Assembly (NCBI GenBank): GCA_964495075.1
Contig: CAZBUJ010000017.1
Location: 1,762 to 65,761 of the forward strand
Origin: an uncultured Phycisphaeraceae bacterium
GTDB taxonomy: Bacteria; Planctomycetota; Phycisphaerae; UBA1845
DNA: 64,000 nucleotides
Direction of reading: 5' to 3'
Positions 1 through 64,000 of the stretch are shown here, one piece after another. Under the pieces are notes generated by a model. That model made no database searches. It was not told where the DNA came from and saw only the letters and a program-made list of their open reading frames with translations. The translations under genes were made by a program, and so were the position numbers. How positions within the stretch are numbered: position 1 is the first letter of the stretch; every line of letters begins with the position of its first letter.

Positions 1-43
1 GGCGACGTGGACCCCGCGGCAGGAGGCGGAGGCGCGGCCGTGA
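1..43 (+). CDS. 3' end of an upstream gene, probably the TRAP small permease (partial)
   Basis: Frame from nt 2 reads ATWTPRQEAEARP* and its TGA overlaps the GTG start of dctM (GTGA). Identity is inferred from position only. Confidence 0.4.
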   Translation, partial: ATWTPRQEAEARP

Positions 44-1335
44 GTCCGCTGATCCAGGTACTGCTGATCTGTTTTGTGATCATGCTGGTGCTCGGCGTAC
101 CGATCTCCGTGGCGCTGGTGCTGGCCGCGGCGGCCGCCATCATCGGCTTCAGCCAGTTCAGTCTGGACCTGATCCCGCTGAAGCTCTTCAGTGCGACCAG
201 CAGCTTTCCCCTGCTGGCCGTGCCGTTCTTCGTGCTGGCCGGCAGCCTGATGAGCAAAGGCGGCATGTCGGATCGACTGATCGGGCTGGCCCGGTCCATC
301 GTCGGGCGTGTACACGGCGGTGTGGCGATGGTCAGCGTGGTTTCGTGCATGCTGTTCGCCGCGGTATCCGGCTCAACCGCCGCCACAACGGCGGCGATCG
401 GCATCGTGCTCATCCCCGCGATGATCCGGAGCGGCTTTTCCCGCGGGGCCGCCACGGGCCTCCAGGCCACGGCCGGGTCGATCGGAATCATCATTCCACC
501 GAGCGTACCGTTCGTGCTCCTGGGCGTGATCGGAGGCATCTCGATCGGTGAACTGTTTCTCGGCGGCGTCATGCCCGGGATTGCCATTGGACTGGCGCTG
601 ATGGGAGCAGCCTATGTCATCGCTCGCGTGCAGAGACATTCGCTCGCCACGTCGGACACAAGCCTGGCCAACGTCGGTCGAGCGTTCGTCCGCGCCATCC
701 TGCCGCTGCTCACCATCGTCTGGGTGCTCGGCGGAATCGTGTGCGGGCTGGTTACGCCGACCGAAGCAGCCATCGTGGCCGTAATCTGGACGCTGATCGT
801 CGGTGGGGCCGTCTATCGCGAACTAACGCCGAGCGATATTGGAACCGCCCTGATCGACACGACCAAAGTCACGGGGATCGTGGTGCTGTGCATCGGCGCC
901 ACCGCGCCGTTCGCGTGGCTGCTGACGGTGGAGCAGGTTCCACAGCAGGTTGCCGGCGGCATGCTCGGTGTGAGCACGAATCCACTGGTCTTGAAACTGA
1001 TGATGTTGGTCATTCTTCTGGTTATTGGCACCTTCCTCGACTTGACGCCGGCCATGATCCTGCTCGTGCCGATCCTGATGCCGATCGCGAAAGAGACCGT
1101 GGGCATGGATCCGGTGCAGTTCGGAGTCGTGCTCGTGCTGGCCTTGGGCATCGGGCAGAGCACGCCACCGGTCGGTATCGCGCTGTTTGTCGCGTGCAGC
1201 GTCGGCCGGGCCCGGATCGGGGAAGTGACCCGGTCGTTGGCGCCGTTCCTGCTGGCGATGATCGTCATCCTGCTCATAACGACCTACTGGTCGCCACTGA
1301 CGACCGTCCTGCCGACCGCCCTGTTGCGGCGGTAG
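40..1335 (+). CDS. dctM: TRAP transporter large permease
   Basis: Highly hydrophobic. Motifs LLAVPFFVLAG, AVSGS, GIIIPPS, TPTEAA, TPPVG. Likely GTG start at 40. Confidence 0.93.
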   Translation: MSPLIQVLLICFVIMLVLGVPISVALVLAAAAAIIGFSQFSLDLIPLKLFSATSSFPLLAVPFFVLAGSLMSKGGMSDRLIGLARSIVGRVHGGVAMVSVVSCMLFAAVSGSTAATTAAIGIVLIPAMIRSGFSRGAATGLQATAGSIGIIIPPSVPFVLLGVIGGISIGELFLGGVMPGIAIGLALMGAAYVIARVQRHSLATSDTSLANVGRAFVRAILPLLTIVWVLGGIVCGLVTPTEAAIVAVIWTLIVGGAVYRELTPSDIGTALIDTTKVTGIVVLCIGATAPFAWLLTVEQVPQQVAGGMLGVSTNPLVLKLMMLVILLVIGTFLDLTPAMILLVPILMPIAKETVGMDPVQFGVVLVLALGIGQSTPPVGIALFVACSVGRARIGEVTRSLAPFLLAMIVILLITTYWSPLTTVLPTALLRR

Positions 1336-1363
1336 CGGGGCCACAGGGAAGGGAGGCATTATC

Positions 1364-2134
1364 ATGGGGGTCCTCGATCGATTCCGCCTGGACGGCAAAG
1401 TCGCGCTGGTGACCGGCTGCCGCCGGGGCATCGGCTTTGCCATCGCCGAGGGACTCGCGGAAGCCGGCGCTGACGTCGTCGGTGTGAGCTTCAACCTGGA
1501 GCCGCAAGGCAGCCGCATCGAGCGGGCGGTTACGGCCCTTGGCCGGCGCTTTGCGGGCTACGCCTGTGACTTCGCGAGCCGCGCCGATTTATACCGCTTC
1601 CTCGGGCAGGTGCTGGCCGAGCATCCGCGGATCGACATCCTGGTCAACAACGCCGGCACGATTCGACGGCGGCCGGCGGCTGAACACCCGGACGAGGACT
1701 GGGACGCGGTGCTGGAAGTGAATCTCAATGCCCAGTTCGTGATCAGCCGGGAGATCGGCCGGTCGATGCTCGCCCGCGGTAGTGGCAAGATCCTCTTCGC
1801 CGCCTCGCTGCTGACGTTTCAGGGCGGGATCACCGTGCCCGGCTACGCGGCCAGCAAAGGCGGCATCGGACAGTTGACCATGGCGTTGGCCAACGAGTGG
1901 GCCGGTCGCGGCGTCAACGTGAACGCGATCGCACCTGGCTATGTCGCGACGGACAACACCCAGGCCCTCCGGGACGATCCGGTGCGCAATAAACAGATTC
2001 TGGCCCGCATTCCCGCCGGGCGGTGGGGACAGCCCGACGATTTCAAGGGCCCGGCCGTCTTCCTGGCGAGCGAGGCCGCCGCGTATTGCCACGGCATGAT
2101 CCTGCTCGTGGACGGTGGCTGGATGGGGCGGTAA
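1364..2134 (+). CDS. kduD: 2-dehydro-3-deoxy-D-gluconate 5-dehydrogenase (SDR)
   Basis: TGCRRGIG, NNAG, FQGGITVPGYAASKGG, ANEWA and VDGGWMGR are typical of KduD. GGAGG RBS upstream. Confidence 0.88.
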   Translation: MGVLDRFRLDGKVALVTGCRRGIGFAIAEGLAEAGADVVGVSFNLEPQGSRIERAVTALGRRFAGYACDFASRADLYRFLGQVLAEHPRIDILVNNAGTIRRRPAAEHPDEDWDAVLEVNLNAQFVISREIGRSMLARGSGKILFAASLLTFQGGITVPGYAASKGGIGQLTMALANEWAGRGVNVNAIAPGYVATDNTQALRDDPVRNKQILARIPAGRWGQPDDFKGPAVFLASEAAAYCHGMILLVDGGWMGR

Positions 2135-2183
2135 GGCACCCGGTCTCGCACAACGGACTGCCCGGTGGGGGGAGGTGGACGCC

Positions 2184-2300
2184 GTGAACTCGGCTATCAT
2201 TGACCAGCGCGAAGAACTCCGTCTGGTTCCGCTCGTCGCGACCGGCGACGCCAGGCGCGCGGAGCCGGTGGCCGAGGCACGCGCCCCGGGGCGGCCTTCC
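2184..2300 (+). pseudogene. Truncated 5' remnant of a KDPG aldolase (eda-like)
   Basis: GGAGG RBS + GTG, then NSAIIDQREELRLVPLVATGDARRAEPVAEARAPG, which resembles an Eda N-terminus (compare RLVPVVTPARADDGHVLADALLAGG at 56623-57264). Similarity is then lost. Confidence 0.6.
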
Positions 2301-2392
2301 GGGCGCCGCAGTCGAACGGGGCACGGCGGATGGCCACGCACGCGTGGTGCGTTGATAACGGCGGAACACGACCAGCCGATTGGGAGACCGTC

Positions 2393-5293
2393 ATGAATTC
2401 GCAGTGTCGTGGCGACAGGAGCGTTCTGCGGCTGTGCGCGGTTTTCCTCCTTGCGGCCGTCGCATCGGGCACGGCGAGGGACCCTCTCGTACGCTCCTAT
2501 CGGGCGCCGCTTCCGCCGGTCGGTTCCGCCGTGGAATACGAGGATCTTGACGGTGACGGTGACCCGGACGTGTTGCGCGCCGTCACCGCCGAGGGCGTCC
2601 CGCTTCAATGGATCGACGACGATGATGACATGTCCACCACGAACCTCGCCGGCGACGCCGACAGTGACTGCCTCATGATCGACCGCAATCGTGACGGCGC
2701 GTACGGCGGCCCGGAGGACCTGATGATCGACTGGAACGACGAGGACGCCGATGGGCGGGCGGACATGCAGGTGGTGGCGGAGAACGCGAAGCGGAGCGAC
2801 ACCGGCTGGGGCCCCGGCCACTACATGATCGTGGTCGATGTGGATGGAGACGGCGTCTTCAACTACATTGACTGGAGCGACTACACACTCGAGTGTTGGG
2901 AACACTCCGGCCTCGCCCACTTCTTCGAGGATTACCTGGGCACGAGCCTGTTCCTCAAGATGCACACGGCCACCGCCAACATCCGTGACCTGCGGTACAA
3001 CTGGGAAAACCCGTTTCTCTTCTACGATGAGGACGGCGACGGCGTGAGCGAAAAGGCCATTCGGCTGTGCGACTCGCCGAAGATTCACGAGCCCCCCACC
3101 GATGACTTCGCGCTGCCGGCCGATGGTCGGGAGGTGACGGACGAGATGCGGCGGGTCGAGTTCACACAGAAAATCGACTGGGTCTCCATCGCCCAGGACC
3201 TGGACAACGACTCGACCGCCGGGAACGAGTTCGACTTCGACATGACGCTGAACTTCCAGGGCCCGGGATTCGGCTATGCCGACCAGGTGCATACGTTCAA
3301 GAGCATGCGAGGACTGAAGGAGTCCGATCGCTTCTTTTACGATCCACGCTGGCGCCAGATCACCGAACTGTTCTACCCGGATCACGGCGCGGCGTGGGAC
3401 CTGATCTTCCGGCGAGGCGAGTGGAAACGGTGCTGGCTGGTGTTCGACGAGGACGACGACTGTCACCGCTGGGAGCGGATCGAGCTCTACGAACCGCGCG
3501 ATCCGTTCAAGGTCGGTGCCCACCAGGGGGGACTCGACCATCATCCGCAAAGCGATTGCAGCGGAGACAGGGGCGAGTGGGACGATGACAACTCCGGAAA
3601 GGGGCGGCTCTACATCGGGCGCTTCGACGGTCGCATTCACCTCTACGGGGCCGAGAAGGCCGCCTGGCGCATCGACCAGGACGCCCACTTCTATCAGGGC
3701 TGGTCGCGCAGCAAAGATCAGCCCGCTCGATTCCCCGTCATCGTGTACACGGACGCGGACGGCAACGGTTTTTTGGACCGCATCGAGTACGACCTGGACG
3801 GGGATCAGAGCTTCGAGCGCATCGTCTCATTGCCCGCTCTCGGCCTGGACGACCGCTGCCGGGTGGTCGATCCGCAGTCGATGAAGTACGCGGACTTCAA
3901 GGAGCTGCACAGGAAATCGGCGGAGCTGCTCTGGCGCCGGGCGGAGGCGGCGATCGCCGTCGCCACGGCTAACGGCCTGGACGTCGCCCCCTATGCTGCG
4001 ATGCGTCGCCCCGGATCGCTGCGCGAGCGGTATCACTACGGCTACTGGCTCAACCACTACGTCTACGCCGACCTGGCCGAGCTCGCCGAGCGACGCGGCG
4101 ACGCGGCGTTCATGAGCCAACTTGATCGGGCATACTTCGACGGAGACTGGTCTCTGTTGCGAAAGCGCATCGTGGAACCGGCGGCGGTCGCCGTCCCGTC
4201 CGTGCAGGTCGACGTAGCCAACCCGCTGGACATGATGCGCAGAAACGAAACGGTGGAACTACGCTGGTCGACCGTCGAGCAGGCGCTGGGCGGCGGGTCG
4301 CCGGAGCATGTGCGGGTGATCGATGGCGTAACCGGTCGAGAGATTCTCTCACAGGTCATCGACAACGACGGCGACGCTTCGGCCGACGCGCTGTTGTTTC
4401 AAGCTGATTTCGCCGCCGGACAGACCCGTGCGTTCACCGTGCAGGCCATGCCGCGGGTGAGCCGACTGAACGACCCTTCGCCCGTCCACGCGAAGTTCGT
4501 TCCTACGCGGATGGACGACATGGCCTGGGAGAGTGATCGCATCGCGTACCGCGTCTACGGACCGGCGTTGCGGAAGGAGACCATCAGTAACGGCATCGAT
4601 GTCTGGGTCAAACGGGTGCGCTACCCCATCGTCGAGAAATGGTACCAACCCGGGGCGAACTACCATGTCGACCATGGAGAAGGCGCGGATCTCTTCAAGG
4701 TCGGGACGACGTTGGGCTGCGGCAGCACGGCGATCTGGCGGAACGGCACGATGTACCGCGGCGAGAACTTCGCCGCCTGGCGCATCCTGGCCGATGGCCC
4801 CGTCCGCACGATGTTCGAGCTGCGCTACGATCCGGTCGATGCCGGGGGTCTCACGGTGCGCGAGACGAAACGTTTCAGCCTGGACGCCGGGCACAACCTC
4901 ACGCGGCTGGACACGGTGTTCGACTGTCATCCCCCGACCGAGGCCATCGACTTCGCGGCCGGACTGGTCAAACGGCCCGGCGTGCTGACCGCCAAGGGAA
5001 GGAACGCCCCCTGGATCGCCCTCTGGGGGCCGCTGGAGCCGGCGGGAAACGGGAAACTGGGGACCGGTGTCGTGATGACGCCCGACGTGTTCAAGGAAGC
5101 GATCGAAGTCGACAATCATCTCGTCGCCATCGGCACCGCCCGAACCGGGCGGCCGGTCGTGCATTGGGCTGGTGCCGGTTGGACACGCAGCGGCGATTTC
5201 GGGAGCGCGGACGAGTGGAATCAGTATCTGGAGCAGTGGTCGCGGCGGGTGGCCGCCCCGCTGGTCGTGACGGTGCGAGACGCAGGGGATTGA
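2393..5293 (+). CDS. Secreted protein: Asp-rich DxDGDG-containing N-terminal domain fused to a C-terminal DUF4861-like domain
   Basis: Signal peptide and many DxDGDG/DxDxD motifs. C-terminal RMDDMAWESDRIAYRVYGP, NGIDVWVKR, YHVDHGEG, KVGTTLGCG recalled as DUF4861. Confidence 0.7.
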   Translation: MNSQCRGDRSVLRLCAVFLLAAVASGTARDPLVRSYRAPLPPVGSAVEYEDLDGDGDPDVLRAVTAEGVPLQWIDDDDDMSTTNLAGDADSDCLMIDRNRDGAYGGPEDLMIDWNDEDADGRADMQVVAENAKRSDTGWGPGHYMIVVDVDGDGVFNYIDWSDYTLECWEHSGLAHFFEDYLGTSLFLKMHTATANIRDLRYNWENPFLFYDEDGDGVSEKAIRLCDSPKIHEPPTDDFALPADGREVTDEMRRVEFTQKIDWVSIAQDLDNDSTAGNEFDFDMTLNFQGPGFGYADQVHTFKSMRGLKESDRFFYDPRWRQITELFYPDHGAAWDLIFRRGEWKRCWLVFDEDDDCHRWERIELYEPRDPFKVGAHQGGLDHHPQSDCSGDRGEWDDDNSGKGRLYIGRFDGRIHLYGAEKAAWRIDQDAHFYQGWSRSKDQPARFPVIVYTDADGNGFLDRIEYDLDGDQSFERIVSLPALGLDDRCRVVDPQSMKYADFKELHRKSAELLWRRAEAAIAVATANGLDVAPYAAMRRPGSLRERYHYGYWLNHYVYADLAELAERRGDAAFMSQLDRAYFDGDWSLLRKRIVEPAAVAVPSVQVDVANPLDMMRRNETVELRWSTVEQALGGGSPEHVRVIDGVTGREILSQVIDNDGDASADALLFQADFAAGQTRAFTVQAMPRVSRLNDPSPVHAKFVPTRMDDMAWESDRIAYRVYGPALRKETISNGIDVWVKRVRYPIVEKWYQPGANYHVDHGEGADLFKVGTTLGCGSTAIWRNGTMYRGENFAAWRILADGPVRTMFELRYDPVDAGGLTVRETKRFSLDAGHNLTRLDTVFDCHPPTEAIDFAAGLVKRPGVLTAKGRNAPWIALWGPLEPAGNGKLGTGVVMTPDVFKEAIEVDNHLVAIGTARTGRPVVHWAGAGWTRSGDFGSADEWNQYLEQWSRRVAAPLVVTVRDAGD

Positions 5294-5327
5294 ACCAAGA
5301 AGGCCTGCGGTATTGAGAGGAAACACG

Positions 5328-11203
<5,876 letters not shown>

Positions 11204-11210
11204 GTGGCGT

Positions 11211-11336
11211 GCGCTGTATGGTATTGTCGGCTGGATCGGTTGGGTGAAAGAGAACACGACGTCGTCGAAAGGAACGGTGATGTTCGGCGGTGTGGTGGTT
11301 GTGCTGACAATCGCCCTATATGTTGTTTTCTCGTGA
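11211..11336 (+). pseudogene. Probable C-terminal remnant of a sodium:solute symporter (alternatively an 18-aa membrane peptide from ATG 11280)
   Basis: Reads ALYGIVGWIGWVKENTTSSKGTVMFGGVVVVLTIALYVVFS*, resembling the last helix of SSS transporters. Confidence 0.45.
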
Positions 11337-11482
11337 GATTCTCATAGCCGGACATTGCGTTGGCCGGCTCAACGGACCGCAGACAATCAAACCGTGGCGC
11401 CCCGTGCCGCCGGTGTTGCCGAGGCCATCGCGGCCGGCGCACCGCCGCGGCAAGGGCAGAGCCCAAGAAGGAGAACCTGGCC

Positions 11483-12577
11483 ATGGGAGACAAAGCGACC
11501 GAACGAGAGTATCCGCCTTTCCTGATTGCGACGCTTGCCGTGCTGGCCGCCCTCTGCGTCACCAACTTCTTCGTCAGTCTGTACGGCTCAAACCTGTTCA
11601 AAGACGAGGACGGGGACAGAACGGAAGCGGTGATCCTGCCGCGCGTCGCCCCGCGCGTCGCCTTCGTCACCGGCGGGGTCGACCCGTTCTGGGACATTAC
11701 CGTGGCCGGCGCCCGCGACGCTGCCGTGCGGTACGGGGCCGAACTCCAAGTACACATCCCCGAGGAGGGCGCCCCCAGCCAGGACAAGATCCTCCGGGAT
11801 CTACTGACCAAGCAGGTGAACGGCGTGGCCATCAGCCCCTTGAACGCGGACGGGCAGACCGGCTTGCTGAACCAGGTAGCGGCGGCCGTCAATCTGGTCA
11901 CGTTCGATTCGGACGCGCCGAGGTCAAAACGTCTTTGCTACGTGGGAACGAACAACTACACGGCCGGCTGGCTCTGCGGTGAAGTCGTGCACCGCGTGCT
12001 TCCTGCCGGCGGTCGCGTGCTCATCTCCATCGGGAGCCTGGACAAGGACAACGGGCGGAAACGCCGACAGGGTCTGATCGACGAACTGCTCGGCCGCGTT
12101 TACGAGCCAGCCCGCGAGCCGGACCCGCCGGACGTCGAGCTGAGCGGTTCGGCCATCACGATCGTCGCCACCGTCCTTGATGAGAACAACGCGGATCAGG
12201 CGAAGGCCAACATGATCAGGGCGATCGGCAAGCACCCTGACGTCGACTGCCTCGTGGGGCTGTTTGGTTACAGCGGACCGAGCATCCTGGCCGCGCTGAC
12301 CGAAACGGGCAAGCTCGGGCAAATCAAGGTCGTGGCGTTCGACGATCATGAAGCAACCTTGAACGGTATTCGCGATGGCTACATCGACGCCACGATCGTC
12401 CAGGACGCGTACCAGTTTGGCTACGCCTCGGTGAAGGCGCTCGCGACGCTTACGCGCGACGAAGGGGAACTGCCGTTGTCCAGAGAGATACTGTTCCCCT
12501 GTTTCGCTGTGCAGCGGGACAATCTCGAACGTTTCGCGGCGGAGCGTCATGCGCAGGTTAGCGGCAGGGCAGGCTAG
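11483..12577 (+). CDS. Periplasmic sugar-binding protein (RbsB / Peripla_BP_4 type)
   Basis: DPFW, GVAISP, VTFDSDAP, YVGTNNYTAG, VVAFD, ATIVQDAYQFGY. N-terminal hydrophobic anchor; AAGGAG RBS. Confidence 0.85.
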   Translation: MGDKATEREYPPFLIATLAVLAALCVTNFFVSLYGSNLFKDEDGDRTEAVILPRVAPRVAFVTGGVDPFWDITVAGARDAAVRYGAELQVHIPEEGAPSQDKILRDLLTKQVNGVAISPLNADGQTGLLNQVAAAVNLVTFDSDAPRSKRLCYVGTNNYTAGWLCGEVVHRVLPAGGRVLISIGSLDKDNGRKRRQGLIDELLGRVYEPAREPDPPDVELSGSAITIVATVLDENNADQAKANMIRAIGKHPDVDCLVGLFGYSGPSILAALTETGKLGQIKVVAFDDHEATLNGIRDGYIDATIVQDAYQFGYASVKALATLTRDEGELPLSREILFPCFAVQRDNLERFAAERHAQVSGRAG

Positions 12578-13057
12578 GGACGCACCCGGGCGGTCGAGCT
12601 TCGAGTCCACGGCTCACAATCGCCCGTCGTCGCCGGAGGGGCATGAGACGGACCTCGGGGACACCGTGCGACGGCATCACCGTACGGACGGTGATAAGGT
12701 GTTCAAGCCGACTTCCGTCCTGCAGCCGAAGCGAGGACCGATCAGGTCCCGCCAAACGACTTCTCGTTCTCGTGCCTGGACGGGGCCGGACTCGACGACT
12801 CACGCGCGTTTTCCGCGTTTTTCGAAACTCGTTTCTGTCCTCCCGGCGTGGTGTGCTCGCGGCCTCGCTGGGGCACACGGGCCTTGGCGCGCACGTACAG
12901 CAGAACTGCACGGCCTTCTGACCCTCGTCGCGTCACCATCATCGCAACGCAGCCGCCAAAACCGACGACTTCGCTTGCGACGCGTTTGCCCAGTTAACGA
13001 ATCGCGTGTGACTGACAGAAGAACGACACCGCCATCACACCTAAGGGTAAACCCTTG

Positions 13058-13086
13058 TTGACATGATCCGTCATGTCTCATAAAAT
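13058..13086 (+). promoter_or_regulatory. Sigma70-type promoter with overlapping inverted repeats
   Basis: TTGACA-N17-TAAAAT. Palindromes GACATGA-tccg-TCATGTC (13060-13077) and AAGGGT-aa-ACCCTT (13043-13056). Confidence 0.65.
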
Positions 13087-13776
13087 GTCGCTCCATCTAA
13101 TAACGCAGGTGTGTAATCGACTAAGGTGGGGTGCTGACGTCTGGCGCGCGGGGTGCGAGCGTCGCGACAAAGACATCATGAACCGCCGACAGCCACGTCG
13201 CCCATCCCGGCATCCGGCAGTCGCATCCCGAGCCGAATGTGGCAGCCGTACAGGCGGATGTGCGGCCCCAGGTGGAATGCGCGCGCCGTGTCCGGACTCG
13301 CATACCACGACTCACAGGAAGGAGAGTACAACCGGCCCGTTTCGTGACTGATACGACGGGACTGGCGGCTGGAAACAAAGTGAGCCGGCCAGCCTGCTCC
13401 TTGGGGGATTACGGCTGGCGGGCTCGGTTATGCAGTGGGCACGCGTTTCGCGCCCACCGCGTTCACCCTATCCTAGGCGCGTTCCCGTCTCCGATCAAAA
13501 CGGTTCCGTCGAACCACGGTGCCTTCGTGCGAGGCTCGCGGCTCGAACGGCTGTCGGTGCCCTCGATGGAGCACTCCGGAAAGCGGCGCGGTGGGCTCGT
13601 CGCCCGAGAAGCGCGCCCACGGACACGGCCCGGTCGAGGAGAGGACCCGCGGTGATCATGGTGCTCGCCGCGGAGCCACGAATCGGGACGCCTCCGGCGC
13701 CGGCCATGATTCGCTACCGCGAATCCGGAACCCGCGACCGGGGCGAGTTGCGCAATCTGAAGAGGAGGCAATTCCA

Positions 13777-16700
13777 ATGAACCGCGTACGACTGGTTACA
13801 TGTTTCACTGCAGCGATCCCGCTCTTGCCGACCCTGGCGGGCGCAAACGACGTGCGGTCGTCAACGATGTACTTCCATGGCACGCTCACCGACGATGGCT
13901 TTGGAGGAAAGACCGGTGTCCTGGCGATGGTCGACGAAGACGCCGAGGACATCGGCGACGATGAGGCGGGCTACGATGTCTTCGCGCTGAATGGTGGGGC
14001 GGCACGCTTCAGCCAGAGCAGCGACGTGGACCCGATCACGAACCACGACGGCTGGCCCGGATGGGACCCTGATACGCCCGACTGGTATCAGTACAGCCTG
14101 CGTCTCTACGTGGATGGGGGTCAACAGAAATGGGCCGTCCGCAACCACCCGGGCGCCACGGCGACTTACCCTTGGTACGACACGGCCCACTGGGGCCCGG
14201 GCGGAAAACCACCGGCCGGTGTGCCCATGTCCGGCCTCATGAACTGGACGTCGGCGTACGCCAAGGAAACCGACACCGGAGCGTATCTGCCGGGCACCGG
14301 CATACCCCTCGTGGCCGGCTGGGCGGCGGCCAACGGTGGCGGCGCCGGCGCCTGGGACATGGACTGGAGTTGGGGCAGCGAAGTCGTCCCGCTCGAGATG
14401 CCCGGGTTCCAGGTCACCGTCACCGCTACCGGTCCTCCTGATGAATACGACGTCAGGCTGACGCCGAAGGCCAATACCATTGCCTCTTCCACCATGCACT
14501 TCGAAGGCTCGCTCGCGGACGCGGGTGGCGGCGTTTACACCGGTACGATCCCCATGACCGCCGGCGCGTACTACGTGCCGGGCGGCGACGGGGCACATCT
14601 TCACACCGACGGTGGGTTCGATCTCTATGCAGAAGAGGCTGGCTGCGCCTACGTGCAAGGTTATTATGGAACCGGGGGTCATAACTGCGGCGGCACTGAT
14701 ACCTATACCATCGCCGCCGACCACGATGCCTACCCGCATTTGCAGGGCGGCGGGCCGTGGGGCTCGTGGTACGATCCGGATGTTGCCGACTGGGATCAGT
14801 ATTCGCTCGAGTTGACCGCGGCCCATTGGTATCTTCGCTACACGTCGACCCACGAATCGCCCATGTCGGGCACGATGGACTGGGATGCCATGTACGCCGC
14901 GGAGAGTGATCTGGGCACCCAGGTCGGTGGTCATGGCGGCAGCGCGCCGCACGGCGGCGGTCCGGGAGCGTGGGACTGGGACTGCGGCTGGGGCATCGAA
15001 GTGATTCCCCTCCAGTTGCCCGGCTTCCAAGTGCTGGTCTCGGCTCTCGGGGGCGGTCAGTATCACGTGACCCTGACGCCCGTGGTGACCGAGGTCTGGG
15101 TGGACGATGATTTTGATAGTTCGACTCCCGGCTGGGGCGTTACCCACTTCGACAACATCCAGGACGGCATCGACGCCGTGTCCGGCAGCACGGTCAACGT
15201 CGCGGCCGGAACGTATGGGCCGTTTGTCCTCACCTCCACTGTTACTCTGCTCGGCGCGCAGGCGGGCGTGGACGCGCGAGGCCGCGTCGTCGGCGCACCG
15301 AGTCCCGCCAGCGAGTCCATCGTCACCGCCGTGTCCGGCATACTCTGCGAGTTCCGCAATGGATCCGGCGGATCGATCATCGACGGCTTTTCTTTCGTGG
15401 GCGGTGGCAACGCGTTGCGCTCCAACGGCGGACCTCTCGATGGCGTGCAGATTCTCAATAACCACGTCGAGGGCACCAGCAGTTCCGCGGTGTTCCTGAA
15501 TGATCACGGTGATGATATCACGATCCACCAGAACGCGTTCGACGGCTCGAGCATGGGCAGTGGAGGCCTGGTCCACCTGGACACCGACACGTTCGACGGA
15601 TTCCATTTCACTTCGAACTGGGTCAAGAACGGTTCGACCGGCTTCTTCGTCGACGGCAACCGCAATGTTGGCGCGAGCGGGCTGCGATCGCCGTTGTTCC
15701 AGGGCAACCTGTTTCTGGACAACGAGACCGGTGCGAACTTCGGCAAGCGCGCCCTGGACGGCGCCGAAGTAAGCCTAAACACATTCGAAGGCAATGACTA
15801 CGATGGGCTTCAGGGCGGCCCCAAAGACACGGATATCACGCAAAACAGATTCGTCGACAACGGCCGATCCGGAGTCGCTCTTACGAGTTTTGGTGATGCC
15901 GACCCCAACAAGGGCGCGCAGAACTGCGTCATCACTCAGAACTTCTTTTCCGGCAACGTGTCGGAAGACCTGCTCTTCTCCAGCGGTCAAGCCCCCGGCA
16001 CGATCGCAACGAACTCGGCAAGCGGCAACAGCTTCGGCAGTGCCGTGGCCGTGACGTACGGCTCCGGCGATGGCACGGGAGACACCATTGACTGCAGCGG
16101 CAACTGGTGGGACAGCTACACCGGCCCGACCGTCGCCACCCACCCCGGCGGAACGGGCAGCGAAATCGCGGGAGCCAGCGGCGGCCTCGTCGACTTCACG
16201 CCGTGGCTGGATTCCGGCACCGACGTGGGCGGCGACCCGAGCGACGGATTCCAGGGTGATTTCTCCGAACTGTGGGTGGACGACGACAGCCCGCAGAGCG
16301 GCACCGTCGGCCGCGCCCAGGAGGGCATCGATCTCGTCACGGGCAGCACCGTCAACATCGCGCCGGGAACCTACCTCGAACCGGCCCAGATCGTGATCGA
16401 CAAGGATGTCACGCTCATCGGGGCGGGCAAGACCGCGACAACCCTCATGCCCGATTTCGACACCACCGGCAGTGCCTACGGCACCACGTCCAGTTTCATA
16501 CTCGTCGAATGGACCTTCGATGCGACGATCGAAGCGCTCGCGATTGATGGAACCGGCCACATCGTCCAGCAGGGCATCCAGGCACGCGGGGCGAGTCTAA
16601 CCGTCCGCGATTGCGATATTCGCAACATCCATGCCACTCCGGCCTCGTATGACGGGCGGGGCATTACCTATCTGACCGGAACCGGCCTGGTGGAAGACTG

Positions 16701-18804
16701 TACAATGTCCAACATCCGAAGGATCGGTGTGCACGTTCGAGGCGCGGTCGAGCCGGTCGCGCCGGTAGTCACCGTGCACGGCCTCACCTACGTCGGCAAA
16801 GGCGAAGGCGATTACCTGGACTACGGCGTTGAGGCGGGTGGCGGGGGGCAAGCCACGATCGAGGATTGCCACATCACCGATTGCCGCGGCGTCGCGTCGG
16901 TGGATGGTTCGACCTCAGCCGGCATTCTGGCCACGGATTTCTGGGGAACAGGTACCTGGGCCCATATCACCGGCTGCACGCTGACCCACAACTCCACCGG
17001 CATCTACGCGGGCTACCTTCCCGGCGACGGCACGATCGTGATCGCCAACAACAACGCGATCTACGCCAACCCCCTCAACACCGGGATCGTCGCCGTCACG
17101 GCCACCCCCGTGGACGCCACCAACAACTGGTGGGGCGACCCCAGCGGTCCCTACGATGAGGACAACGGCGGCGAGACCAACGACGTCTCCATTACCGGCT
17201 GCGGCGGTGATCCCACGCTTGAGTCCAACCCCGGCGGAACCGGCGACCACGTCTCCGACGACGCGAGCTACGCCGTCGACTACTGCCCGTGGTTGACCAG
17301 TTATCCCCGCGTGACGCTGGAGGCCGACGCGGAGTGCTACGAGGCATCGGAGACCGTCACCGTCGGGATCTGGATGAGGGATCTCGTCGACGAGATTCGT
17401 GGCGGCCAGTTCTTTCTGTCTTATGACAATACGGTACTGGACTTTGTCGACGCCGTGGTCGGCGACTCCCCGTTCACCGTCGAGGTCATCAACGACGTGG
17501 ACGAGGACGCCGGGACGATCGATTACGCGGTGGGTGTCACTTTTGGAGCGAGCGGGACCAGCGTTGACACCAAGATGGCGGTCCTCACATTCACCGCGTT
17601 GCAGCAGGTCTGCTTCGAGGTGGATCTGATCACCTGGCGCGCACACGACCCGCCGAGCCGACTCGCCGATGACGTCGGCGACCCGGTCTATCCGCTGTTC
17701 GTACCGCTCGATGTGGTGGACGACACGCCGCCGGTGCTCACCGGTTGCCCGACGGATATGACCGTTAATGCCGACGCGGGCAGTTGCACGGCCGTGGTGA
17801 CGTGGACCGCTCCGACGGCGATCGACGACTGCGATCCGGCGCCCGTCGTTGCCTGTAGTCCGCCGAGCGGTTCGACGTTCCCGCTGGGTACCACGCCGGT
17901 GACCTGCACGGCCACGGATTCCTGTGGAAACGTGTCGACTTGTGACTTCGATGTCACGGTGCTCGCCTACAACGAGGTCGTCGTAACCGTCGAGCTGTCG
18001 CCGACTTTGTTCGACCCGAACCCAGGCGTGGCGGACGATACACTGACGCGATGCATTACGTTTGACCTGTGGGAGTGCGGCGGTCCCAGCAGCGTTACCG
18101 TGCAAGAGGAAATCACATTCACCGTGGATGATGGCACGCCACACGTGGGTAGCGCGACGCTCACCAACGTTCCGTGCGGTATGTACACGTGCATTACCGC
18201 CCGCGACGAACTGCACACGCTGCGGCGGACGATCGATCCACTGCCGGTCGTCTCAGCGCAATACGTTGCCGACTTCGCCGCCGCCGGGAAGGATCTGATT
18301 GGCGGCAACCTGAACGACGATTACTGGATCGACATCCTCGACTTCGGCGTCTTCTCGTACAAGTGGGCTAAGAAGTACCTCGACGGCGTAGAGGTGAGCG
18401 ATCCACCGTTCAATGGCAATACGCCGTGCGGCACGCTTGCCCCGCACGCGGACATCGACGGAAGCGGAGCGGTCGAATCAGCCGACTTCACGTTCATCAG
18501 CATCAACTTCCTCCAAGGCCACGAACCCAACTGCTGCGGCGAGCCGCTCCGTGGGGATGCCGAGGGCGGCGGCGGTCCGATCACCGAAATCTCACTCGCC
18601 GAACTGAAGAAGAGGGGCCTTGGCCACCTCGAGGCGGGCGACCTGAACCACGACGGCACGCTCGACGAGCAGGACGTCGCCGCATTCCTGATGGGCGAAC
18701 GCCCCAAACCGCCCCACCCCGCGCAGATTCGCTTCGACCGCGGAGAGGAGGTCGAAACGCCCGAACTCGGCATCGCCGAGCAGCCGGGCACCCGTAAGGA
18801 GTAA
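13777..18804 (+). CDS. Large secreted multidomain protein: 2x unknown ~200-aa repeat, 2x parallel beta-helix, cohesin-like, HYR, dockerin-like
   Basis: AGGAGG RBS + signal peptide. WVDDD..IQDGID..TVNVAAGTY twice, each module ending NWWxD/G..DF/YxPWL. GGQFFLSYD..GTIDYAV (cohesin-like). DTPPVLTGCP..GSTFPLGTTPVTCTATD (HYR). GNLNDD/ADIDGSG/GDLNHDG Ca-loops. Confidence 0.8.
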   Translation: MNRVRLVTCFTAAIPLLPTLAGANDVRSSTMYFHGTLTDDGFGGKTGVLAMVDEDAEDIGDDEAGYDVFALNGGAARFSQSSDVDPITNHDGWPGWDPDTPDWYQYSLRLYVDGGQQKWAVRNHPGATATYPWYDTAHWGPGGKPPAGVPMSGLMNWTSAYAKETDTGAYLPGTGIPLVAGWAAANGGGAGAWDMDWSWGSEVVPLEMPGFQVTVTATGPPDEYDVRLTPKANTIASSTMHFEGSLADAGGGVYTGTIPMTAGAYYVPGGDGAHLHTDGGFDLYAEEAGCAYVQGYYGTGGHNCGGTDTYTIAADHDAYPHLQGGGPWGSWYDPDVADWDQYSLELTAAHWYLRYTSTHESPMSGTMDWDAMYAAESDLGTQVGGHGGSAPHGGGPGAWDWDCGWGIEVIPLQLPGFQVLVSALGGGQYHVTLTPVVTEVWVDDDFDSSTPGWGVTHFDNIQDGIDAVSGSTVNVAAGTYGPFVLTSTVTLLGAQAGVDARGRVVGAPSPASESIVTAVSGILCEFRNGSGGSIIDGFSFVGGGNALRSNGGPLDGVQILNNHVEGTSSSAVFLNDHGDDITIHQNAFDGSSMGSGGLVHLDTDTFDGFHFTSNWVKNGSTGFFVDGNRNVGASGLRSPLFQGNLFLDNETGANFGKRALDGAEVSLNTFEGNDYDGLQGGPKDTDITQNRFVDNGRSGVALTSFGDADPNKGAQNCVITQNFFSGNVSEDLLFSSGQAPGTIATNSASGNSFGSAVAVTYGSGDGTGDTIDCSGNWWDSYTGPTVATHPGGTGSEIAGASGGLVDFTPWLDSGTDVGGDPSDGFQGDFSELWVDDDSPQSGTVGRAQEGIDLVTGSTVNIAPGTYLEPAQIVIDKDVTLIGAGKTATTLMPDFDTTGSAYGTTSSFILVEWTFDATIEALAIDGTGHIVQQGIQARGASLTVRDCDIRNIHATPASYDGRGITYLTGTGLVEDCTMSNIRRIGVHVRGAVEPVAPVVTVHGLTYVGKGEGDYLDYGVEAGGGGQATIEDCHITDCRGVASVDGSTSAGILATDFWGTGTWAHITGCTLTHNSTGIYAGYLPGDGTIVIANNNAIYANPLNTGIVAVTATPVDATNNWWGDPSGPYDEDNGGETNDVSITGCGGDPTLESNPGGTGDHVSDDASYAVDYCPWLTSYPRVTLEADAECYEASETVTVGIWMRDLVDEIRGGQFFLSYDNTVLDFVDAVVGDSPFTVEVINDVDEDAGTIDYAVGVTFGASGTSVDTKMAVLTFTALQQVCFEVDLITWRAHDPPSRLADDVGDPVYPLFVPLDVVDDTPPVLTGCPTDMTVNADAGSCTAVVTWTAPTAIDDCDPAPVVACSPPSGSTFPLGTTPVTCTATDSCGNVSTCDFDVTVLAYNEVVVTVELSPTLFDPNPGVADDTLTRCITFDLWECGGPSSVTVQEEITFTVDDGTPHVGSATLTNVPCGMYTCITARDELHTLRRTIDPLPVVSAQYVADFAAAGKDLIGGNLNDDYWIDILDFGVFSYKWAKKYLDGVEVSDPPFNGNTPCGTLAPHADIDGSGAVESADFTFISINFLQGHEPNCCGEPLRGDAEGGGGPITEISLAELKKRGLGHLEAGDLNHDGTLDEQDVAAFLMGERPKPPHPAQIRFDRGEEVETPELGIAEQPGTRKE

Positions 18805-18860
18805 CGGTTTACGCCGTCGCGACGACGTGAACTTCTCAGGCTGGTTTCGTTAAAAGGGAA

Positions 18861-18896
18861 GGGCGGCGCGGGGCGAGCGCCTGTCACGCGCCGCCC
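18861..18896 (-). terminator. Intrinsic terminator candidate between convergent genes
   Basis: 10-bp stem GGGCGGCGCG/CGCGCCGCCC, followed on the minus strand by TTCCCTTTT. Confidence 0.5.
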
Positions 18897-19052
18897 GACC
18901 TGCATGCCGGTGGCACGGGCGAGAAGAGCGACGTCGGTATCCATGACCCGGCGCGACGGATGCTCCTGTGAAGAACGCCGGCCGGCCCCGCCGCGCCGGA
19001 AGCGAAAATAAAGGAGTACGACGCGGCGCGGGAATCGGTGGACGGGCACAGG

Positions 19053-21092
19053 TCACTTCAGGACCGCCTGAAGGAGCGAGAACGGCGGCGCCGTTACGCT
19101 CAACTCCGCGGAACCGGCGAGCGTCGGCGTCGAATCCGTGCGGGCAACGACGCATGGTCTCGTGGGTGAGTTGGACGCGGTCAGCGACGCGGCGCGCATG
19201 ACGGTCAACTCGCAGCTCGCGAAGCGCCTGCCGAGTTGACCGAGTGTAAAACGGAGAGGTACCTCCTCGCCGTTGTAGTTGAGCACGACCACGCACAACG
19301 CGGTGCGGGACGTATTCCAAGCTGCTTGAACGACCACGTTCTCTCGCCCTCCGCTGATCCGCAGCGCCAGCGGCCAGGCGGCGGGTGAGCGGGAGAACAG
19401 CTCGAACACGTGACCGGCCGGCGAGAGATACGCAGTGTCTTTGGGGCATTCGATGACGTTCTGCCCCCAGGTGTTGGCGAAGTTGTTGAAGTTGGAGAAC
19501 GCGAAATCGCCGCCGAGCCGCTGGAACATGAGCAACGTCTTGGCCACGTTGAGGGCGGCGTACCAGCAACGTCGCCGCGCCTTGGCCGTCGGTATCCGCG
19601 CGAGTTCGTCGCCGTCCACCGTCGGCGGTACGTCGTGCTCCGGTGCCGGCCACTCGGTGTTGCACAGTCGGATGCTCTTGCCGTGCTTCTCGTTGTAGGC
19701 GCGGATCACCTCGAGGTCACCCCGCAGCGTAGACTCGTCGATCGCCCGGTCCGCAACGTAGTCGATGTGCTTGCCGGTTACGTTCAGCAGGTCGGCAAGA
19801 GACACCCGGTACCAACCGTAGCCGATGACGGCGATCTCGATCGTCGGATCAACCGCCTTCATCGCGCGGGCGAACTGGACGCAGCGCTGCCCGTACTGGG
19901 TCGCGCTGAATCGGCGCGAGGCCTCGTTGTCCAACTCCCAGATCTTCACGCCGAACGGCTCGCCGTGGCCGTCGCGTTTTCGCAGCTTCCCGATCGGATG
20001 CGTGGCCGGCGAATTGCAGTACGCGACCCAGTCGGCGGCCTCGTCCGCGTCACTCGTGAGCACGTTCACGCAGATGAACGGCTCAGCGCCGACCAATCGG
20101 CAGAATCGGATGAACTCCAGCGTGCCGACGTCGTTGTCGTACAGCCCGCCCCAGAACGGACTCGCCATCGGCCTCCTTTCCGACCGCTCCCCGATTCCCT
20201 CCCGCCAATGGTAGAATGAAGCGAAGCAGCCGCCCGGCCAGCGGAGGATGCGCGGTTTCACCCGCTTGGACGTCTCGATGACCTCCGCCCGCCAGCCGTC
20301 GATGTTTGACGCCGGCATGAGCGAGAGATCGTCGGCCCCGAGGTTGGACTGCGGTGGGATCCAGATGCTGAACGTGGCGCGGCCTTCGTAATCCGGGTTA
20401 TCAAAAGTCCACGCCTGGCGGTCGAACGCCTTCCCGATGTTGCGAAGCGTGTGCGTCAGGATCGGCTTGGACCAGTCCCCGTCAGGGTAGAAACGAATCT
20501 CCGCATCGATCGAAAGATCGCCCGGCGCCCTGTCCCACGGGTGCCCGCCCGTCCGCAGGCGGCCCGAGAAGATGTACCGCTCACCCTTGCCCAGGTGAAC
20601 ACCGCGCTGGGCGAATCCCGCCCACTGCGTATCGCTCTCATTCTTCAGCCAACCCGCCTGCTGGCCTTGCCAGAAACTCACGTGCTCCGTCACGGACCAG
20701 TCGGCTTGGGGATTCCCCGGCACCAGTTCCCATGGCGGTTCCTCGTAGCCGCTGTGCCACCAGGGCTGCTTCTCCACCTCGGTGTCGGGCCCGCAGCCGC
20801 GCGAGCCGTAGTGAGCCTGCGTGTAGGCCGGCCGGGTCTCGAAGCTGCGGTTGAAGAACATCTCCGCCCACATCCCTTCGACCTGACGGCCGAAGCCGGA
20901 CTCGATGAAGTTCCCGCAGATCATCGGGCTGGTGGGCCGATTGACGAGCACTTTTGCCGTGATATCCACCTGCATGGCGCCCGCCGCACTTCGCGGCGTT
21001 TCTTCGGTGGACACCGCATCTCCAGCCAACCCAACGGCAGACGCGATCCCGATAACAGAAGCGGCTGCGATGCTCATCACCGTCGTTTTCAC
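19053..21092 (-). CDS. Alpha-L-arabinofuranosidase, GH51
   Basis: GNFIE, LRWPGGCF, YHWREGIG, GTLEF, WELDNE (acid/base), NTEW (nucleophile). Signal peptide; CBM-like insert. Confidence 0.82.
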   Translation of the reverse strand: MKTTVMSIAAASVIGIASAVGLAGDAVSTEETPRSAAGAMQVDITAKVLVNRPTSPMICGNFIESGFGRQVEGMWAEMFFNRSFETRPAYTQAHYGSRGCGPDTEVEKQPWWHSGYEEPPWELVPGNPQADWSVTEHVSFWQGQQAGWLKNESDTQWAGFAQRGVHLGKGERYIFSGRLRTGGHPWDRAPGDLSIDAEIRFYPDGDWSKPILTHTLRNIGKAFDRQAWTFDNPDYEGRATFSIWIPPQSNLGADDLSLMPASNIDGWRAEVIETSKRVKPRILRWPGGCFASFYHWREGIGERSERRPMASPFWGGLYDNDVGTLEFIRFCRLVGAEPFICVNVLTSDADEAADWVAYCNSPATHPIGKLRKRDGHGEPFGVKIWELDNEASRRFSATQYGQRCVQFARAMKAVDPTIEIAVIGYGWYRVSLADLLNVTGKHIDYVADRAIDESTLRGDLEVIRAYNEKHGKSIRLCNTEWPAPEHDVPPTVDGDELARIPTAKARRRCWYAALNVAKTLLMFQRLGGDFAFSNFNNFANTWGQNVIECPKDTAYLSPAGHVFELFSRSPAAWPLALRISGGRENVVVQAAWNTSRTALCVVVLNYNGEEVPLRFTLGQLGRRFASCELTVMRAASLTASNSPTRPCVVARTDSTPTLAGSAELSVTAPPFSLLQAVLK

Positions 21093-22241
21093 CTACCTCT
21101 GTCTTGCCAGAAACGCCAGCCAGTCCTCGTTCTCCATCTCATGTCGGCGCCCCGGCGTGACCCGCATGCTGACCTGATCTTCCGCGCCGAAGGCTCGGTA
21201 AATCGTACGCAGCTCCTTGAACGCCGGCTCGACTGACTCGTTGTACGACGCCGAGCCGTTGTCCGGCCCGGGCGTGTCAAGCTCGCCGTAGTGCAGCCGG
21301 ATCGGTACGGGAGCACTCAGCCCCGCGATGTCGCTCCGATCCATCCACCGGAGCACCCCCGGAATGCCGTGCGCCGGCGCGTTGTAGCATCGCGCGAAGA
21401 TCGGGGCAAACGAACCCATCGACCCGCTCGTGTAGATGCTCCGCACGCGCTTGCTGAACGCCGGGTACATGATCGCCAGGTCGCCCCCGTAGGATATGCC
21501 GACCGAATCGAACGCCTTCACGCCCTTTGCCTCGGCCAGCCAATGCTCCCAGCGTATCAGGTCCTCGATAGTCTGGCCGATCACCGTCCGCCCGTACAGG
21601 AACGCGTCCGACACCAGTGTGAACTGGCGGCCGCGCTCCGAGGTCCAGTAGTCGAGCCAATGATCCTTGTCCGACGCCGCCATGTCCCGCAACGCGCTGA
21701 AACCGCGCAATTCCGGGCACAGCACGAGGTGTCCGGCCTGGGCCGACCGCAAGGCAAACATGTGGTGATAGTCATCCGCCAGCCCCACGCAGGGCTCCGC
21801 CGCACCGTGGCCGTGGATGGCCATCACCGCGTGCCCGTCGGTTGTGCCGGAACCCGGAATCAGCAAGTAGGCCGGCAGAGACAGGTCTTCGTCAACCTGC
21901 ATCACCCACGCCTCGATCGTCACCCCGTCGTGCTCGAGGGTGCGCAGTAATCGCGCCTTCCCCGGCGCGGGCGGTGCATAGCCCAGAAGCTCGGTGAACT
22001 TCTCACGGCACGCCTTTCGCCACGCCTCAGGCTCGCCCTTGTAGTTGGCGAATGACAGCGCCCGTCGCTCCGGCTTCTGCAGGCGCCGCAGCGTGAGCTC
22101 GTTCCGTTGGATGAAGAACGCCCGATTCACGCCTCGGGCGTCGTCCTGTGCGAAGCAGGGTCGGCTCCCCGCCGCCAGTGCAGCGGCGCCGACGGCGACC
22201 GCCTGCCCGAAATCACGCCGTGTTCCTTGCCACTCATTCAT
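21093..22241 (-). CDS. Tat-exported alpha/beta hydrolase (dienelactone hydrolase / carbohydrate esterase-like)
   Basis: TRRDF Tat motif, PAYLLIP, IHGHG, GISYGG nucleophile elbow, C-terminal His (GRRHE). Confidence 0.78.
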   Translation of the reverse strand: MNEWQGTRRDFGQAVAVGAAALAAGSRPCFAQDDARGVNRAFFIQRNELTLRRLQKPERRALSFANYKGEPEAWRKACREKFTELLGYAPPAPGKARLLRTLEHDGVTIEAWVMQVDEDLSLPAYLLIPGSGTTDGHAVMAIHGHGAAEPCVGLADDYHHMFALRSAQAGHLVLCPELRGFSALRDMAASDKDHWLDYWTSERGRQFTLVSDAFLYGRTVIGQTIEDLIRWEHWLAEAKGVKAFDSVGISYGGDLAIMYPAFSKRVRSIYTSGSMGSFAPIFARCYNAPAHGIPGVLRWMDRSDIAGLSAPVPIRLHYGELDTPGPDNGSASYNESVEPAFKELRTIYRAFGAEDQVSMRVTPGRRHEMENEDWLAFLARQR

Positions 22242-22242
22242 C

Positions 22243-23814
22243 TTATCGCCCCCTCTCCAAGTCCTCGATATCGAGTTCCACGGCCGAGACGGATGCGGCC
22301 GGGAACGTCCAGTTCCCGCTCGCGGGGATCTCATGCTCCACCGGCTCCAGCACGTCGTCGCGGTGTTCGAACACCTCGAACTCCGGATCTGCTGCCAGCG
22401 TGAACACACGCCCGCTCCTGATTCTCTTGCCGGATACCTTCAGGGCGGCGTCCACGGGCCGTGTCCGCTGAGTATTGACGACGTGGAGGTAGACGGTGTT
22501 TTCGGTGACACTGGCTGTCACATCCAGATTCTGCGGGTGCTCCGCCACGTCGATGGCCTGCTCGCCGGAATGATGACGATAAAGGCACATGACCCGCGCC
22601 ACCGGCATCATGAACGATCGGCCCCCCGGTACGGGGATCATGATGGCGTTGACCTGCCACCGCGTGCCACAGAAGTCGGCCAGCGTGGCGATCTTCAGCT
22701 TGTCGCCGTGCCGCTCGTGCACGTTCGCCAGCCGCGCGTTCGCCACACCGGCGGCCCAGCTCGAGAGCACTTCGCAGCGGTTGCGCCCCCTCAGTGCGAA
22801 GTGACACTCCGTCATCGCCAGCGGCACATCGTAGCCGTCAAGCTGCTCCCGGATCCGGCGAATCCGCTCGTCGTGGCACTTCCACGCGTTCATCAGGGCC
22901 TCCCACGTGCGGTCCGGATCCTTGCGGTACTCGATGCCGCGCAGAGGAGAGTCCGGCTGATTGCGGCCCGGATCGAACATGTGGTGGAAGGCGATGTACT
23001 GCAAGTGCTCGCCCGCCATGTCCAGAACGCGCGGGCCCCACCCGCTGTCGCCCCACCCGATCAGCTCGATCGACGGATCCTCACGCCGCATCGCTTTCGC
23101 AAACTCGATCGTCTTGCGGCCGCAGGTGTCGGCATCCCACTTGGCCCCGTACGACGTCTCATTGCCGAGCTGCCACATGCGAATCCTCAGCGGGTCGTGA
23201 TGCCCGTGGCTGATCCGTTCCGCGTCGGCCGGGGCATTGCAATAGCGCACCCACGCCGCCGCCGCCGCCGCGTCCGCCGTCCGACTCTCCCCCTGCGGAC
23301 CGCGCATGAAGCACGGCTTGCCGTCCGACTCGAAATTCACGCACATCAACGGTTCGGCACGCGTCTGCCGACAGAAATCCACGAACTCCGCCGTGCCCAC
23401 CTGGTTCGTCTCCACCCCGCCCCAGCTCATGTTGTACATCGGCTTCCGCTGATCGCGTGGACCGACCCCGTCTCGCCACCGATAGTACGCGGCAAACAAC
23501 CCGCCCCAGCGCAGCAATGGCGGTGCCAGTTCTCGCGTCACCGCGATCACATCCTCACGCCAGCGTTGACCCCAGAAGTCCCACGCCGCCGCCACCGAGC
23601 CGTCCGTCGTGCCCAGCGGTTCCATGAATTGCTGATACAGGTACGGCGACAGCGCGTACTTCGGCTGTGGGTTGACCGCGAGGAGCGTTCTCGCCGCGCC
23701 GCGGGGTTCGGCCGCGCGGGCGACCCCACCGACCGCCGAGGAGGCCGCCGCCGCCGCCACTCCCGTCCCCATGACCTTCAGAAAATCCCGACGTGTGCTG
23801 TTGGGTGTATTCAT
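22243..23814 (-). CDS. Tat-exported alpha-L-arabinofuranosidase, GH51
   Basis: TRRDFLK, QFMEPLG, LRWGG, YRWRDGVGP, GTAEF, WQLGNE, AMTEC. Confidence 0.85.
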   Translation of the reverse strand: MNTPNSTRRDFLKVMGTGVAAAAASSAVGGVARAAEPRGAARTLLAVNPQPKYALSPYLYQQFMEPLGTTDGSVAAAWDFWGQRWREDVIAVTRELAPPLLRWGGLFAAYYRWRDGVGPRDQRKPMYNMSWGGVETNQVGTAEFVDFCRQTRAEPLMCVNFESDGKPCFMRGPQGESRTADAAAAAAWVRYCNAPADAERISHGHHDPLRIRMWQLGNETSYGAKWDADTCGRKTIEFAKAMRREDPSIELIGWGDSGWGPRVLDMAGEHLQYIAFHHMFDPGRNQPDSPLRGIEYRKDPDRTWEALMNAWKCHDERIRRIREQLDGYDVPLAMTECHFALRGRNRCEVLSSWAAGVANARLANVHERHGDKLKIATLADFCGTRWQVNAIMIPVPGGRSFMMPVARVMCLYRHHSGEQAIDVAEHPQNLDVTASVTENTVYLHVVNTQRTRPVDAALKVSGKRIRSGRVFTLAADPEFEVFEHRDDVLEPVEHEIPASGNWTFPAASVSAVELDIEDLERGR

Positions 23815-23828
23815 ATCGACCCCTCGTT

Positions 23829-26765
23829 TCATGGCCGGTCAAAGTGTACACGCCCCCCATCCGCGCGAAGCGTGGGTGACGGACGCGCGGGCGGTGAACA
23901 CCCCTGTCCCGAGTGCGGGTACGCCGCCGGCAACGGGCCCGCCGGCGTTTGCCCTCCCTCGACAACCTCGAGAACAACCTCCACCGGGTCACTCGCTCGC
24001 AACCCGTCGATCACGTAGAAGCAATACTCGTACTCACCGGCGCGATCCGGCGCCACGCCCTCGAGAATCGTCCCGTAGCTGTGGTCGGGGCGAAGGCCCG
24101 GCGATCGCGCACTCCATCGGTAGATCAGCGGCTGCCCCTCGGGGTCCGTGCTGCGTGATCCGTCCAAACGGAACGTCTTTCCTGCGACCACCGTCACATG
24201 CTCGTCGGTAACCGCCACGGGCCGCAGGTTCTGCCGGCGGATCGCTGCGGGGATCTCATGGCGGACCAGTGGCGTCTCCTGTCCCGACGGCTTGAGGCTT
24301 GTCCGTATGGGATACACGCCGCGCGTCGTCTCGCCGCGATAGAACGCCTCGTTGAAGTCGGTCAGGCACAGCCAGGCAAACTCGGTCTCCGCACCGCTGA
24401 CGATCTTCACCAGCAGTAGCCCCTCAACCCGCCAGACGTTCGGCGTAAAGGCCGTGTCGTATTGCGCATAATCCCGGTCGCGCATGGCACCACCGAACGG
24501 GTTCCAGACGGGAAACCTGCCTTCGACCTCGTCCGTCTCGGGATCGTCCCAGTCCTCATCCGTCTGATCGGGGATGCGAAACGCCCCCTCCGGGTCGGTA
24601 TGCCCCATGAACTTCGGCCGATCCGCGAAGTACTTGGCGACGGCATCCCCCGATCGGGTCTGTGCCGCGTGATAGACGTAAACCGCCGCGTTCGGCAGCG
24701 GCCGGTCCTCCGCGTCGAACACCTGGATGATGTGCTCGCGCTGCGGTATCAGCCGGCCCTGCACCCCCCAGAAGCGCTGCCCCCGCCGGCCGCGAAAGTG
24801 TTGAACTTCGCCGGCGTGCGCCGGGTGCAGCCACAGGTGCACCCCGTCCATCAGCGGCGAGTACCCCACCGCGCAGGGCACGTTCATCGCCGCCGGATAC
24901 GATAGGATATCGTCGCCCTGGACAACCGGGAGCAGGGGCGAGCCGGCGTAGTCCTCGCCCTGCGCGTCCTTCAAAAACACGTTGGCGGCGCGCACGGGAT
25001 AGCCGTACAGATCGGGCAGCGCCACGCAGGTGTGCCCATACTCGTGCAGAATGGCCGCATCGACCGCCATCGCGTTGACCGGCTCGCGCACGGGAAACCC
25101 CCCGTCAAACCACGGGTTGGCCTTCTCCCAGGGTTGCTCGTGCCATTCCGCTCCCTCGATGGACGCAAAGAATTTGTCGGAACGCAGCGCATCCTCGATA
25201 CCGTGCGGCGTAGTGGTCGGCCCGATGGTCTCGCGCAGCAATACGTTGAACCGATCGCACTGCGCGTTGATCCAGTCGAAGTGGCAAAACGAGCCGACAT
25301 GATTGATCCGCCGATCGTTGTACCAGGCCTCCAGCCGGCTTTCGTCGTAAGCCCACTTCATCGGCCGGGCGATGTTGAGTTCACAACGCTGGTTGTTGGC
25401 CTCGCAGATCTCCTCCACGCGATCGTCCGGATCGAGCGTCACCCGGACCCACACCGGATCTCGCGGCCACGGCCACGCGAAACGAACCTCGCCGGGCGCT
25501 CGCGGCGGCAGGGCCGCGTCGATCGTCGTCTCCTCGCGGAGGACCGCCTGCTCGTCGGCGTCCAGCCGGTAATTGCGGTTGTGATCCGGGATCAACTCGA
25601 AGCGCACGATCGCACCGGCCGGCGCGTCCTGGTAGCCGAAATTCGCGAAATGCGCGACCGACTCCACGCGGTCGCCCGGCTCCGGCATGTTCTTGATACG
25701 ATCCACCTCATAGCGGGGCAGACGCTCGACGTATTGCAGCACGAGGTCTGGCCGCTCGGGCGAGATAACCTCGACATCGTAGGCGTCACGCATGCCGCGG
25801 AACTCCGCCGTCAAGGTACAGCGGCCGACGGCGTGGCCCGTCGCCATCCCGTTTTCGTCAACGGTCGCAATCGCCTCACCCGACGTTCGCCAGGTGATCA
25901 TCGGCTTGGCGTCGAAGTCGGCCCACTGGCCATAGCGTACGGCGAAATCCGTGATGTATTCGAACTTCCCGCCGATCCGGGCCAGCAGTCCGAATTGCTT
26001 CTCATGCCCCGCGACGACTCGCCGATCGGACGGCACGCGCAGGGCTTCGGGCGTGATCTGGATGCCGGTGTACGGCGCGGTCCGGAAGAAGTCGCGATAC
26101 ACGATGGCCTTCTGACCTTCGCGCCCCTCCGCGTCGAGGCGCCGCCGAAAGATCAACTCGTCCATCACGGCGTCGGACGACGCGTGGCCGATCCATGCCC
26201 GACTGTCCGACATCGATGCGGGATCCAGGAACGTGTTCCCGCCCGCGACGGGCCCTGCCACCGCGATCCGATCGATCCACAGTGGCAGCCCCAACGGCTT
26301 ACCGTTCTTCGGAAACCACGCGATCGCCACGTGATGCCACTCGCCAGCCTTCCAATTGGAGACGTCGGCCCGCGACACGGTCACCTTTTCCGGCGATGCC
26401 ATCACGAACCGCAGCATCCCCGTCGCGGCCTTCTCGACCAACAGGCCGTCACGCTCCGGCTCGCCGATCCGCAATATGCGGTGCGTTGAGCGGTCGTCAC
26501 CATCCCAATTCGGCTGAATCCAGAACCCGATGTACCCGCTTTCTTGTTGCAAGAGCGGGTTCTCGATCGCAAGCTCCCGTTGAAGGTCGACGCCTTCCCC
26601 GGCCGTGCCAGGCTTGGCCGGCAATCCGTCCGCGGGCCGCGGCAGGGGCACGCCGTTTGCGATCTCTGCATTCGTGAACCACGTCCCGACGGCAATCGGC
26701 TCATCCGCCGCCTGGGCAGACCATGAGATCCCCAAGACCACGGCCAATGAGATCGCAAGCTTCAT
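23829..26765 (-). CDS. Secreted modular protein: LamG-like, Ig-like, CARDB-like, HExxH zinc metallopeptidase-like, PKD-like
   Basis: WKAGEWHHVAIAW..MDEL (LamG). IATVDENG..G.AVG (Big_2). VTLDPDDRVEEICEANN (CARDB). ILHEYGH..LPDLY. LDGSRSTDPEGQPLIYRW (PKD-like). Confidence 0.68.
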   Translation of the reverse strand: MKLAISLAVVLGISWSAQAADEPIAVGTWFTNAEIANGVPLPRPADGLPAKPGTAGEGVDLQRELAIENPLLQQESGYIGFWIQPNWDGDDRSTHRILRIGEPERDGLLVEKAATGMLRFVMASPEKVTVSRADVSNWKAGEWHHVAIAWFPKNGKPLGLPLWIDRIAVAGPVAGGNTFLDPASMSDSRAWIGHASSDAVMDELIFRRRLDAEGREGQKAIVYRDFFRTAPYTGIQITPEALRVPSDRRVVAGHEKQFGLLARIGGKFEYITDFAVRYGQWADFDAKPMITWRTSGEAIATVDENGMATGHAVGRCTLTAEFRGMRDAYDVEVISPERPDLVLQYVERLPRYEVDRIKNMPEPGDRVESVAHFANFGYQDAPAGAIVRFELIPDHNRNYRLDADEQAVLREETTIDAALPPRAPGEVRFAWPWPRDPVWVRVTLDPDDRVEEICEANNQRCELNIARPMKWAYDESRLEAWYNDRRINHVGSFCHFDWINAQCDRFNVLLRETIGPTTTPHGIEDALRSDKFFASIEGAEWHEQPWEKANPWFDGGFPVREPVNAMAVDAAILHEYGHTCVALPDLYGYPVRAANVFLKDAQGEDYAGSPLLPVVQGDDILSYPAAMNVPCAVGYSPLMDGVHLWLHPAHAGEVQHFRGRRGQRFWGVQGRLIPQREHIIQVFDAEDRPLPNAAVYVYHAAQTRSGDAVAKYFADRPKFMGHTDPEGAFRIPDQTDEDWDDPETDEVEGRFPVWNPFGGAMRDRDYAQYDTAFTPNVWRVEGLLLVKIVSGAETEFAWLCLTDFNEAFYRGETTRGVYPIRTSLKPSGQETPLVRHEIPAAIRRQNLRPVAVTDEHVTVVAGKTFRLDGSRSTDPEGQPLIYRWSARSPGLRPDHSYGTILEGVAPDRAGEYEYCFYVIDGLRASDPVEVVLEVVEGGQTPAGPLPAAYPHSGQGCSPPARPSPTLRADGGRVHFDRP

Positions 26766-26924
26766 CACGTTTCGTGCCTCGATGGCCCGTGCGCTGTTCC
26801 ACACCCCGCCTTATCGCCCACAAGTTCACTCGCGGAGGTCGGCTCGAGATCAGGGGACTCCGCTGCCGGCGGCCGCCATTCGCTGCGCACCGGCTGCTCC
26901 AGTAGATACCATCCGATCGACTCC

Positions 26925-28487
26925 TTACAGAAACGGGCTAATGTGCCGGCCAAAGTGATCTTGCAGGCGGCGATGATACTCGTCTTCGTGGCGCCCCAAC
27001 ACGGCGAGAAGCCGATCGCGGAATAACGGCTGTCCGTCGGAGGTTTTCGCGCTCAGCACGGAGCCGAACGTCACATGACACACCTGGCGCGCATCGAACT
27101 CATCCAGCACGGCGGCCAGGTCCTCGTCGCGCAGCACCTCAGGTGAGGCGACCCGTGCGGGATCCGCGTTCACCTGATAACTCTGCTTGTCCGTTGCGTA
27201 CGACTGCCTGCTCAACGTGAGGATCTCACGGAATAGATCCGGTGCCACCCCGGCGACAACCCGGAGGGCTTCAAGGTAGCTCGTGCCGGCCGTCTTGACG
27301 TGAACCCCGTCCCCCGCCAGCTCCGCCACGATTGGATAGATCTTGAACTTGTCGCTGCCGGAATGCAGGCTGATCTTGTACCCACCAAAATGGCGGGTCA
27401 GCAGCACATGCCGCGCGAACTCCGCGCGAAAACGGGCAACGTCCCCGACATAGTCGACGCCCTTGTAGAACTCTCCCACCAGGCGTGGTGCGAAGCTGTC
27501 CAGTTCTACGCCCAGGCGCTTGAGTTCGGACGCGACAAAGAAGTGCTCCGCGATCGACGTGGGCGCCGCGGTTTCGTCGATCGACAGCTCGAAAGCAAAT
27601 GACGCGCGGGCACGCCGACTCAGGAGACACTGGTACATCCTTGCCGTCTGCACGAGGGCACGGCCGTATTTGACCGCGGCCCGCAGCATCGCGTCGGCCG
27701 TGATCTCCAGCCGCAACGTCTCGCGCTCTCCGGCCAGCAAAAACGCTCGATCGGCGTAGGCGCGCCGGCAGTCGTCGGGCGATGATGCAAGCATATCCCA
27801 GGGCAGAATGGCGTACCGGTCCGCCAGTACATCCCGCGTCGCGCCGTCGGCGGTGTCATCCACCCAGGGGCGGGGGTCAACCGTGTACATCGTGAATCCG
27901 GCCGCCTCGGTTCGAGCGACGTGCTCGGGGCTTCGCAGATGATCCGCGTCCGCGGCATAGCCCTCCCGGTAGCCCATTTGGAGAACGCCCCACATCGCGT
28001 CGTCCACCACCTCGTGCGGCGCTCGCCCAGACCGTGACATCTCGCGGATGGACTGCTGTGCCAGAACGGGAAAAACGTCATGCCCCCGGATCGCCGCCAC
28101 GTGCCCGGGCGTGGCCAGGCCGAGGCGATCGCCCATGCCGATCGACGGCCCCCGCCGGGGAACCACCGGCTTCAGGGCGGGGATGCGGGAACGCAACAGT
28201 CGGGCATTGTGCGGTGAGAGTGGGCACCGCTTCGCCCATACGCTCGCCGCGGTGACCCGCTCCGCCGGCGCCGCCCCGTCGTACGCCGCCAGATGTGCCT
28301 TGTCCTCCGACATCACCAGCAGATGCTTCGCGGAACCTTGACGCACCAGCGCGTGCGCCACCCGTGCCCAGACCGTCAAGGAGGCGGGGTACGCGCGAAC
28401 GCCCAGCGCCGCACAGATCGGCTCAAGCTGTGCTTGCCGCAGCGCCTGCATCACCCGGTCTTCGGTGATGTTGGCCAGAGACCCCAT
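26925..28487 (-). CDS. uxaE: Tagaturonate/fructuronate epimerase
   Basis: GMGDRLGLATPGH, AQQSIREM, ADADH, ELSIDET, LHSGSDKF, HVKTAGTSYLEALR, HVTFGSVL. Confidence 0.9.
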   Translation of the reverse strand: MGSLANITEDRVMQALRQAQLEPICAALGVRAYPASLTVWARVAHALVRQGSAKHLLVMSEDKAHLAAYDGAAPAERVTAASVWAKRCPLSPHNARLLRSRIPALKPVVPRRGPSIGMGDRLGLATPGHVAAIRGHDVFPVLAQQSIREMSRSGRAPHEVVDDAMWGVLQMGYREGYAADADHLRSPEHVARTEAAGFTMYTVDPRPWVDDTADGATRDVLADRYAILPWDMLASSPDDCRRAYADRAFLLAGERETLRLEITADAMLRAAVKYGRALVQTARMYQCLLSRRARASFAFELSIDETAAPTSIAEHFFVASELKRLGVELDSFAPRLVGEFYKGVDYVGDVARFRAEFARHVLLTRHFGGYKISLHSGSDKFKIYPIVAELAGDGVHVKTAGTSYLEALRVVAGVAPDLFREILTLSRQSYATDKQSYQVNADPARVASPEVLRDEDLAAVLDEFDARQVCHVTFGSVLSAKTSDGQPLFRDRLLAVLGRHEDEYHRRLQDHFGRHISPFL

Positions 28488-28876
28488 AAAACAACTCGAC
28501 CTCCGAGTGAATATTAACGGCAACCGCCTATTAGGATCAAGACCGTTGTCGTATTCACCACAACTGGCCTAAACTAGGCAACTTAACGCGGCGTCGCCGT
28601 TCCCGGCCTTGACCGTGGCTATAGATCGATAACCGAGCTAACAATTGGCGAGACGCCCCACCAGCGTCCGACCGCGGGCACCGCCGCCCCGTCGAGCGGG
28701 CCGATCGAGGAGGCGGCCGGGCCACCCCAACCGAAAAGGAGTTCCGCTCGCGGGTCAACCCGTGCCTCGAGCACCCGCCGGCGCTCTCCGCCACGCCGCC
28801 GCCACCGGGCACCGCTCCGGCCGAACGGGCTCGTGGGACGCCCGACCCCTCGTGCCTCGACCGCGGGGACGACCGC

Positions 28877-30106
28877 TCATATGCGTTCCATCGCGTCACG
28901 CAGCACGGCCGTGGCGATGCCACGGATCAATGCTTCCTCGCCGGCCTGCGCCGCCACCACCTTGATGTCCCGCGAGTAATGGTCGAAGACGTCACTGGCG
29001 AAACGCCTTTCGGCGGCTCCGATCAGATACTCGGGGCTTTGTGCGATGACATAACCGGCCAGAATGAGCATGTCCGGATCGTAGCAGTTGATCGCGATCG
29101 CCGTTGCGCGACTCACGAAGTCTGCCAGGAGTTCGCGAATCTCCAGCGCGTACCGATCGCCTTCGGCCATCGCCCGCCCCAAGTGACTGACGACCTCCTT
29201 CGGGGTATCGTCAGGCTTGACCCATGTTCGGAGGATCGAGTCCGTGCCCTGCTCGATGTCATCCCGGATTCTCGCGGCCAGCGCCGGGCCGGAAGCGAAC
29301 GTCTCCAGGCACCCGCGGTGGCCACAGCCGCATGGCGGGCCGTTGGGGTCGAAGATGATGTGCCCGATCTCCCCGGCGCGATTGGTGGCACCCAAGGCCA
29401 ACCGACCGTTCTCCACAATGCTCGCCCCGACGCCATCGGCGAAATTCAGAAGAACGATGTTTCGGGCGACGCCCGTCGGCAGCAGACTGATCTCGGCGAA
29501 CATCCGAACCCGCGTGGTGTACACTTTCACGCGCACTCGGAACCGCTCCTGGAGCATCTCCCTCAACGGCACGCTGTGCCAACCCATAGGACTGGAAAGC
29601 TGAACGATGCCATCCGGCGAAATCGCTCCGCTCACCGTCGCGCCGATTCCCAGCACGCTCTCCTCGGCCACCGCATGCTTGCTCAACAGGCCTCGAACAC
29701 CGATCTCCACCAGATCGACGACACGATCCGGCGAATGATCGTCATCCACCGGGGCACGCAGGCCCTCGATGAGTGAGCAGTCAAAATCGAACAACCCGAT
29801 AAAGATGGCGCTGGGACCGATTTCCACTCCGACCGCAAGCTGCGCCCGCGGGCGCAGACTGACGATGATGGGCTTGGCTCCTCGTCTCGTACTCTCGCCC
29901 CGCTCTTCCGTGATCAGCTTCTTTTCCCGCAGACGCCCGACGATGTAGCTCGCCGTTGAACTGCTCAAACCCGCGAGTTGGCACAGCTGGGCTTGCGAAA
30001 GACCGCCGTGCTGCCGCAGCAGCGATATGACAAGCCGCTCGTTACGCAATCCGGCGTTCTTGGAATCGATCGGAGCCGGGTGTGGACTGGGTCGATGGCC
30101 GCGCAT
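28877..30106 (-). CDS. ROK-family transcriptional regulator (XylR/NagC-like)
   Basis: N-terminal wHTH (LSQAQLCQLAGLSSSTASYIV); GEIGHI..GPPCGCGHRGCLE. Confidence 0.9.
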   Translation of the reverse strand: MRGHRPSPHPAPIDSKNAGLRNERLVISLLRQHGGLSQAQLCQLAGLSSSTASYIVGRLREKKLITEERGESTRRGAKPIIVSLRPRAQLAVGVEIGPSAIFIGLFDFDCSLIEGLRAPVDDDHSPDRVVDLVEIGVRGLLSKHAVAEESVLGIGATVSGAISPDGIVQLSSPMGWHSVPLREMLQERFRVRVKVYTTRVRMFAEISLLPTGVARNIVLLNFADGVGASIVENGRLALGATNRAGEIGHIIFDPNGPPCGCGHRGCLETFASGPALAARIRDDIEQGTDSILRTWVKPDDTPKEVVSHLGRAMAEGDRYALEIRELLADFVSRATAIAINCYDPDMLILAGYVIAQSPEYLIGAAERRFASDVFDHYSRDIKVVAAQAGEEALIRGIATAVLRDAMERI

Positions 30107-30359
30107 GCTTCGTTCGCTTCACTCCTCAATCGGCCGCCGCCGACACTAGCCGAGGGTGGACCGACCCCATCGGCTACGTTTGGTCATCGTCCGCCAGGGT
30201 TTGTTGACATCTCAGATGCGAGAGCCGTCCCGCATGGGCGGTTCCGACGGCGACCCCGCCATGAGCCCCCCGCGGTGCTCGGGCCAAGCCGTATATTTCG
30301 CTCAGCCGACGATTTTGGCCGGCAGTTGGCATCAATAGCTCAGCCTGCACCTTAACATA

Positions 30360-30380
30360 TAGTAAATGGTGCACTTACTA
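30360..30380. promoter_or_regulatory. AT-rich inverted repeat, candidate operator upstream of the ROK gene
   Basis: TAGTAA-N9-TTACTA within an AT-rich patch. Confidence 0.3.
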
Positions 30381-31377
30381 AACTCAATTGCGGAACATTG
30401 AACGCCCTCAGTTTTGCCGCCGCGATTCACTCAGGCTGCGAGATGTCTTGGCCGGGAGGCGGAACGTCCGGTCGCCACGGTCTGCGCCCTCGCCTTGGCG
30501 AGCGCCGGCCGACATGCCGAGGCGCGAGACGGATGCGATCCGACGCACCCCGAGGCTTCGTCGGCCTCGCCAGCCGCGTTCAACCCGCGCCGCCCGGCGG
30601 GCCGGTTATCGGCCCGCGTGGCACGCGCAAGCGATCCCGACAACCACAATGACCGTTCCCGCGCCACCCGGTGTGGCGGCACGGGCCAAACAACCCCGGC
30701 GGGTCCGGTCGTCCGAAAAGAACCGAGCCTCGAATGTATTCGACGGCAACCGTGCCCGAATCTCCCCCGATTGGACGTCGGGTGAGCCGGCCGTATCGGC
30801 CCCTGATGAATCTCTCATAACCAGCTCTAAACTATAGCTTTACGACGTAGTGCAATCGCTTCGCATACCCGTCCTACGATAGTAACTATCTATAACACAG
30901 CACCTTATGGTACATGCCGCCTGCGGGACGGCCGCAGCCGGGCGCTGTGATCAGCCGGCGTACAGGGTTTCCATTATAAAGTACTTTCTCACAGTTGGTT
31001 ATATCGGTTCCCGCTCCCCGCTCGGCCCCGTGCAGAGGCGGTCACCGAAGACCGGTTAGCATGCCGCAATACGGCGCTACAGCCACCTTTGAGACCGTCA
31101 CGGAGGCCGCCAAATTAAATGGCCAAGTACCGAGTAATTACTTGCGTTCCGAGGCCGGGGTGCGTTATGATGCGCCTACACGACGCAGCGTCGTGCGGTG
31201 GACTCTCGGTGCCCCGCCCTCGCGTGTGCGGGGTAAGACAAATGGCAATGTGGTTCGGCGGGCGATTCGGTCGCGTGGTGTCCCGTCGAACGCAGTTCCC
31301 GCCAACGCCTGCGACACGAGCGGTCGGCGGGAGACGGGCCAAGTGGCAAGGGAAATGGCTCAGGAAGGAGGATAGGA

Positions 31378-31974
31378 ATGCGTTGGCTATTGGTTTTCCC
31401 ACTGTTGGTGGTGAGTGCGGCGTATGCCGACAGCATCTATGAGAACCCGATGGACGGAGGGGCAAGCGGCTGGGGTTGCGACATCAGCGTGGTGAGCGAG
31501 GGCATTCGCACCTTTACCCGCGCGCACAACTTCAACGATGCGGCCGGAGGCTACTGGTACTGCAACACCTACACCGGCCCGGTGGACGTCAGCGAAGCCC
31601 CAGAGTTTGAGGTGGACGTTCGCTGGCACCAGGAGGGGACGCACGCCTACGAAAACGCGTACGTCGCACTCCGACTGGGAACGTACGACGTCGATTTGTA
31701 TGGCGAGTACTTCCGCGACCCGATTTTTCTCGTCGGCACTCTTCCGCCGGGCAGTGTCGGCGATACATGGTACCGCGTCAGTTTCGACCTGAGCGATGCG
31801 GACCTTCACATGGACCGTTCGGCGTTCGACGGCTTTGAGTTCTACGGGCTTTTCGCCGACGATGCCCCGTTTGCCGACTACGTCGACTTCGACAATGTGG
31901 TCTTCACGCCGGAGCCGGCTGCACTGTGCCTGCTGGGTCTTGGCGTCGTGATGGTCGTCCGCCGTCGTCGGTAG
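31378..31974 (+). CDS. PEP-CTERM sorting domain protein
   Basis: AAGGAGG RBS, signal peptide, C-terminal TPEPAALCLLGLGVVMVVRRRR. Confidence 0.88.
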   Translation: MRWLLVFPLLVVSAAYADSIYENPMDGGASGWGCDISVVSEGIRTFTRAHNFNDAAGGYWYCNTYTGPVDVSEAPEFEVDVRWHQEGTHAYENAYVALRLGTYDVDLYGEYFRDPIFLVGTLPPGSVGDTWYRVSFDLSDADLHMDRSAFDGFEFYGLFADDAPFADYVDFDNVVFTPEPAALCLLGLGVVMVVRRRR

Positions 31975-32326
31975 GGTTCGCATCGCCAGGCTGCCCGCCG
32001 AGGAGTTGTTACGCCCGGCAAGGGCGCGCGCGCATGGTCCAGCCTGCGGCGCCGGCGAAAGTACGGCGATGGCCGTGTCTGGCAGCGCAGGCGTCGGGTT
32101 GAGCATGCTCGTGTCACGTGATCGTGTCGGACGCCGCCGAACGTGTACCGCGTCCAGCGGGAACGCAGTTTCCATGCGGGATGGGCCTGCGCTAATCCCG
32201 GCGTTGTCGATGACGGCGACGCCGGCGAGGCGTGGATGGTCCATGAGTGAGTGCCTCGCTTAGTAACCACGGTGTGCCCGCCGGGCCCATCGAAACAGGC
32301 AATGGATGCCAGAGGGGCGAATCACG

Positions 32327-33871
32327 ATGAGTCATCCTGAATACACATACCTGAGGCGTGGTTTCACGAGGTTGCACGCGGCACACCGTCTCGTGCTCAG
32401 ATTCTGCGTGATGGCGCTGGTCACGGGCGTGTGTGCAGAGGCGCAGGCCGATCGGCCTCCCGCCGTGGACCACAGCACGGAGCCGTATTTCCCGCCGATC
32501 GGCGGTCCCCAGGGGGCCGGCGACTGCACATCGTGGGCGGCGGCTTATTATTACAACACCTACATTCAGGCCCGCGACAAGGGGCTGGACGCATCGACCG
32601 GCGACCCTGACGTCATCTGCAGCCCGCGGTTCCTGTTTGCCCTCATCGCCCAGGCGTGGTGGGGCGCAGAATGCACAGAGCACGCGATGCGGCGTCTTGC
32701 CGACATCGGATGCTCGAGCTTGACGTTGCACCCCTACGGCGAGCCTTGGGATTGGGACGATATGACTCGATGGCCCACCGAGGCTGCATGGGTTCAGGCC
32801 CTCGAGAACAGGACACTTGCGTTCCACGAGATCCGGGCCGACACCGAGGAGGGGCTCGAAGCCATAAGGCAGCACATCGCTGACGGCGGCCTGGTGGTGA
32901 CGCGGGCCGATTTTCTCTCCAACTACGGAGCGTACGGGGCCAGCGCCAGCGGGGTCGGCATCAACAACCGCGTGATGTACCGGCGAGAAGGCTACCACTA
33001 TCTCCGGCATTCCGTATGCATCGTCGCGTACGACGACAACAGGCCCTATGTCGACGATCGCGACGGGGAGACGCACTACGGGGCATTCCTGATCGCCAAC
33101 AGCGAGGGCCCCGACTGGGGTTGGTACAACAGCACGGAAACGGGCTCCAAGGGCTTTATCTGGATCGCCTACACGATGTTCCTCGAACGCGAGTTCGGAT
33201 GGTATGACTATGACTTGGCGACCAGCCCTTGCTTCGACGCTCCCCCTTACCCGGAGGTGTACTTCCACGATGACCGGCCGGACTACCGGCCCAGGCTGTA
33301 CGCGGTCGCGGGAATCAACCACCGCGCGCGGAACCTGCTGACTTTCTCCGGCGGCATCGGGCCAACCGATGCCCCGGAGTTCACGGGACCCGATGCGATC
33401 GAGTACACGGCCGAGGGCTCGCTGCCAATCGATGACAGCCGACGCCCCGCCGTTGACCTGACGGATGGCGTCGACCTCATTCCGCCCGGCACGACGAAGA
33501 ACGTATTCGTCTCATTGGCCGTCGATGCTTCGGCCACGCAGGCGGCCACCATTACGAGTGCCGACTTTCACTGCGATTTCGACGGCGACGGCATGTATAC
33601 GAATGTGTCGGCGGCCATTAGTTCGCCTGTGCTGGTCTGGCCCGGCACGACGGGGTATGTAAGCGTCGCCGTGACCCATCCCGTGCTGGGCGACCTGGAT
33701 GCCGATGGTGACGTGGACCTGAGCGACTACACCGTCTTCGCGAACTGCATCACCGGCCCCGACCTGAGCTTGGCGCCGGGGTGCGGACCGGCTGACTTGG
33801 GCGGCGACGGCGACGTGGACGTCGTTGACTTCGGACTGTTGCAACAGCAGTTTACCGCCACACGGCCCTAG
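32327..33871 (+). CDS. Papain-like (C1) cysteine peptidase with a C-terminal dockerin-like domain
   Basis: QGAGDCTSWA (Cys), HSVCIVAYDD (His), IANSEG (Asn). Tail GDLDADGDVDLSD..ADLGGDGDVDVVDF. Confidence 0.8.
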   Translation: MSHPEYTYLRRGFTRLHAAHRLVLRFCVMALVTGVCAEAQADRPPAVDHSTEPYFPPIGGPQGAGDCTSWAAAYYYNTYIQARDKGLDASTGDPDVICSPRFLFALIAQAWWGAECTEHAMRRLADIGCSSLTLHPYGEPWDWDDMTRWPTEAAWVQALENRTLAFHEIRADTEEGLEAIRQHIADGGLVVTRADFLSNYGAYGASASGVGINNRVMYRREGYHYLRHSVCIVAYDDNRPYVDDRDGETHYGAFLIANSEGPDWGWYNSTETGSKGFIWIAYTMFLEREFGWYDYDLATSPCFDAPPYPEVYFHDDRPDYRPRLYAVAGINHRARNLLTFSGGIGPTDAPEFTGPDAIEYTAEGSLPIDDSRRPAVDLTDGVDLIPPGTTKNVFVSLAVDASATQAATITSADFHCDFDGDGMYTNVSAAISSPVLVWPGTTGYVSVAVTHPVLGDLDADGDVDLSDYTVFANCITGPDLSLAPGCGPADLGGDGDVDVVDFGLLQQQFTATRP

Positions 33872-34040
33872 CAGGCGACAGCGCCCCGCCCGCTGAGCGG
33901 GTGACACTTCCGGCCGACGACGGGAGAAGGGGAGCCCTACGCCATCCAGTAATTCCGCCCCGCCCGGGAACGGGCCGCCGACAAGTTGACGCCTTGGCGG
34001 GCATGAATCGTTTCCCACCCATAAGGAGAGGAGCTCTTCG

Positions 34041-35132
34041 ATGAAACAACGTGTCATCCGGGCAGCGGTCTGTGCGTGGATGCTCGTCGGGTTACTCAGC
34101 GCGGGGGCCGCCCGCGGGCAGCACGAACCGGGCACGGTCCTCGCCTGGGGATGGAATGCTTACGGGCAGTGCACCGTTCCCGATCCGAACCCGGGCTTCG
34201 TGGCCGTCTCGGGGGGCGGCCAGCATAGTCTTGGGCTGAGGTACGATGGGTCAGTCGTGGCGTGGGGAGATAATGCGAGCGGCCAGTGCGATGTGCCGGA
34301 GCCAAACGCCGACTTTATCGCCATCTCGGCAGGCTACGACCACAGCATGGGCCTGAAAGTCGACGGCTCCATCGTGGCTTGGGGATCCAACAGCATCGGC
34401 CAGTGCGATGTGCCTCCCCCCAACGAGGACTTCGTGCAGGTATCGGCCGGCTTCTCGCACAGTCTCGGGCTGAAGGCCGACGGGTCAATCGTGGCCTGGG
34501 GCTGGAACGCCTTCGGTCAATGCCGCGTACCGACACCCAATGAGGGCTTCGTGGCCGTGTCGGGCGGCGGAGGGTTCAGCGCCGCGGTGAAGTCCGACGG
34601 CTCGATCATGGCCTGGGGTTGGAACGATTTGGGGCAATGTGATGTTCCTGAGCCCAACGCGAACTTTGTGGCCGTCGCGGCGGGCTCGGGTCATACCGTC
34701 GCCCTGAAGGCGGACGGGTCGATCGTGGCTTGGGGCATCACCACCGACGGGCAATGCGCCGTGCCCTCGCCGAATGAGGACTTCGTGATGGTCGCGGCGG
34801 GCGGTTCACACAGCCTTGGTCTGAAAACCGCCTGGTGGATTTCGGCATGGGGAGCAAACGGCAACGGCCAGTGTGATGTGCCTCGACCGAACGAAGACTT
34901 CGTGGCGGTGGCAGGGGGCGCGTCGCACAGTCTCGGCCTCAAGGGTGTGCGGGGCGATGCCAACGCCGACGGCTTCGTCGATCTGGCGGACTTTGAGATC
35001 ATGGCTTATTTCGTGAGCGGCCCGCGGGCACTCGGCCCCTCGGGCTGCCATCGGTTTTCCCTCGATGGCGACTGGGACGTGGACCTGGCTGATTTGGCCC
35101 TCTTCCAGAGGCGGTTCGACGGCGGCGACTGA
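34041..35132 (+). CDS. Secreted RCC1-like repeat protein with a C-terminal dockerin-like domain
   Basis: Seven 39-aa repeats AWGxNxxGQCDVPxPNxxFVAVxxGxxHSLGLKxDGS. Tail GDANADGFVDLADF..LDGDWDVDLAD. Confidence 0.85.
   Translation: MKQRVIRAAVCAWMLVGLLSAGAARGQHEPGTVLAWGWNAYGQCTVPDPNPGFVAVSGGGQHSLGLRYDGSVVAWGDNASGQCDVPEPNADFIAISAGYDHSMGLKVDGSIVAWGSNSIGQCDVPPPNEDFVQVSAGFSHSLGLKADGSIVAWGWNAFGQCRVPTPNEGFVAVSGGGGFSAAVKSDGSIMAWGWNDLGQCDVPEPNANFVAVAAGSGHTVALKADGSIVAWGITTDGQCAVPSPNEDFVMVAAGGSHSLGLKTAWWISAWGANGNGQCDVPRPNEDFVAVAGGASHSLGLKGVRGDANADGFVDLADFEIMAYFVSGPRALGPSGCHRFSLDGDWDVDLADLALFQRRFDGGD
34143..34945 (+). repeat. Coding tandem repeat, 7 degenerate units of 117 bp
   Basis: GCNTGGGG recurs at 34143, 34260, 34377, 34494, 34611, 34728 and 34845. 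Confidence 0.85.
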
Positions 35133-35490
35133 TTATCTGTCCGTCCGGTCCGATTGCGGCAGTTTCTCGGTTTCGGTTTCGACTCTCTTGCGCCAGGCGG
35201 CCGCCTGGTCGGGCTTGCCCCACTCCTCGTACAGCAACACGAGAGGCTCCATGGCTTCGACGGTTCGGACCGGGACACCTCCGTTGGGCACGAGCGTATC
35301 GATGGCTTCCCGCAGCAGTCGCCTGGCGTCTTCGTGACGGCCCCGCCGCAACTGCAACTCACCGAGCAAGGTTTGACGCGAGATTGTTGCACCGGGCACC
35401 CATCCGCTGCATAGTATCGGACGCGATGCGGCAAAGCTCGGCGCGAGCACTTCGGGGTCCCGGAGAGAGTTCCGAGGTGCGGGTTCGCGG
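35133..35490 (-). pseudogene. Remnant of a TPR-tailed Ser/Thr protein kinase
   Basis: QTLLGELQLRRGRHEDARRLLREA..LVLLYEEWGKPDQAAAWR is a typical kinase-TPR C-terminus. GTLSGTP occurs upstream in another frame. No credible start. Confidence 0.55.
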
Positions 35491-35598
35491 GTGCCATGGC
35501 CATGCATGCGTGAACGTGTCTTGATGCCGCGTTCGCGGGACCGGGTATTGCAATGCCTTTCGACGGTGGACGGCCATTCCGATTAGGAGAACGAACTT

Positions 35599-36945
35599 AT
35601 GCGGGCAAGCTTGCTGGGCGTAGTCATCATCGCCGCTCTTGGCGGATTGTTGTTCGGGTTCGATACCGCAGTCATCTCCGGAACGACGGACGCGCTCAGC
35701 GGCGTCTACGGCCTGAGCTCCGCTTCACTGGGATTCACCGTCGCGGCGGCGCTGATCGGCACCATCATCGGTGCCATCTTCGCCGGTAAACCGGCGGACG
35801 TTCTCGGACGGCGTGCCGTCTTGTTCCTCATCGCCGTGTTGTACTTCGTGTCCGCGATCGGCAGCGCGTGGGCGTGGGACTGGTACTCGTTCTTGGTCTT
35901 TCGGTTCATTGGGGGCATCGGTGTGGGAGGCGCGTCGGTCGTGTCACCGATGTACATCGCGGAGATTTCGCCAGCCCGCTACCGCGGGCGGATGGTGGCC
36001 ATCACCCAGTTCAACATTGTGCTCGGAATCCTCCTCGCTTTCCTGTCCAACTATCTCATTGCCGGCTTGGACCTGGGGGACGCGGAATGGCGATGGATGT
36101 TCGGTGTCGAGGCGTTTCCTGCTTTCGCGTTCTTCCTGCTGCTGTTCTTGACGCCGCGCAGCCCGCGGTGGCTGGTGTCCCAGCGCCGCGATGACGAGGC
36201 CCGGGCCGTGCTCGGCCGGCTGGGGACCGACACCGGAAACGTCGACGAGGAGATCGCCGACATCCAGTCGTCACTGAATCTCGAGCACCACAGCCTGCGC
36301 GAGCCATTCCTCCGCCGCGCCTACCTGCAACCGATCCTCCTGGCCGTTGCGATCGCCATGTTCAACCAGCTCTCGGGAATCAACGCCCTCTTGTACTACG
36401 CCCCGCACATCTTCAGGATGGCCGGCGCGGGCGAGTCGTCGGCACTCCTGCAGAGCGTGGCCATAGGCGGCACGAATCTCGTCTTCACCATGGCCGCACT
36501 CGCGATCATCGACCATTTCGGTCGCCGCCGGCTCATGCTCGTCGGATCGGTCGGCTACATCCTCAGCCTGGGGAGTACGGCCTGGGCGTTCTACAAGTAT
36601 GGGACGGACTTTGACGCGACGGGTGGCATGGTCGTGCTGGTGAGCCTGCTCGTGTTCATCGCCGCCCACGCGTTCGGTCAGGGCGCGGTCATATGGGTAT
36701 TCATCAGCGAGATCTTTCCCAATCGCGTCCGCGCCCGCGGTCAGGCCCTGGGCAGCTTCACGCACTGGTTCATGGCCGCGTTAATCTCGTGGACCTTTCC
36801 GATGATCGCGAAGGTGTCGGGCGGCCACGCGTTTGCGTTCTACGGGGCGATGATGGTCCTGCAATTGCTCTGGGTCCTGTTCGTGATGCCTGAAACGAAG
36901 GGCATCCCGCTGGAGCAGATCCAGAAACGTCTGGGGATCGAATGA
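35599..36945 (+). CDS. Sugar porter family MFS transporter (XylE/AraE/GalP-like)
   Basis: GGLLFGFDTAVISG, D..GRR, YIAEISP..RG, NQLSGINA..YY, SEIFP, PETKG. Confidence 0.93.
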   Translation: MRASLLGVVIIAALGGLLFGFDTAVISGTTDALSGVYGLSSASLGFTVAAALIGTIIGAIFAGKPADVLGRRAVLFLIAVLYFVSAIGSAWAWDWYSFLVFRFIGGIGVGGASVVSPMYIAEISPARYRGRMVAITQFNIVLGILLAFLSNYLIAGLDLGDAEWRWMFGVEAFPAFAFFLLLFLTPRSPRWLVSQRRDDEARAVLGRLGTDTGNVDEEIADIQSSLNLEHHSLREPFLRRAYLQPILLAVAIAMFNQLSGINALLYYAPHIFRMAGAGESSALLQSVAIGGTNLVFTMAALAIIDHFGRRRLMLVGSVGYILSLGSTAWAFYKYGTDFDATGGMVVLVSLLVFIAAHAFGQGAVIWVFISEIFPNRVRARGQALGSFTHWFMAALISWTFPMIAKVSGGHAFAFYGAMMVLQLLWVLFVMPETKGIPLEQIQKRLGIE

Positions 36946-36969
36946 CACGCGTGGTGGGAAGCGCGCGGC

Positions 36970-37836
36970 ATGCCTACGACGATGACGGATTCAAGCCATC
37001 TTCAACCCGCGGCGCTCGTCCGTCTGGCGGTATTCGCGATTCTGGCGGCCACGCAAGCACGTTGGCACGCATTGGCGGTAGCGGACGAAACCACCGAGAG
37101 TATCCCCGCCGCGGTCGATCTTCGGCCGCTATTTGCAGATGCCGGCCTGACGGTGCGGACGCAAGGCCGCCGGGGCACGTGTTCCGTCTTCACCCTGGTC
37201 GGGGCCATGGAGTACGCGCTGGCCCGGCGGGACGGGGCCGGAACGCGCCTGAGCGTCGAGTTTCTCAACTGGGCCTCGAACGAGGCGATCGGTGAGCACG
37301 CGGACGGCGGGTTCTTCTCGGATCTGTGGAAGGGCTACGAGGCGTTCGGCGTTTGCGACGAAACGGAGCAGCCGTACGCCGACAACTTCGATCCGCACTT
37401 TCGTCCCGGTGAGGCGGCGTTGAAACAGGCCGCCCGGCGACGGGAATCCGGCCTGCGGCTGCACTGGATCAAGCCGTGGAACGTGACCACGGGGCTGTCC
37501 GACGCCCAACTCGCCCAGATCAAACGCGTGCTGGCCCGGCAATGGCCGGTCTGCGGCGGTTTCCGCTGGCCGAAGAAGGAACGCTGGACGGACGACGTGC
37601 TCGACATGGCTCCGCCCGAAGGGGTCCGCGACGGGCACAGCGTCCTGCTGGTCGGCTATCGGGACGACCCGGCCCAGCCCGGGAGCGGCGCGTTCCTGAT
37701 CCGCAATTCCGGAAAAGGCCCGCCCCACGGGTGGATGAGCTACGAATACGCCCGGACGTACATGAACGACGCGGCCTGGATCGACTGCGAAGCATCGCAC
37801 GCGGCGGTTGGCCGGCCGGCGAGGGCGCGGGGATAG
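36970..37836 (+). CDS. Papain-like (C1) cysteine peptidase
   Basis: VDLRP, QGRRGTCSVF, LSVEFL, GHSVLLVGY, IRNSG, GWMSYEY. Confidence 0.8.
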   Translation: MPTTMTDSSHLQPAALVRLAVFAILAATQARWHALAVADETTESIPAAVDLRPLFADAGLTVRTQGRRGTCSVFTLVGAMEYALARRDGAGTRLSVEFLNWASNEAIGEHADGGFFSDLWKGYEAFGVCDETEQPYADNFDPHFRPGEAALKQAARRRESGLRLHWIKPWNVTTGLSDAQLAQIKRVLARQWPVCGGFRWPKKERWTDDVLDMAPPEGVRDGHSVLLVGYRDDPAQPGSGAFLIRNSGKGPPHGWMSYEYARTYMNDAAWIDCEASHAAVGRPARARG

Positions 37837-38115
37837 GCGCAGGCCAGCGAACCAGACTCGGACACGTCCCTCCTTAACCCGCTCGGCGCGGCCATGGTCG
37901 GGCGCAACCGGCGGGTCTCCCGCAACCAGCAGCCGGAGTGGAACGCCGCCAGCCTCGACATGAGCTGGCTGATGCCGGGTGATGTCTTTGTTGGGACCGA
38001 CCTGGGCGGCGATCGACTGGTCGATCGCCGCGACGGCCCTTGACGAGTTCCCGCGCGGCAACGCGGTCGGTCCGAGTCAGGTCGGCCCCGTGGCATCAGC
38101 CATCGGGTAAGTGAT

Positions 38116-38151
38116 TGTCATCTTGACATTTGTGCGATCCAGTGCTATTTG
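38116..38151 (+). promoter_or_regulatory. Candidate promoter/operator of the signalling-transporter operon
   Basis: TTGACA at 38123-38128 is the right arm of TGTCA-tct-TGACA. Weak -10 (TATTTG) at 17-nt spacing. Confidence 0.4.
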
Positions 38152-38427
38152 TGCACCATGGTGAATGAGGCGAAAAAGAGGTTCACCATGACGCCGGACG
38201 GCGGCGACCGCCAGCGCCTTGAGGCGCTCGCGGGGCGATCGAATCCGGCTTTCTCACTTCCGCATGTCGTCAACTGCGCGACCAATCGGTTCCGGAACGA
38301 GGCAGAGGTTCCGCCGCAGATTCCGACCCGGACAATCTTCTGAGAGATCACGGCTGATGGCGAGCAAGTACAGCAGGACCGCATGACGGAGCTCCCGCGC
38401 GTTCCAGGCCGAGGCAGGACAAGCGCC

Positions 38428-39657
38428 ATGGCGATAATCAGTCTTTTCAGCGCCTCTTATTGCCACGGGCGAGAAATCGCCCAAGGCGTACGAGAAAAGC
38501 TCGGCTACAACCTCTTGAGCAACGAGGAATTGCTCGCGGAGGCGTCGAAGCGCTTCCACGTACCAGCGGACAAGCTCGCAAGAGCCATGCACGGTCCGGT
38601 GTCAGTGTTCAACCGGATAACCCACGAAAGAGAGCGCAATCTTGCGTACATCCGGGTGACCCTGGCCGAGATGATCCAACAGGACAATCTGGTTTACCAC
38701 GGGTTTGCCGGTCACCTCCTGCCCAGAGACCTGCCGCATGTGCTGCGGGTCTGTCTCGTGGCCAAGCTGGAACGCAGGACCGCCCTGGCGGCTCAAGCCG
38801 AGGGGATTCCGGCCGCCGCGGCGCAAAAGCTGGTTTCCAAGGAGGATGAGGAGAGAAAACGTTGGACCCTCAACCTCTTTGGTCTCAGCCCGTGGGACAA
38901 GGGGCTGTACGATATACTTCTGCCCATGGACTCCACGGGCGTGGACGAGGCCGTGACCGTGATCGCCGAACATGCCGGCAAGCCACCCGTTAAGACAACG
39001 CGGGCCGCGCGAGCCGCCATCAAGGGCTTCTTGCTCACCGCCCAAGTGCAACTGGCCCTCGCCCAGAAAGGACATGATGTTGACCTGGATGTGTCGTCTG
39101 AGGACGGCGTCGTGACGGTCACCATAAACCGATTCGTCCTGCGGCTGGAACACTTGAAAAACGAGTTGCGCGGAGTGGTCCTTGGCGTCCCGGGGGTGAA
39201 AGACATGCGGACGGAGCTGGGCCCGCATTTCTATCCGCCCAGCCGGTATGACAAAGTCGTTGAAGATTACCAGCCCAAGTTCCTTCTCGTTGACGACGAG
39301 AAAGAGTTCGTCCTCACCCTTTCCGAACGCCTCGAGACGAGGAATCTCGGGTCGGCCATCGCATACAACGGGGAGGAGGCACTGTCGATCATGGAGACGG
39401 ACGCTCCGGATGTGATGGTTCTGGATCTCAAGATGCCCGGGATCGATGGCCTGGAGGTCTTGCGCAGGGTGAAACGGGAGAAGCCAGCCACGGAGGTCGT
39501 CATCCTCACCGGCCACGGCTCCGAGCAAGAGGAGCGGGCGGCCATGGAGCTTGGTGCCTTTGCCTACCTCAGCAAGCCGGTCAATATCGACGTCCTCGCC
39601 GAGACCATGAAGCAGGCCTACAACCGGGCCAGAATGCGCAAAGGCGCGCAGTCGTAG
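38428..39657 (+). CDS. Response regulator: cytidylate-kinase-like domain + BON-like segment + C-terminal receiver
   Basis: MAIISLFSASYCHGREIA..LGY, NLVYHG.AGH.L..HVLRV, YDILL. Receiver LLVDDE..VLDLKMPGIDG..ILTGHG..YLSKP. Confidence 0.8.
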   Translation: MAIISLFSASYCHGREIAQGVREKLGYNLLSNEELLAEASKRFHVPADKLARAMHGPVSVFNRITHERERNLAYIRVTLAEMIQQDNLVYHGFAGHLLPRDLPHVLRVCLVAKLERRTALAAQAEGIPAAAAQKLVSKEDEERKRWTLNLFGLSPWDKGLYDILLPMDSTGVDEAVTVIAEHAGKPPVKTTRAARAAIKGFLLTAQVQLALAQKGHDVDLDVSSEDGVVTVTINRFVLRLEHLKNELRGVVLGVPGVKDMRTELGPHFYPPSRYDKVVEDYQPKFLLVDDEKEFVLTLSERLETRNLGSAIAYNGEEALSIMETDAPDVMVLDLKMPGIDGLEVLRRVKREKPATEVVILTGHGSEQEERAAMELGAFAYLSKPVNIDVLAETMKQAYNRARMRKGAQS

Positions 39658-39688
39658 GGCGTTGCCCCGAAGAACGAGCAAACGACAC

Positions 39689-41398
39689 ATGGCACTTGGC
39701 CCGCAGTCAAACGACGGTGAGAGCCCCCAGGTGGGACCACTCGTATCGGAGAGGCGCTACCGCCGGATGCTGCTCGTCTCCGTTTCATCGATATCGCTGG
39801 TCGCCATCATCCCGTTGGTCGTCCTGACCGGCGCGAACTACCACCAGTATGAAGAGGCGTTTCACGTCGAGTCCCTTCGTCCGATCACACGTTTTTGTGC
39901 GAGCGCCAAGCTCTCGTTGGAGGCTTTCCTCTCGGAACGCGTCTCGGCCCTTTCTTTGGTTATCCAGACGGAATCGCCCGCCGATCTGCAAGACCCGCAA
40001 AAACTCAACAAGCTTCTGAGCAAACTGAAGCAGACCTTTGGTGGATTCATCGACCTGGGCCTGATCGACGGTACGGGTACGCAGGTGAGCTATGCCGGGC
40101 CCTATGAGCTCCAAGGCAAGAGCTACGCGGAACAAGATTGGTTCCACGACGTGGGGGCCCGTGGCGTGCATGTCAGCGACGTGTTCTTGGGACACCGGCA
40201 CGTGCCCCACTTCGTCATCGCCGTCAGTTTTGACACGGACGCAGGTGCTTACTTCGTGTTACGAGCGACGATCGACACCGACCGAATCGTACGTCAAATA
40301 GAGGCCCTGGCCATGCGCCCCTCCGATGACGCCTTTCTCGTCAACCGGGAAGGGACGCTTCAAACTCCATCTCGGTTCTATGGCGATGCGCTGGAGCCTT
40401 GTCCTCTGCCGGTGCCCCCGATGTCCACTCAAGCGGAAGTCCTGGAAAGCCGAGACGAGGGGGGCATTCCCATCATCATCGGCTACGCGTTCATTGACCG
40501 CTCGCCCTTCGTGCTGATGCTCCTGCACCGGCCAGGACCGATGCAAGCCAGCTGGCTGTCCTTGCGGCGCGACCTTATCCTGTTCCTGGCGATCAGCATC
40601 GTCATCATCCTGGGTGTCGTCTTTGGGGGCTCGAAGTACATGGTCAATCGAGCTCGCCAAGCGGACTTGAGACGCGCGGCCGTGTATCACAATATGGAGT
40701 ACACGAACAAGATGGCGGCCATTGGCCGCCTGGCGGCCGGGGTAGCTCACGAAGTCAACAATCCCCTGGCCATCATCAACCAGAAGGCGGGCCTTCACAA
40801 AGACCTGCTTTGCCGTGCTGACGGGCTTCCGCCGAAGGAGAAGATGGTGGAGCTGGTCGACGCCGTGCTGGAATCCGTCGAGCGCTGTGGAGCCATAACG
40901 CATCGTCTGCTGGGTTTTGCCAAACATATGGACGTCCAGCGAGAGGGCATTGACCTGGAGATCCTCATTAAGGGCGTGTTGGGCTTCCTCGAAAAGGAAG
41001 CCGCCTACCGAAACCTCCAGGTGACGTTCAACATGGAAGAGGGCGTTCCGACCATCGTCAGCGATCGCGGACAGCTTCAGCAGGTGTTCTTGAACATCGT
41101 CAACAACGCCTTTGCGGCGGTCGAGGATAGAGGACAGATCGGTATTTCAATAGCGAACGTGGACTCGGATCATGTGAGAATCAGCATTGCTGACAACGGC
41201 CGGGGAATCGCGGAGGACAACCTGAAGCACATCTTTGAGCCGTTTTTCACGACCAAGACGGGGACCGGCACCGGATTGGGTCTGTCCATCACCTATGGAA
41301 TCGTCCAGAAACTGGGCGGGAAGATCGATGTCGCCAGCAAACTGGGCGAAGGCACGTGTTTCAAGGTTATTCTGCCCGTTCAGCGGGAATACGCGTAG
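39689..41398 (+). CDS. Membrane sensor histidine kinase (dCache-like sensor, NtrB-type core)
   Basis: Two TM helices around a Cache-like region. [42 protein letters not shown]. Confidence 0.92.
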
Positions 41399-41407
41399 GA
41401 ACTCCGA

Positions 41408-41791
41408 ATGGACCCCGTTCATGTTCTAATCGTTGACGACGAACACCAGTTTGTGGACGCCGTGGTCGAGCGGCTGCGACTGAGAGGATTCAATGCAGAC
41501 GGCGCGACCAGTGGACAAGATGCCATGGAATTGCTGCGTCAGAGGCCCTACGACGTGGTCGTGCTCGACGTGAAGATGCCGGGGGTGGGTGGATTCAATG
41601 TCATCCGCAAGATCAAAGAGGAGTGGCCCAACCTGCGGGTGGTGCTGATCACCGGCCACGGCTCATCGCAGGACGCGGAAGAAGGCTTGCAGCTGGGCGC
41701 CTTCCGATACTTGATGAAGCCGGTGAGTATCGAGGATCTGATCAGCGTGTTTCCTGCGGCATCGGGAAGCAAGCAGGATGCCAGACAATGA
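41408..41791 (+). CDS. Single-domain response regulator
   Basis: LIVDDE, VLDVKMPG, LITGHG, YLMKP; no output domain. Confidence 0.9.
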   Translation: MDPVHVLIVDDEHQFVDAVVERLRLRGFNADGATSGQDAMELLRQRPYDVVVLDVKMPGVGGFNVIRKIKEEWPNLRVVLITGHGSSQDAEEGLQLGAFRYLMKPVSIEDLISVFPAASGSKQDARQ

Positions 41792-42483
41792 GTGACGCCG
41801 AAGAACAACTCCTTCGCGAAAAGGGCTTCGCCTTCTTTGGTGCCATCACCGCCAGCCTCTCGCACGAAATCAATAACGTCTTCGCGATCATCAACGAGCT
41901 TTCCGGCCTGCTCGACGATCACTTCCACGCGGCCGAGAACGGCGCTCCGCTCGACGTGGAGCGACTGAAGGGAGCGGCACAACGCATTGCGGCCCAGGTG
42001 CGACGCGGCCAAGACTACGTCGAGGGGCTCAATGGTTTCGCCCACACGGTCGATCATCGGCGAATCGCCATCGCGCTCAACGAAACCGTCGAGGCCATCA
42101 CGACTCTTTGCCGCCGGTTCGGCGTGTTGCGTCAGGTGGAGATCGAAACCCGTCTCCCCGAGACGTCTCCCCGGCTCGAAGGCAGCGCGTTTGATTTGCA
42201 GCATATCATCTACCGCTGCATCGATATCGCCCTCGACGCGTCCCAACGGGGGGATACCGTCCACATCGAGGTCGAGGCGCAAGGCGAAGGGGCACGCCTG
42301 GTTTTCGCAAGCGGTTCCGTCGCGGAATCCGTGGCGGAACTGGAGTCCAAACGGGATTTTTTGGCCGTGCTGGTAACTGGAACGCGTGGCGTGGTCGAGT
42401 CGGTGATCCAAGCCGGTCAACCCGTTCGGTTGGTGGTATCTCTTCCACACGCCCTGAACAGCCGAGGGCAAGATCATGACTGA
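41788..42483 (+). CDS. Histidine kinase-like protein with degenerate ATPase domain (possible phosphotransferase)
   Basis: H-box ASLSHEINNVFAII. No N-box Asn, DxGxG or GxGLGL boxes. No sensor. ATGA overlap with the previous gene. Confidence 0.75.
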   Translation: MSDAEEQLLREKGFAFFGAITASLSHEINNVFAIINELSGLLDDHFHAAENGAPLDVERLKGAAQRIAAQVRRGQDYVEGLNGFAHTVDHRRIAIALNETVEAITTLCRRFGVLRQVEIETRLPETSPRLEGSAFDLQHIIYRCIDIALDASQRGDTVHIEVEAQGEGARLVFASGSVAESVAELESKRDFLAVLVTGTRGVVESVIQAGQPVRLVVSLPHALNSRGQDHD

Positions 42484-42907
42484 TACCAGAGTCCTGCTGG
42501 TTGATGACGAAAGAGAGTTTACCGAGGCGCTGGCTTTGCGGCTTGAGACTCGCGGGCTCAAGGTGGATGTCGCCGAGCGCGGTGAGATCGCGGTTGAGAA
42601 GGTCCAGGAGAAGTCCTTTGACGCCATCGTTCTCGACCTGGCCATGCCGGGCATGGACGGCATCGAAACTCTCAAACGCCTTCGGGAGCTCAACCCGGAC
42701 TCCCAGGTGCTTCTGCTCACCGGACGGGCTACGGTGCAGAAGGCTACGGAAGCCATGCGGCTCGGCGCGTTGGACCTGCTGGAAAAACCGGTCGATATCG
42801 AAGTGCTGGTGGCGAAAATCGAGGAGGCGGCCAGGAATACGACGCGGCTCACCGAGAAGCGGATTGACGAAGACGTGACCGATATCTTGCGCAAGAAGGG
42901 CTGGTAG
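42476..42907 (+). CDS. Single-domain response regulator with short C-terminal helix
   Basis: LLVDDE, VLDLAMPGMDG, LLTG, LLEKP. Confidence 0.9.
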   Translation: MTDTRVLLVDDEREFTEALALRLETRGLKVDVAERGEIAVEKVQEKSFDAIVLDLAMPGMDGIETLKRLRELNPDSQVLLLTGRATVQKATEAMRLGALDLLEKPVDIEVLVAKIEEAARNTTRLTEKRIDEDVTDILRKKGW

Positions 42908-42912
42908 GATCA

Positions 42913-43467
42913 ATGACGTCGGAGAGCAGCGAGAACGGGATGGCGACACGGCGGGTCGGCGAAATCATGATTCCGCTCAAGGACTATCCGCATCTGCCGG
43001 TCTGGTCTTCAGTACGCGATGCCGTGGAACTGATGCACCGCGCCGAACTCACGGTCCGAGGTCGCAAATCCCTGCCGCGGGTCATCTTTCTGTTTGACCT
43101 CGACGGCTCGATTGCCGGGACCGTCCGTCGCCGTGACCTCATGCGGGGTTTGGAGCCCAAGTTCCTGGTCAGCCAACCCTTGGAATACCGCCTGAAGCTG
43201 TTCGACGTGGAGGTTGACCCCGGTTTGTCGGAGCTGTCGTTTGACAAAGTGGTGAAAGGCATTCGGGAACAGGCGGACCGACCGGTCACCGATGTCATGT
43301 GTCCCCTCGAAAGAACCATCGATTACGACGATCACATCATGAAAGCGGTTTACGCGATGGTCAGCCACAGCCTGAGCATCCTCCCCGTCGTTCAGGACAA
43401 CAAAGTGGTCGGAGTCATCAGGACCGTCGATGTGTTCCACGAGCTGGCGGAGCTGGTGGTCCAATGA
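42913..43467 (+). CDS. CBS-domain protein
   Basis: VGEIMIP..SVRDAV, GTVRRRDL, VTDVM, LPVVQDNKVVGVIRTVD. Confidence 0.85.
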   Translation: MTSESSENGMATRRVGEIMIPLKDYPHLPVWSSVRDAVELMHRAELTVRGRKSLPRVIFLFDLDGSIAGTVRRRDLMRGLEPKFLVSQPLEYRLKLFDVEVDPGLSELSFDKVVKGIREQADRPVTDVMCPLERTIDYDDHIMKAVYAMVSHSLSILPVVQDNKVVGVIRTVDVFHELAELVVQ

Positions 43468-44999
43468 CCGACAGAACGTTGTCCACGGCGTCTTCCGGTA
43501 TGAGATCCGCCGCCGCCCGTCTGGGCGAGAGCGGCGGTTCGGTGAAAGGCCGCGGGATCGATTGGCGAAGGGTGTTCTTCATCTTTCTCGGGATCGGCCT
43601 CTTCGTTCAGGTGTGGCTGTCGCCCCCATGGAGCCCCGTCACGGATCCCGAAGGCAAGACCTTCGTCCTGAGCCGAGAAGGCAAGATCTCCCTCGCCCTG
43701 TTTCTCCTCGCCGCCACCTGGTGGGTGACCGAAGTAATCCCCATCGGGATCACCGCCATCACGGTCGGTGTGGTGCAGGCCCTGTTCGTGATTCGCCCGG
43801 CTCGCACCGCGTTCACCGATTTCATGGATCCATCCGTCTGGTTCATATTCGGATCTTTGATGATCGGCATGGTGTTTACGAAAACCGGTTTCACACGACG
43901 TCTGGCATACAAGATGCTCTCCGTGGTGGGCGAGCGAACCAGCATGATCTACCTGGGGTGCTTCGTGATGACGGCGGCCCTCACGCTGGTGATGGCTCAT
44001 ACCGCGGTGGCCGCGACCGTCTACCCGCTGTTCCTCGCCATCTATGCCCTTTACGAGGAGGACGGGCGACCGACCCGGTTCGGCAAGGGGCTCTTCATGG
44101 GGATGGCGTTCGTTGCCGGAGCCGGCAGTATCGTTACCCTCCTCGGCGCGGCCCGCGGGGCGGTCGCCATTGGCTTTTTCCGGGAAATCACCGGACAGAC
44201 CGTCACCTTCTTCGGGCTTACCTATTACCTGTTCCCCGTGGGTGCGGTCATGACCCTGTTGCTGTGGGTCTTTGTGATGGTCTGGTACCGACCGGAAAAG
44301 AAGACAATCCCCGGCCTCCGGAACCGGGCCCAGCGATTGTACGCCAGCCTCGGCCCGATTTCCCGGAACGAAATCGTCGCCGTGGCGATTGTCGTGGCGG
44401 TGATCGTCGTTCTGAGCCTCCGGTCATTTGTCCCCACCCTTTCGTTCCTGGATAAAAGCGCCATCATCCTGTCCGCCACCGTGCTCTTCTTCCTGCTGAA
44501 GGTGGTCTCGCTGGAGGACCTGGAAGGCACCCCGTGGAACATCGTGCTGTTGTTCGGGGGCGCCATGAGCATCGGCTTCTGTTTGTGGCAAACCGGCGCC
44601 GCCGAGTGGCTGGCGGTGTCGTGGCTGAGCATGTTTCACGGCGCCTCGTGGTTCGTGTTCATCATGGGAATTGCATTCTTTGTTCTCATCATGACCAACC
44701 TGATCATGAACGTGGCGGCCATTGCCATCGTGCTGCCCGTGGCCCTCAAGATGGCCGAGTACGTCCACGTCGCATCCGATGTCATTCTCTTCTCGTGCCT
44801 GGTAACGGCGGGCATGCCGTTTCTGCTGATTGTCGGGGCAGCCCCCAACGCCATCGCCTACAACAGCAAGATGTTCACCACACGCGAGTTCTTCACGGCC
44901 GGCCTGCCGGCCAGCGCCATCCTCATGGTCGTGCTTGGCCTGTTCGTGTGGATCATCTGGCCGTTGATGGGAATGCCGATTCTCGTCCCGCCGACGTAA
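43464..44999 (+). CDS. SLC13/DASS family anion (sulfate or dicarboxylate) permease
   Basis: WWVTEVIPIGITA, MAHTA, GSIVTLLG, PWNIVLLFGG, TNLIMNVA, GAAPNAIAY. ATGA overlap with the CBS gene. Confidence 0.88.
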   Translation: MTDRTLSTASSGMRSAAARLGESGGSVKGRGIDWRRVFFIFLGIGLFVQVWLSPPWSPVTDPEGKTFVLSREGKISLALFLLAATWWVTEVIPIGITAITVGVVQALFVIRPARTAFTDFMDPSVWFIFGSLMIGMVFTKTGFTRRLAYKMLSVVGERTSMIYLGCFVMTAALTLVMAHTAVAATVYPLFLAIYALYEEDGRPTRFGKGLFMGMAFVAGAGSIVTLLGAARGAVAIGFFREITGQTVTFFGLTYYLFPVGAVMTLLLWVFVMVWYRPEKKTIPGLRNRAQRLYASLGPISRNEIVAVAIVVAVIVVLSLRSFVPTLSFLDKSAIILSATVLFFLLKVVSLEDLEGTPWNIVLLFGGAMSIGFCLWQTGAAEWLAVSWLSMFHGASWFVFIMGIAFFVLIMTNLIMNVAAIAIVLPVALKMAEYVHVASDVILFSCLVTAGMPFLLIVGAAPNAIAYNSKMFTTREFFTAGLPASAILMVVLGLFVWIIWPLMGMPILVPPT

Positions 45000-45037
45000 G
45001 TCGCCCCGTCGTCGCCTCCCGGAATGGTGAGGCCCTG

Positions 45038-46597
45038 TCAGAGCCGCAGCGTGAGTTGCACGTAAAGAGAATCACTGTCGTCGGCGGGCTGGGCCGTCCG
45101 CGTGACGAACGTGCCGGGCACGAAGTGCGCATAGCCGACCTGGATCGCCAGATGTCGTCCCATCTTATAGCTGGCCCGGAGGTCGATCTCCTGGCCGATG
45201 AAGGAGCCGGCCGCGCCGGTGGGATCACGCAGGCCGGGCACCGCCCAACCGTCCGTCGACGAGGCCAGCCAGTAAGCCCGGTAGAAGGCCTCCAGCCGAG
45301 CATCGGTCGTCGGGGCAAAGGAGCAGTAGGCCGTGGGGTTGATCATGTTCTCCCAGATAAACAGATCTGAGTACCCGTACATGGTGTGCGATGCGCCGTA
45401 GAGACGGTTGAATCGCTGGTTCACACCATCGTTCGGGTCGCGGTCGCCACTCGCATAATTGATCCAGCCGGCCACCCTCGCCCGGTACGGATGCGTAAAC
45501 GTGTAGCCGATCTCGGCGTGCATGGCGAAGGCTCGCCGGGTGAGGTCGCCATCGTCGCCGAACTGAAAAGCCGTGTCGAAATCGTAATCGAAGCCGGTCG
45601 CACCGATCAGGCCGAAGCCGTGAACGCCGATGGTGTGGATCTCCTCGTCCGCATCGTCGGGATCTTTGGCGTCGCGGTCGAGGATGAAATAGAAAAGGCT
45701 GAGGTTGACGTGTGGTGACCAGCCTCGCCAGTAGGCCGTCAGCCCGTAGAACCACGCCTCCTCGTCGCTTGGGTCGAGGGATAACGGACGGCACTCGACC
45801 GGCATCGCGGCAAAGAAATCGATCTCCCAGTCGGTCGTCTGCTCGCCCAGCGTGAGGCGGAACCCGTCGAAGGCGGTGGTGGAGTTGCGGAACCGGTTGC
45901 GGGCGACCAGGCGGCGGTCAATCGAGTCGAATGACATGCGCCCCACGCGAAACCGCAGCGGGTAGCCCTCCACGGCGGCGTCATGGACGTACAATTCGCC
46001 GAAGAGTTGAAGAACGTCGGCCTCATCGATGTTCGACCGGTCGACGAGGTCATCGCCGAACCTTCGCGAGTCCTGGAACTCCATTCCGAACCGCAGCGGA
46101 TCCAGGATCTCGCGAACGCCGACGTAGGCGCGGTTCCGCATGAAGAAGACGTTACCCGACTCCTGATCGGCACGGTAGTGGTCATCACGAAGCTCGAAGC
46201 GGGTACGCTGCTCGATGCCCACGTCGAACCAGTGGAACGACTCCAGGCCCTGCCGTCCGAACTGCCCGGCGTGAGCGGCGAGGGGCCGGAGGTATCCCGC
46301 CGGGTCGGGCTCGCGCTGGGCGCCGATGGCCGCGGAGTCGATGATCTCGCGGTTCGACGCGTCTTTCGGGACCGCCGCGACGCCGGCGTTTTGCGGGGCG
46401 ATGTCCGTCATGTCGTCCGCGACCGGTTGGGCAGGCTGGGTTGTGGCGGGCTGCGTGGTCGGGTCCCGCGGGGCCGGCTGCGATGCGGCGGTGTCACCGA
46501 TCCGCGGTTCTGGTCCACCGCTCACGGCGGTGGTCGCGCCGGGCAGCAGCACCGCCAGGCAAACGCACGCGCGCGTCATGCGGGCTGATCGGTTCAT
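45038..46597 (-). CDS. Alginate-export (AlgE-like) family outer-membrane beta-barrel protein
   Basis: Signal peptide, EQRTRFE, EFQDSR, RVGR..RLVA..FRN...FDG, YASGD, GQEIDL, terminal YVQLTLRL beta-signal. Confidence 0.8.
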   Translation of the reverse strand: MNRSARMTRACVCLAVLLPGATTAVSGGPEPRIGDTAASQPAPRDPTTQPATTQPAQPVADDMTDIAPQNAGVAAVPKDASNREIIDSAAIGAQREPDPAGYLRPLAAHAGQFGRQGLESFHWFDVGIEQRTRFELRDDHYRADQESGNVFFMRNRAYVGVREILDPLRFGMEFQDSRRFGDDLVDRSNIDEADVLQLFGELYVHDAAVEGYPLRFRVGRMSFDSIDRRLVARNRFRNSTTAFDGFRLTLGEQTTDWEIDFFAAMPVECRPLSLDPSDEEAWFYGLTAYWRGWSPHVNLSLFYFILDRDAKDPDDADEEIHTIGVHGFGLIGATGFDYDFDTAFQFGDDGDLTRRAFAMHAEIGYTFTHPYRARVAGWINYASGDRDPNDGVNQRFNRLYGASHTMYGYSDLFIWENMINPTAYCSFAPTTDARLEAFYRAYWLASSTDGWAVPGLRDPTGAAGSFIGQEIDLRASYKMGRHLAIQVGYAHFVPGTFVTRTAQPADDSDSLYVQLTLRL

Positions 46598-46609
46598 GGA
46601 ACAAACTGC

Positions 46610-48907
46610 TCACTCAGCCGAGTCAATCGCCGCCTTGAGTTGATGCCCGATCGGCCGGTCGGGGCACAGCTCGATCATGCGTTCGGCGAGGGCGCGGGCT
46701 TCGCCGAGGCGGCCCCGGCGAAACAGGTAATCCGTGTACGCGTGCAGATAGTCGAGCCCGTCCGGTTCGATCTCCAGCGCGCGGCGGAGCTTCTGCCCGG
46801 CCTCGTCCAGCCGGCCCAGTTGCTGCAGGAGCAATCCGAGGTTGTAGTGCACCCGGGCGTCGTTCGGTCGGGCTTCGGCGGCCCGCGCGAGCCACACCAA
46901 GCCCTCGTCAGGCCGGTCCATCTCGACCAGCAACAGGCCCAACGAGGACATCGCGTCGGACTGATCCGGATCATCCCGCACGAGCTCACGCAGCAAGGCT
47001 TCCGCTTCGTCGTTGCGTCCCTGGGCGTTCAACAGCACGGCGAGGTTTGCCTTTGCCGGCGCGAACAGATCGTCGATCGCGAGCGCGGCGCGATAGCAGC
47101 GCTCGGCGGCGGCCACGTCGCCGAGCGCGTACTCCAGGTTGCCGAGATTGAAGTTGGAGCTGGAGAAGTCGAGCGTGTAGGTCATCGACTGACGGTACTC
47201 GGCGAGAGCGGCGGAAAAGGCTTGCTGTTGGTACGGTTTCAGTCGGTCGCGTGGGACGCTCGCCAGGCGCGATACGGCCTCCAGGCGCACGGCTTTGACC
47301 GGATCCGAAAGCAACGGCGCGAGTCGCTCGATGTCGTCTATCGAACTCAGCGGAAGGTGGGCGGCGGCGCTGTGGCGGAGCAGCGCCTCGTCCCAGCCCG
47401 TTGCTGCCCGCAGTGCCGCGAGTCCGTCCGCGCGCGGTGCACGGGCCAGTAACTCGAGCGCGGTCGCGCGGACGATCGGAGCCTGCAGATCGCTTCCGGC
47501 CAGACGCACCAGCTCCGGCTGCGCCGCTGGGTCGCCCTGGCGGGCGGCGGCGAACGTCGTTCCGAAATGAGGCTTGCGGGCCTCGCCGTACCACCGGCGA
47601 TAGGCGTCCACGGACCACGCCAACGGCTGGTCGCTATGGCAGCCGGATTGCATGCAGGCGTTCGGCGTCCCGATCTCGGCCGAAAGGTCCGGGCGCGGCC
47701 TGCGGAAGCTGTGGTCGGCACGCCAGTCGATGACCATGTAACGCTGCTCGACCATATGGCACTTCACGCACTTCGCGCCGTCGGATTCCTGACCCTCGTG
47801 AAGCCTCTTGTGGAAGTGATGGTCACGCGTATCATAGACTTCGCGCTGGTGGCACTGCAAACACAGTTCGTTGCCCGGGCGATGCAGCTTCAGGCTGTGG
47901 CTGTCGTGGCAGTCCTGGCACGATACCGCCCGGGCGTACATCTTGCTCTGCAGGAACGAGCCGTAGACGTAGACCTCGCCAAGGATCTGACCGTCCGCGT
48001 GGTACAACCCCTCCTGAAGCAGGCTGGGCAACATGTAATCCAGCAGTTCGGCGCCGGTGTGGTCGTAGTCGCCCAACTCGGCCCGGCGGGAATGGCATGG
48101 CGCGCACAGCTCGACCAGTCGGCGTGACGCGATCGGTGACGTCGTGACCGCCAGCCCCATGTTCGGCAGTTCAGGACGCGCCATCGGCGGGATCTCCGCC
48201 CAGGCGACGTGGCGCGAGCCCGGACCGTGGCACGCCTCGCAGCCGACGTCGATGTCCGACCAGGTCGTGGCGTACGTGTCAGTCGCCGCGTCGTAACCCT
48301 TCCGCAGGTTGGTCGAATGGCACTCCGCGCACATCGAGTTCCAGTTCTGCCCGGCGCGGGTCCAGTGGAGCCAGTCGTCCGGCGGGATGTCGGCGTCCGG
48401 GTATTGCCGATACCAGCGGTCGCTCTCCACGTCCCAGGTCACGTTCAGCACTTGCAGCCGACCGCCGGGAAACGGCACAAGGTACTGCTGCAGCGGCTCG
48501 TGTCCGAAAACGTGGGTGATCTCGAACTCGGCCATCCGGCCGCCCGGTCCTTCCGTGAACACGAAGAACTTGCCGTCACGGCGGTAGAAGCGCGAGGTGA
48601 CGCCGCGGTACGTGAACGTCGCGCCCTCGAAGTCGCCGAGCACGGTATCGTCGGTGGCGATGTCCATCGCCTTGTCGTGATCGGAACCTTCCCAGCGGGC
48701 GTATTCGACGGGATGACACTCCTGACACGACGCCGTGCCGGCGAACGTCGGCTCGACCGCAGTGATGTCGCGCGGGCCCTGCGGGGCGGAACGCAGCAAC
48801 GATAACGGCACCGCTGCCACGATGGTGGCCAGCGCCGTCAGGCCCACGGCCTCCCAGCGCCCTAATCGGGGGCCGTGCCCGTCGGTGCCCCGCGACGCGG
48901 CGCTCAT
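46610..48907 (-). CDS. Membrane-anchored multiheme c-type cytochrome with HEAT/TPR C-terminus
   Basis: CQECH, CAECH, CEACH, CAPCH, CQDCH, CLQCH, CVKCH plus atypical CMQSGCH. N-terminal TM helix; TPR motifs (NLGNL, HYNLGLL). Confidence 0.88.
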   Translation of the reverse strand: MSAASRGTDGHGPRLGRWEAVGLTALATIVAAVPLSLLRSAPQGPRDITAVEPTFAGTASCQECHPVEYARWEGSDHDKAMDIATDDTVLGDFEGATFTYRGVTSRFYRRDGKFFVFTEGPGGRMAEFEITHVFGHEPLQQYLVPFPGGRLQVLNVTWDVESDRWYRQYPDADIPPDDWLHWTRAGQNWNSMCAECHSTNLRKGYDAATDTYATTWSDIDVGCEACHGPGSRHVAWAEIPPMARPELPNMGLAVTTSPIASRRLVELCAPCHSRRAELGDYDHTGAELLDYMLPSLLQEGLYHADGQILGEVYVYGSFLQSKMYARAVSCQDCHDSHSLKLHRPGNELCLQCHQREVYDTRDHHFHKRLHEGQESDGAKCVKCHMVEQRYMVIDWRADHSFRRPRPDLSAEIGTPNACMQSGCHSDQPLAWSVDAYRRWYGEARKPHFGTTFAAARQGDPAAQPELVRLAGSDLQAPIVRATALELLARAPRADGLAALRAATGWDEALLRHSAAAHLPLSSIDDIERLAPLLSDPVKAVRLEAVSRLASVPRDRLKPYQQQAFSAALAEYRQSMTYTLDFSSSNFNLGNLEYALGDVAAAERCYRAALAIDDLFAPAKANLAVLLNAQGRNDEAEALLRELVRDDPDQSDAMSSLGLLLVEMDRPDEGLVWLARAAEARPNDARVHYNLGLLLQQLGRLDEAGQKLRRALEIEPDGLDYLHAYTDYLFRRGRLGEARALAERMIELCPDRPIGHQLKAAIDSAE

Positions 48908-49452
48908 GGGTGGGCCTCTTGCGAGGCCAGGAACGACGTCCGCCGAATGCGTCGTGCCGTGTCGACCTTGACGATCCCATTCTCGATCCGGACTGGATAG
49001 AGGTCGAGGGGGCGGGACGCGGGCGGGGCCAACACCGCTCCGGTCATGTCAAAGGACGAAGCATGGCACGGGCACTTGAAACAACCGTCTTCTGCGTCCC
49101 AGGACGCGGTGCAGCCGAGATGCGTACACGTGCGGTCGAGGGCGAGGAAGCCACCGGTTTCGAGACGGGCAAGGTAGAACTTCCCGTCGGGGAACGCGGT
49201 TACCGAGTTGCGGGCGAAGCGATCCACCGGCCCCGCGATGACGACCGAGGCCTCGGCTGCGGCCCGCGCCCGCCGGGGCCGGAGAGTCGACGCCACGACC
49301 CAGAAGACCTCCACGGTGAGCGCCGCCACCAAACCGGTCCAGATCCAGTTCAGCAGGCGCCGGCGTGATGTGGAAGCAGGGACAGAGGCGGCGGCCTCCT
49401 GCACAGGCGAGTGCGTAACACTGGGCGGTTTGTCGGGGTTGTTACGGCTCAT
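48904..49452 (-). CDS. Rieske 2Fe-2S subunit of a Rieske/cytochrome b complex
   Basis: SRRRLL Tat-like motif + TM helix; CTHLGC and CPCHAS; PPASRPL. Confidence 0.9.
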   Translation of the reverse strand: MSRNNPDKPPSVTHSPVQEAAASVPASTSRRRLLNWIWTGLVAALTVEVFWVVASTLRPRRARAAAEASVVIAGPVDRFARNSVTAFPDGKFYLARLETGGFLALDRTCTHLGCTASWDAEDGCFKCPCHASSFDMTGAVLAPPASRPLDLYPVRIENGIVKVDTARRIRRTSFLASQEAHP

Positions 49453-49455
49453 GCC

Positions 49456-50808
49456 TCAGCCTCCCCACGGAGTCGTCAGTGCCATGCCTTCGCCGCGCCA
49501 GTATTCGCCGATGATGGTCAACGTCCCGAAAGTCAAGGCCAGGAATACCACGAGCGTCTGTACGGATTCGTTCCGGCCGAGTCCGAACCAGCGGCCCGTC
49601 ACGACGGTGACGAGCACGGCAGTAACGGCGTACGCGAGGGTCGGGATCACACCACGCACGAACCACCCGGGTCCGGCGACCGAGGCCGCGGCGGCGTCGA
49701 GCACCACACCCGCGACACAGATCGCGATCGCCGCGATCGCCGCGACGCCCGCCGCACGCCGTGCGGCGGCGGTCAGGAACCAACGTCCGGCGGGCCCGCG
49801 GTCGTCCCCCAGCCAGGGCAGGGCCACGAATCCGGCGACCGCCGTGAGAGGAAGCACCAGTACGGCGAATACCGGGTGCAGGTGGATGAGCATCTCCTGG
49901 AAACCCGTGAAATACCAGGGGGCTTTCGCCGGGTTCGGGCTCATGCCGAGATTGGCGCGTTCCCCGATCGGTGCACCGACCACCGCGCCCAGCAGAACCA
50001 CCGTGGCGAGCACCGCCAGGGCCTGGCAGATTTCGCGCATCAGCAGATCCGGAAAGAACATCACGGTACCATCGTCTCGGCTGTCGCTCTCAGTTCGGCG
50101 GTCGCTCGGATCGACCGCGGGCGGCTGGATCACGCCGCCGGCCTTCCGCACCCGCCAGAAGTGCAACGCCATGAGTGCGATGACCAGGGCCGGTAGCACG
50201 GTGGTGTGGAAGGTGTAAAAGGTCAGCAGCGTGTTAGGGCCGATCGTGGCGCCGCCGCGAACGGCCTGCTGCAAGGCTTCGCCGAGCCAGGGAATGTAGG
50301 CAAGCATGCCCGTCGAGATGGTGACGGCCCAGTACGCGCGCTGATCCCAGGGCAGCAGATAGCCGGTGAACGCGGCGGCGAGTACCAGGAGCATCAGGCC
50401 GGCGCCGATGATCCAGTTGAGCCGCCGCGGGCGGTGGTAGCCACCGGTGAGCACGACCCGCGCCACGTGCAGGAGGACGACGGCGATTAGCAGGTTGGCG
50501 CTCCAGTAGTGCATGCCGCGGACGAGCGGGCCGAAGCGGATCGCGGTGGAGAACGTGCGCACGGAATCGTACGCGCCGTCGGGGACGGGCTGGTAGACCA
50601 GCAGCATCAGCATCCCGGTGCACGCCAGCGTCACCCAGAGGACCAGCGACGAGCCTCCCAGGCCGAAGGTGTGCGTCCATCGAACCGAACGGCCCGATAT
50701 CCGGATCGGCCGGAGGTGAAGCAGGAACAGGCCGCGCGTCACGCGGGCCCGCTCAACATCGGTGCGGGGCCAGCCCCAGGCAGTGGTTTTCTTGACAGGG
50801 CTTGCCAT
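49456..50808 (-). CDS. Cytochrome b (b6-like N-terminal part fused to subunit IV-like part)
   Basis: RGMHYWSAN..LH, FTGYLLPWDQRAYWA, FHT..LHF, FFPD, NPAKAPWYF. Confidence 0.9.
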   Translation of the reverse strand: MASPVKKTTAWGWPRTDVERARVTRGLFLLHLRPIRISGRSVRWTHTFGLGGSSLVLWVTLACTGMLMLLVYQPVPDGAYDSVRTFSTAIRFGPLVRGMHYWSANLLIAVVLLHVARVVLTGGYHRPRRLNWIIGAGLMLLVLAAAFTGYLLPWDQRAYWAVTISTGMLAYIPWLGEALQQAVRGGATIGPNTLLTFYTFHTTVLPALVIALMALHFWRVRKAGGVIQPPAVDPSDRRTESDSRDDGTVMFFPDLLMREICQALAVLATVVLLGAVVGAPIGERANLGMSPNPAKAPWYFTGFQEMLIHLHPVFAVLVLPLTAVAGFVALPWLGDDRGPAGRWFLTAAARRAAGVAAIAAIAICVAGVVLDAAAASVAGPGWFVRGVIPTLAYAVTAVLVTVVTGRWFGLGRNESVQTLVVFLALTFGTLTIIGEYWRGEGMALTTPWGG

Positions 50809-50855
50809 CGCGTTTCGCTCTGTCGCGGATCACGGCTGCGGTGCAACCAGTCGAC

Positions 50856-50883
50856 AGTCTAGCGGGCGACAAGTGGCTTTCAA
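50856..50883 (-). promoter_or_regulatory. Sigma70-type promoter candidate for the cytochrome b operon
   Basis: Minus strand TTGAAA-N16-TAGACT, about 50 nt upstream of the ATG. Confidence 0.5.
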
Positions 50884-51036
50884 GCGACAGCCGGCCCGCT
50901 TCCGTCCCAACGCCGGCAAACCGCGCCCGGAGAGATTCGGACGGCACCCAGGCTGCGCAGGTGCTCGCGCCGACGCGCTCGTGTCGAGGTCGTGGAAAAC
51001 GTTGGCGGTGTGGGCCGGAGGCCGCGGATGCGCCCC

Positions 51037-53517
51037 TCATGGCGCGTCGGAGAGAACCAGCTTGCGACTCTCGAACGGAGTCGGGTAGGCGGTCAGCCAG
51101 GCTTCCGGTCTCACGTCGTTCTTGCCGTCTTTGGTGATGAGTACGACCACCTCAATGGTCCGGCCCGTCAGCCCGCGAGACAGCGGGAAGTAGTACGTGT
51201 AGTCGCCGTCCCTTTCGACGTTGTGATACTCCCACGTGTTGCTGGGATACGATACGGCTCGATCGGGGGCGCCGACCGGTTTCCCATCGACTCGAATCGC
51301 CGCGTAGGCGCCCTCGTTGCCGTGGCGGCCGTTGATCGCTATGGCGAGCGTCGCGTTGGGCGGTATCGCCTCCGCAACGAAGGAAAGCGTCCAGGCGGCG
51401 GTGGCCTTTTTCTTGGTGTACGAGTCGAGCAGATTCGACGCTCGCCACGCGGATCGGTCGATCGCGCGTCCGCGGTAATACGCCTCGATCTCGGCCAGTC
51501 TCCGCGGCGGTCCGGCGATCCGGAGGTAGCGCACCGGATGTTCGGAGGGCACCTTGATTACCGCGATCGTCCCCTCGCCCGCCCAGGACGGAGCCAGGGC
51601 TGTCCAGGTGCGAAGATCGGCCGACACCTCCGCGGTCGCGTCCTCGGCGAACCGGTGCAGCGCCGGGTTGAGATCAGGCTCCTCGCGATCGCGGATGCGC
51701 AGGACCACACGATCCACGCGCACCACCTCGCCGAAGTCGACCCGCAGTGGCCGGTTCTCCACTCTCGCCACGAAATGCGTGCCCAGATCGCCGTCGAACA
51801 AATTGCGATCCCAGGTACCGCGGTTGATGAACATTTTCTGTGCGAAGAAGGCTTCGCGGGCCGCCTGGACCTGCGGGACGCGACTCGGTCCGGAACGGGC
51901 GACGCAGCGCACTTCCAGGGCGTTGCTGTCTGCGGCAAAGCACGTCGCCTCGTACAACGCCTCGGCATCCTCCGGCACCGAACACGGTTTGAGATCCCCG
52001 ATCTTGCGGTGCCACGGCTTGATCAACGGCGCTCCGCCAAAAGAGACCTTCACCTCGCGCCCCTCGATCCACGCGGCATTCGGGGCGCCGTCGAGCTCAG
52101 CCCGTTTGAAACGTCGCTTCCCGGATGCCAGCCGCACCGACGCCTCGGTCCCCGGCATCCCCAGCAGCTTCACGATGACGGGCTTGCCGGGCACGTCGCG
52201 CACAACCTCGTAGTCGCACCCCTCGACCCCGACGTCGCCGATAACGGTCTTCGTAGCAAGCAGAAGGCACGTGCGGAAGGGCTGCACGGCCACCTCGACG
52301 GAAGCTCCACCGGCGAACCGGCCGATGATGCGTTCGGACGGATGCAGCCGCCGGAGCTCGATCGTATCTCCCCCCACCAGCCCGATCGAGTTATCGAGTT
52401 GGACCACGTACGTTACGGGATGCCATGTCAGGTTGCGAAGGGTAACGAACCGCATCTCGCCGTTGCCACGTGAAACGGCGTGCGGGCCGTACTGCTCCTC
52501 CGGCAGCAGGATGGCGGAGGTCAGAACCTCCCGGTGGCGCCGTTGCAGATTGAACAGGCGGGCCAGCTTGGGAAACTCATCGTCGCGCAAGAACCACGGA
52601 TTACCGTAAATCTGCGGGGAGATGATGAGCGCGCGGTTGAACGCCTGGAGCACCAGCTCGTCTTCCCAGTAGTCGAGGCAGGATGAAAAGCAGACGCCGT
52701 GATCCTCCATGAGCCGGTTCAGGCCCGGCGTCACTCCGCGGGCGAGCGCCCCGGCCCGGTGGTGGGGTGCCGTGCCGGTGTTGTACATGAACACGTCGAT
52801 GTAGGTTTCGGCTCCTTCCCAGAGCGAGGTGGTTACAAACGGTTCGGCCTTCCCCAGCGCGACGCGCTCGTTCAGCACGATCAGGTCGGGGCAGTGAGCC
52901 CGACAGGCCTGCAGGGCGTGGATGAGCGCATCCTGCTTTTCCGGGCGTAATCCGCCGGCCACGGCGTCGAGCTTGAAGAGAAGGAAGTTGTACTCACGGC
53001 AGAACGCGACCAGCATGTCGGTGCGCTGCCGCTCTTCGGCCGGCGTGTCGCCGAAGCCGTCCGGACCGAGCCAGATCCCCAGCCGGCAGCCGAACGAGGC
53101 GGCCTTCTCGACCAACGGCGCGAAACCGTGCGGGAACTGCGCTTTGAATTCCTCCGACGCCATCGTGCCGTAGTGCGCCGGAATGAGACGCCCCACGCCC
53201 GCCGTGTACGGCCCGTCGTCGATGTTCCCGACGTCCAGCGAGTAGATGTCGAGCCGCATGCCGTATTCGTCGTGCAACCACTTGAAGAACTCGAGATTGG
53301 TGAGCGTGTGTCGCTCGGTGGTGCCCTCGTACTGGCTGTTGATCCAGTCGAAGTAGTGGGATCGCGATGGCGTACTCTGGCCGGGGCCCGCCACACGGGC
53401 GTCGGGCGTTTGCCCGACGGCGCCAGGCAATGCCGGGAGAAGCAAACACCAGGCGAGAAGCGGCAGGTGCGTGGGCGGCGCAAGACGCGGGCCCGATTCC
53501 AACGGTGACGACGGCAT
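51037..53517 (-). CDS. Secreted protein of unknown function, glycoside-hydrolase-like, with an F5/8-like module
   Basis: AGGAG RBS + signal peptide. LDIYSLDVG, LGIWLGP, LFKLDAV (clan-D-like pattern). NLFDGD..LRVDFGE..VRYLRI..LAEIE. Confidence 0.6.
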   Translation of the reverse strand: MPSSPLESGPRLAPPTHLPLLAWCLLLPALPGAVGQTPDARVAGPGQSTPSRSHYFDWINSQYEGTTERHTLTNLEFFKWLHDEYGMRLDIYSLDVGNIDDGPYTAGVGRLIPAHYGTMASEEFKAQFPHGFAPLVEKAASFGCRLGIWLGPDGFGDTPAEERQRTDMLVAFCREYNFLLFKLDAVAGGLRPEKQDALIHALQACRAHCPDLIVLNERVALGKAEPFVTTSLWEGAETYIDVFMYNTGTAPHHRAGALARGVTPGLNRLMEDHGVCFSSCLDYWEDELVLQAFNRALIISPQIYGNPWFLRDDEFPKLARLFNLQRRHREVLTSAILLPEEQYGPHAVSRGNGEMRFVTLRNLTWHPVTYVVQLDNSIGLVGGDTIELRRLHPSERIIGRFAGGASVEVAVQPFRTCLLLATKTVIGDVGVEGCDYEVVRDVPGKPVIVKLLGMPGTEASVRLASGKRRFKRAELDGAPNAAWIEGREVKVSFGGAPLIKPWHRKIGDLKPCSVPEDAEALYEATCFAADSNALEVRCVARSGPSRVPQVQAAREAFFAQKMFINRGTWDRNLFDGDLGTHFVARVENRPLRVDFGEVVRVDRVVLRIRDREEPDLNPALHRFAEDATAEVSADLRTWTALAPSWAGEGTIAVIKVPSEHPVRYLRIAGPPRRLAEIEAYYRGRAIDRSAWRASNLLDSYTKKKATAAWTLSFVAEAIPPNATLAIAINGRHGNEGAYAAIRVDGKPVGAPDRAVSYPSNTWEYHNVERDGDYTYYFPLSRGLTGRTIEVVVLITKDGKNDVRPEAWLTAYPTPFESRKLVLSDAP

Positions 53518-53598
53518 GACGATTTCTCCTGGAGCGCGCGTCACGAGCCCGCGCCATGGCGCGTCGGATACTCGAGGAACGGCGGTGCTCGCCCCGGC

Positions 53599-54294
53599 CT
53601 AATTCGACATCGTCGCGACCGTCACCGCGGGGATGCCGCAGGCGAGCATGAGCGCGGCCTGCATGGCCTGTATGGCGTCGGCCGTGGCCTTGCCGATCAA
53701 GTCACCGTTGGCCAGTTGCTCGATCCGCTTCTTGCGTTTCTTGAGTTCCTTCTTGTCGAAGGGGATGCGGAGCAGGCCGGCGCTGTTGGCCAACGAGGTG
53801 AGGATCGTCGTTCGTGGATCGACCCGCGGGCTGTCTCCGAATATGGCCTTGCGCAACCGCTCGATCAGCGCCCGTTCGGGTTGCGGGTTGATCTCAGGAT
53901 AGATCGTGCGGCTGAAGATGAGAAGCACCTTGCCCTCGTCGGCGCGGAGGATGCCGCGTTCACACAGCCCCTCGGCGACGCGGTGCTGGATCCTCTTGAC
54001 GGAGGCGAAACGCTGCACCCAGGTTTGCGGGGTGGCGCGGCGCTTCGCGGCGGCCATCTTGCCCAGGCACTCATCGATGACCGGCTCCCCCATCGGCTGG
54101 TCGCTGATTAGGTTGACCAGGTTCTTCTTGCCTTCCTCGACGGTGATCCGTCCGGCCAGCAGCAGTTCGGCGAGAATCGCCCCACCGAGGGCATACCCGT
54201 GCATCGATCCGAACTCGACCGTTCCCGCCTCGTCGCGGAGGGCAAGCAGCATGATCTCTTCGTGCAGGTAGAGGGGTGTTTTGGCACCGGGCAC
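53599..54294 (-). CDS. GPP34 / GOLPH3-Vps74 family protein
   Basis: LHEEIMLLALRDEAG, ALGGAILAELLLAGRI, LCERGIL, PRTTILTSL. GTG start with AAGGAG RBS. Confidence 0.85.
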   Translation of the reverse strand: MPGAKTPLYLHEEIMLLALRDEAGTVEFGSMHGYALGGAILAELLLAGRITVEEGKKNLVNLISDQPMGEPVIDECLGKMAAAKRRATPQTWVQRFASVKRIQHRVAEGLCERGILRADEGKVLLIFSRTIYPEINPQPERALIERLRKAIFGDSPRVDPRTTILTSLANSAGLLRIPFDKKELKKRKKRIEQLANGDLIGKATADAIQAMQAALMLACGIPAVTVATMSN

Positions 54295-54537
54295 GGCCTG
54301 GGTCTCCTTGACGGCTCCAGCAACGCGCGGCGCGGCTCTCGAACCGAAAAGTAACGCCCCATTCGTGGGCGACCCCATCATAGGGCCCGGCAGCCCGTGG
54401 CACAAGGCCGCATCGGTTGAGGTCGGTTCAGGGCGAAGAACAAACATGCAGTTGAGCAGATCGGCGGAGGACAACCCGTCTGCTCGTGCTCGGCTTGACG
54501 ATGAATCGATACGGCGCCAGGTTGCTGTGTACAAGCG

Positions 54538-55977
54538 TCAGAGCGCGGGCGAGCGGACCACCAGCATCTTCTCGATCTGCATATCGTGCATTGTGTAGGG
54601 GATCCCGCCGATCCCAAGACCCGACTCCCGCAGCCCCGCAAACGGCATCCAGTCGACCCGGAACGCCGTGTGGTCGTTCACCATGACCGCCGACGCATCA
54701 AGACGGTCAAACGCTGTCATGGCGGTGTCGATGTCGCGCGTGAACACGGCGGCCTGAAACGCAAAAGGAACGTCGTTGGCACGCGCGATGGCATCGTCCA
54801 GCGAATCACAGCCATAAACGCATACGACCGGGCCGAACACTTCCTGCCGGCTCACCTTCGCGTCGACGGGCGGGTCATACAGGACGGTCGGGGCATACGT
54901 CGACGGCGAGAGTACCTCGGCGCCGCACAGCGCCTCGGCTCCGCCGGATACGGCCTCGCGGACCCAATTCTCCACCCGATCCACCTCCGCGTGCCGGATC
55001 AACGGCCCGACGTCCGTGTCGCGGTGGGTCGGATCGCCCACCCGCAGACCGCGAGCCCGCGCCGCCAGCCGCTCGGCAAGGTCGCGGGCGATGGCCCGGT
55101 CGGCCAGCACCCGTTGCACCGACACGCAAACCTGCCCCGCGTGATAGAAACCCCCTTTGGTCAGCAGGTCGAGGGCCGCGTCCACGTCGGCGTCAGCGGC
55201 AACGATCGCCGGGGCGACGCCGCCGTGTTCGAGCGCACATCGGGTCCCGGGCGCCAGCCGGGAGCGGAGCATCCAGCCGATCTCCGCGCTGCCGATGAAA
55301 GTCAGGAACGCCACCCGCGGATCCGTGGCCAGTTGGGTCGCGACGGCCCGGTCGGGCGCGGCGAATGCCTGGCACCACTCCGCGCCGAGCCCCGCCTCGC
55401 GCAGGATCTCGACGAACCGCATGCACGACAGCGGCGTGTCCGTCGCCGGCTTCACGATCACCGGACAGCCGACCGCGACGGCCGGGGCGACCTGGTGTAC
55501 GATCAGGTTCAACGGGTGATTGAACGCGCTGATCGCGACGACAACGCCGATGGGCTCGTGCCGGGTGAACGCGAGGCGATGCGCCGACGCGGCGTTGCGA
55601 TTCATTGGAACTTCCATGCCGGCCTGCCGACGTACGGTCTCGACGCAGATGTTCATACAGTCGATGGCGCGGGCCACCTCAACTTCGGAGTCGACCAGCG
55701 GCTTGCCGCCCTCGCGGGCGGCCTCCACAGCAAGGTGCTCGGCCCGCTCGCCCATGATCGCCGCAGCCCGCTTGAGGATGCCGATGCGATGCTCCGCGTC
55801 GAGCCAGCGCGAGCGATCGCGAAACAGCGCGTCGGCGGCGACCAGCGCACGATCCGCGGCCGCGGCGTCGGCCGTGTCGAGTGTGGCGATGGGCGCGCCG
55901 TCGTAAGGGGCCGTGACGTCCAGGCGGGCATCGCCAGCGCCGCCCCCGGCAATCAGCAATGGATAATGATCGACCAT
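54538..55977 (-). CDS. NAD(P)-dependent aldehyde dehydrogenase
   Basis: EPIGVV..AFNHP, KPA, FIGS, LEHGG, GQVCVS, EVFGP, MPFAG.RESG.G. Confidence 0.92.
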   Translation of the reverse strand: MVDHYPLLIAGGGAGDARLDVTAPYDGAPIATLDTADAAAADRALVAADALFRDRSRWLDAEHRIGILKRAAAIMGERAEHLAVEAAREGGKPLVDSEVEVARAIDCMNICVETVRRQAGMEVPMNRNAASAHRLAFTRHEPIGVVVAISAFNHPLNLIVHQVAPAVAVGCPVIVKPATDTPLSCMRFVEILREAGLGAEWCQAFAAPDRAVATQLATDPRVAFLTFIGSAEIGWMLRSRLAPGTRCALEHGGVAPAIVAADADVDAALDLLTKGGFYHAGQVCVSVQRVLADRAIARDLAERLAARARGLRVGDPTHRDTDVGPLIRHAEVDRVENWVREAVSGGAEALCGAEVLSPSTYAPTVLYDPPVDAKVSRQEVFGPVVCVYGCDSLDDAIARANDVPFAFQAAVFTRDIDTAMTAFDRLDASAVMVNDHTAFRVDWMPFAGLRESGLGIGGIPYTMHDMQIEKMLVVRSPAL

Positions 55978-56622
55978 CTCGAATCTCCCCATAGGGCTGT
56001 GCGGTTACGGATTCACTCGAACTCATCGCGTCGTTTGGCACGCCGGTGGTTCTCGCCGTCGTGGGCGGACTGATCGCGACTGGCTGGACGCGGTGATCGG
56101 CCCGCCTGCACGGACGAGTCGACAGCCCCCCTTATGATACTCGATGATCGCGCCAAGATCGATGAACGATCAGCGCGATAGAGACCTTGCGAGCAGGCGG
56201 CGTCCTCGGCTGCCCTCACCGCTCAGCTTCTACACGGTAGGGAACAGGCGCGAATGTGGTACGAAGCGAGTGCTGCGGACCAAGGGCCGCCACCGTTCCG
56301 AAAACAGCGACGAGCAGGTTCGTATCGAGCCCGCGGGACTGGCGGGGGCGTTCGTCAAGGACATCTCCCTGCCGGTCACCGACAAGCGAGTGGGCGGCGA
56401 GACCCGGCGCCCGATCACCGCATTCGGTTGCCATGCCACCTTGGAAGACATCATCCAGGTCAATGACGATGCGGCTGCGGAGGGCGTTCTCGACCTGAAG
56501 TAGGAGGGCGAGGGGAGGGTCGGTGGCCGTCCGAGCTTCAAGACCGTGCGCAACCTGCCCTGCGGTGTCTGGCGGACGCTGACGCGCATCGAGACGCACA
56601 CGTGGCACGCTGGCTGTCCCCC

Positions 56623-57264
56623 TCATCCCCCTGGGACCGAGCTCACCAGGGCGACGGCCTCGCGTACTCGTTTCGCGATTTCGCCGAAGTTGCGCTCGGT
56701 GAGCAGGCGCGGCGGGACCATCCACGTGCCGGCTACGGCCAGAACGGAATCAAGCCGCAGGTAGTCGAGCGCGTTGGTGGCGTTCACCCCGCCCGTCGGG
56801 ACGAATCGCACGTGTGGAAACGGTGGGTGCAGCGCCGCGACGGCCTGCGTCCCGCCGAGCGGCTCGGCCGGAAAGAACTTCACCACGTCGAGCCCGAGAT
56901 CCAGGGCCGCCATTATGTCGGTGGCTGTTGCAACCCCAGGGAGTAACGGCACGCCCTGATCGCGACAATACGTCCCGACCCGCGGGCTCAATCCGGGCGT
57001 CACGATGAATCGGGCGCCCGCGTCGGTGACGTGTGCCGCCTGCTCGATGCTGAGCACGGTGCCCGCGCCCACGAGCAGTTCCGGATGCTCGGCCAGCCGG
57101 CGAATCGTCGAGATGGCGGCATCGGATCGCAACGCGACTTCCACGCACGGCAGGCCGCCGGCCAGTAAGGCGTCGGCGAGGACGTGCCCATCGTCGGCCC
57201 GAGCCGGCGTGACGACCGGCACCAAACGGTGCCGGGCAATCGCGGACAGCCAATCGTCTGGCAT
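56623..57264 (-). CDS. eda: KDPG/KHG aldolase
   Basis: GGLPCVEV, VGAGTVL, GARFIVTPG, PGVAT, KFFPAE, FVPTGGV. GAGGAG RBS. Confidence 0.92.
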   Translation of the reverse strand: MPDDWLSAIARHRLVPVVTPARADDGHVLADALLAGGLPCVEVALRSDAAISTIRRLAEHPELLVGAGTVLSIEQAAHVTDAGARFIVTPGLSPRVGTYCRDQGVPLLPGVATATDIMAALDLGLDVVKFFPAEPLGGTQAVAALHPPFPHVRFVPTGGVNATNALDYLRLDSVLAVAGTWMVPPRLLTERNFGEIAKRVREAVALVSSVPGG

Positions 57265-57928
57265 CGACGGTGGTCTCCTCGTTGGAGAGTGATCCGACGC
57301 AGCACGCCGGGAATCGACTGCGAGCGCCGCGGCGGCTCGCCCGCCTTGTTCCGGAACAAGTGACGGAAGCGACCAGGGCCCGTGTTGTCCAGCCGCCCGG
57401 TGGAACACATTGTAGGCACACCGGCCGGTCCGTCCAGATTGGTCGCAGCCATCACCACACTGCCCATCGACGGGGCATTCTGACATGATGCGGCCCGGAG
57501 GTTGGGTGCGTCATGGTGAAACCATCTGAGTCCCGCGCACCGCACTGGTACTCCCTCGGGCGCGGTTGCATCATCGATGGCTTGCCGGTCGAACGGCGCC
57601 CGATGGGCTGTACGGCCGGCACACGGCCGTCCGGAACCGATCACGCCTGATCAGCGCGATCGCGAGCGGCGTGACGGTCGTCGTGTGCGGCATGGTCCAC
57701 AGCGCGGTTCGAGGCGTCCAGTCCGGCCCACAAAAGGCAGGAAGGAGTGCCCGCGCCCCACTCTTCCTAACCCTTTTTCGGCATCGGCGAGTATACGAGA
57801 CCGCCCGCCGCGCCCGGTCAACTCGTAACGCTCTTATTTGAGGGCGTCGCAGCGTGAAGACCCAGGTCATCGGCCTGTCCGCAAGGGCGCCGTCGATTCA
57901 GCGTAGCGACGGCGGGCATCGCGACAGC

Positions 57929-57959
57929 GAAAGCCGGACGGAGGCGCGTCCGCCCGGCT
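57929..57959 (-). terminator. Terminator-like hairpin downstream of the PEP-CTERM gene
   Basis: Minus strand AGCCGGGCGGA-cgcgcc-TCCGTCCGGCT followed by a short T run. Confidence 0.45.
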
Positions 57960-57996
57960 GGGGTTGATGGGTCGATGATTGCAGCTTCAACCAGAC

Positions 57997-58839
57997 CTAG
58001 CGTCGACGACGGAAGCCGAACAGACCGGCCGCCCCGAGAAGCGCCAGCGTCGACGGTTCCGGCGTGGTCAGTGCGACAAGGCCACTTACACCCGTGTCGC
58101 CGAGATCAACGGCCGCGGCGCTCGACGGATCGATGCGGAGCAAGTGCCCAGGGGGGACCGCGGCGCTGCCAAAGGCCGCGGGACATGAGTAGAGCTCCCC
58201 GTCAGCCCCAAACTCGAGGGCCGTCAGGTTGCCGGCGTCCACCCCGTCGACCGTAACCATCCCGACCGAAGTCGCGGTGCCCGACCCGAGCGAGACGGTG
58301 AACAACTCGCCTCCTGAGCCACCGGCCGAAATCGCGTACATCTCTCCGCTGGCCGCCTCATAGGCAAGACCGCCAAACGGCGAACCCACCCCCGTCGCTC
58401 CGATCACGGAGATCGAACCGCTGCCCAGATCGATGGTCGAGAGATAGGTGGGGCCCCCGCCTCCCGTGGTCAGGCCGGCGTACAGCGTGTCACCCACGAA
58501 TTCCATCGACGTAATAACGTTCCCTTCGCCCGGGAAGGTCATCGTCAACGTGTCGGTGATCGCGCCCGTACCGGGATCGATCAGGTGCAGGAAGGTGTTG
58601 TCGCTCGTGTCTGAGCCGTAGATGGTCCCGACGCCGTCGTACTCAATCTCGGCAACCATGACCGGGTGGCCGCCGCCGATGAAGGTAGCGCTGGGCGGCA
58701 TCGCCGCATCGATGGTCCAGAGGTTTTCCCCGAGTGTATCCCATCCGTACAACGTCGTGTCGGCCTCAGCAGGCGCGCACAGCAGCAGCGTCACCGCCAA
58801 GACCCCAAGCGCAACTGCCGTCCTCCGGAGAGTAGCCAT
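57997..58839 (-). CDS. PEP-CTERM protein with a beta-propeller-like body
   Basis: GGAGG RBS, signal peptide, repeated LxxIDxxTG..LY motifs, tail TPEPSTLALLGAAGLFGFRRRR. Confidence 0.88.
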   Translation of the reverse strand: MATLRRTAVALGVLAVTLLLCAPAEADTTLYGWDTLGENLWTIDAAMPPSATFIGGGHPVMVAEIEYDGVGTIYGSDTSDNTFLHLIDPGTGAITDTLTMTFPGEGNVITSMEFVGDTLYAGLTTGGGGPTYLSTIDLGSGSISVIGATGVGSPFGGLAYEAASGEMYAISAGGSGGELFTVSLGSGTATSVGMVTVDGVDAGNLTALEFGADGELYSCPAAFGSAAVPPGHLLRIDPSSAAAVDLGDTGVSGLVALTTPEPSTLALLGAAGLFGFRRRR

Positions 58840-58970
58840 ACTCCACCTCCGAGAGAGATCAAGAAAGCCCACTTGCGTCGTAATGAAACGCCGGTTTGAT
58901 CGACCCTATCCGACCCGAAGAAAAAGAGAGAGTTTGCCCGCAAGCACGCTCTCTCCTTCCACGTACAGCA

Positions 58971-58999
58971 ACATTACCTCCCAGGCCGGGCCCGGTCAA
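58971..58999 (-). promoter_or_regulatory. Sigma70-type promoter candidate for the PEP-CTERM gene
   Basis: Minus strand TTGACC-N17-TAATGT. Confidence 0.5.
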
Positions 59000-59477
59000 T
59001 TCGTAACCGCACCACGCGGACACCACGGCGTGCGACAGGCCCGTGTTCTTCAAACCGCAAAAGCCTGTTAAGCACTGCTGTACTGGAAGGGCGATTGTAC
59101 GTGGTGTCTAAGGACCGGCGTTGGGGAAGTCGCGCCGCCACGGCGATGGTGCCTACGGGCTGTCACGAATACAAGGCGCTCCGTCTGCCGCAAGGCTACT
59201 GACCGTAGCGTCCGGTCGCTTCAACGAGCCTGGCGACGGCGCCATGGACCAGTTACGTTCAACAACACCTAACCCCGGGTGGTGCAGAGTCACTTGAATC
59301 GACGCCGTCTCGCCTTTCGCTTTCCATATGGATATAATTTCCATTCGGATACAAACTGGCCGAACCGAACGAGCACCAACGCCACCGCACGACGCCGATG
59401 CGTTCGAAGGCGATGTATCGCACCGTTGGTGGACGCACGATGGCGTTCTTGCCGTCGCACGACGATGGAGGTGTAGG

Positions 59478-62201
59478 ATGATTGCCGTTCGCTTCCTCTG
59501 CGCCGTTCGGACGCAGCCGTCGGCGTACCTCCCCACCGCGGGTCGAACCGCCGGCCTGCTGCTGCTGACGCTGTGGTTGCCGACCGGATGCGTCGGCCGC
59601 GAGGCCTACGACCGCGGGTGTGAGTTCGCCGAGAACGGGGAGTTCGACGCCGCCGTGAGCGCCTTCCGCGACGCCCACGACGCCGCACCGAAAAACGATG
59701 AGTACTACGACGCCTGGATTGGCGCCACCGAGCAGGCCATCGCGTGGCACCGGGACGAGGCGACGAACCGCTTCAACGAGCGCATGCTGGGACCGGCCCG
59801 GGCCCACATCGACAAAGCGATCAGCTATGGCGACGCGGACGGAAGACCCGTGCCGGGCGAGCCCATCGCCGGGTGTCGAACCGTGTGCGGTCTGCCCGAG
59901 GGACTCCCCGCCCACCCGCATTCGCTGTGCGGGGTGATCGAAGTCAACCAGAAGGAGTTGACGGATCTGCGCCGCCTGATCCTGCGGGCCCTTGCCGCAG
60001 CCGAGGCGCGGGCCGACGCGGGCGAATCGCACATCCGCAATGGGGCATGGGATGAGGCGGTCGTGGCCCTGCAGGAGGCGACCGAACTCGATCGGAGTTC
60101 GGCCCGGGCACCGATGCTGCTCCGCGAGGCGATCGCCGGCGCGGTGCCGTACCATCTCTCGCTCGCCGATCACCACCTTGCCACCCAGGCCTGGGACGAC
60201 TGCCGCAGCGAATGTTCCATCGTCTTGTCGTACCGCCCGGAGGACCCCGAGGCCCAGCTCCGGTTGGACGCCGCCGACGATCGTCAGCGGGCACGAACGC
60301 TCCAGCAACAGGCGGCCCGGCTTGCGGCCGACGAGGAGTACCTCAGTGCCGTGGACACCCTGGAACGGGCACGGAAACTGTGGCCTGAGGACCGCGCCAT
60401 TGCTGTGTCACTACGCAGCACTAAGGACCTGACCGCGGACGCGCTGCTGACTGAGGCGCGGGGATGCGTGGACGGCGGTGAGTACCAGGCCGCACTCGAA
60501 CTGGTGGACCGGGCGGAAGCACTGGTCCCGGACAAGCCGGGCCTGGCGGCCGCCCGGGACGACGCCGAGTCACGCTGGGCCGATGCCTTGCTCCGGCAGG
60601 CGGACGGTTACCTGGCCCGCGGGCAGAACGAGCTGGCGTGGACGTTTGCCCTGCATGCGGCCGGGATCAGCGATGCGCACGTCGAGACGCGGCGGACGAT
60701 CGATCGCTGTGCCGACTCGGTGCGAGCGGAACTTGATTGCGCCATCGCGATTCTGCCGGACTCGAAGGGCGGTGCCCACTCACAGGAAACCGTTCGCGCC
60801 TGCGCCATGATGACCAACGCCCTCAGCGAGATCGCACCGCCGCACCTGCGTATCGTGGAGCGATCGAACCTGAGCGACATCCTCGCCGAGCAGGACCTGG
60901 CCGCGGCAGGGGTGCTGGATCCCGGCGCACTCGAGCGACTGGCCGCCCGGCTGCGAAACGCCGATTTGCTCCTGTTGGTGTCGACGGCAAGTCGCAACAG
61001 CGACACCAAGGAAAGCGAGCGCTGGGCCTCGGTGACCCAGGTCACGGGCACCAAGCTCGTTCGTAATCCCGATTACGCCGCCGCCCAAGCGGCCCTGGAC
61101 CGCGCCATCGTGGAGCTGGACGAAGCGCATGCAGCCGGAGGCGACCTGAAGGTGCTCCGCGGCGTCCTCGGCGCCTTTCCCAATAAGGGCAACCGGTACG
61201 TGGACGCGACCGTCCGCGGCATGCAAGACGCGGCGATCCAGCAGGCGGAGCAACGATACAACACCGCGCTGGTGCGACTTCGGCACACGCCCGAGCTCAA
61301 AGAAGTGCCCAACAAACAGGAGTACCGGTACCCGGTGTGCCAGATCACGCGGCGGGCAACTGTCACGGCCGCCGTACGGCTGGTCGACGTGGCGACCGGG
61401 CAGGTCCTCTGGGTCGAGGACCGGCTGACGAATACGGTCGAGCGGAGCGACACCTACGTCAAGCCCGATCCGCAACGCGGCATCACCGGCAAACGGGCGT
61501 TCCTCCCCGGCGCCGAGCAATTGTACGCGGAGGCGGTCGAAGGACTCGAAGCCCAGATTGCCGAAGCGGCGCGGGCGCTCTTGAATCGCCGGGGCGAAGC
61601 GTACCTCGCCCGGGCCCGGCGGGCGGCCAGCCGGGACGCGGCCACCGAATTGTTCGTGCAATATCTGTTTGATCCTGGGCCCGAGCCCGCCGCCGAGTCT
61701 GTCAACGAAGCGCTGGCCGCCATTGTCGATGGCGATCTCGACGCGGCGCGGCGCGAGCGGTGCAAGCAATACGCGCTCGCCCGACTCGAATTGACGCCGC
61801 GGGCCGCCAAGCTCACCAAGCAGGAAACGCGTGACCTGCCGCTCCCGCCGATGACGCAGGGCACGGTTGCGCCCACGCCGGCCGAGGAGATCGTCGCCCG
61901 GGCCGAACCCGCGCCCGCTCCGGTCGCCCCGCCGCGCTGTGTGCAGCTCGTTCTGTTCGACAAGCGAAACCGCGACAAGGCCAACGCGTTCGGACTGGTG
62001 TTCGACGTCGATGACGTGACGAACGACGGGGTCGACCTGCGGGTCAGCCGTCCTGGTACGAAGGGCCCGAAGTTCGTGGACCTGCTCGCCGGGGGTGTGT
62101 TCGACGCGCACCACGTGCGCGGCCGCGTCGTCGAAATCGACCCCGACGATGAGCGGGCGGTCATCGAAGTTCGGCCCGCGCCCGCGGCGCCCGGACGGTA
62201 G
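59478..62201 (+). CDS. TPR-rich putative lipoprotein with a CsgG/HfaB-like domain
   Basis: GGAGG RBS, lipobox-like LPTGC, multiple TPR-like helices. IVERSNLSDILAEQDL..ADLLL and VRLVDVATGQVLW. Confidence 0.65.
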   Translation: MIAVRFLCAVRTQPSAYLPTAGRTAGLLLLTLWLPTGCVGREAYDRGCEFAENGEFDAAVSAFRDAHDAAPKNDEYYDAWIGATEQAIAWHRDEATNRFNERMLGPARAHIDKAISYGDADGRPVPGEPIAGCRTVCGLPEGLPAHPHSLCGVIEVNQKELTDLRRLILRALAAAEARADAGESHIRNGAWDEAVVALQEATELDRSSARAPMLLREAIAGAVPYHLSLADHHLATQAWDDCRSECSIVLSYRPEDPEAQLRLDAADDRQRARTLQQQAARLAADEEYLSAVDTLERARKLWPEDRAIAVSLRSTKDLTADALLTEARGCVDGGEYQAALELVDRAEALVPDKPGLAAARDDAESRWADALLRQADGYLARGQNELAWTFALHAAGISDAHVETRRTIDRCADSVRAELDCAIAILPDSKGGAHSQETVRACAMMTNALSEIAPPHLRIVERSNLSDILAEQDLAAAGVLDPGALERLAARLRNADLLLLVSTASRNSDTKESERWASVTQVTGTKLVRNPDYAAAQAALDRAIVELDEAHAAGGDLKVLRGVLGAFPNKGNRYVDATVRGMQDAAIQQAEQRYNTALVRLRHTPELKEVPNKQEYRYPVCQITRRATVTAAVRLVDVATGQVLWVEDRLTNTVERSDTYVKPDPQRGITGKRAFLPGAEQLYAEAVEGLEAQIAEAARALLNRRGEAYLARARRAASRDAATELFVQYLFDPGPEPAAESVNEALAAIVDGDLDAARRERCKQYALARLELTPRAAKLTKQETRDLPLPPMTQGTVAPTPAEEIVARAEPAPAPVAPPRCVQLVLFDKRNRDKANAFGLVFDVDDVTNDGVDLRVSRPGTKGPKFVDLLAGGVFDAHHVRGRVVEIDPDDERAVIEVRPAPAAPGR

Positions 62202-62361
62202 ATGGCCGCGCCCCGTTGACCGGTCCCTCCACGGCGTCGCGTGGGGAACCGGCCAGCAGGCAAGCGCGCCCGAGTCATCCCGTCCGGCCGCCGGGACCGC
62301 GGGCACCACCGTCAATCTGCGCCTCCGTCCGCACATATGCTGTGCAGTGACGCTGCGGTGA

Positions 62362-63504
62362 TCACGGCACCCAGGCGAGACCGAAGGGATTCGCGCCCGT
62401 GGTGACCTCGCCGATCAGGACCGGCACCGGATCTCTCCACGATGCTCGATATATCGACACCTTGTCATTCGGCCCGGAGTGCGTGACGTAGAGCTTTCGG
62501 CCGTCCGGCGTGATGGCAATGTTGTGCGGCACGCTGTACGGCGCATCGACCGGCTCGCCCACGATTTCGTTCGTGCTCGTGTCGATGGTCCAGAGCGCGT
62601 CTTCCCCGCCGCCGGGCAGGTTCGTCGTGTAGAATGTGCGTCCGCTCAGCGTCATGCCGGCCCCGTGGGCCCCCGGCACGTCGAGCACGTCAACCGTGTC
62701 CAGGGTACGACGATCCAGGATATACACGGCGTTGGAGTTCTGGCAGGGCACGTAGAGCAACCGGTTGCGCCAGGTGACGGAAAGGTGCGGGTCCTTGCCG
62801 ACCGCCGCTCGGCCCGTCTCCTCGAACGTGCGCGTCGAGTACTGCACCACGTAATCGTTCGGCCCGTCGAGCCCGAGGACGGTGACGTAGGCGAACAGCC
62901 CGGCCGGAGAGAGGATCACGTCGTGCGGCTTACCGCCCGCTTCCACCAGATCCGCCGGCGTCGGTACGGTCGTGATCTCTTCAAGGCTACGCATGTCGAT
63001 CACGGTGCTGGTGTTGTCGATATCATTGTTGACCCAGAGTTGCTTATTGAAGAGGTTGCCCCACATATGGAACACGCCGTTTCCCGCCGGCACCATGCCA
63101 TCGACTTCGAGCGTCCGTGCGTTGTATGCCACCACCCGGCTGTTCCCTCGATCGCCGACGAAGAACCGATTACGGACCGGCGTGTAGTAGACGTACATCG
63201 GTTCGGGCGGGTTGTCGCCCCCCGGTAGCTCGAGCGTCTCGATGACCTCGTCGTGACGGGTGTCGATCACCGACAGCGTTCCCGACCCGCGGTCGGCGAC
63301 CACGATCTTCCCACGACGGCCGTGACCGATGCCGCTTGCTTCCCATTCCGCCGCGGCCGGTCGAGCCGCCAACTCGAATGGGTCGCGATCACTGGCACAC
63401 GCTTCGCATTCCGCCGCGGCCGGCGCCGCCGCCACCAACGCGCACGCCGCGCCTAAGACAAATCGTGTCCAACTGAACAGGTTGCCCAGATTTCCGTTTC
63501 GCAT
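62362..63504 (-). CDS. Secreted YVTN/YncE-type beta-propeller protein
   Basis: Signal peptide. Repeats SGTLSVIDT, PHDVILSP, PHNIAITPDGRKLYVT, GANPFGL. AGGAGG RBS. Confidence 0.82.
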   Translation of the reverse strand: MRNGNLGNLFSWTRFVLGAACALVAAAPAAAECEACASDRDPFELAARPAAAEWEASGIGHGRRGKIVVADRGSGTLSVIDTRHDEVIETLELPGGDNPPEPMYVYYTPVRNRFFVGDRGNSRVVAYNARTLEVDGMVPAGNGVFHMWGNLFNKQLWVNNDIDNTSTVIDMRSLEEITTVPTPADLVEAGGKPHDVILSPAGLFAYVTVLGLDGPNDYVVQYSTRTFEETGRAAVGKDPHLSVTWRNRLLYVPCQNSNAVYILDRRTLDTVDVLDVPGAHGAGMTLSGRTFYTTNLPGGGEDALWTIDTSTNEIVGEPVDAPYSVPHNIAITPDGRKLYVTHSGPNDKVSIYRASWRDPVPVLIGEVTTGANPFGLAWVP

Positions 63505-63794
63505 GGTTGTATCCTCCTCTTGATAAACAGTGACTCGGCTCACCACGCCCATCGCGTCGCCTCAACCGATTGGCGACGTGCCTACCGATGGCGCGGGAGC
63601 AAATTGACGGCGGTAACCCCACCATGTAGTCGCGACGACGACGCGAGCCTTGCAAACAATGGCGGGATTATTCGCAGAAACTGCGATACCGCTTGATGTG
63701 TCGTCGGATGAGCGCGTCGGCAACGACCGCGTCGCGCGAATCTAAGCGCCGGCGACGGCGGGAGCCGGCGACGCGACGAAACCGGCTGCGCCGG

Positions 63795-64000
63795 TCAACT
63801 CGTCATGGAGGGGGGCTCGGTGAGCAGCAACTCGGCGTAGCGGTTCAGGGCGTCGTAGTAGCCCTGGATGCTGGGGATGTAATGGCGTTCGGCCGGACTG
63901 TGCGGGCCGATCCCGGTCTGGCCCCAGATGACGGCCTGACCGCCCGGCGCGAAGCGACCGCTCGTGCCCGGCTTCTTGCGACCGAGTTCGGGCTCCCGCC
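63795..64000 (-). CDS. C-terminal part of an M20/ArgE/DapE-family metallohydrolase (partial)
   Basis: Reads ..PGTSGRF..AVIWGQTGIGPHSPAERHYIPSI..*; G..H...E is the C-terminal metal-ligand motif. Confidence 0.6.
   Translation of the reverse strand, partial: REPELGRKKPGTSGRFAPGGQAVIWGQTGIGPHSPAERHYIPSIQGYYDALNRYAELLLTEPPSMTS

Follow-up and report, generated by a model that had tools for sequence, protein, structure and literature searches.

A cytochrome b, Rieske and octaheme cytochrome unit that is probably tied to exported sulfatases, with a tentative role in their maturation

Four co-oriented genes, all of them open reading frames on the minus strand, encode a cytochrome b, a Rieske protein, a multiheme cytochrome and an outer-membrane channel (Table 1). 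They lie in a window of 64,000 nucleotides, the whole stretch of DNA that was analyzed. The first-pass annotation took them for one operon, and its account of the layout holds: cytochrome b and Rieske genes are 3 nt apart, Rieske and octaheme genes share an ATGA overlap, and 12 nt separate octaheme from porin. It was also right, as judged by open reading frames and Pfam, that cytochrome b precedes Rieske and that a gene for cytochrome c1 or f is absent. The promoter it placed in front of them fares less well. The sequence is there, but one such site was found where 1.0 +/- 0.8 are expected in shuffled sequence, so the match is no evidence of a promoter. A DASS transporter gene is convergent to the four genes, and with the sulfate-ABC context of the porin it makes up an anion-uptake theme.

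Table 1. Features of the locus, in positions of the window
Feature	Positions	Strand	Size and basis
Cytochrome b	49456..50808	minus	450 aa; ORF call, Pfam Cytochrome_B
Rieske [2Fe-2S] protein	48904..49452	minus	182 aa; Pfam Rieske
Octaheme c-type cytochrome with HEAT/TPR tail	46610..48907	minus	765 aa; Pfam c554/c7/TPR
AlgE-family outer-membrane channel (porin)	45038..46597	minus	519 aa; Pfam Alginate_exp, E 1.5e-79
Qo motif A296-P-W-Y299 of cytochrome b	49912..49923	minus	sequence reading
Octaheme heme-2 CxxCH (C193-H197)	48317..48331	minus	alignment of homologs and OcwA (6I5B)
Octaheme E311-V-Y313-V-Y315	47963..47977	minus	alignment of 112 homologs and 6I5B
Promoter-like TTGAAA-16-TAGACT	50856..50883	minus	scores 9/12, chance level

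The cytochrome b is of the long form, with b6 and subunit IV parts fused, and its heme-ligand histidines (H100, H114, H201, H216) are invariant in 15 of 15 aligned sequences. The Rieske protein has a twin-arginine N-terminus, one membrane helix, both disulfide cysteines and an S-x-F signature; the twin arginine and C109, H111, C114, C127, C129 and H130 are invariant in all 22 aligned sequences. Four heme ligands and a Qo motif in the one, export, both boxes and the disulfide cysteines in the other: these are the marks of a Rieske/cytochrome b complex. It is not a canonical bc1 or b6f complex, which is set aside by the missing c1 or f gene, the missing PEWY and the missing heme ci cysteine (FGLGG occupies the site). 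Among 73 cytochrome b sequences linked to octahemes, 55 have APWY and none has PEWY or PDWY, and CxGG is absent from the motifs read (64 of the 73 yielded one). S-x-F is present in 81 of 88 linked Rieske sequences, and PMC4122944 predicts a potential of about +260 mV for this class. An APWY Qo motif and a mid-high-potential Rieske signature place the complex, by motif, in the APWY clade as PMC4122944 defines it. A separate PEWY complex is encoded elsewhere in the genome, on C84.

The multiheme protein has seven CxxCH motifs and one CX4CH (C418-H424), just as had been read from the sequence. The odd motif is a family variant, CX4CH in 64 and CX2CH in 48 of 112 aligned homologs. The HEAT/TPR scaffold is supported as well, the TPR part by Pfam and the HEAT-like stretch through alphaRep matches at profile positions of about 431-560; this tail comprises about 300 residues. 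An N-terminal membrane helix, conserved among linked octahemes, serves as inner-membrane anchor. The predicted structure (pLDDT 90) is closest to OcwA (Z 21.2, rmsd 3.3, 329 aligned), followed by OmhA (Z 14.6) and MccA (Z 9.8, rmsd 4.4, 277 aligned), and the profile match to OcwA reaches E 3.7e-39. Fold and heme arrangement thus put it in the OcwA/MccA/c554 multiheme superfamily. With OcwA (6I5B), OmhA (6QVM) and MccA (4RKM) it shares the fold family and a beta-sheet insertion; unlike them it has a HEAT/TPR tail, an inner-membrane anchor and a bc core as neighbor, and it has no CxxCK. Hemes 1-4 are arranged as in c554, one of the comparisons suggested at the outset, and two others, with OTR and HAO, give Z of only 3.5-5.0, weak values compatible with a distant relation. 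Hemes 5-8 correspond to hemes 6-9 of OcwA, whose heme 5 is missing. MccA carries CxxCK at its active-site heme and has a long last heme motif; the last motif of the octaheme likewise varies in length. CxxCK is also a feature of NrfA (PMC6703420). Identity with MccA/SirA or NrfA was rejected, since every heme motif of the octaheme ends in His. The family has at least 7,995 homologs, which databases name merely "TPR protein."

By analogy with OcwA, c554 and MccA, heme 2 would be the active-site heme. The pocket around it has changed. Where OcwA covers heme 2 with a His-His pair, the octaheme aligns E311-V-Y313, and one His position is Met323. E311, Y313 and Y315 are conserved in 98%, 99% and 97% of the 112 homologs, and the conserved M323 and M385 stand at ligand-like positions.

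What is conserved is not the set of four genes but a unit of three: cytochrome b, Rieske and octaheme, without c1, in many bacterial groups and several phyla. Counting loci with at least 1.2 kb of upstream sequence, Rieske lies upstream of the octaheme in 33 of 39 from genomes and 28 of 53 from metagenomes (15 of 16 when identity is at least 57%). Of 59 genomes sampled from the family of G062, the genome of a Desulfocapsa locus, 17 carry this cytochrome b subfamily (E <= 1e-130), in every case adjoining an octaheme. The linked octahemes form one clade (86 rows, 79 with bc genes; SH-like support 99, FastTree). It is very likely that the three proteins form a physical complex in the inner membrane. 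The GC and tetranucleotide values of the unit fit the genome, with no foreign composition seen, so horizontal gain is argued from the tree and from the absence of the unit in the five same-genus genomes searched, in which octaheme paralogs are only 32-34% identical, or there are none. Titles and abstract openings, mainly of open-access papers, yielded no description of the unit or of an octaheme-sulfatase link, and the unit is apparently an undescribed bc variant, widespread and with a defined partner.

The porin lies outside the unit. It is AlgE-like, as claimed, with an Alginate_exp match and 18 predicted strands as in AlgE (best match 3RBH, E 2e-16, TM 0.71). Its place in a common chain was to be judged by gene neighborhood, and that check ran against it: no AlgE-family gene adjoins the unit in any of 79 loci that have 800 nt or more of downstream sequence (29 genome, 50 metagenome) or in 16 further family loci, and a porin HMM run with no filters at E <= 1 found nothing over 170 overlapping loci (1.88 Mb). 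Viewed from the other side, none of the three unit genes is near the porin orthologs at 13 loci, in six of which the ortholog follows cysA of a sulfate ABC operon. The porin is present in all five same-genus genomes at 52-53% identity, and only in this genome, among the loci examined, does it stand beside the unit. It would be a resident anion channel, now downstream of the unit as a bystander.

The steadier companion is a sulfatase, absent from the first-pass annotation. In the G062 family, S1 sulfatases are found in 19 of 19 strong octaheme carriers and in 5 of 40 other genomes, and in a sample of Gammaproteobacteria in 10 of 10 carriers and 39 of 240 others (6 of 6 once the carriers with sulfatases in the model are set aside), counts drawn from related, non-independent genomes, many of them incomplete MAGs. 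A sulfatase lies within 10 kb of the unit in 7 of 19 cases (0.36 expected) and 3 of 9 (0.2 expected), about 15-20 times chance, and twice it is the only PF00884 match of its genome. These adjacent sulfatases are diverse (23-68% identity), invariant in the Cys and mostly exported-looking. About 60% of loci have no sulfatase inside the flank examined. The single CxPxR sulfatase of this genome carries a signal peptide and is encoded on C79, and there is none near the unit within the window. Against a causal reading, octaheme and sulfatase genes could both belong to one gene island of marine sediments. Still, the genomic coupling to Cys-type S1 sulfatases is plain from the counts, and the unit is probably tied in function to those that are exported.

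I know of no heme precedent for formylglycine formation, and a third prokaryotic maturation system was reportedly suggested in a 2007 paper. S1 sulfatases require conversion of Cys to formylglycine, for which the only described enzymes are FGE (Cu/O2) and anSME (radical SAM), both of which break a C-H bond (PMC13638132). Neither was detected in this genome, in 10 of 10 gammaproteobacterial carriers, in 10 of 19 carriers of the G062 family or in 4 of 5 further genomes. In the G062 family, anSME occurs in 4 of 5 genomes that have a sulfatase but no octaheme. Strict mutual exclusion of octaheme and anSME was rejected: 9 of the 19 family carriers have both, as does G065 (Fisher p 0.33 among sulfatase-bearing genomes). 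Many sulfatase genomes go without octaheme, anSME and FGE alike, which speaks against a role in maturation, as does the lack of a known heme precedent. Among Gammaproteobacteria, 30 of 39 genomes with sulfatase but no octaheme showed neither known enzyme, about 15 of these 30 having sulfatases that look exported by eye; G340 has none of the three. One genome with 13 sulfatase matches shows neither FGE nor anSME.

The first-pass annotation had electrons run from quinol to the octaheme. The APWY Qo motif and the S-x-F Rieske signature suggest the opposite direction, and I lean toward reverse flow, from octaheme through Rieske to the quinone pool. PMC4122944 assigns APWY complexes to reverse Q-cycle operation and says that none has been characterized, so reverse flow remains a proposal. 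The same paper describes an APWY complex in Geobacter metallireducens that clusters with p-cresol methylhydroxylase. It resembles the present complex in its motif, mid-high-potential Rieske protein, periplasmic redox enzyme, anaerobic hosts and proposed reverse Q cycle, and differs in that its partner is a flavocytochrome. Here the partner is an octaheme with HEAT/TPR tail, the cytochrome b is long and lacks the heme ci cysteine, the gene order is b, Rieske, octaheme, and there is the link to sulfatases.

I propose that the periplasmic octaheme oxidizes a substrate at heme 2, and that the substrate would most likely be the active-site cysteine of a sulfatase on its way to formylglycine. The HEAT/TPR tail would hold the sulfatase client, and a Q cycle run in reverse would take the electrons through Rieske to the quinone pool. 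In this direction the complex would restore an oxidant of high potential with no need for oxygen or SAM. That the reaction is cysteine-to-formylglycine maturation with the tail holding the client is a tentative idea, and so is the reading as a whole, in which a periplasmic heme oxidase matures exported sulfatases and delivers electrons to quinone; I would put each somewhat short of even. The net conversion, from cysteine by way of the thioaldehyde to formylglycine, and the coupling to Cys-type sulfatases would be those of FGE and anSME, to which the octaheme is unrelated in sequence and fold, its proposed activity being heme-based, periplasmic and linked to quinone as electron sink. More doubtful is the extension to the whole octaheme-HEAT/TPR family as a third, heme-based periplasmic sulfatase maturase, with an anaerobe-rich clade wired to a reverse APWY complex that spends proton-motive force.

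An alternative view is that electrons flow forward, from quinol through Rieske to an octaheme that reduces nitrite, NO, hydroxylamine, peroxide or oxygen, and that the sulfatase link comes from shared islands or lifestyle. OcwA, OmhA and MccA have the nearest folds, and OcwA, the closest solved relative, is a reductase of nitrite and hydroxylamine (PMC6703420), which counts against an oxidase. Furthermore, a Rieske protein at roughly +260 mV is downhill from menaquinol, a Rieske/cytochrome b with a multiheme acceptor has been proposed for Caldithrix (PMC5317091), and superoxide dismutase is encoded directly downstream at one locus. But forward flow leaves the unbroken co-occurrence (19 of 19, 10 of 10) and the excess adjacency unexplained, the His-His pair of OcwA is replaced by Glu-Val-Tyr, nitrogen-oxide genes do not recur among clustered neighbors, and PEWY or PDWY never takes the place of APWY. 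I consider it unlikely. It is also rather unlikely that the bc complex runs in reverse for some purpose other than maturation, the octaheme oxidizing something that sulfate-ester breakdown yields as product or by-product (alcohol, phenol, sulfide, sulfite) or setting the redox state of the sulfatase. That would fit the co-occurrence, the presence of anSME in 9 of 19 carriers, and the APWY precedent, as proposed for p-cresol methylhydroxylase (PMC4122944). However, the diversity of the neighboring sulfatases makes a single shared small product besides sulfate unlikely, the long tail points to a protein client, and many carriers have no known maturase.

Very improbable is the chain first envisaged, in which quinol feeds an octaheme that docks through its TPRs on the porin and exports electrons or reduces an imported oxyanion. 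In its favor are the tight spacing of the four genes, the anion-uptake surroundings, and the ext cluster of Geobacter sulfurreducens (extHIJKLMNOPQS; PMC5877670), which unites Rieske, cytochrome b, multihemes and a porin gene without c1. The first-pass annotation knew of no characterized system with this composition; the ext cluster, already described, comes close to it. Membership in the Ext system itself was rejected: the best NCBIfam matches of the cytochrome b fall below their cut-offs (ExtP 251 bits against 290, ExtQ 53 against 150), the porin has no ExtI match, and a UshA-like match reaches 57 of 275 bits. ExtP and ExtQ are separate and the cytochrome b here is fused; ExtI resembles phosphate porins and the porin here is AlgE-type; the rhodanese and the ExtM/ExtN-like genes have no counterpart among the four; and the porin linkage is conserved there, not here. 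(ExtKL, GSU2936, a five-heme selenoprotein, is the MccSep of PMC13510729, by locus tag and description.) Synteny largely refutes the chain, given the empty counts from both sides and the same-genus genomes, five of five of which keep the porin beside distant octaheme paralogs or none. The octaheme, moreover, is anchored in the inner membrane. AlgE and AlgK offer the parallel of an AlgE-fold barrel gene beside a TPR-protein gene, but here the linkage is not conserved. The barrel of MtrB has about 26 strands. A porin-cytochrome conduit of the MtrAB/Pcc type was rejected on adjacency and on the barrel, which with its 18 strands is AlgE-type, not of the large kind that can hold a heme wire, and has orthologs that follow sulfate ABC genes.

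If the octaheme matures sulfatases, the chemistry would be new for heme, a large family would gain a function, and there would be a way for sulfatases to become active in anoxic sediments. With its three genes the compact unit offers a direct test of the reverse Q cycle. Even if maturation proves wrong, there remains a bc variant, widespread, provided with a defined partner and apparently undescribed.

The four genes have the anatomy that the first-pass annotation gave them (see table): they share a strand, they are joined by a 3-nt gap, then an ATGA overlap, then a 12-nt gap, and the multiheme protein bears 7 CxxCH and 1 CX4CH motifs. Pfam confirms the domains of all four proteins. The proposed promoter, TTGAAA-16-TAGACT, exists as a site, but such sites occur no more often than by chance (1 found vs 1.0 +/- 0.8 expected).

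Coordinates of the four genes within the window
Gene	Position	Strand
Cytochrome b	50808-49456	minus
Rieske	49452-48904	minus
Multiheme-TPR (octaheme)	48907-46610	minus
Barrel (porin)	46597-45038	minus

A co-oriented gene 228 nt upstream of cytochrome b (51037-53544, minus) encodes a protein of 835 aa that matches no family and shows a weak F5/8 type C domain; it was not found in related octaheme loci. Convergent with the porin gene, the region 38383-44999 (plus) encodes a cytidylate-kinase-like response regulator, histidine kinases, small regulators, a CBS protein and a DASS transporter, of the sodium:sulfate symporter family. This region looks acquired, since its GC content is 58-61% vs 65.5% for the genome and its tetranucleotide distance exceeds the 97.5th percentile.

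The first three genes form a conserved unit. Octaheme genes were sought in genome contigs with the query peptides as seeds, a scan biased to close relatives, and 50 loci were found, eight of them weak non-family matches (L043-L050) that were left out. Where at least 1.2 kb upstream was available, Rieske was present in 33/39 genome loci and cytochrome b in 32/39, and the loci bearing the unit span Desulfobacterota, Acidobacteriota, Bacteroidales, Gemmatimonadota and others. In metagenomes (the best 80 of 421 loci), both genes occur in 28 of 53 informative loci; of the 16 loci with at least 57% identity, 15 have them. The cytochrome b subfamily (E <= 1e-130) is found in 17 of the 59 genomes of the family to which the Desulfocapsa locus belongs, always with an adjoining octaheme gene. 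In the FastTree phylogeny the bc-linked octahemes fall into a single clade with support 99, in which 79 of the 86 rows have bc genes; another 4 rows make up a second, small group outside it. The window's octaheme nests with L001 and L002 (the latter from Acidobacteriota) at 73-75% full-length identity, and five same-genus genomes have only paralogs at 32-34% identity or none, which makes horizontal gain of the unit in the source genome (G000, with the window on contig C17; 6.1 Mb, 94% complete) likely. No foreign base composition of the unit was seen in comparison with the genome. A Gemmatimonadota MAG with 13 sulfatase matches has a variant arrangement (L006:1393-9373), two divergent octaheme-TPR paralogs flanking a diheme cytochrome and a cytochrome b-Rieske pair; neither of the known sulfatase maturases, anSME and FGE, was detected in it.

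The porin is not part of this unit. Searched with an HMM of 14 porin orthologs, neither the 29 genome loci nor the 50 metagenome loci that extend 800 nt or more downstream gave an AlgE-family gene, and the same holds for 16 further octaheme loci of the Desulfocapsa family; none of the three redox genes occurs at 13 loci of porin orthologs. The porin itself is present in all five same-genus genomes (52-53% identity). In 6/13 ortholog loci it comes directly after a sulfate ABC operon's cysA, and these six include all four same-genus loci fetched; G000 has no sbp match. The barrel model has 18 strands (pLDDT 74) and AlgE is its best match (E 2e-16, TM 0.71). I read the porin as a putative anion channel, now located downstream of the unit, with which, from the gene spacing, it is plausibly co-transcribed in G000.

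The bc genes have features of their own. Cytochrome b keeps the four heme histidines and lacks the heme ci cysteine. Of 73 linked sequences, 55 have APWY as the Qo motif and none has PEWY or PDWY, and the Rieske signature is S-x-F in 81/88. According to Kao and Hunte (PMC4122944), the S-F Rieske class lies at about +260 mV and the APWY motif marks complexes that run in reverse; these authors cite one that is clustered with p-cresol methylhydroxylase in Geobacter metallireducens, and state that no APWY complex had been characterised. G000 has a second Rieske/cytochrome b system (C84:5063-7486), to which the window's copy is additional. That system has a G-x-F Rieske and a split cytochrome b, with CFGG as the heme ci motif in b6 and PEWY in subunit IV, and cytochromes with 13 and 5 hemes flank it. 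Large multiheme cytochrome clusters lie on contigs C51, C84 and C172, with up to 23 CxxCH per frame, and G000 has 28 frames with three or more such motifs. The cytochrome b comes nearest to the NCBIfam models of Geobacter ExtP and ExtQ but reaches the cut-off of neither. Among described systems, the ext cluster (PMC5877670) comes closest in joining a porin, multihemes, Rieske and cytochrome b, but its porin and its cytochromes differ in kind.

The octaheme family has at least 7,995 members (7,995 of 7,998 scored candidates at E <= 1e-20), and those with names are labelled TPR, hypothetical or predicted cytochrome proteins. Its modelled heme domain (pLDDT 90) resembles OcwA (Z 21.2, rmsd 3.3, 329 aligned), then OmhA (Z 14.6) and MccA (Z 9.8). 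OcwA's heme 5 is absent, and the His-His pair that covers heme 2 in OcwA corresponds in the alignment to Glu311-Val312, with Tyr313 and Tyr315 after it; among 112 aligned homologs Glu311 is conserved in 98%, Tyr313 in 99% and Tyr315 in 97%, while the variable heme motif is CX4CH in 64 and CX2CH in 48. Met323 stands where OcwA has His, and after the seventh motif comes Met385, at a place where OcwA likewise has Met; both may be heme ligands that raise the potential. Distant paralogs (L097, L098, L100, L006:1396-3834) have Cys at or beside the Met323 position, possibly for a His/Cys-ligated heme. Members of the bc-linked clade share a hydrophobic helix at the N-terminus, which fits anchoring in the inner membrane. 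Homologs that lack TPR but retain the His-His pocket (L263:2-2775, L264:1-2739) adjoin a triheme cytochrome and a b561-type cytochrome b, a case of this fold with another quinone-linked partner.

What does the octaheme act upon? Sulfatase is its commonest other neighbour, in 14/36 genome and 15/40 metagenome loci whose flank spans 6 kb or more. These sulfatases have an invariant Cys and 23-68% identity to the first of them, and most have signal peptides. The Cys-type S1 sulfatase (PF00884; E <= 1e-50 in the Desulfocapsa family) is present in 19/19 strong octaheme carriers there vs 5/40 others, or 19/20 carriers if G322, which has a distant 449-aa homolog (E 3e-66) and no sulfatase, is moved from the non-carriers. 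In 250 scored Gammaproteobacteria, with only four octaheme candidates scored per genome, it is present in 10/10 carriers vs 39/240 others; four of the ten carriers contributed sequences to the model, and the six outside it all have sulfatase. When 44 non-carriers with sulfatase were searched again with the heme domain, only two distant homologs came up, both lacking TPR. The two genes lie within 10 kb in 7/19 family carriers (0.36 expected) and 3/9 gammaproteobacterial ones (0.2 expected), kinship inflating the significance of all these co-occurrence and adjacency counts. In Shewanella sp. GXUN23E (L037), a culturable, non-pathogenic carrier with neither anSME nor FGE detected, the octaheme gene is embedded in a group of sulfatase genes. 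MoxR ATPase, DUF58, DUF4381, HAD hydrolase, DUF1254/DUF1214 and MetA-type or FadL barrels also recur nearby (L021, L031, L032, L028, L187, L184, L011, L012).

Both FGE and anSME convert the sulfatase cysteine via a thioaldehyde (PMC13638132), a two-electron oxidation. Family carriers have anSME (TIGR03942 above cut-off) in 9/19 cases, and non-carriers with sulfatase in 4/5. In the ten carriers without it, no PF03781 match scoring on the true-FGE model has the catalytic Cys pair; these reach at most 36 bits vs at least 67 for true FGEs, and two matches of 710-730 aa scored below display. Neither enzyme was detected in the ten gammaproteobacterial carriers, while true FGE, judged by a model of four sequences from two of the nine FGE-bearing genomes, occurs in 9/39 non-carriers with sulfatase. 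Four of five further carriers have sulfatases and neither enzyme detected, as does G000, whose one exported CxPxR sulfatase is on C79. This lack is weak evidence, because 30/39 gammaproteobacterial non-carriers share it, as does G340, where octaheme was not found either. About 15 of the 30 have exported-looking S1 sulfatases, judged by eye (e.g. L266, L269, L278, L283, L290), which may point to other routes of maturation or to contigs that are missing.

These results are most simply joined by reading the octaheme as an oxidase. I propose, tentatively, that it matures sulfatases. An exported sulfatase would be held by the HEAT/TPR tail, its cysteine would be oxidised at heme 2, and the electrons would pass through the hemes to the Rieske protein and on to quinone, reduced by a gradient-driven reverse Q cycle; every chemical step here is inferred. 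Bc genes of this kind adjoin the octaheme in none of nine sampled gammaproteobacterial carriers, nor in Shewanella; all of these would use another electron acceptor. Some other sulfatase-linked oxidation would account for the same co-occurrence, and I consider it somewhat unlikely. A forward-running reductase, unlikely as well, has the likeness to OcwA and MccA on its side, and against it the APWY motif of reverse complexes. The four-part conduit of the first-pass annotation, from quinol through cytochrome b/Rieske and the multiheme protein to the porin, has the gene order in G000 and is not supported elsewhere, the porin being absent beside the unit in the other loci with enough downstream sequence; I hold it very improbable. 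A small share of the probability goes to none of these readings.

No published description of the three-gene unit was found in the literature searched, nor does one appear in the accessible portions of PMC5317091, PMC5600118, PMC6315715, PMC8528874 and bioRxiv 10.64898/2026.05.27.727921, and PMC13510729, as far as available, mentions neither 'Rieske' nor 'cytochrome b'; the supplements of PMC5600118 and PMC4122944 may show its operon. The bc variant coupled to a sulfatase-linked octaheme is widespread and apparently undescribed. If the proposal that it matures sulfatases is true, the octaheme unit would be a third sulfatase-maturing system, a claim that is directly testable.
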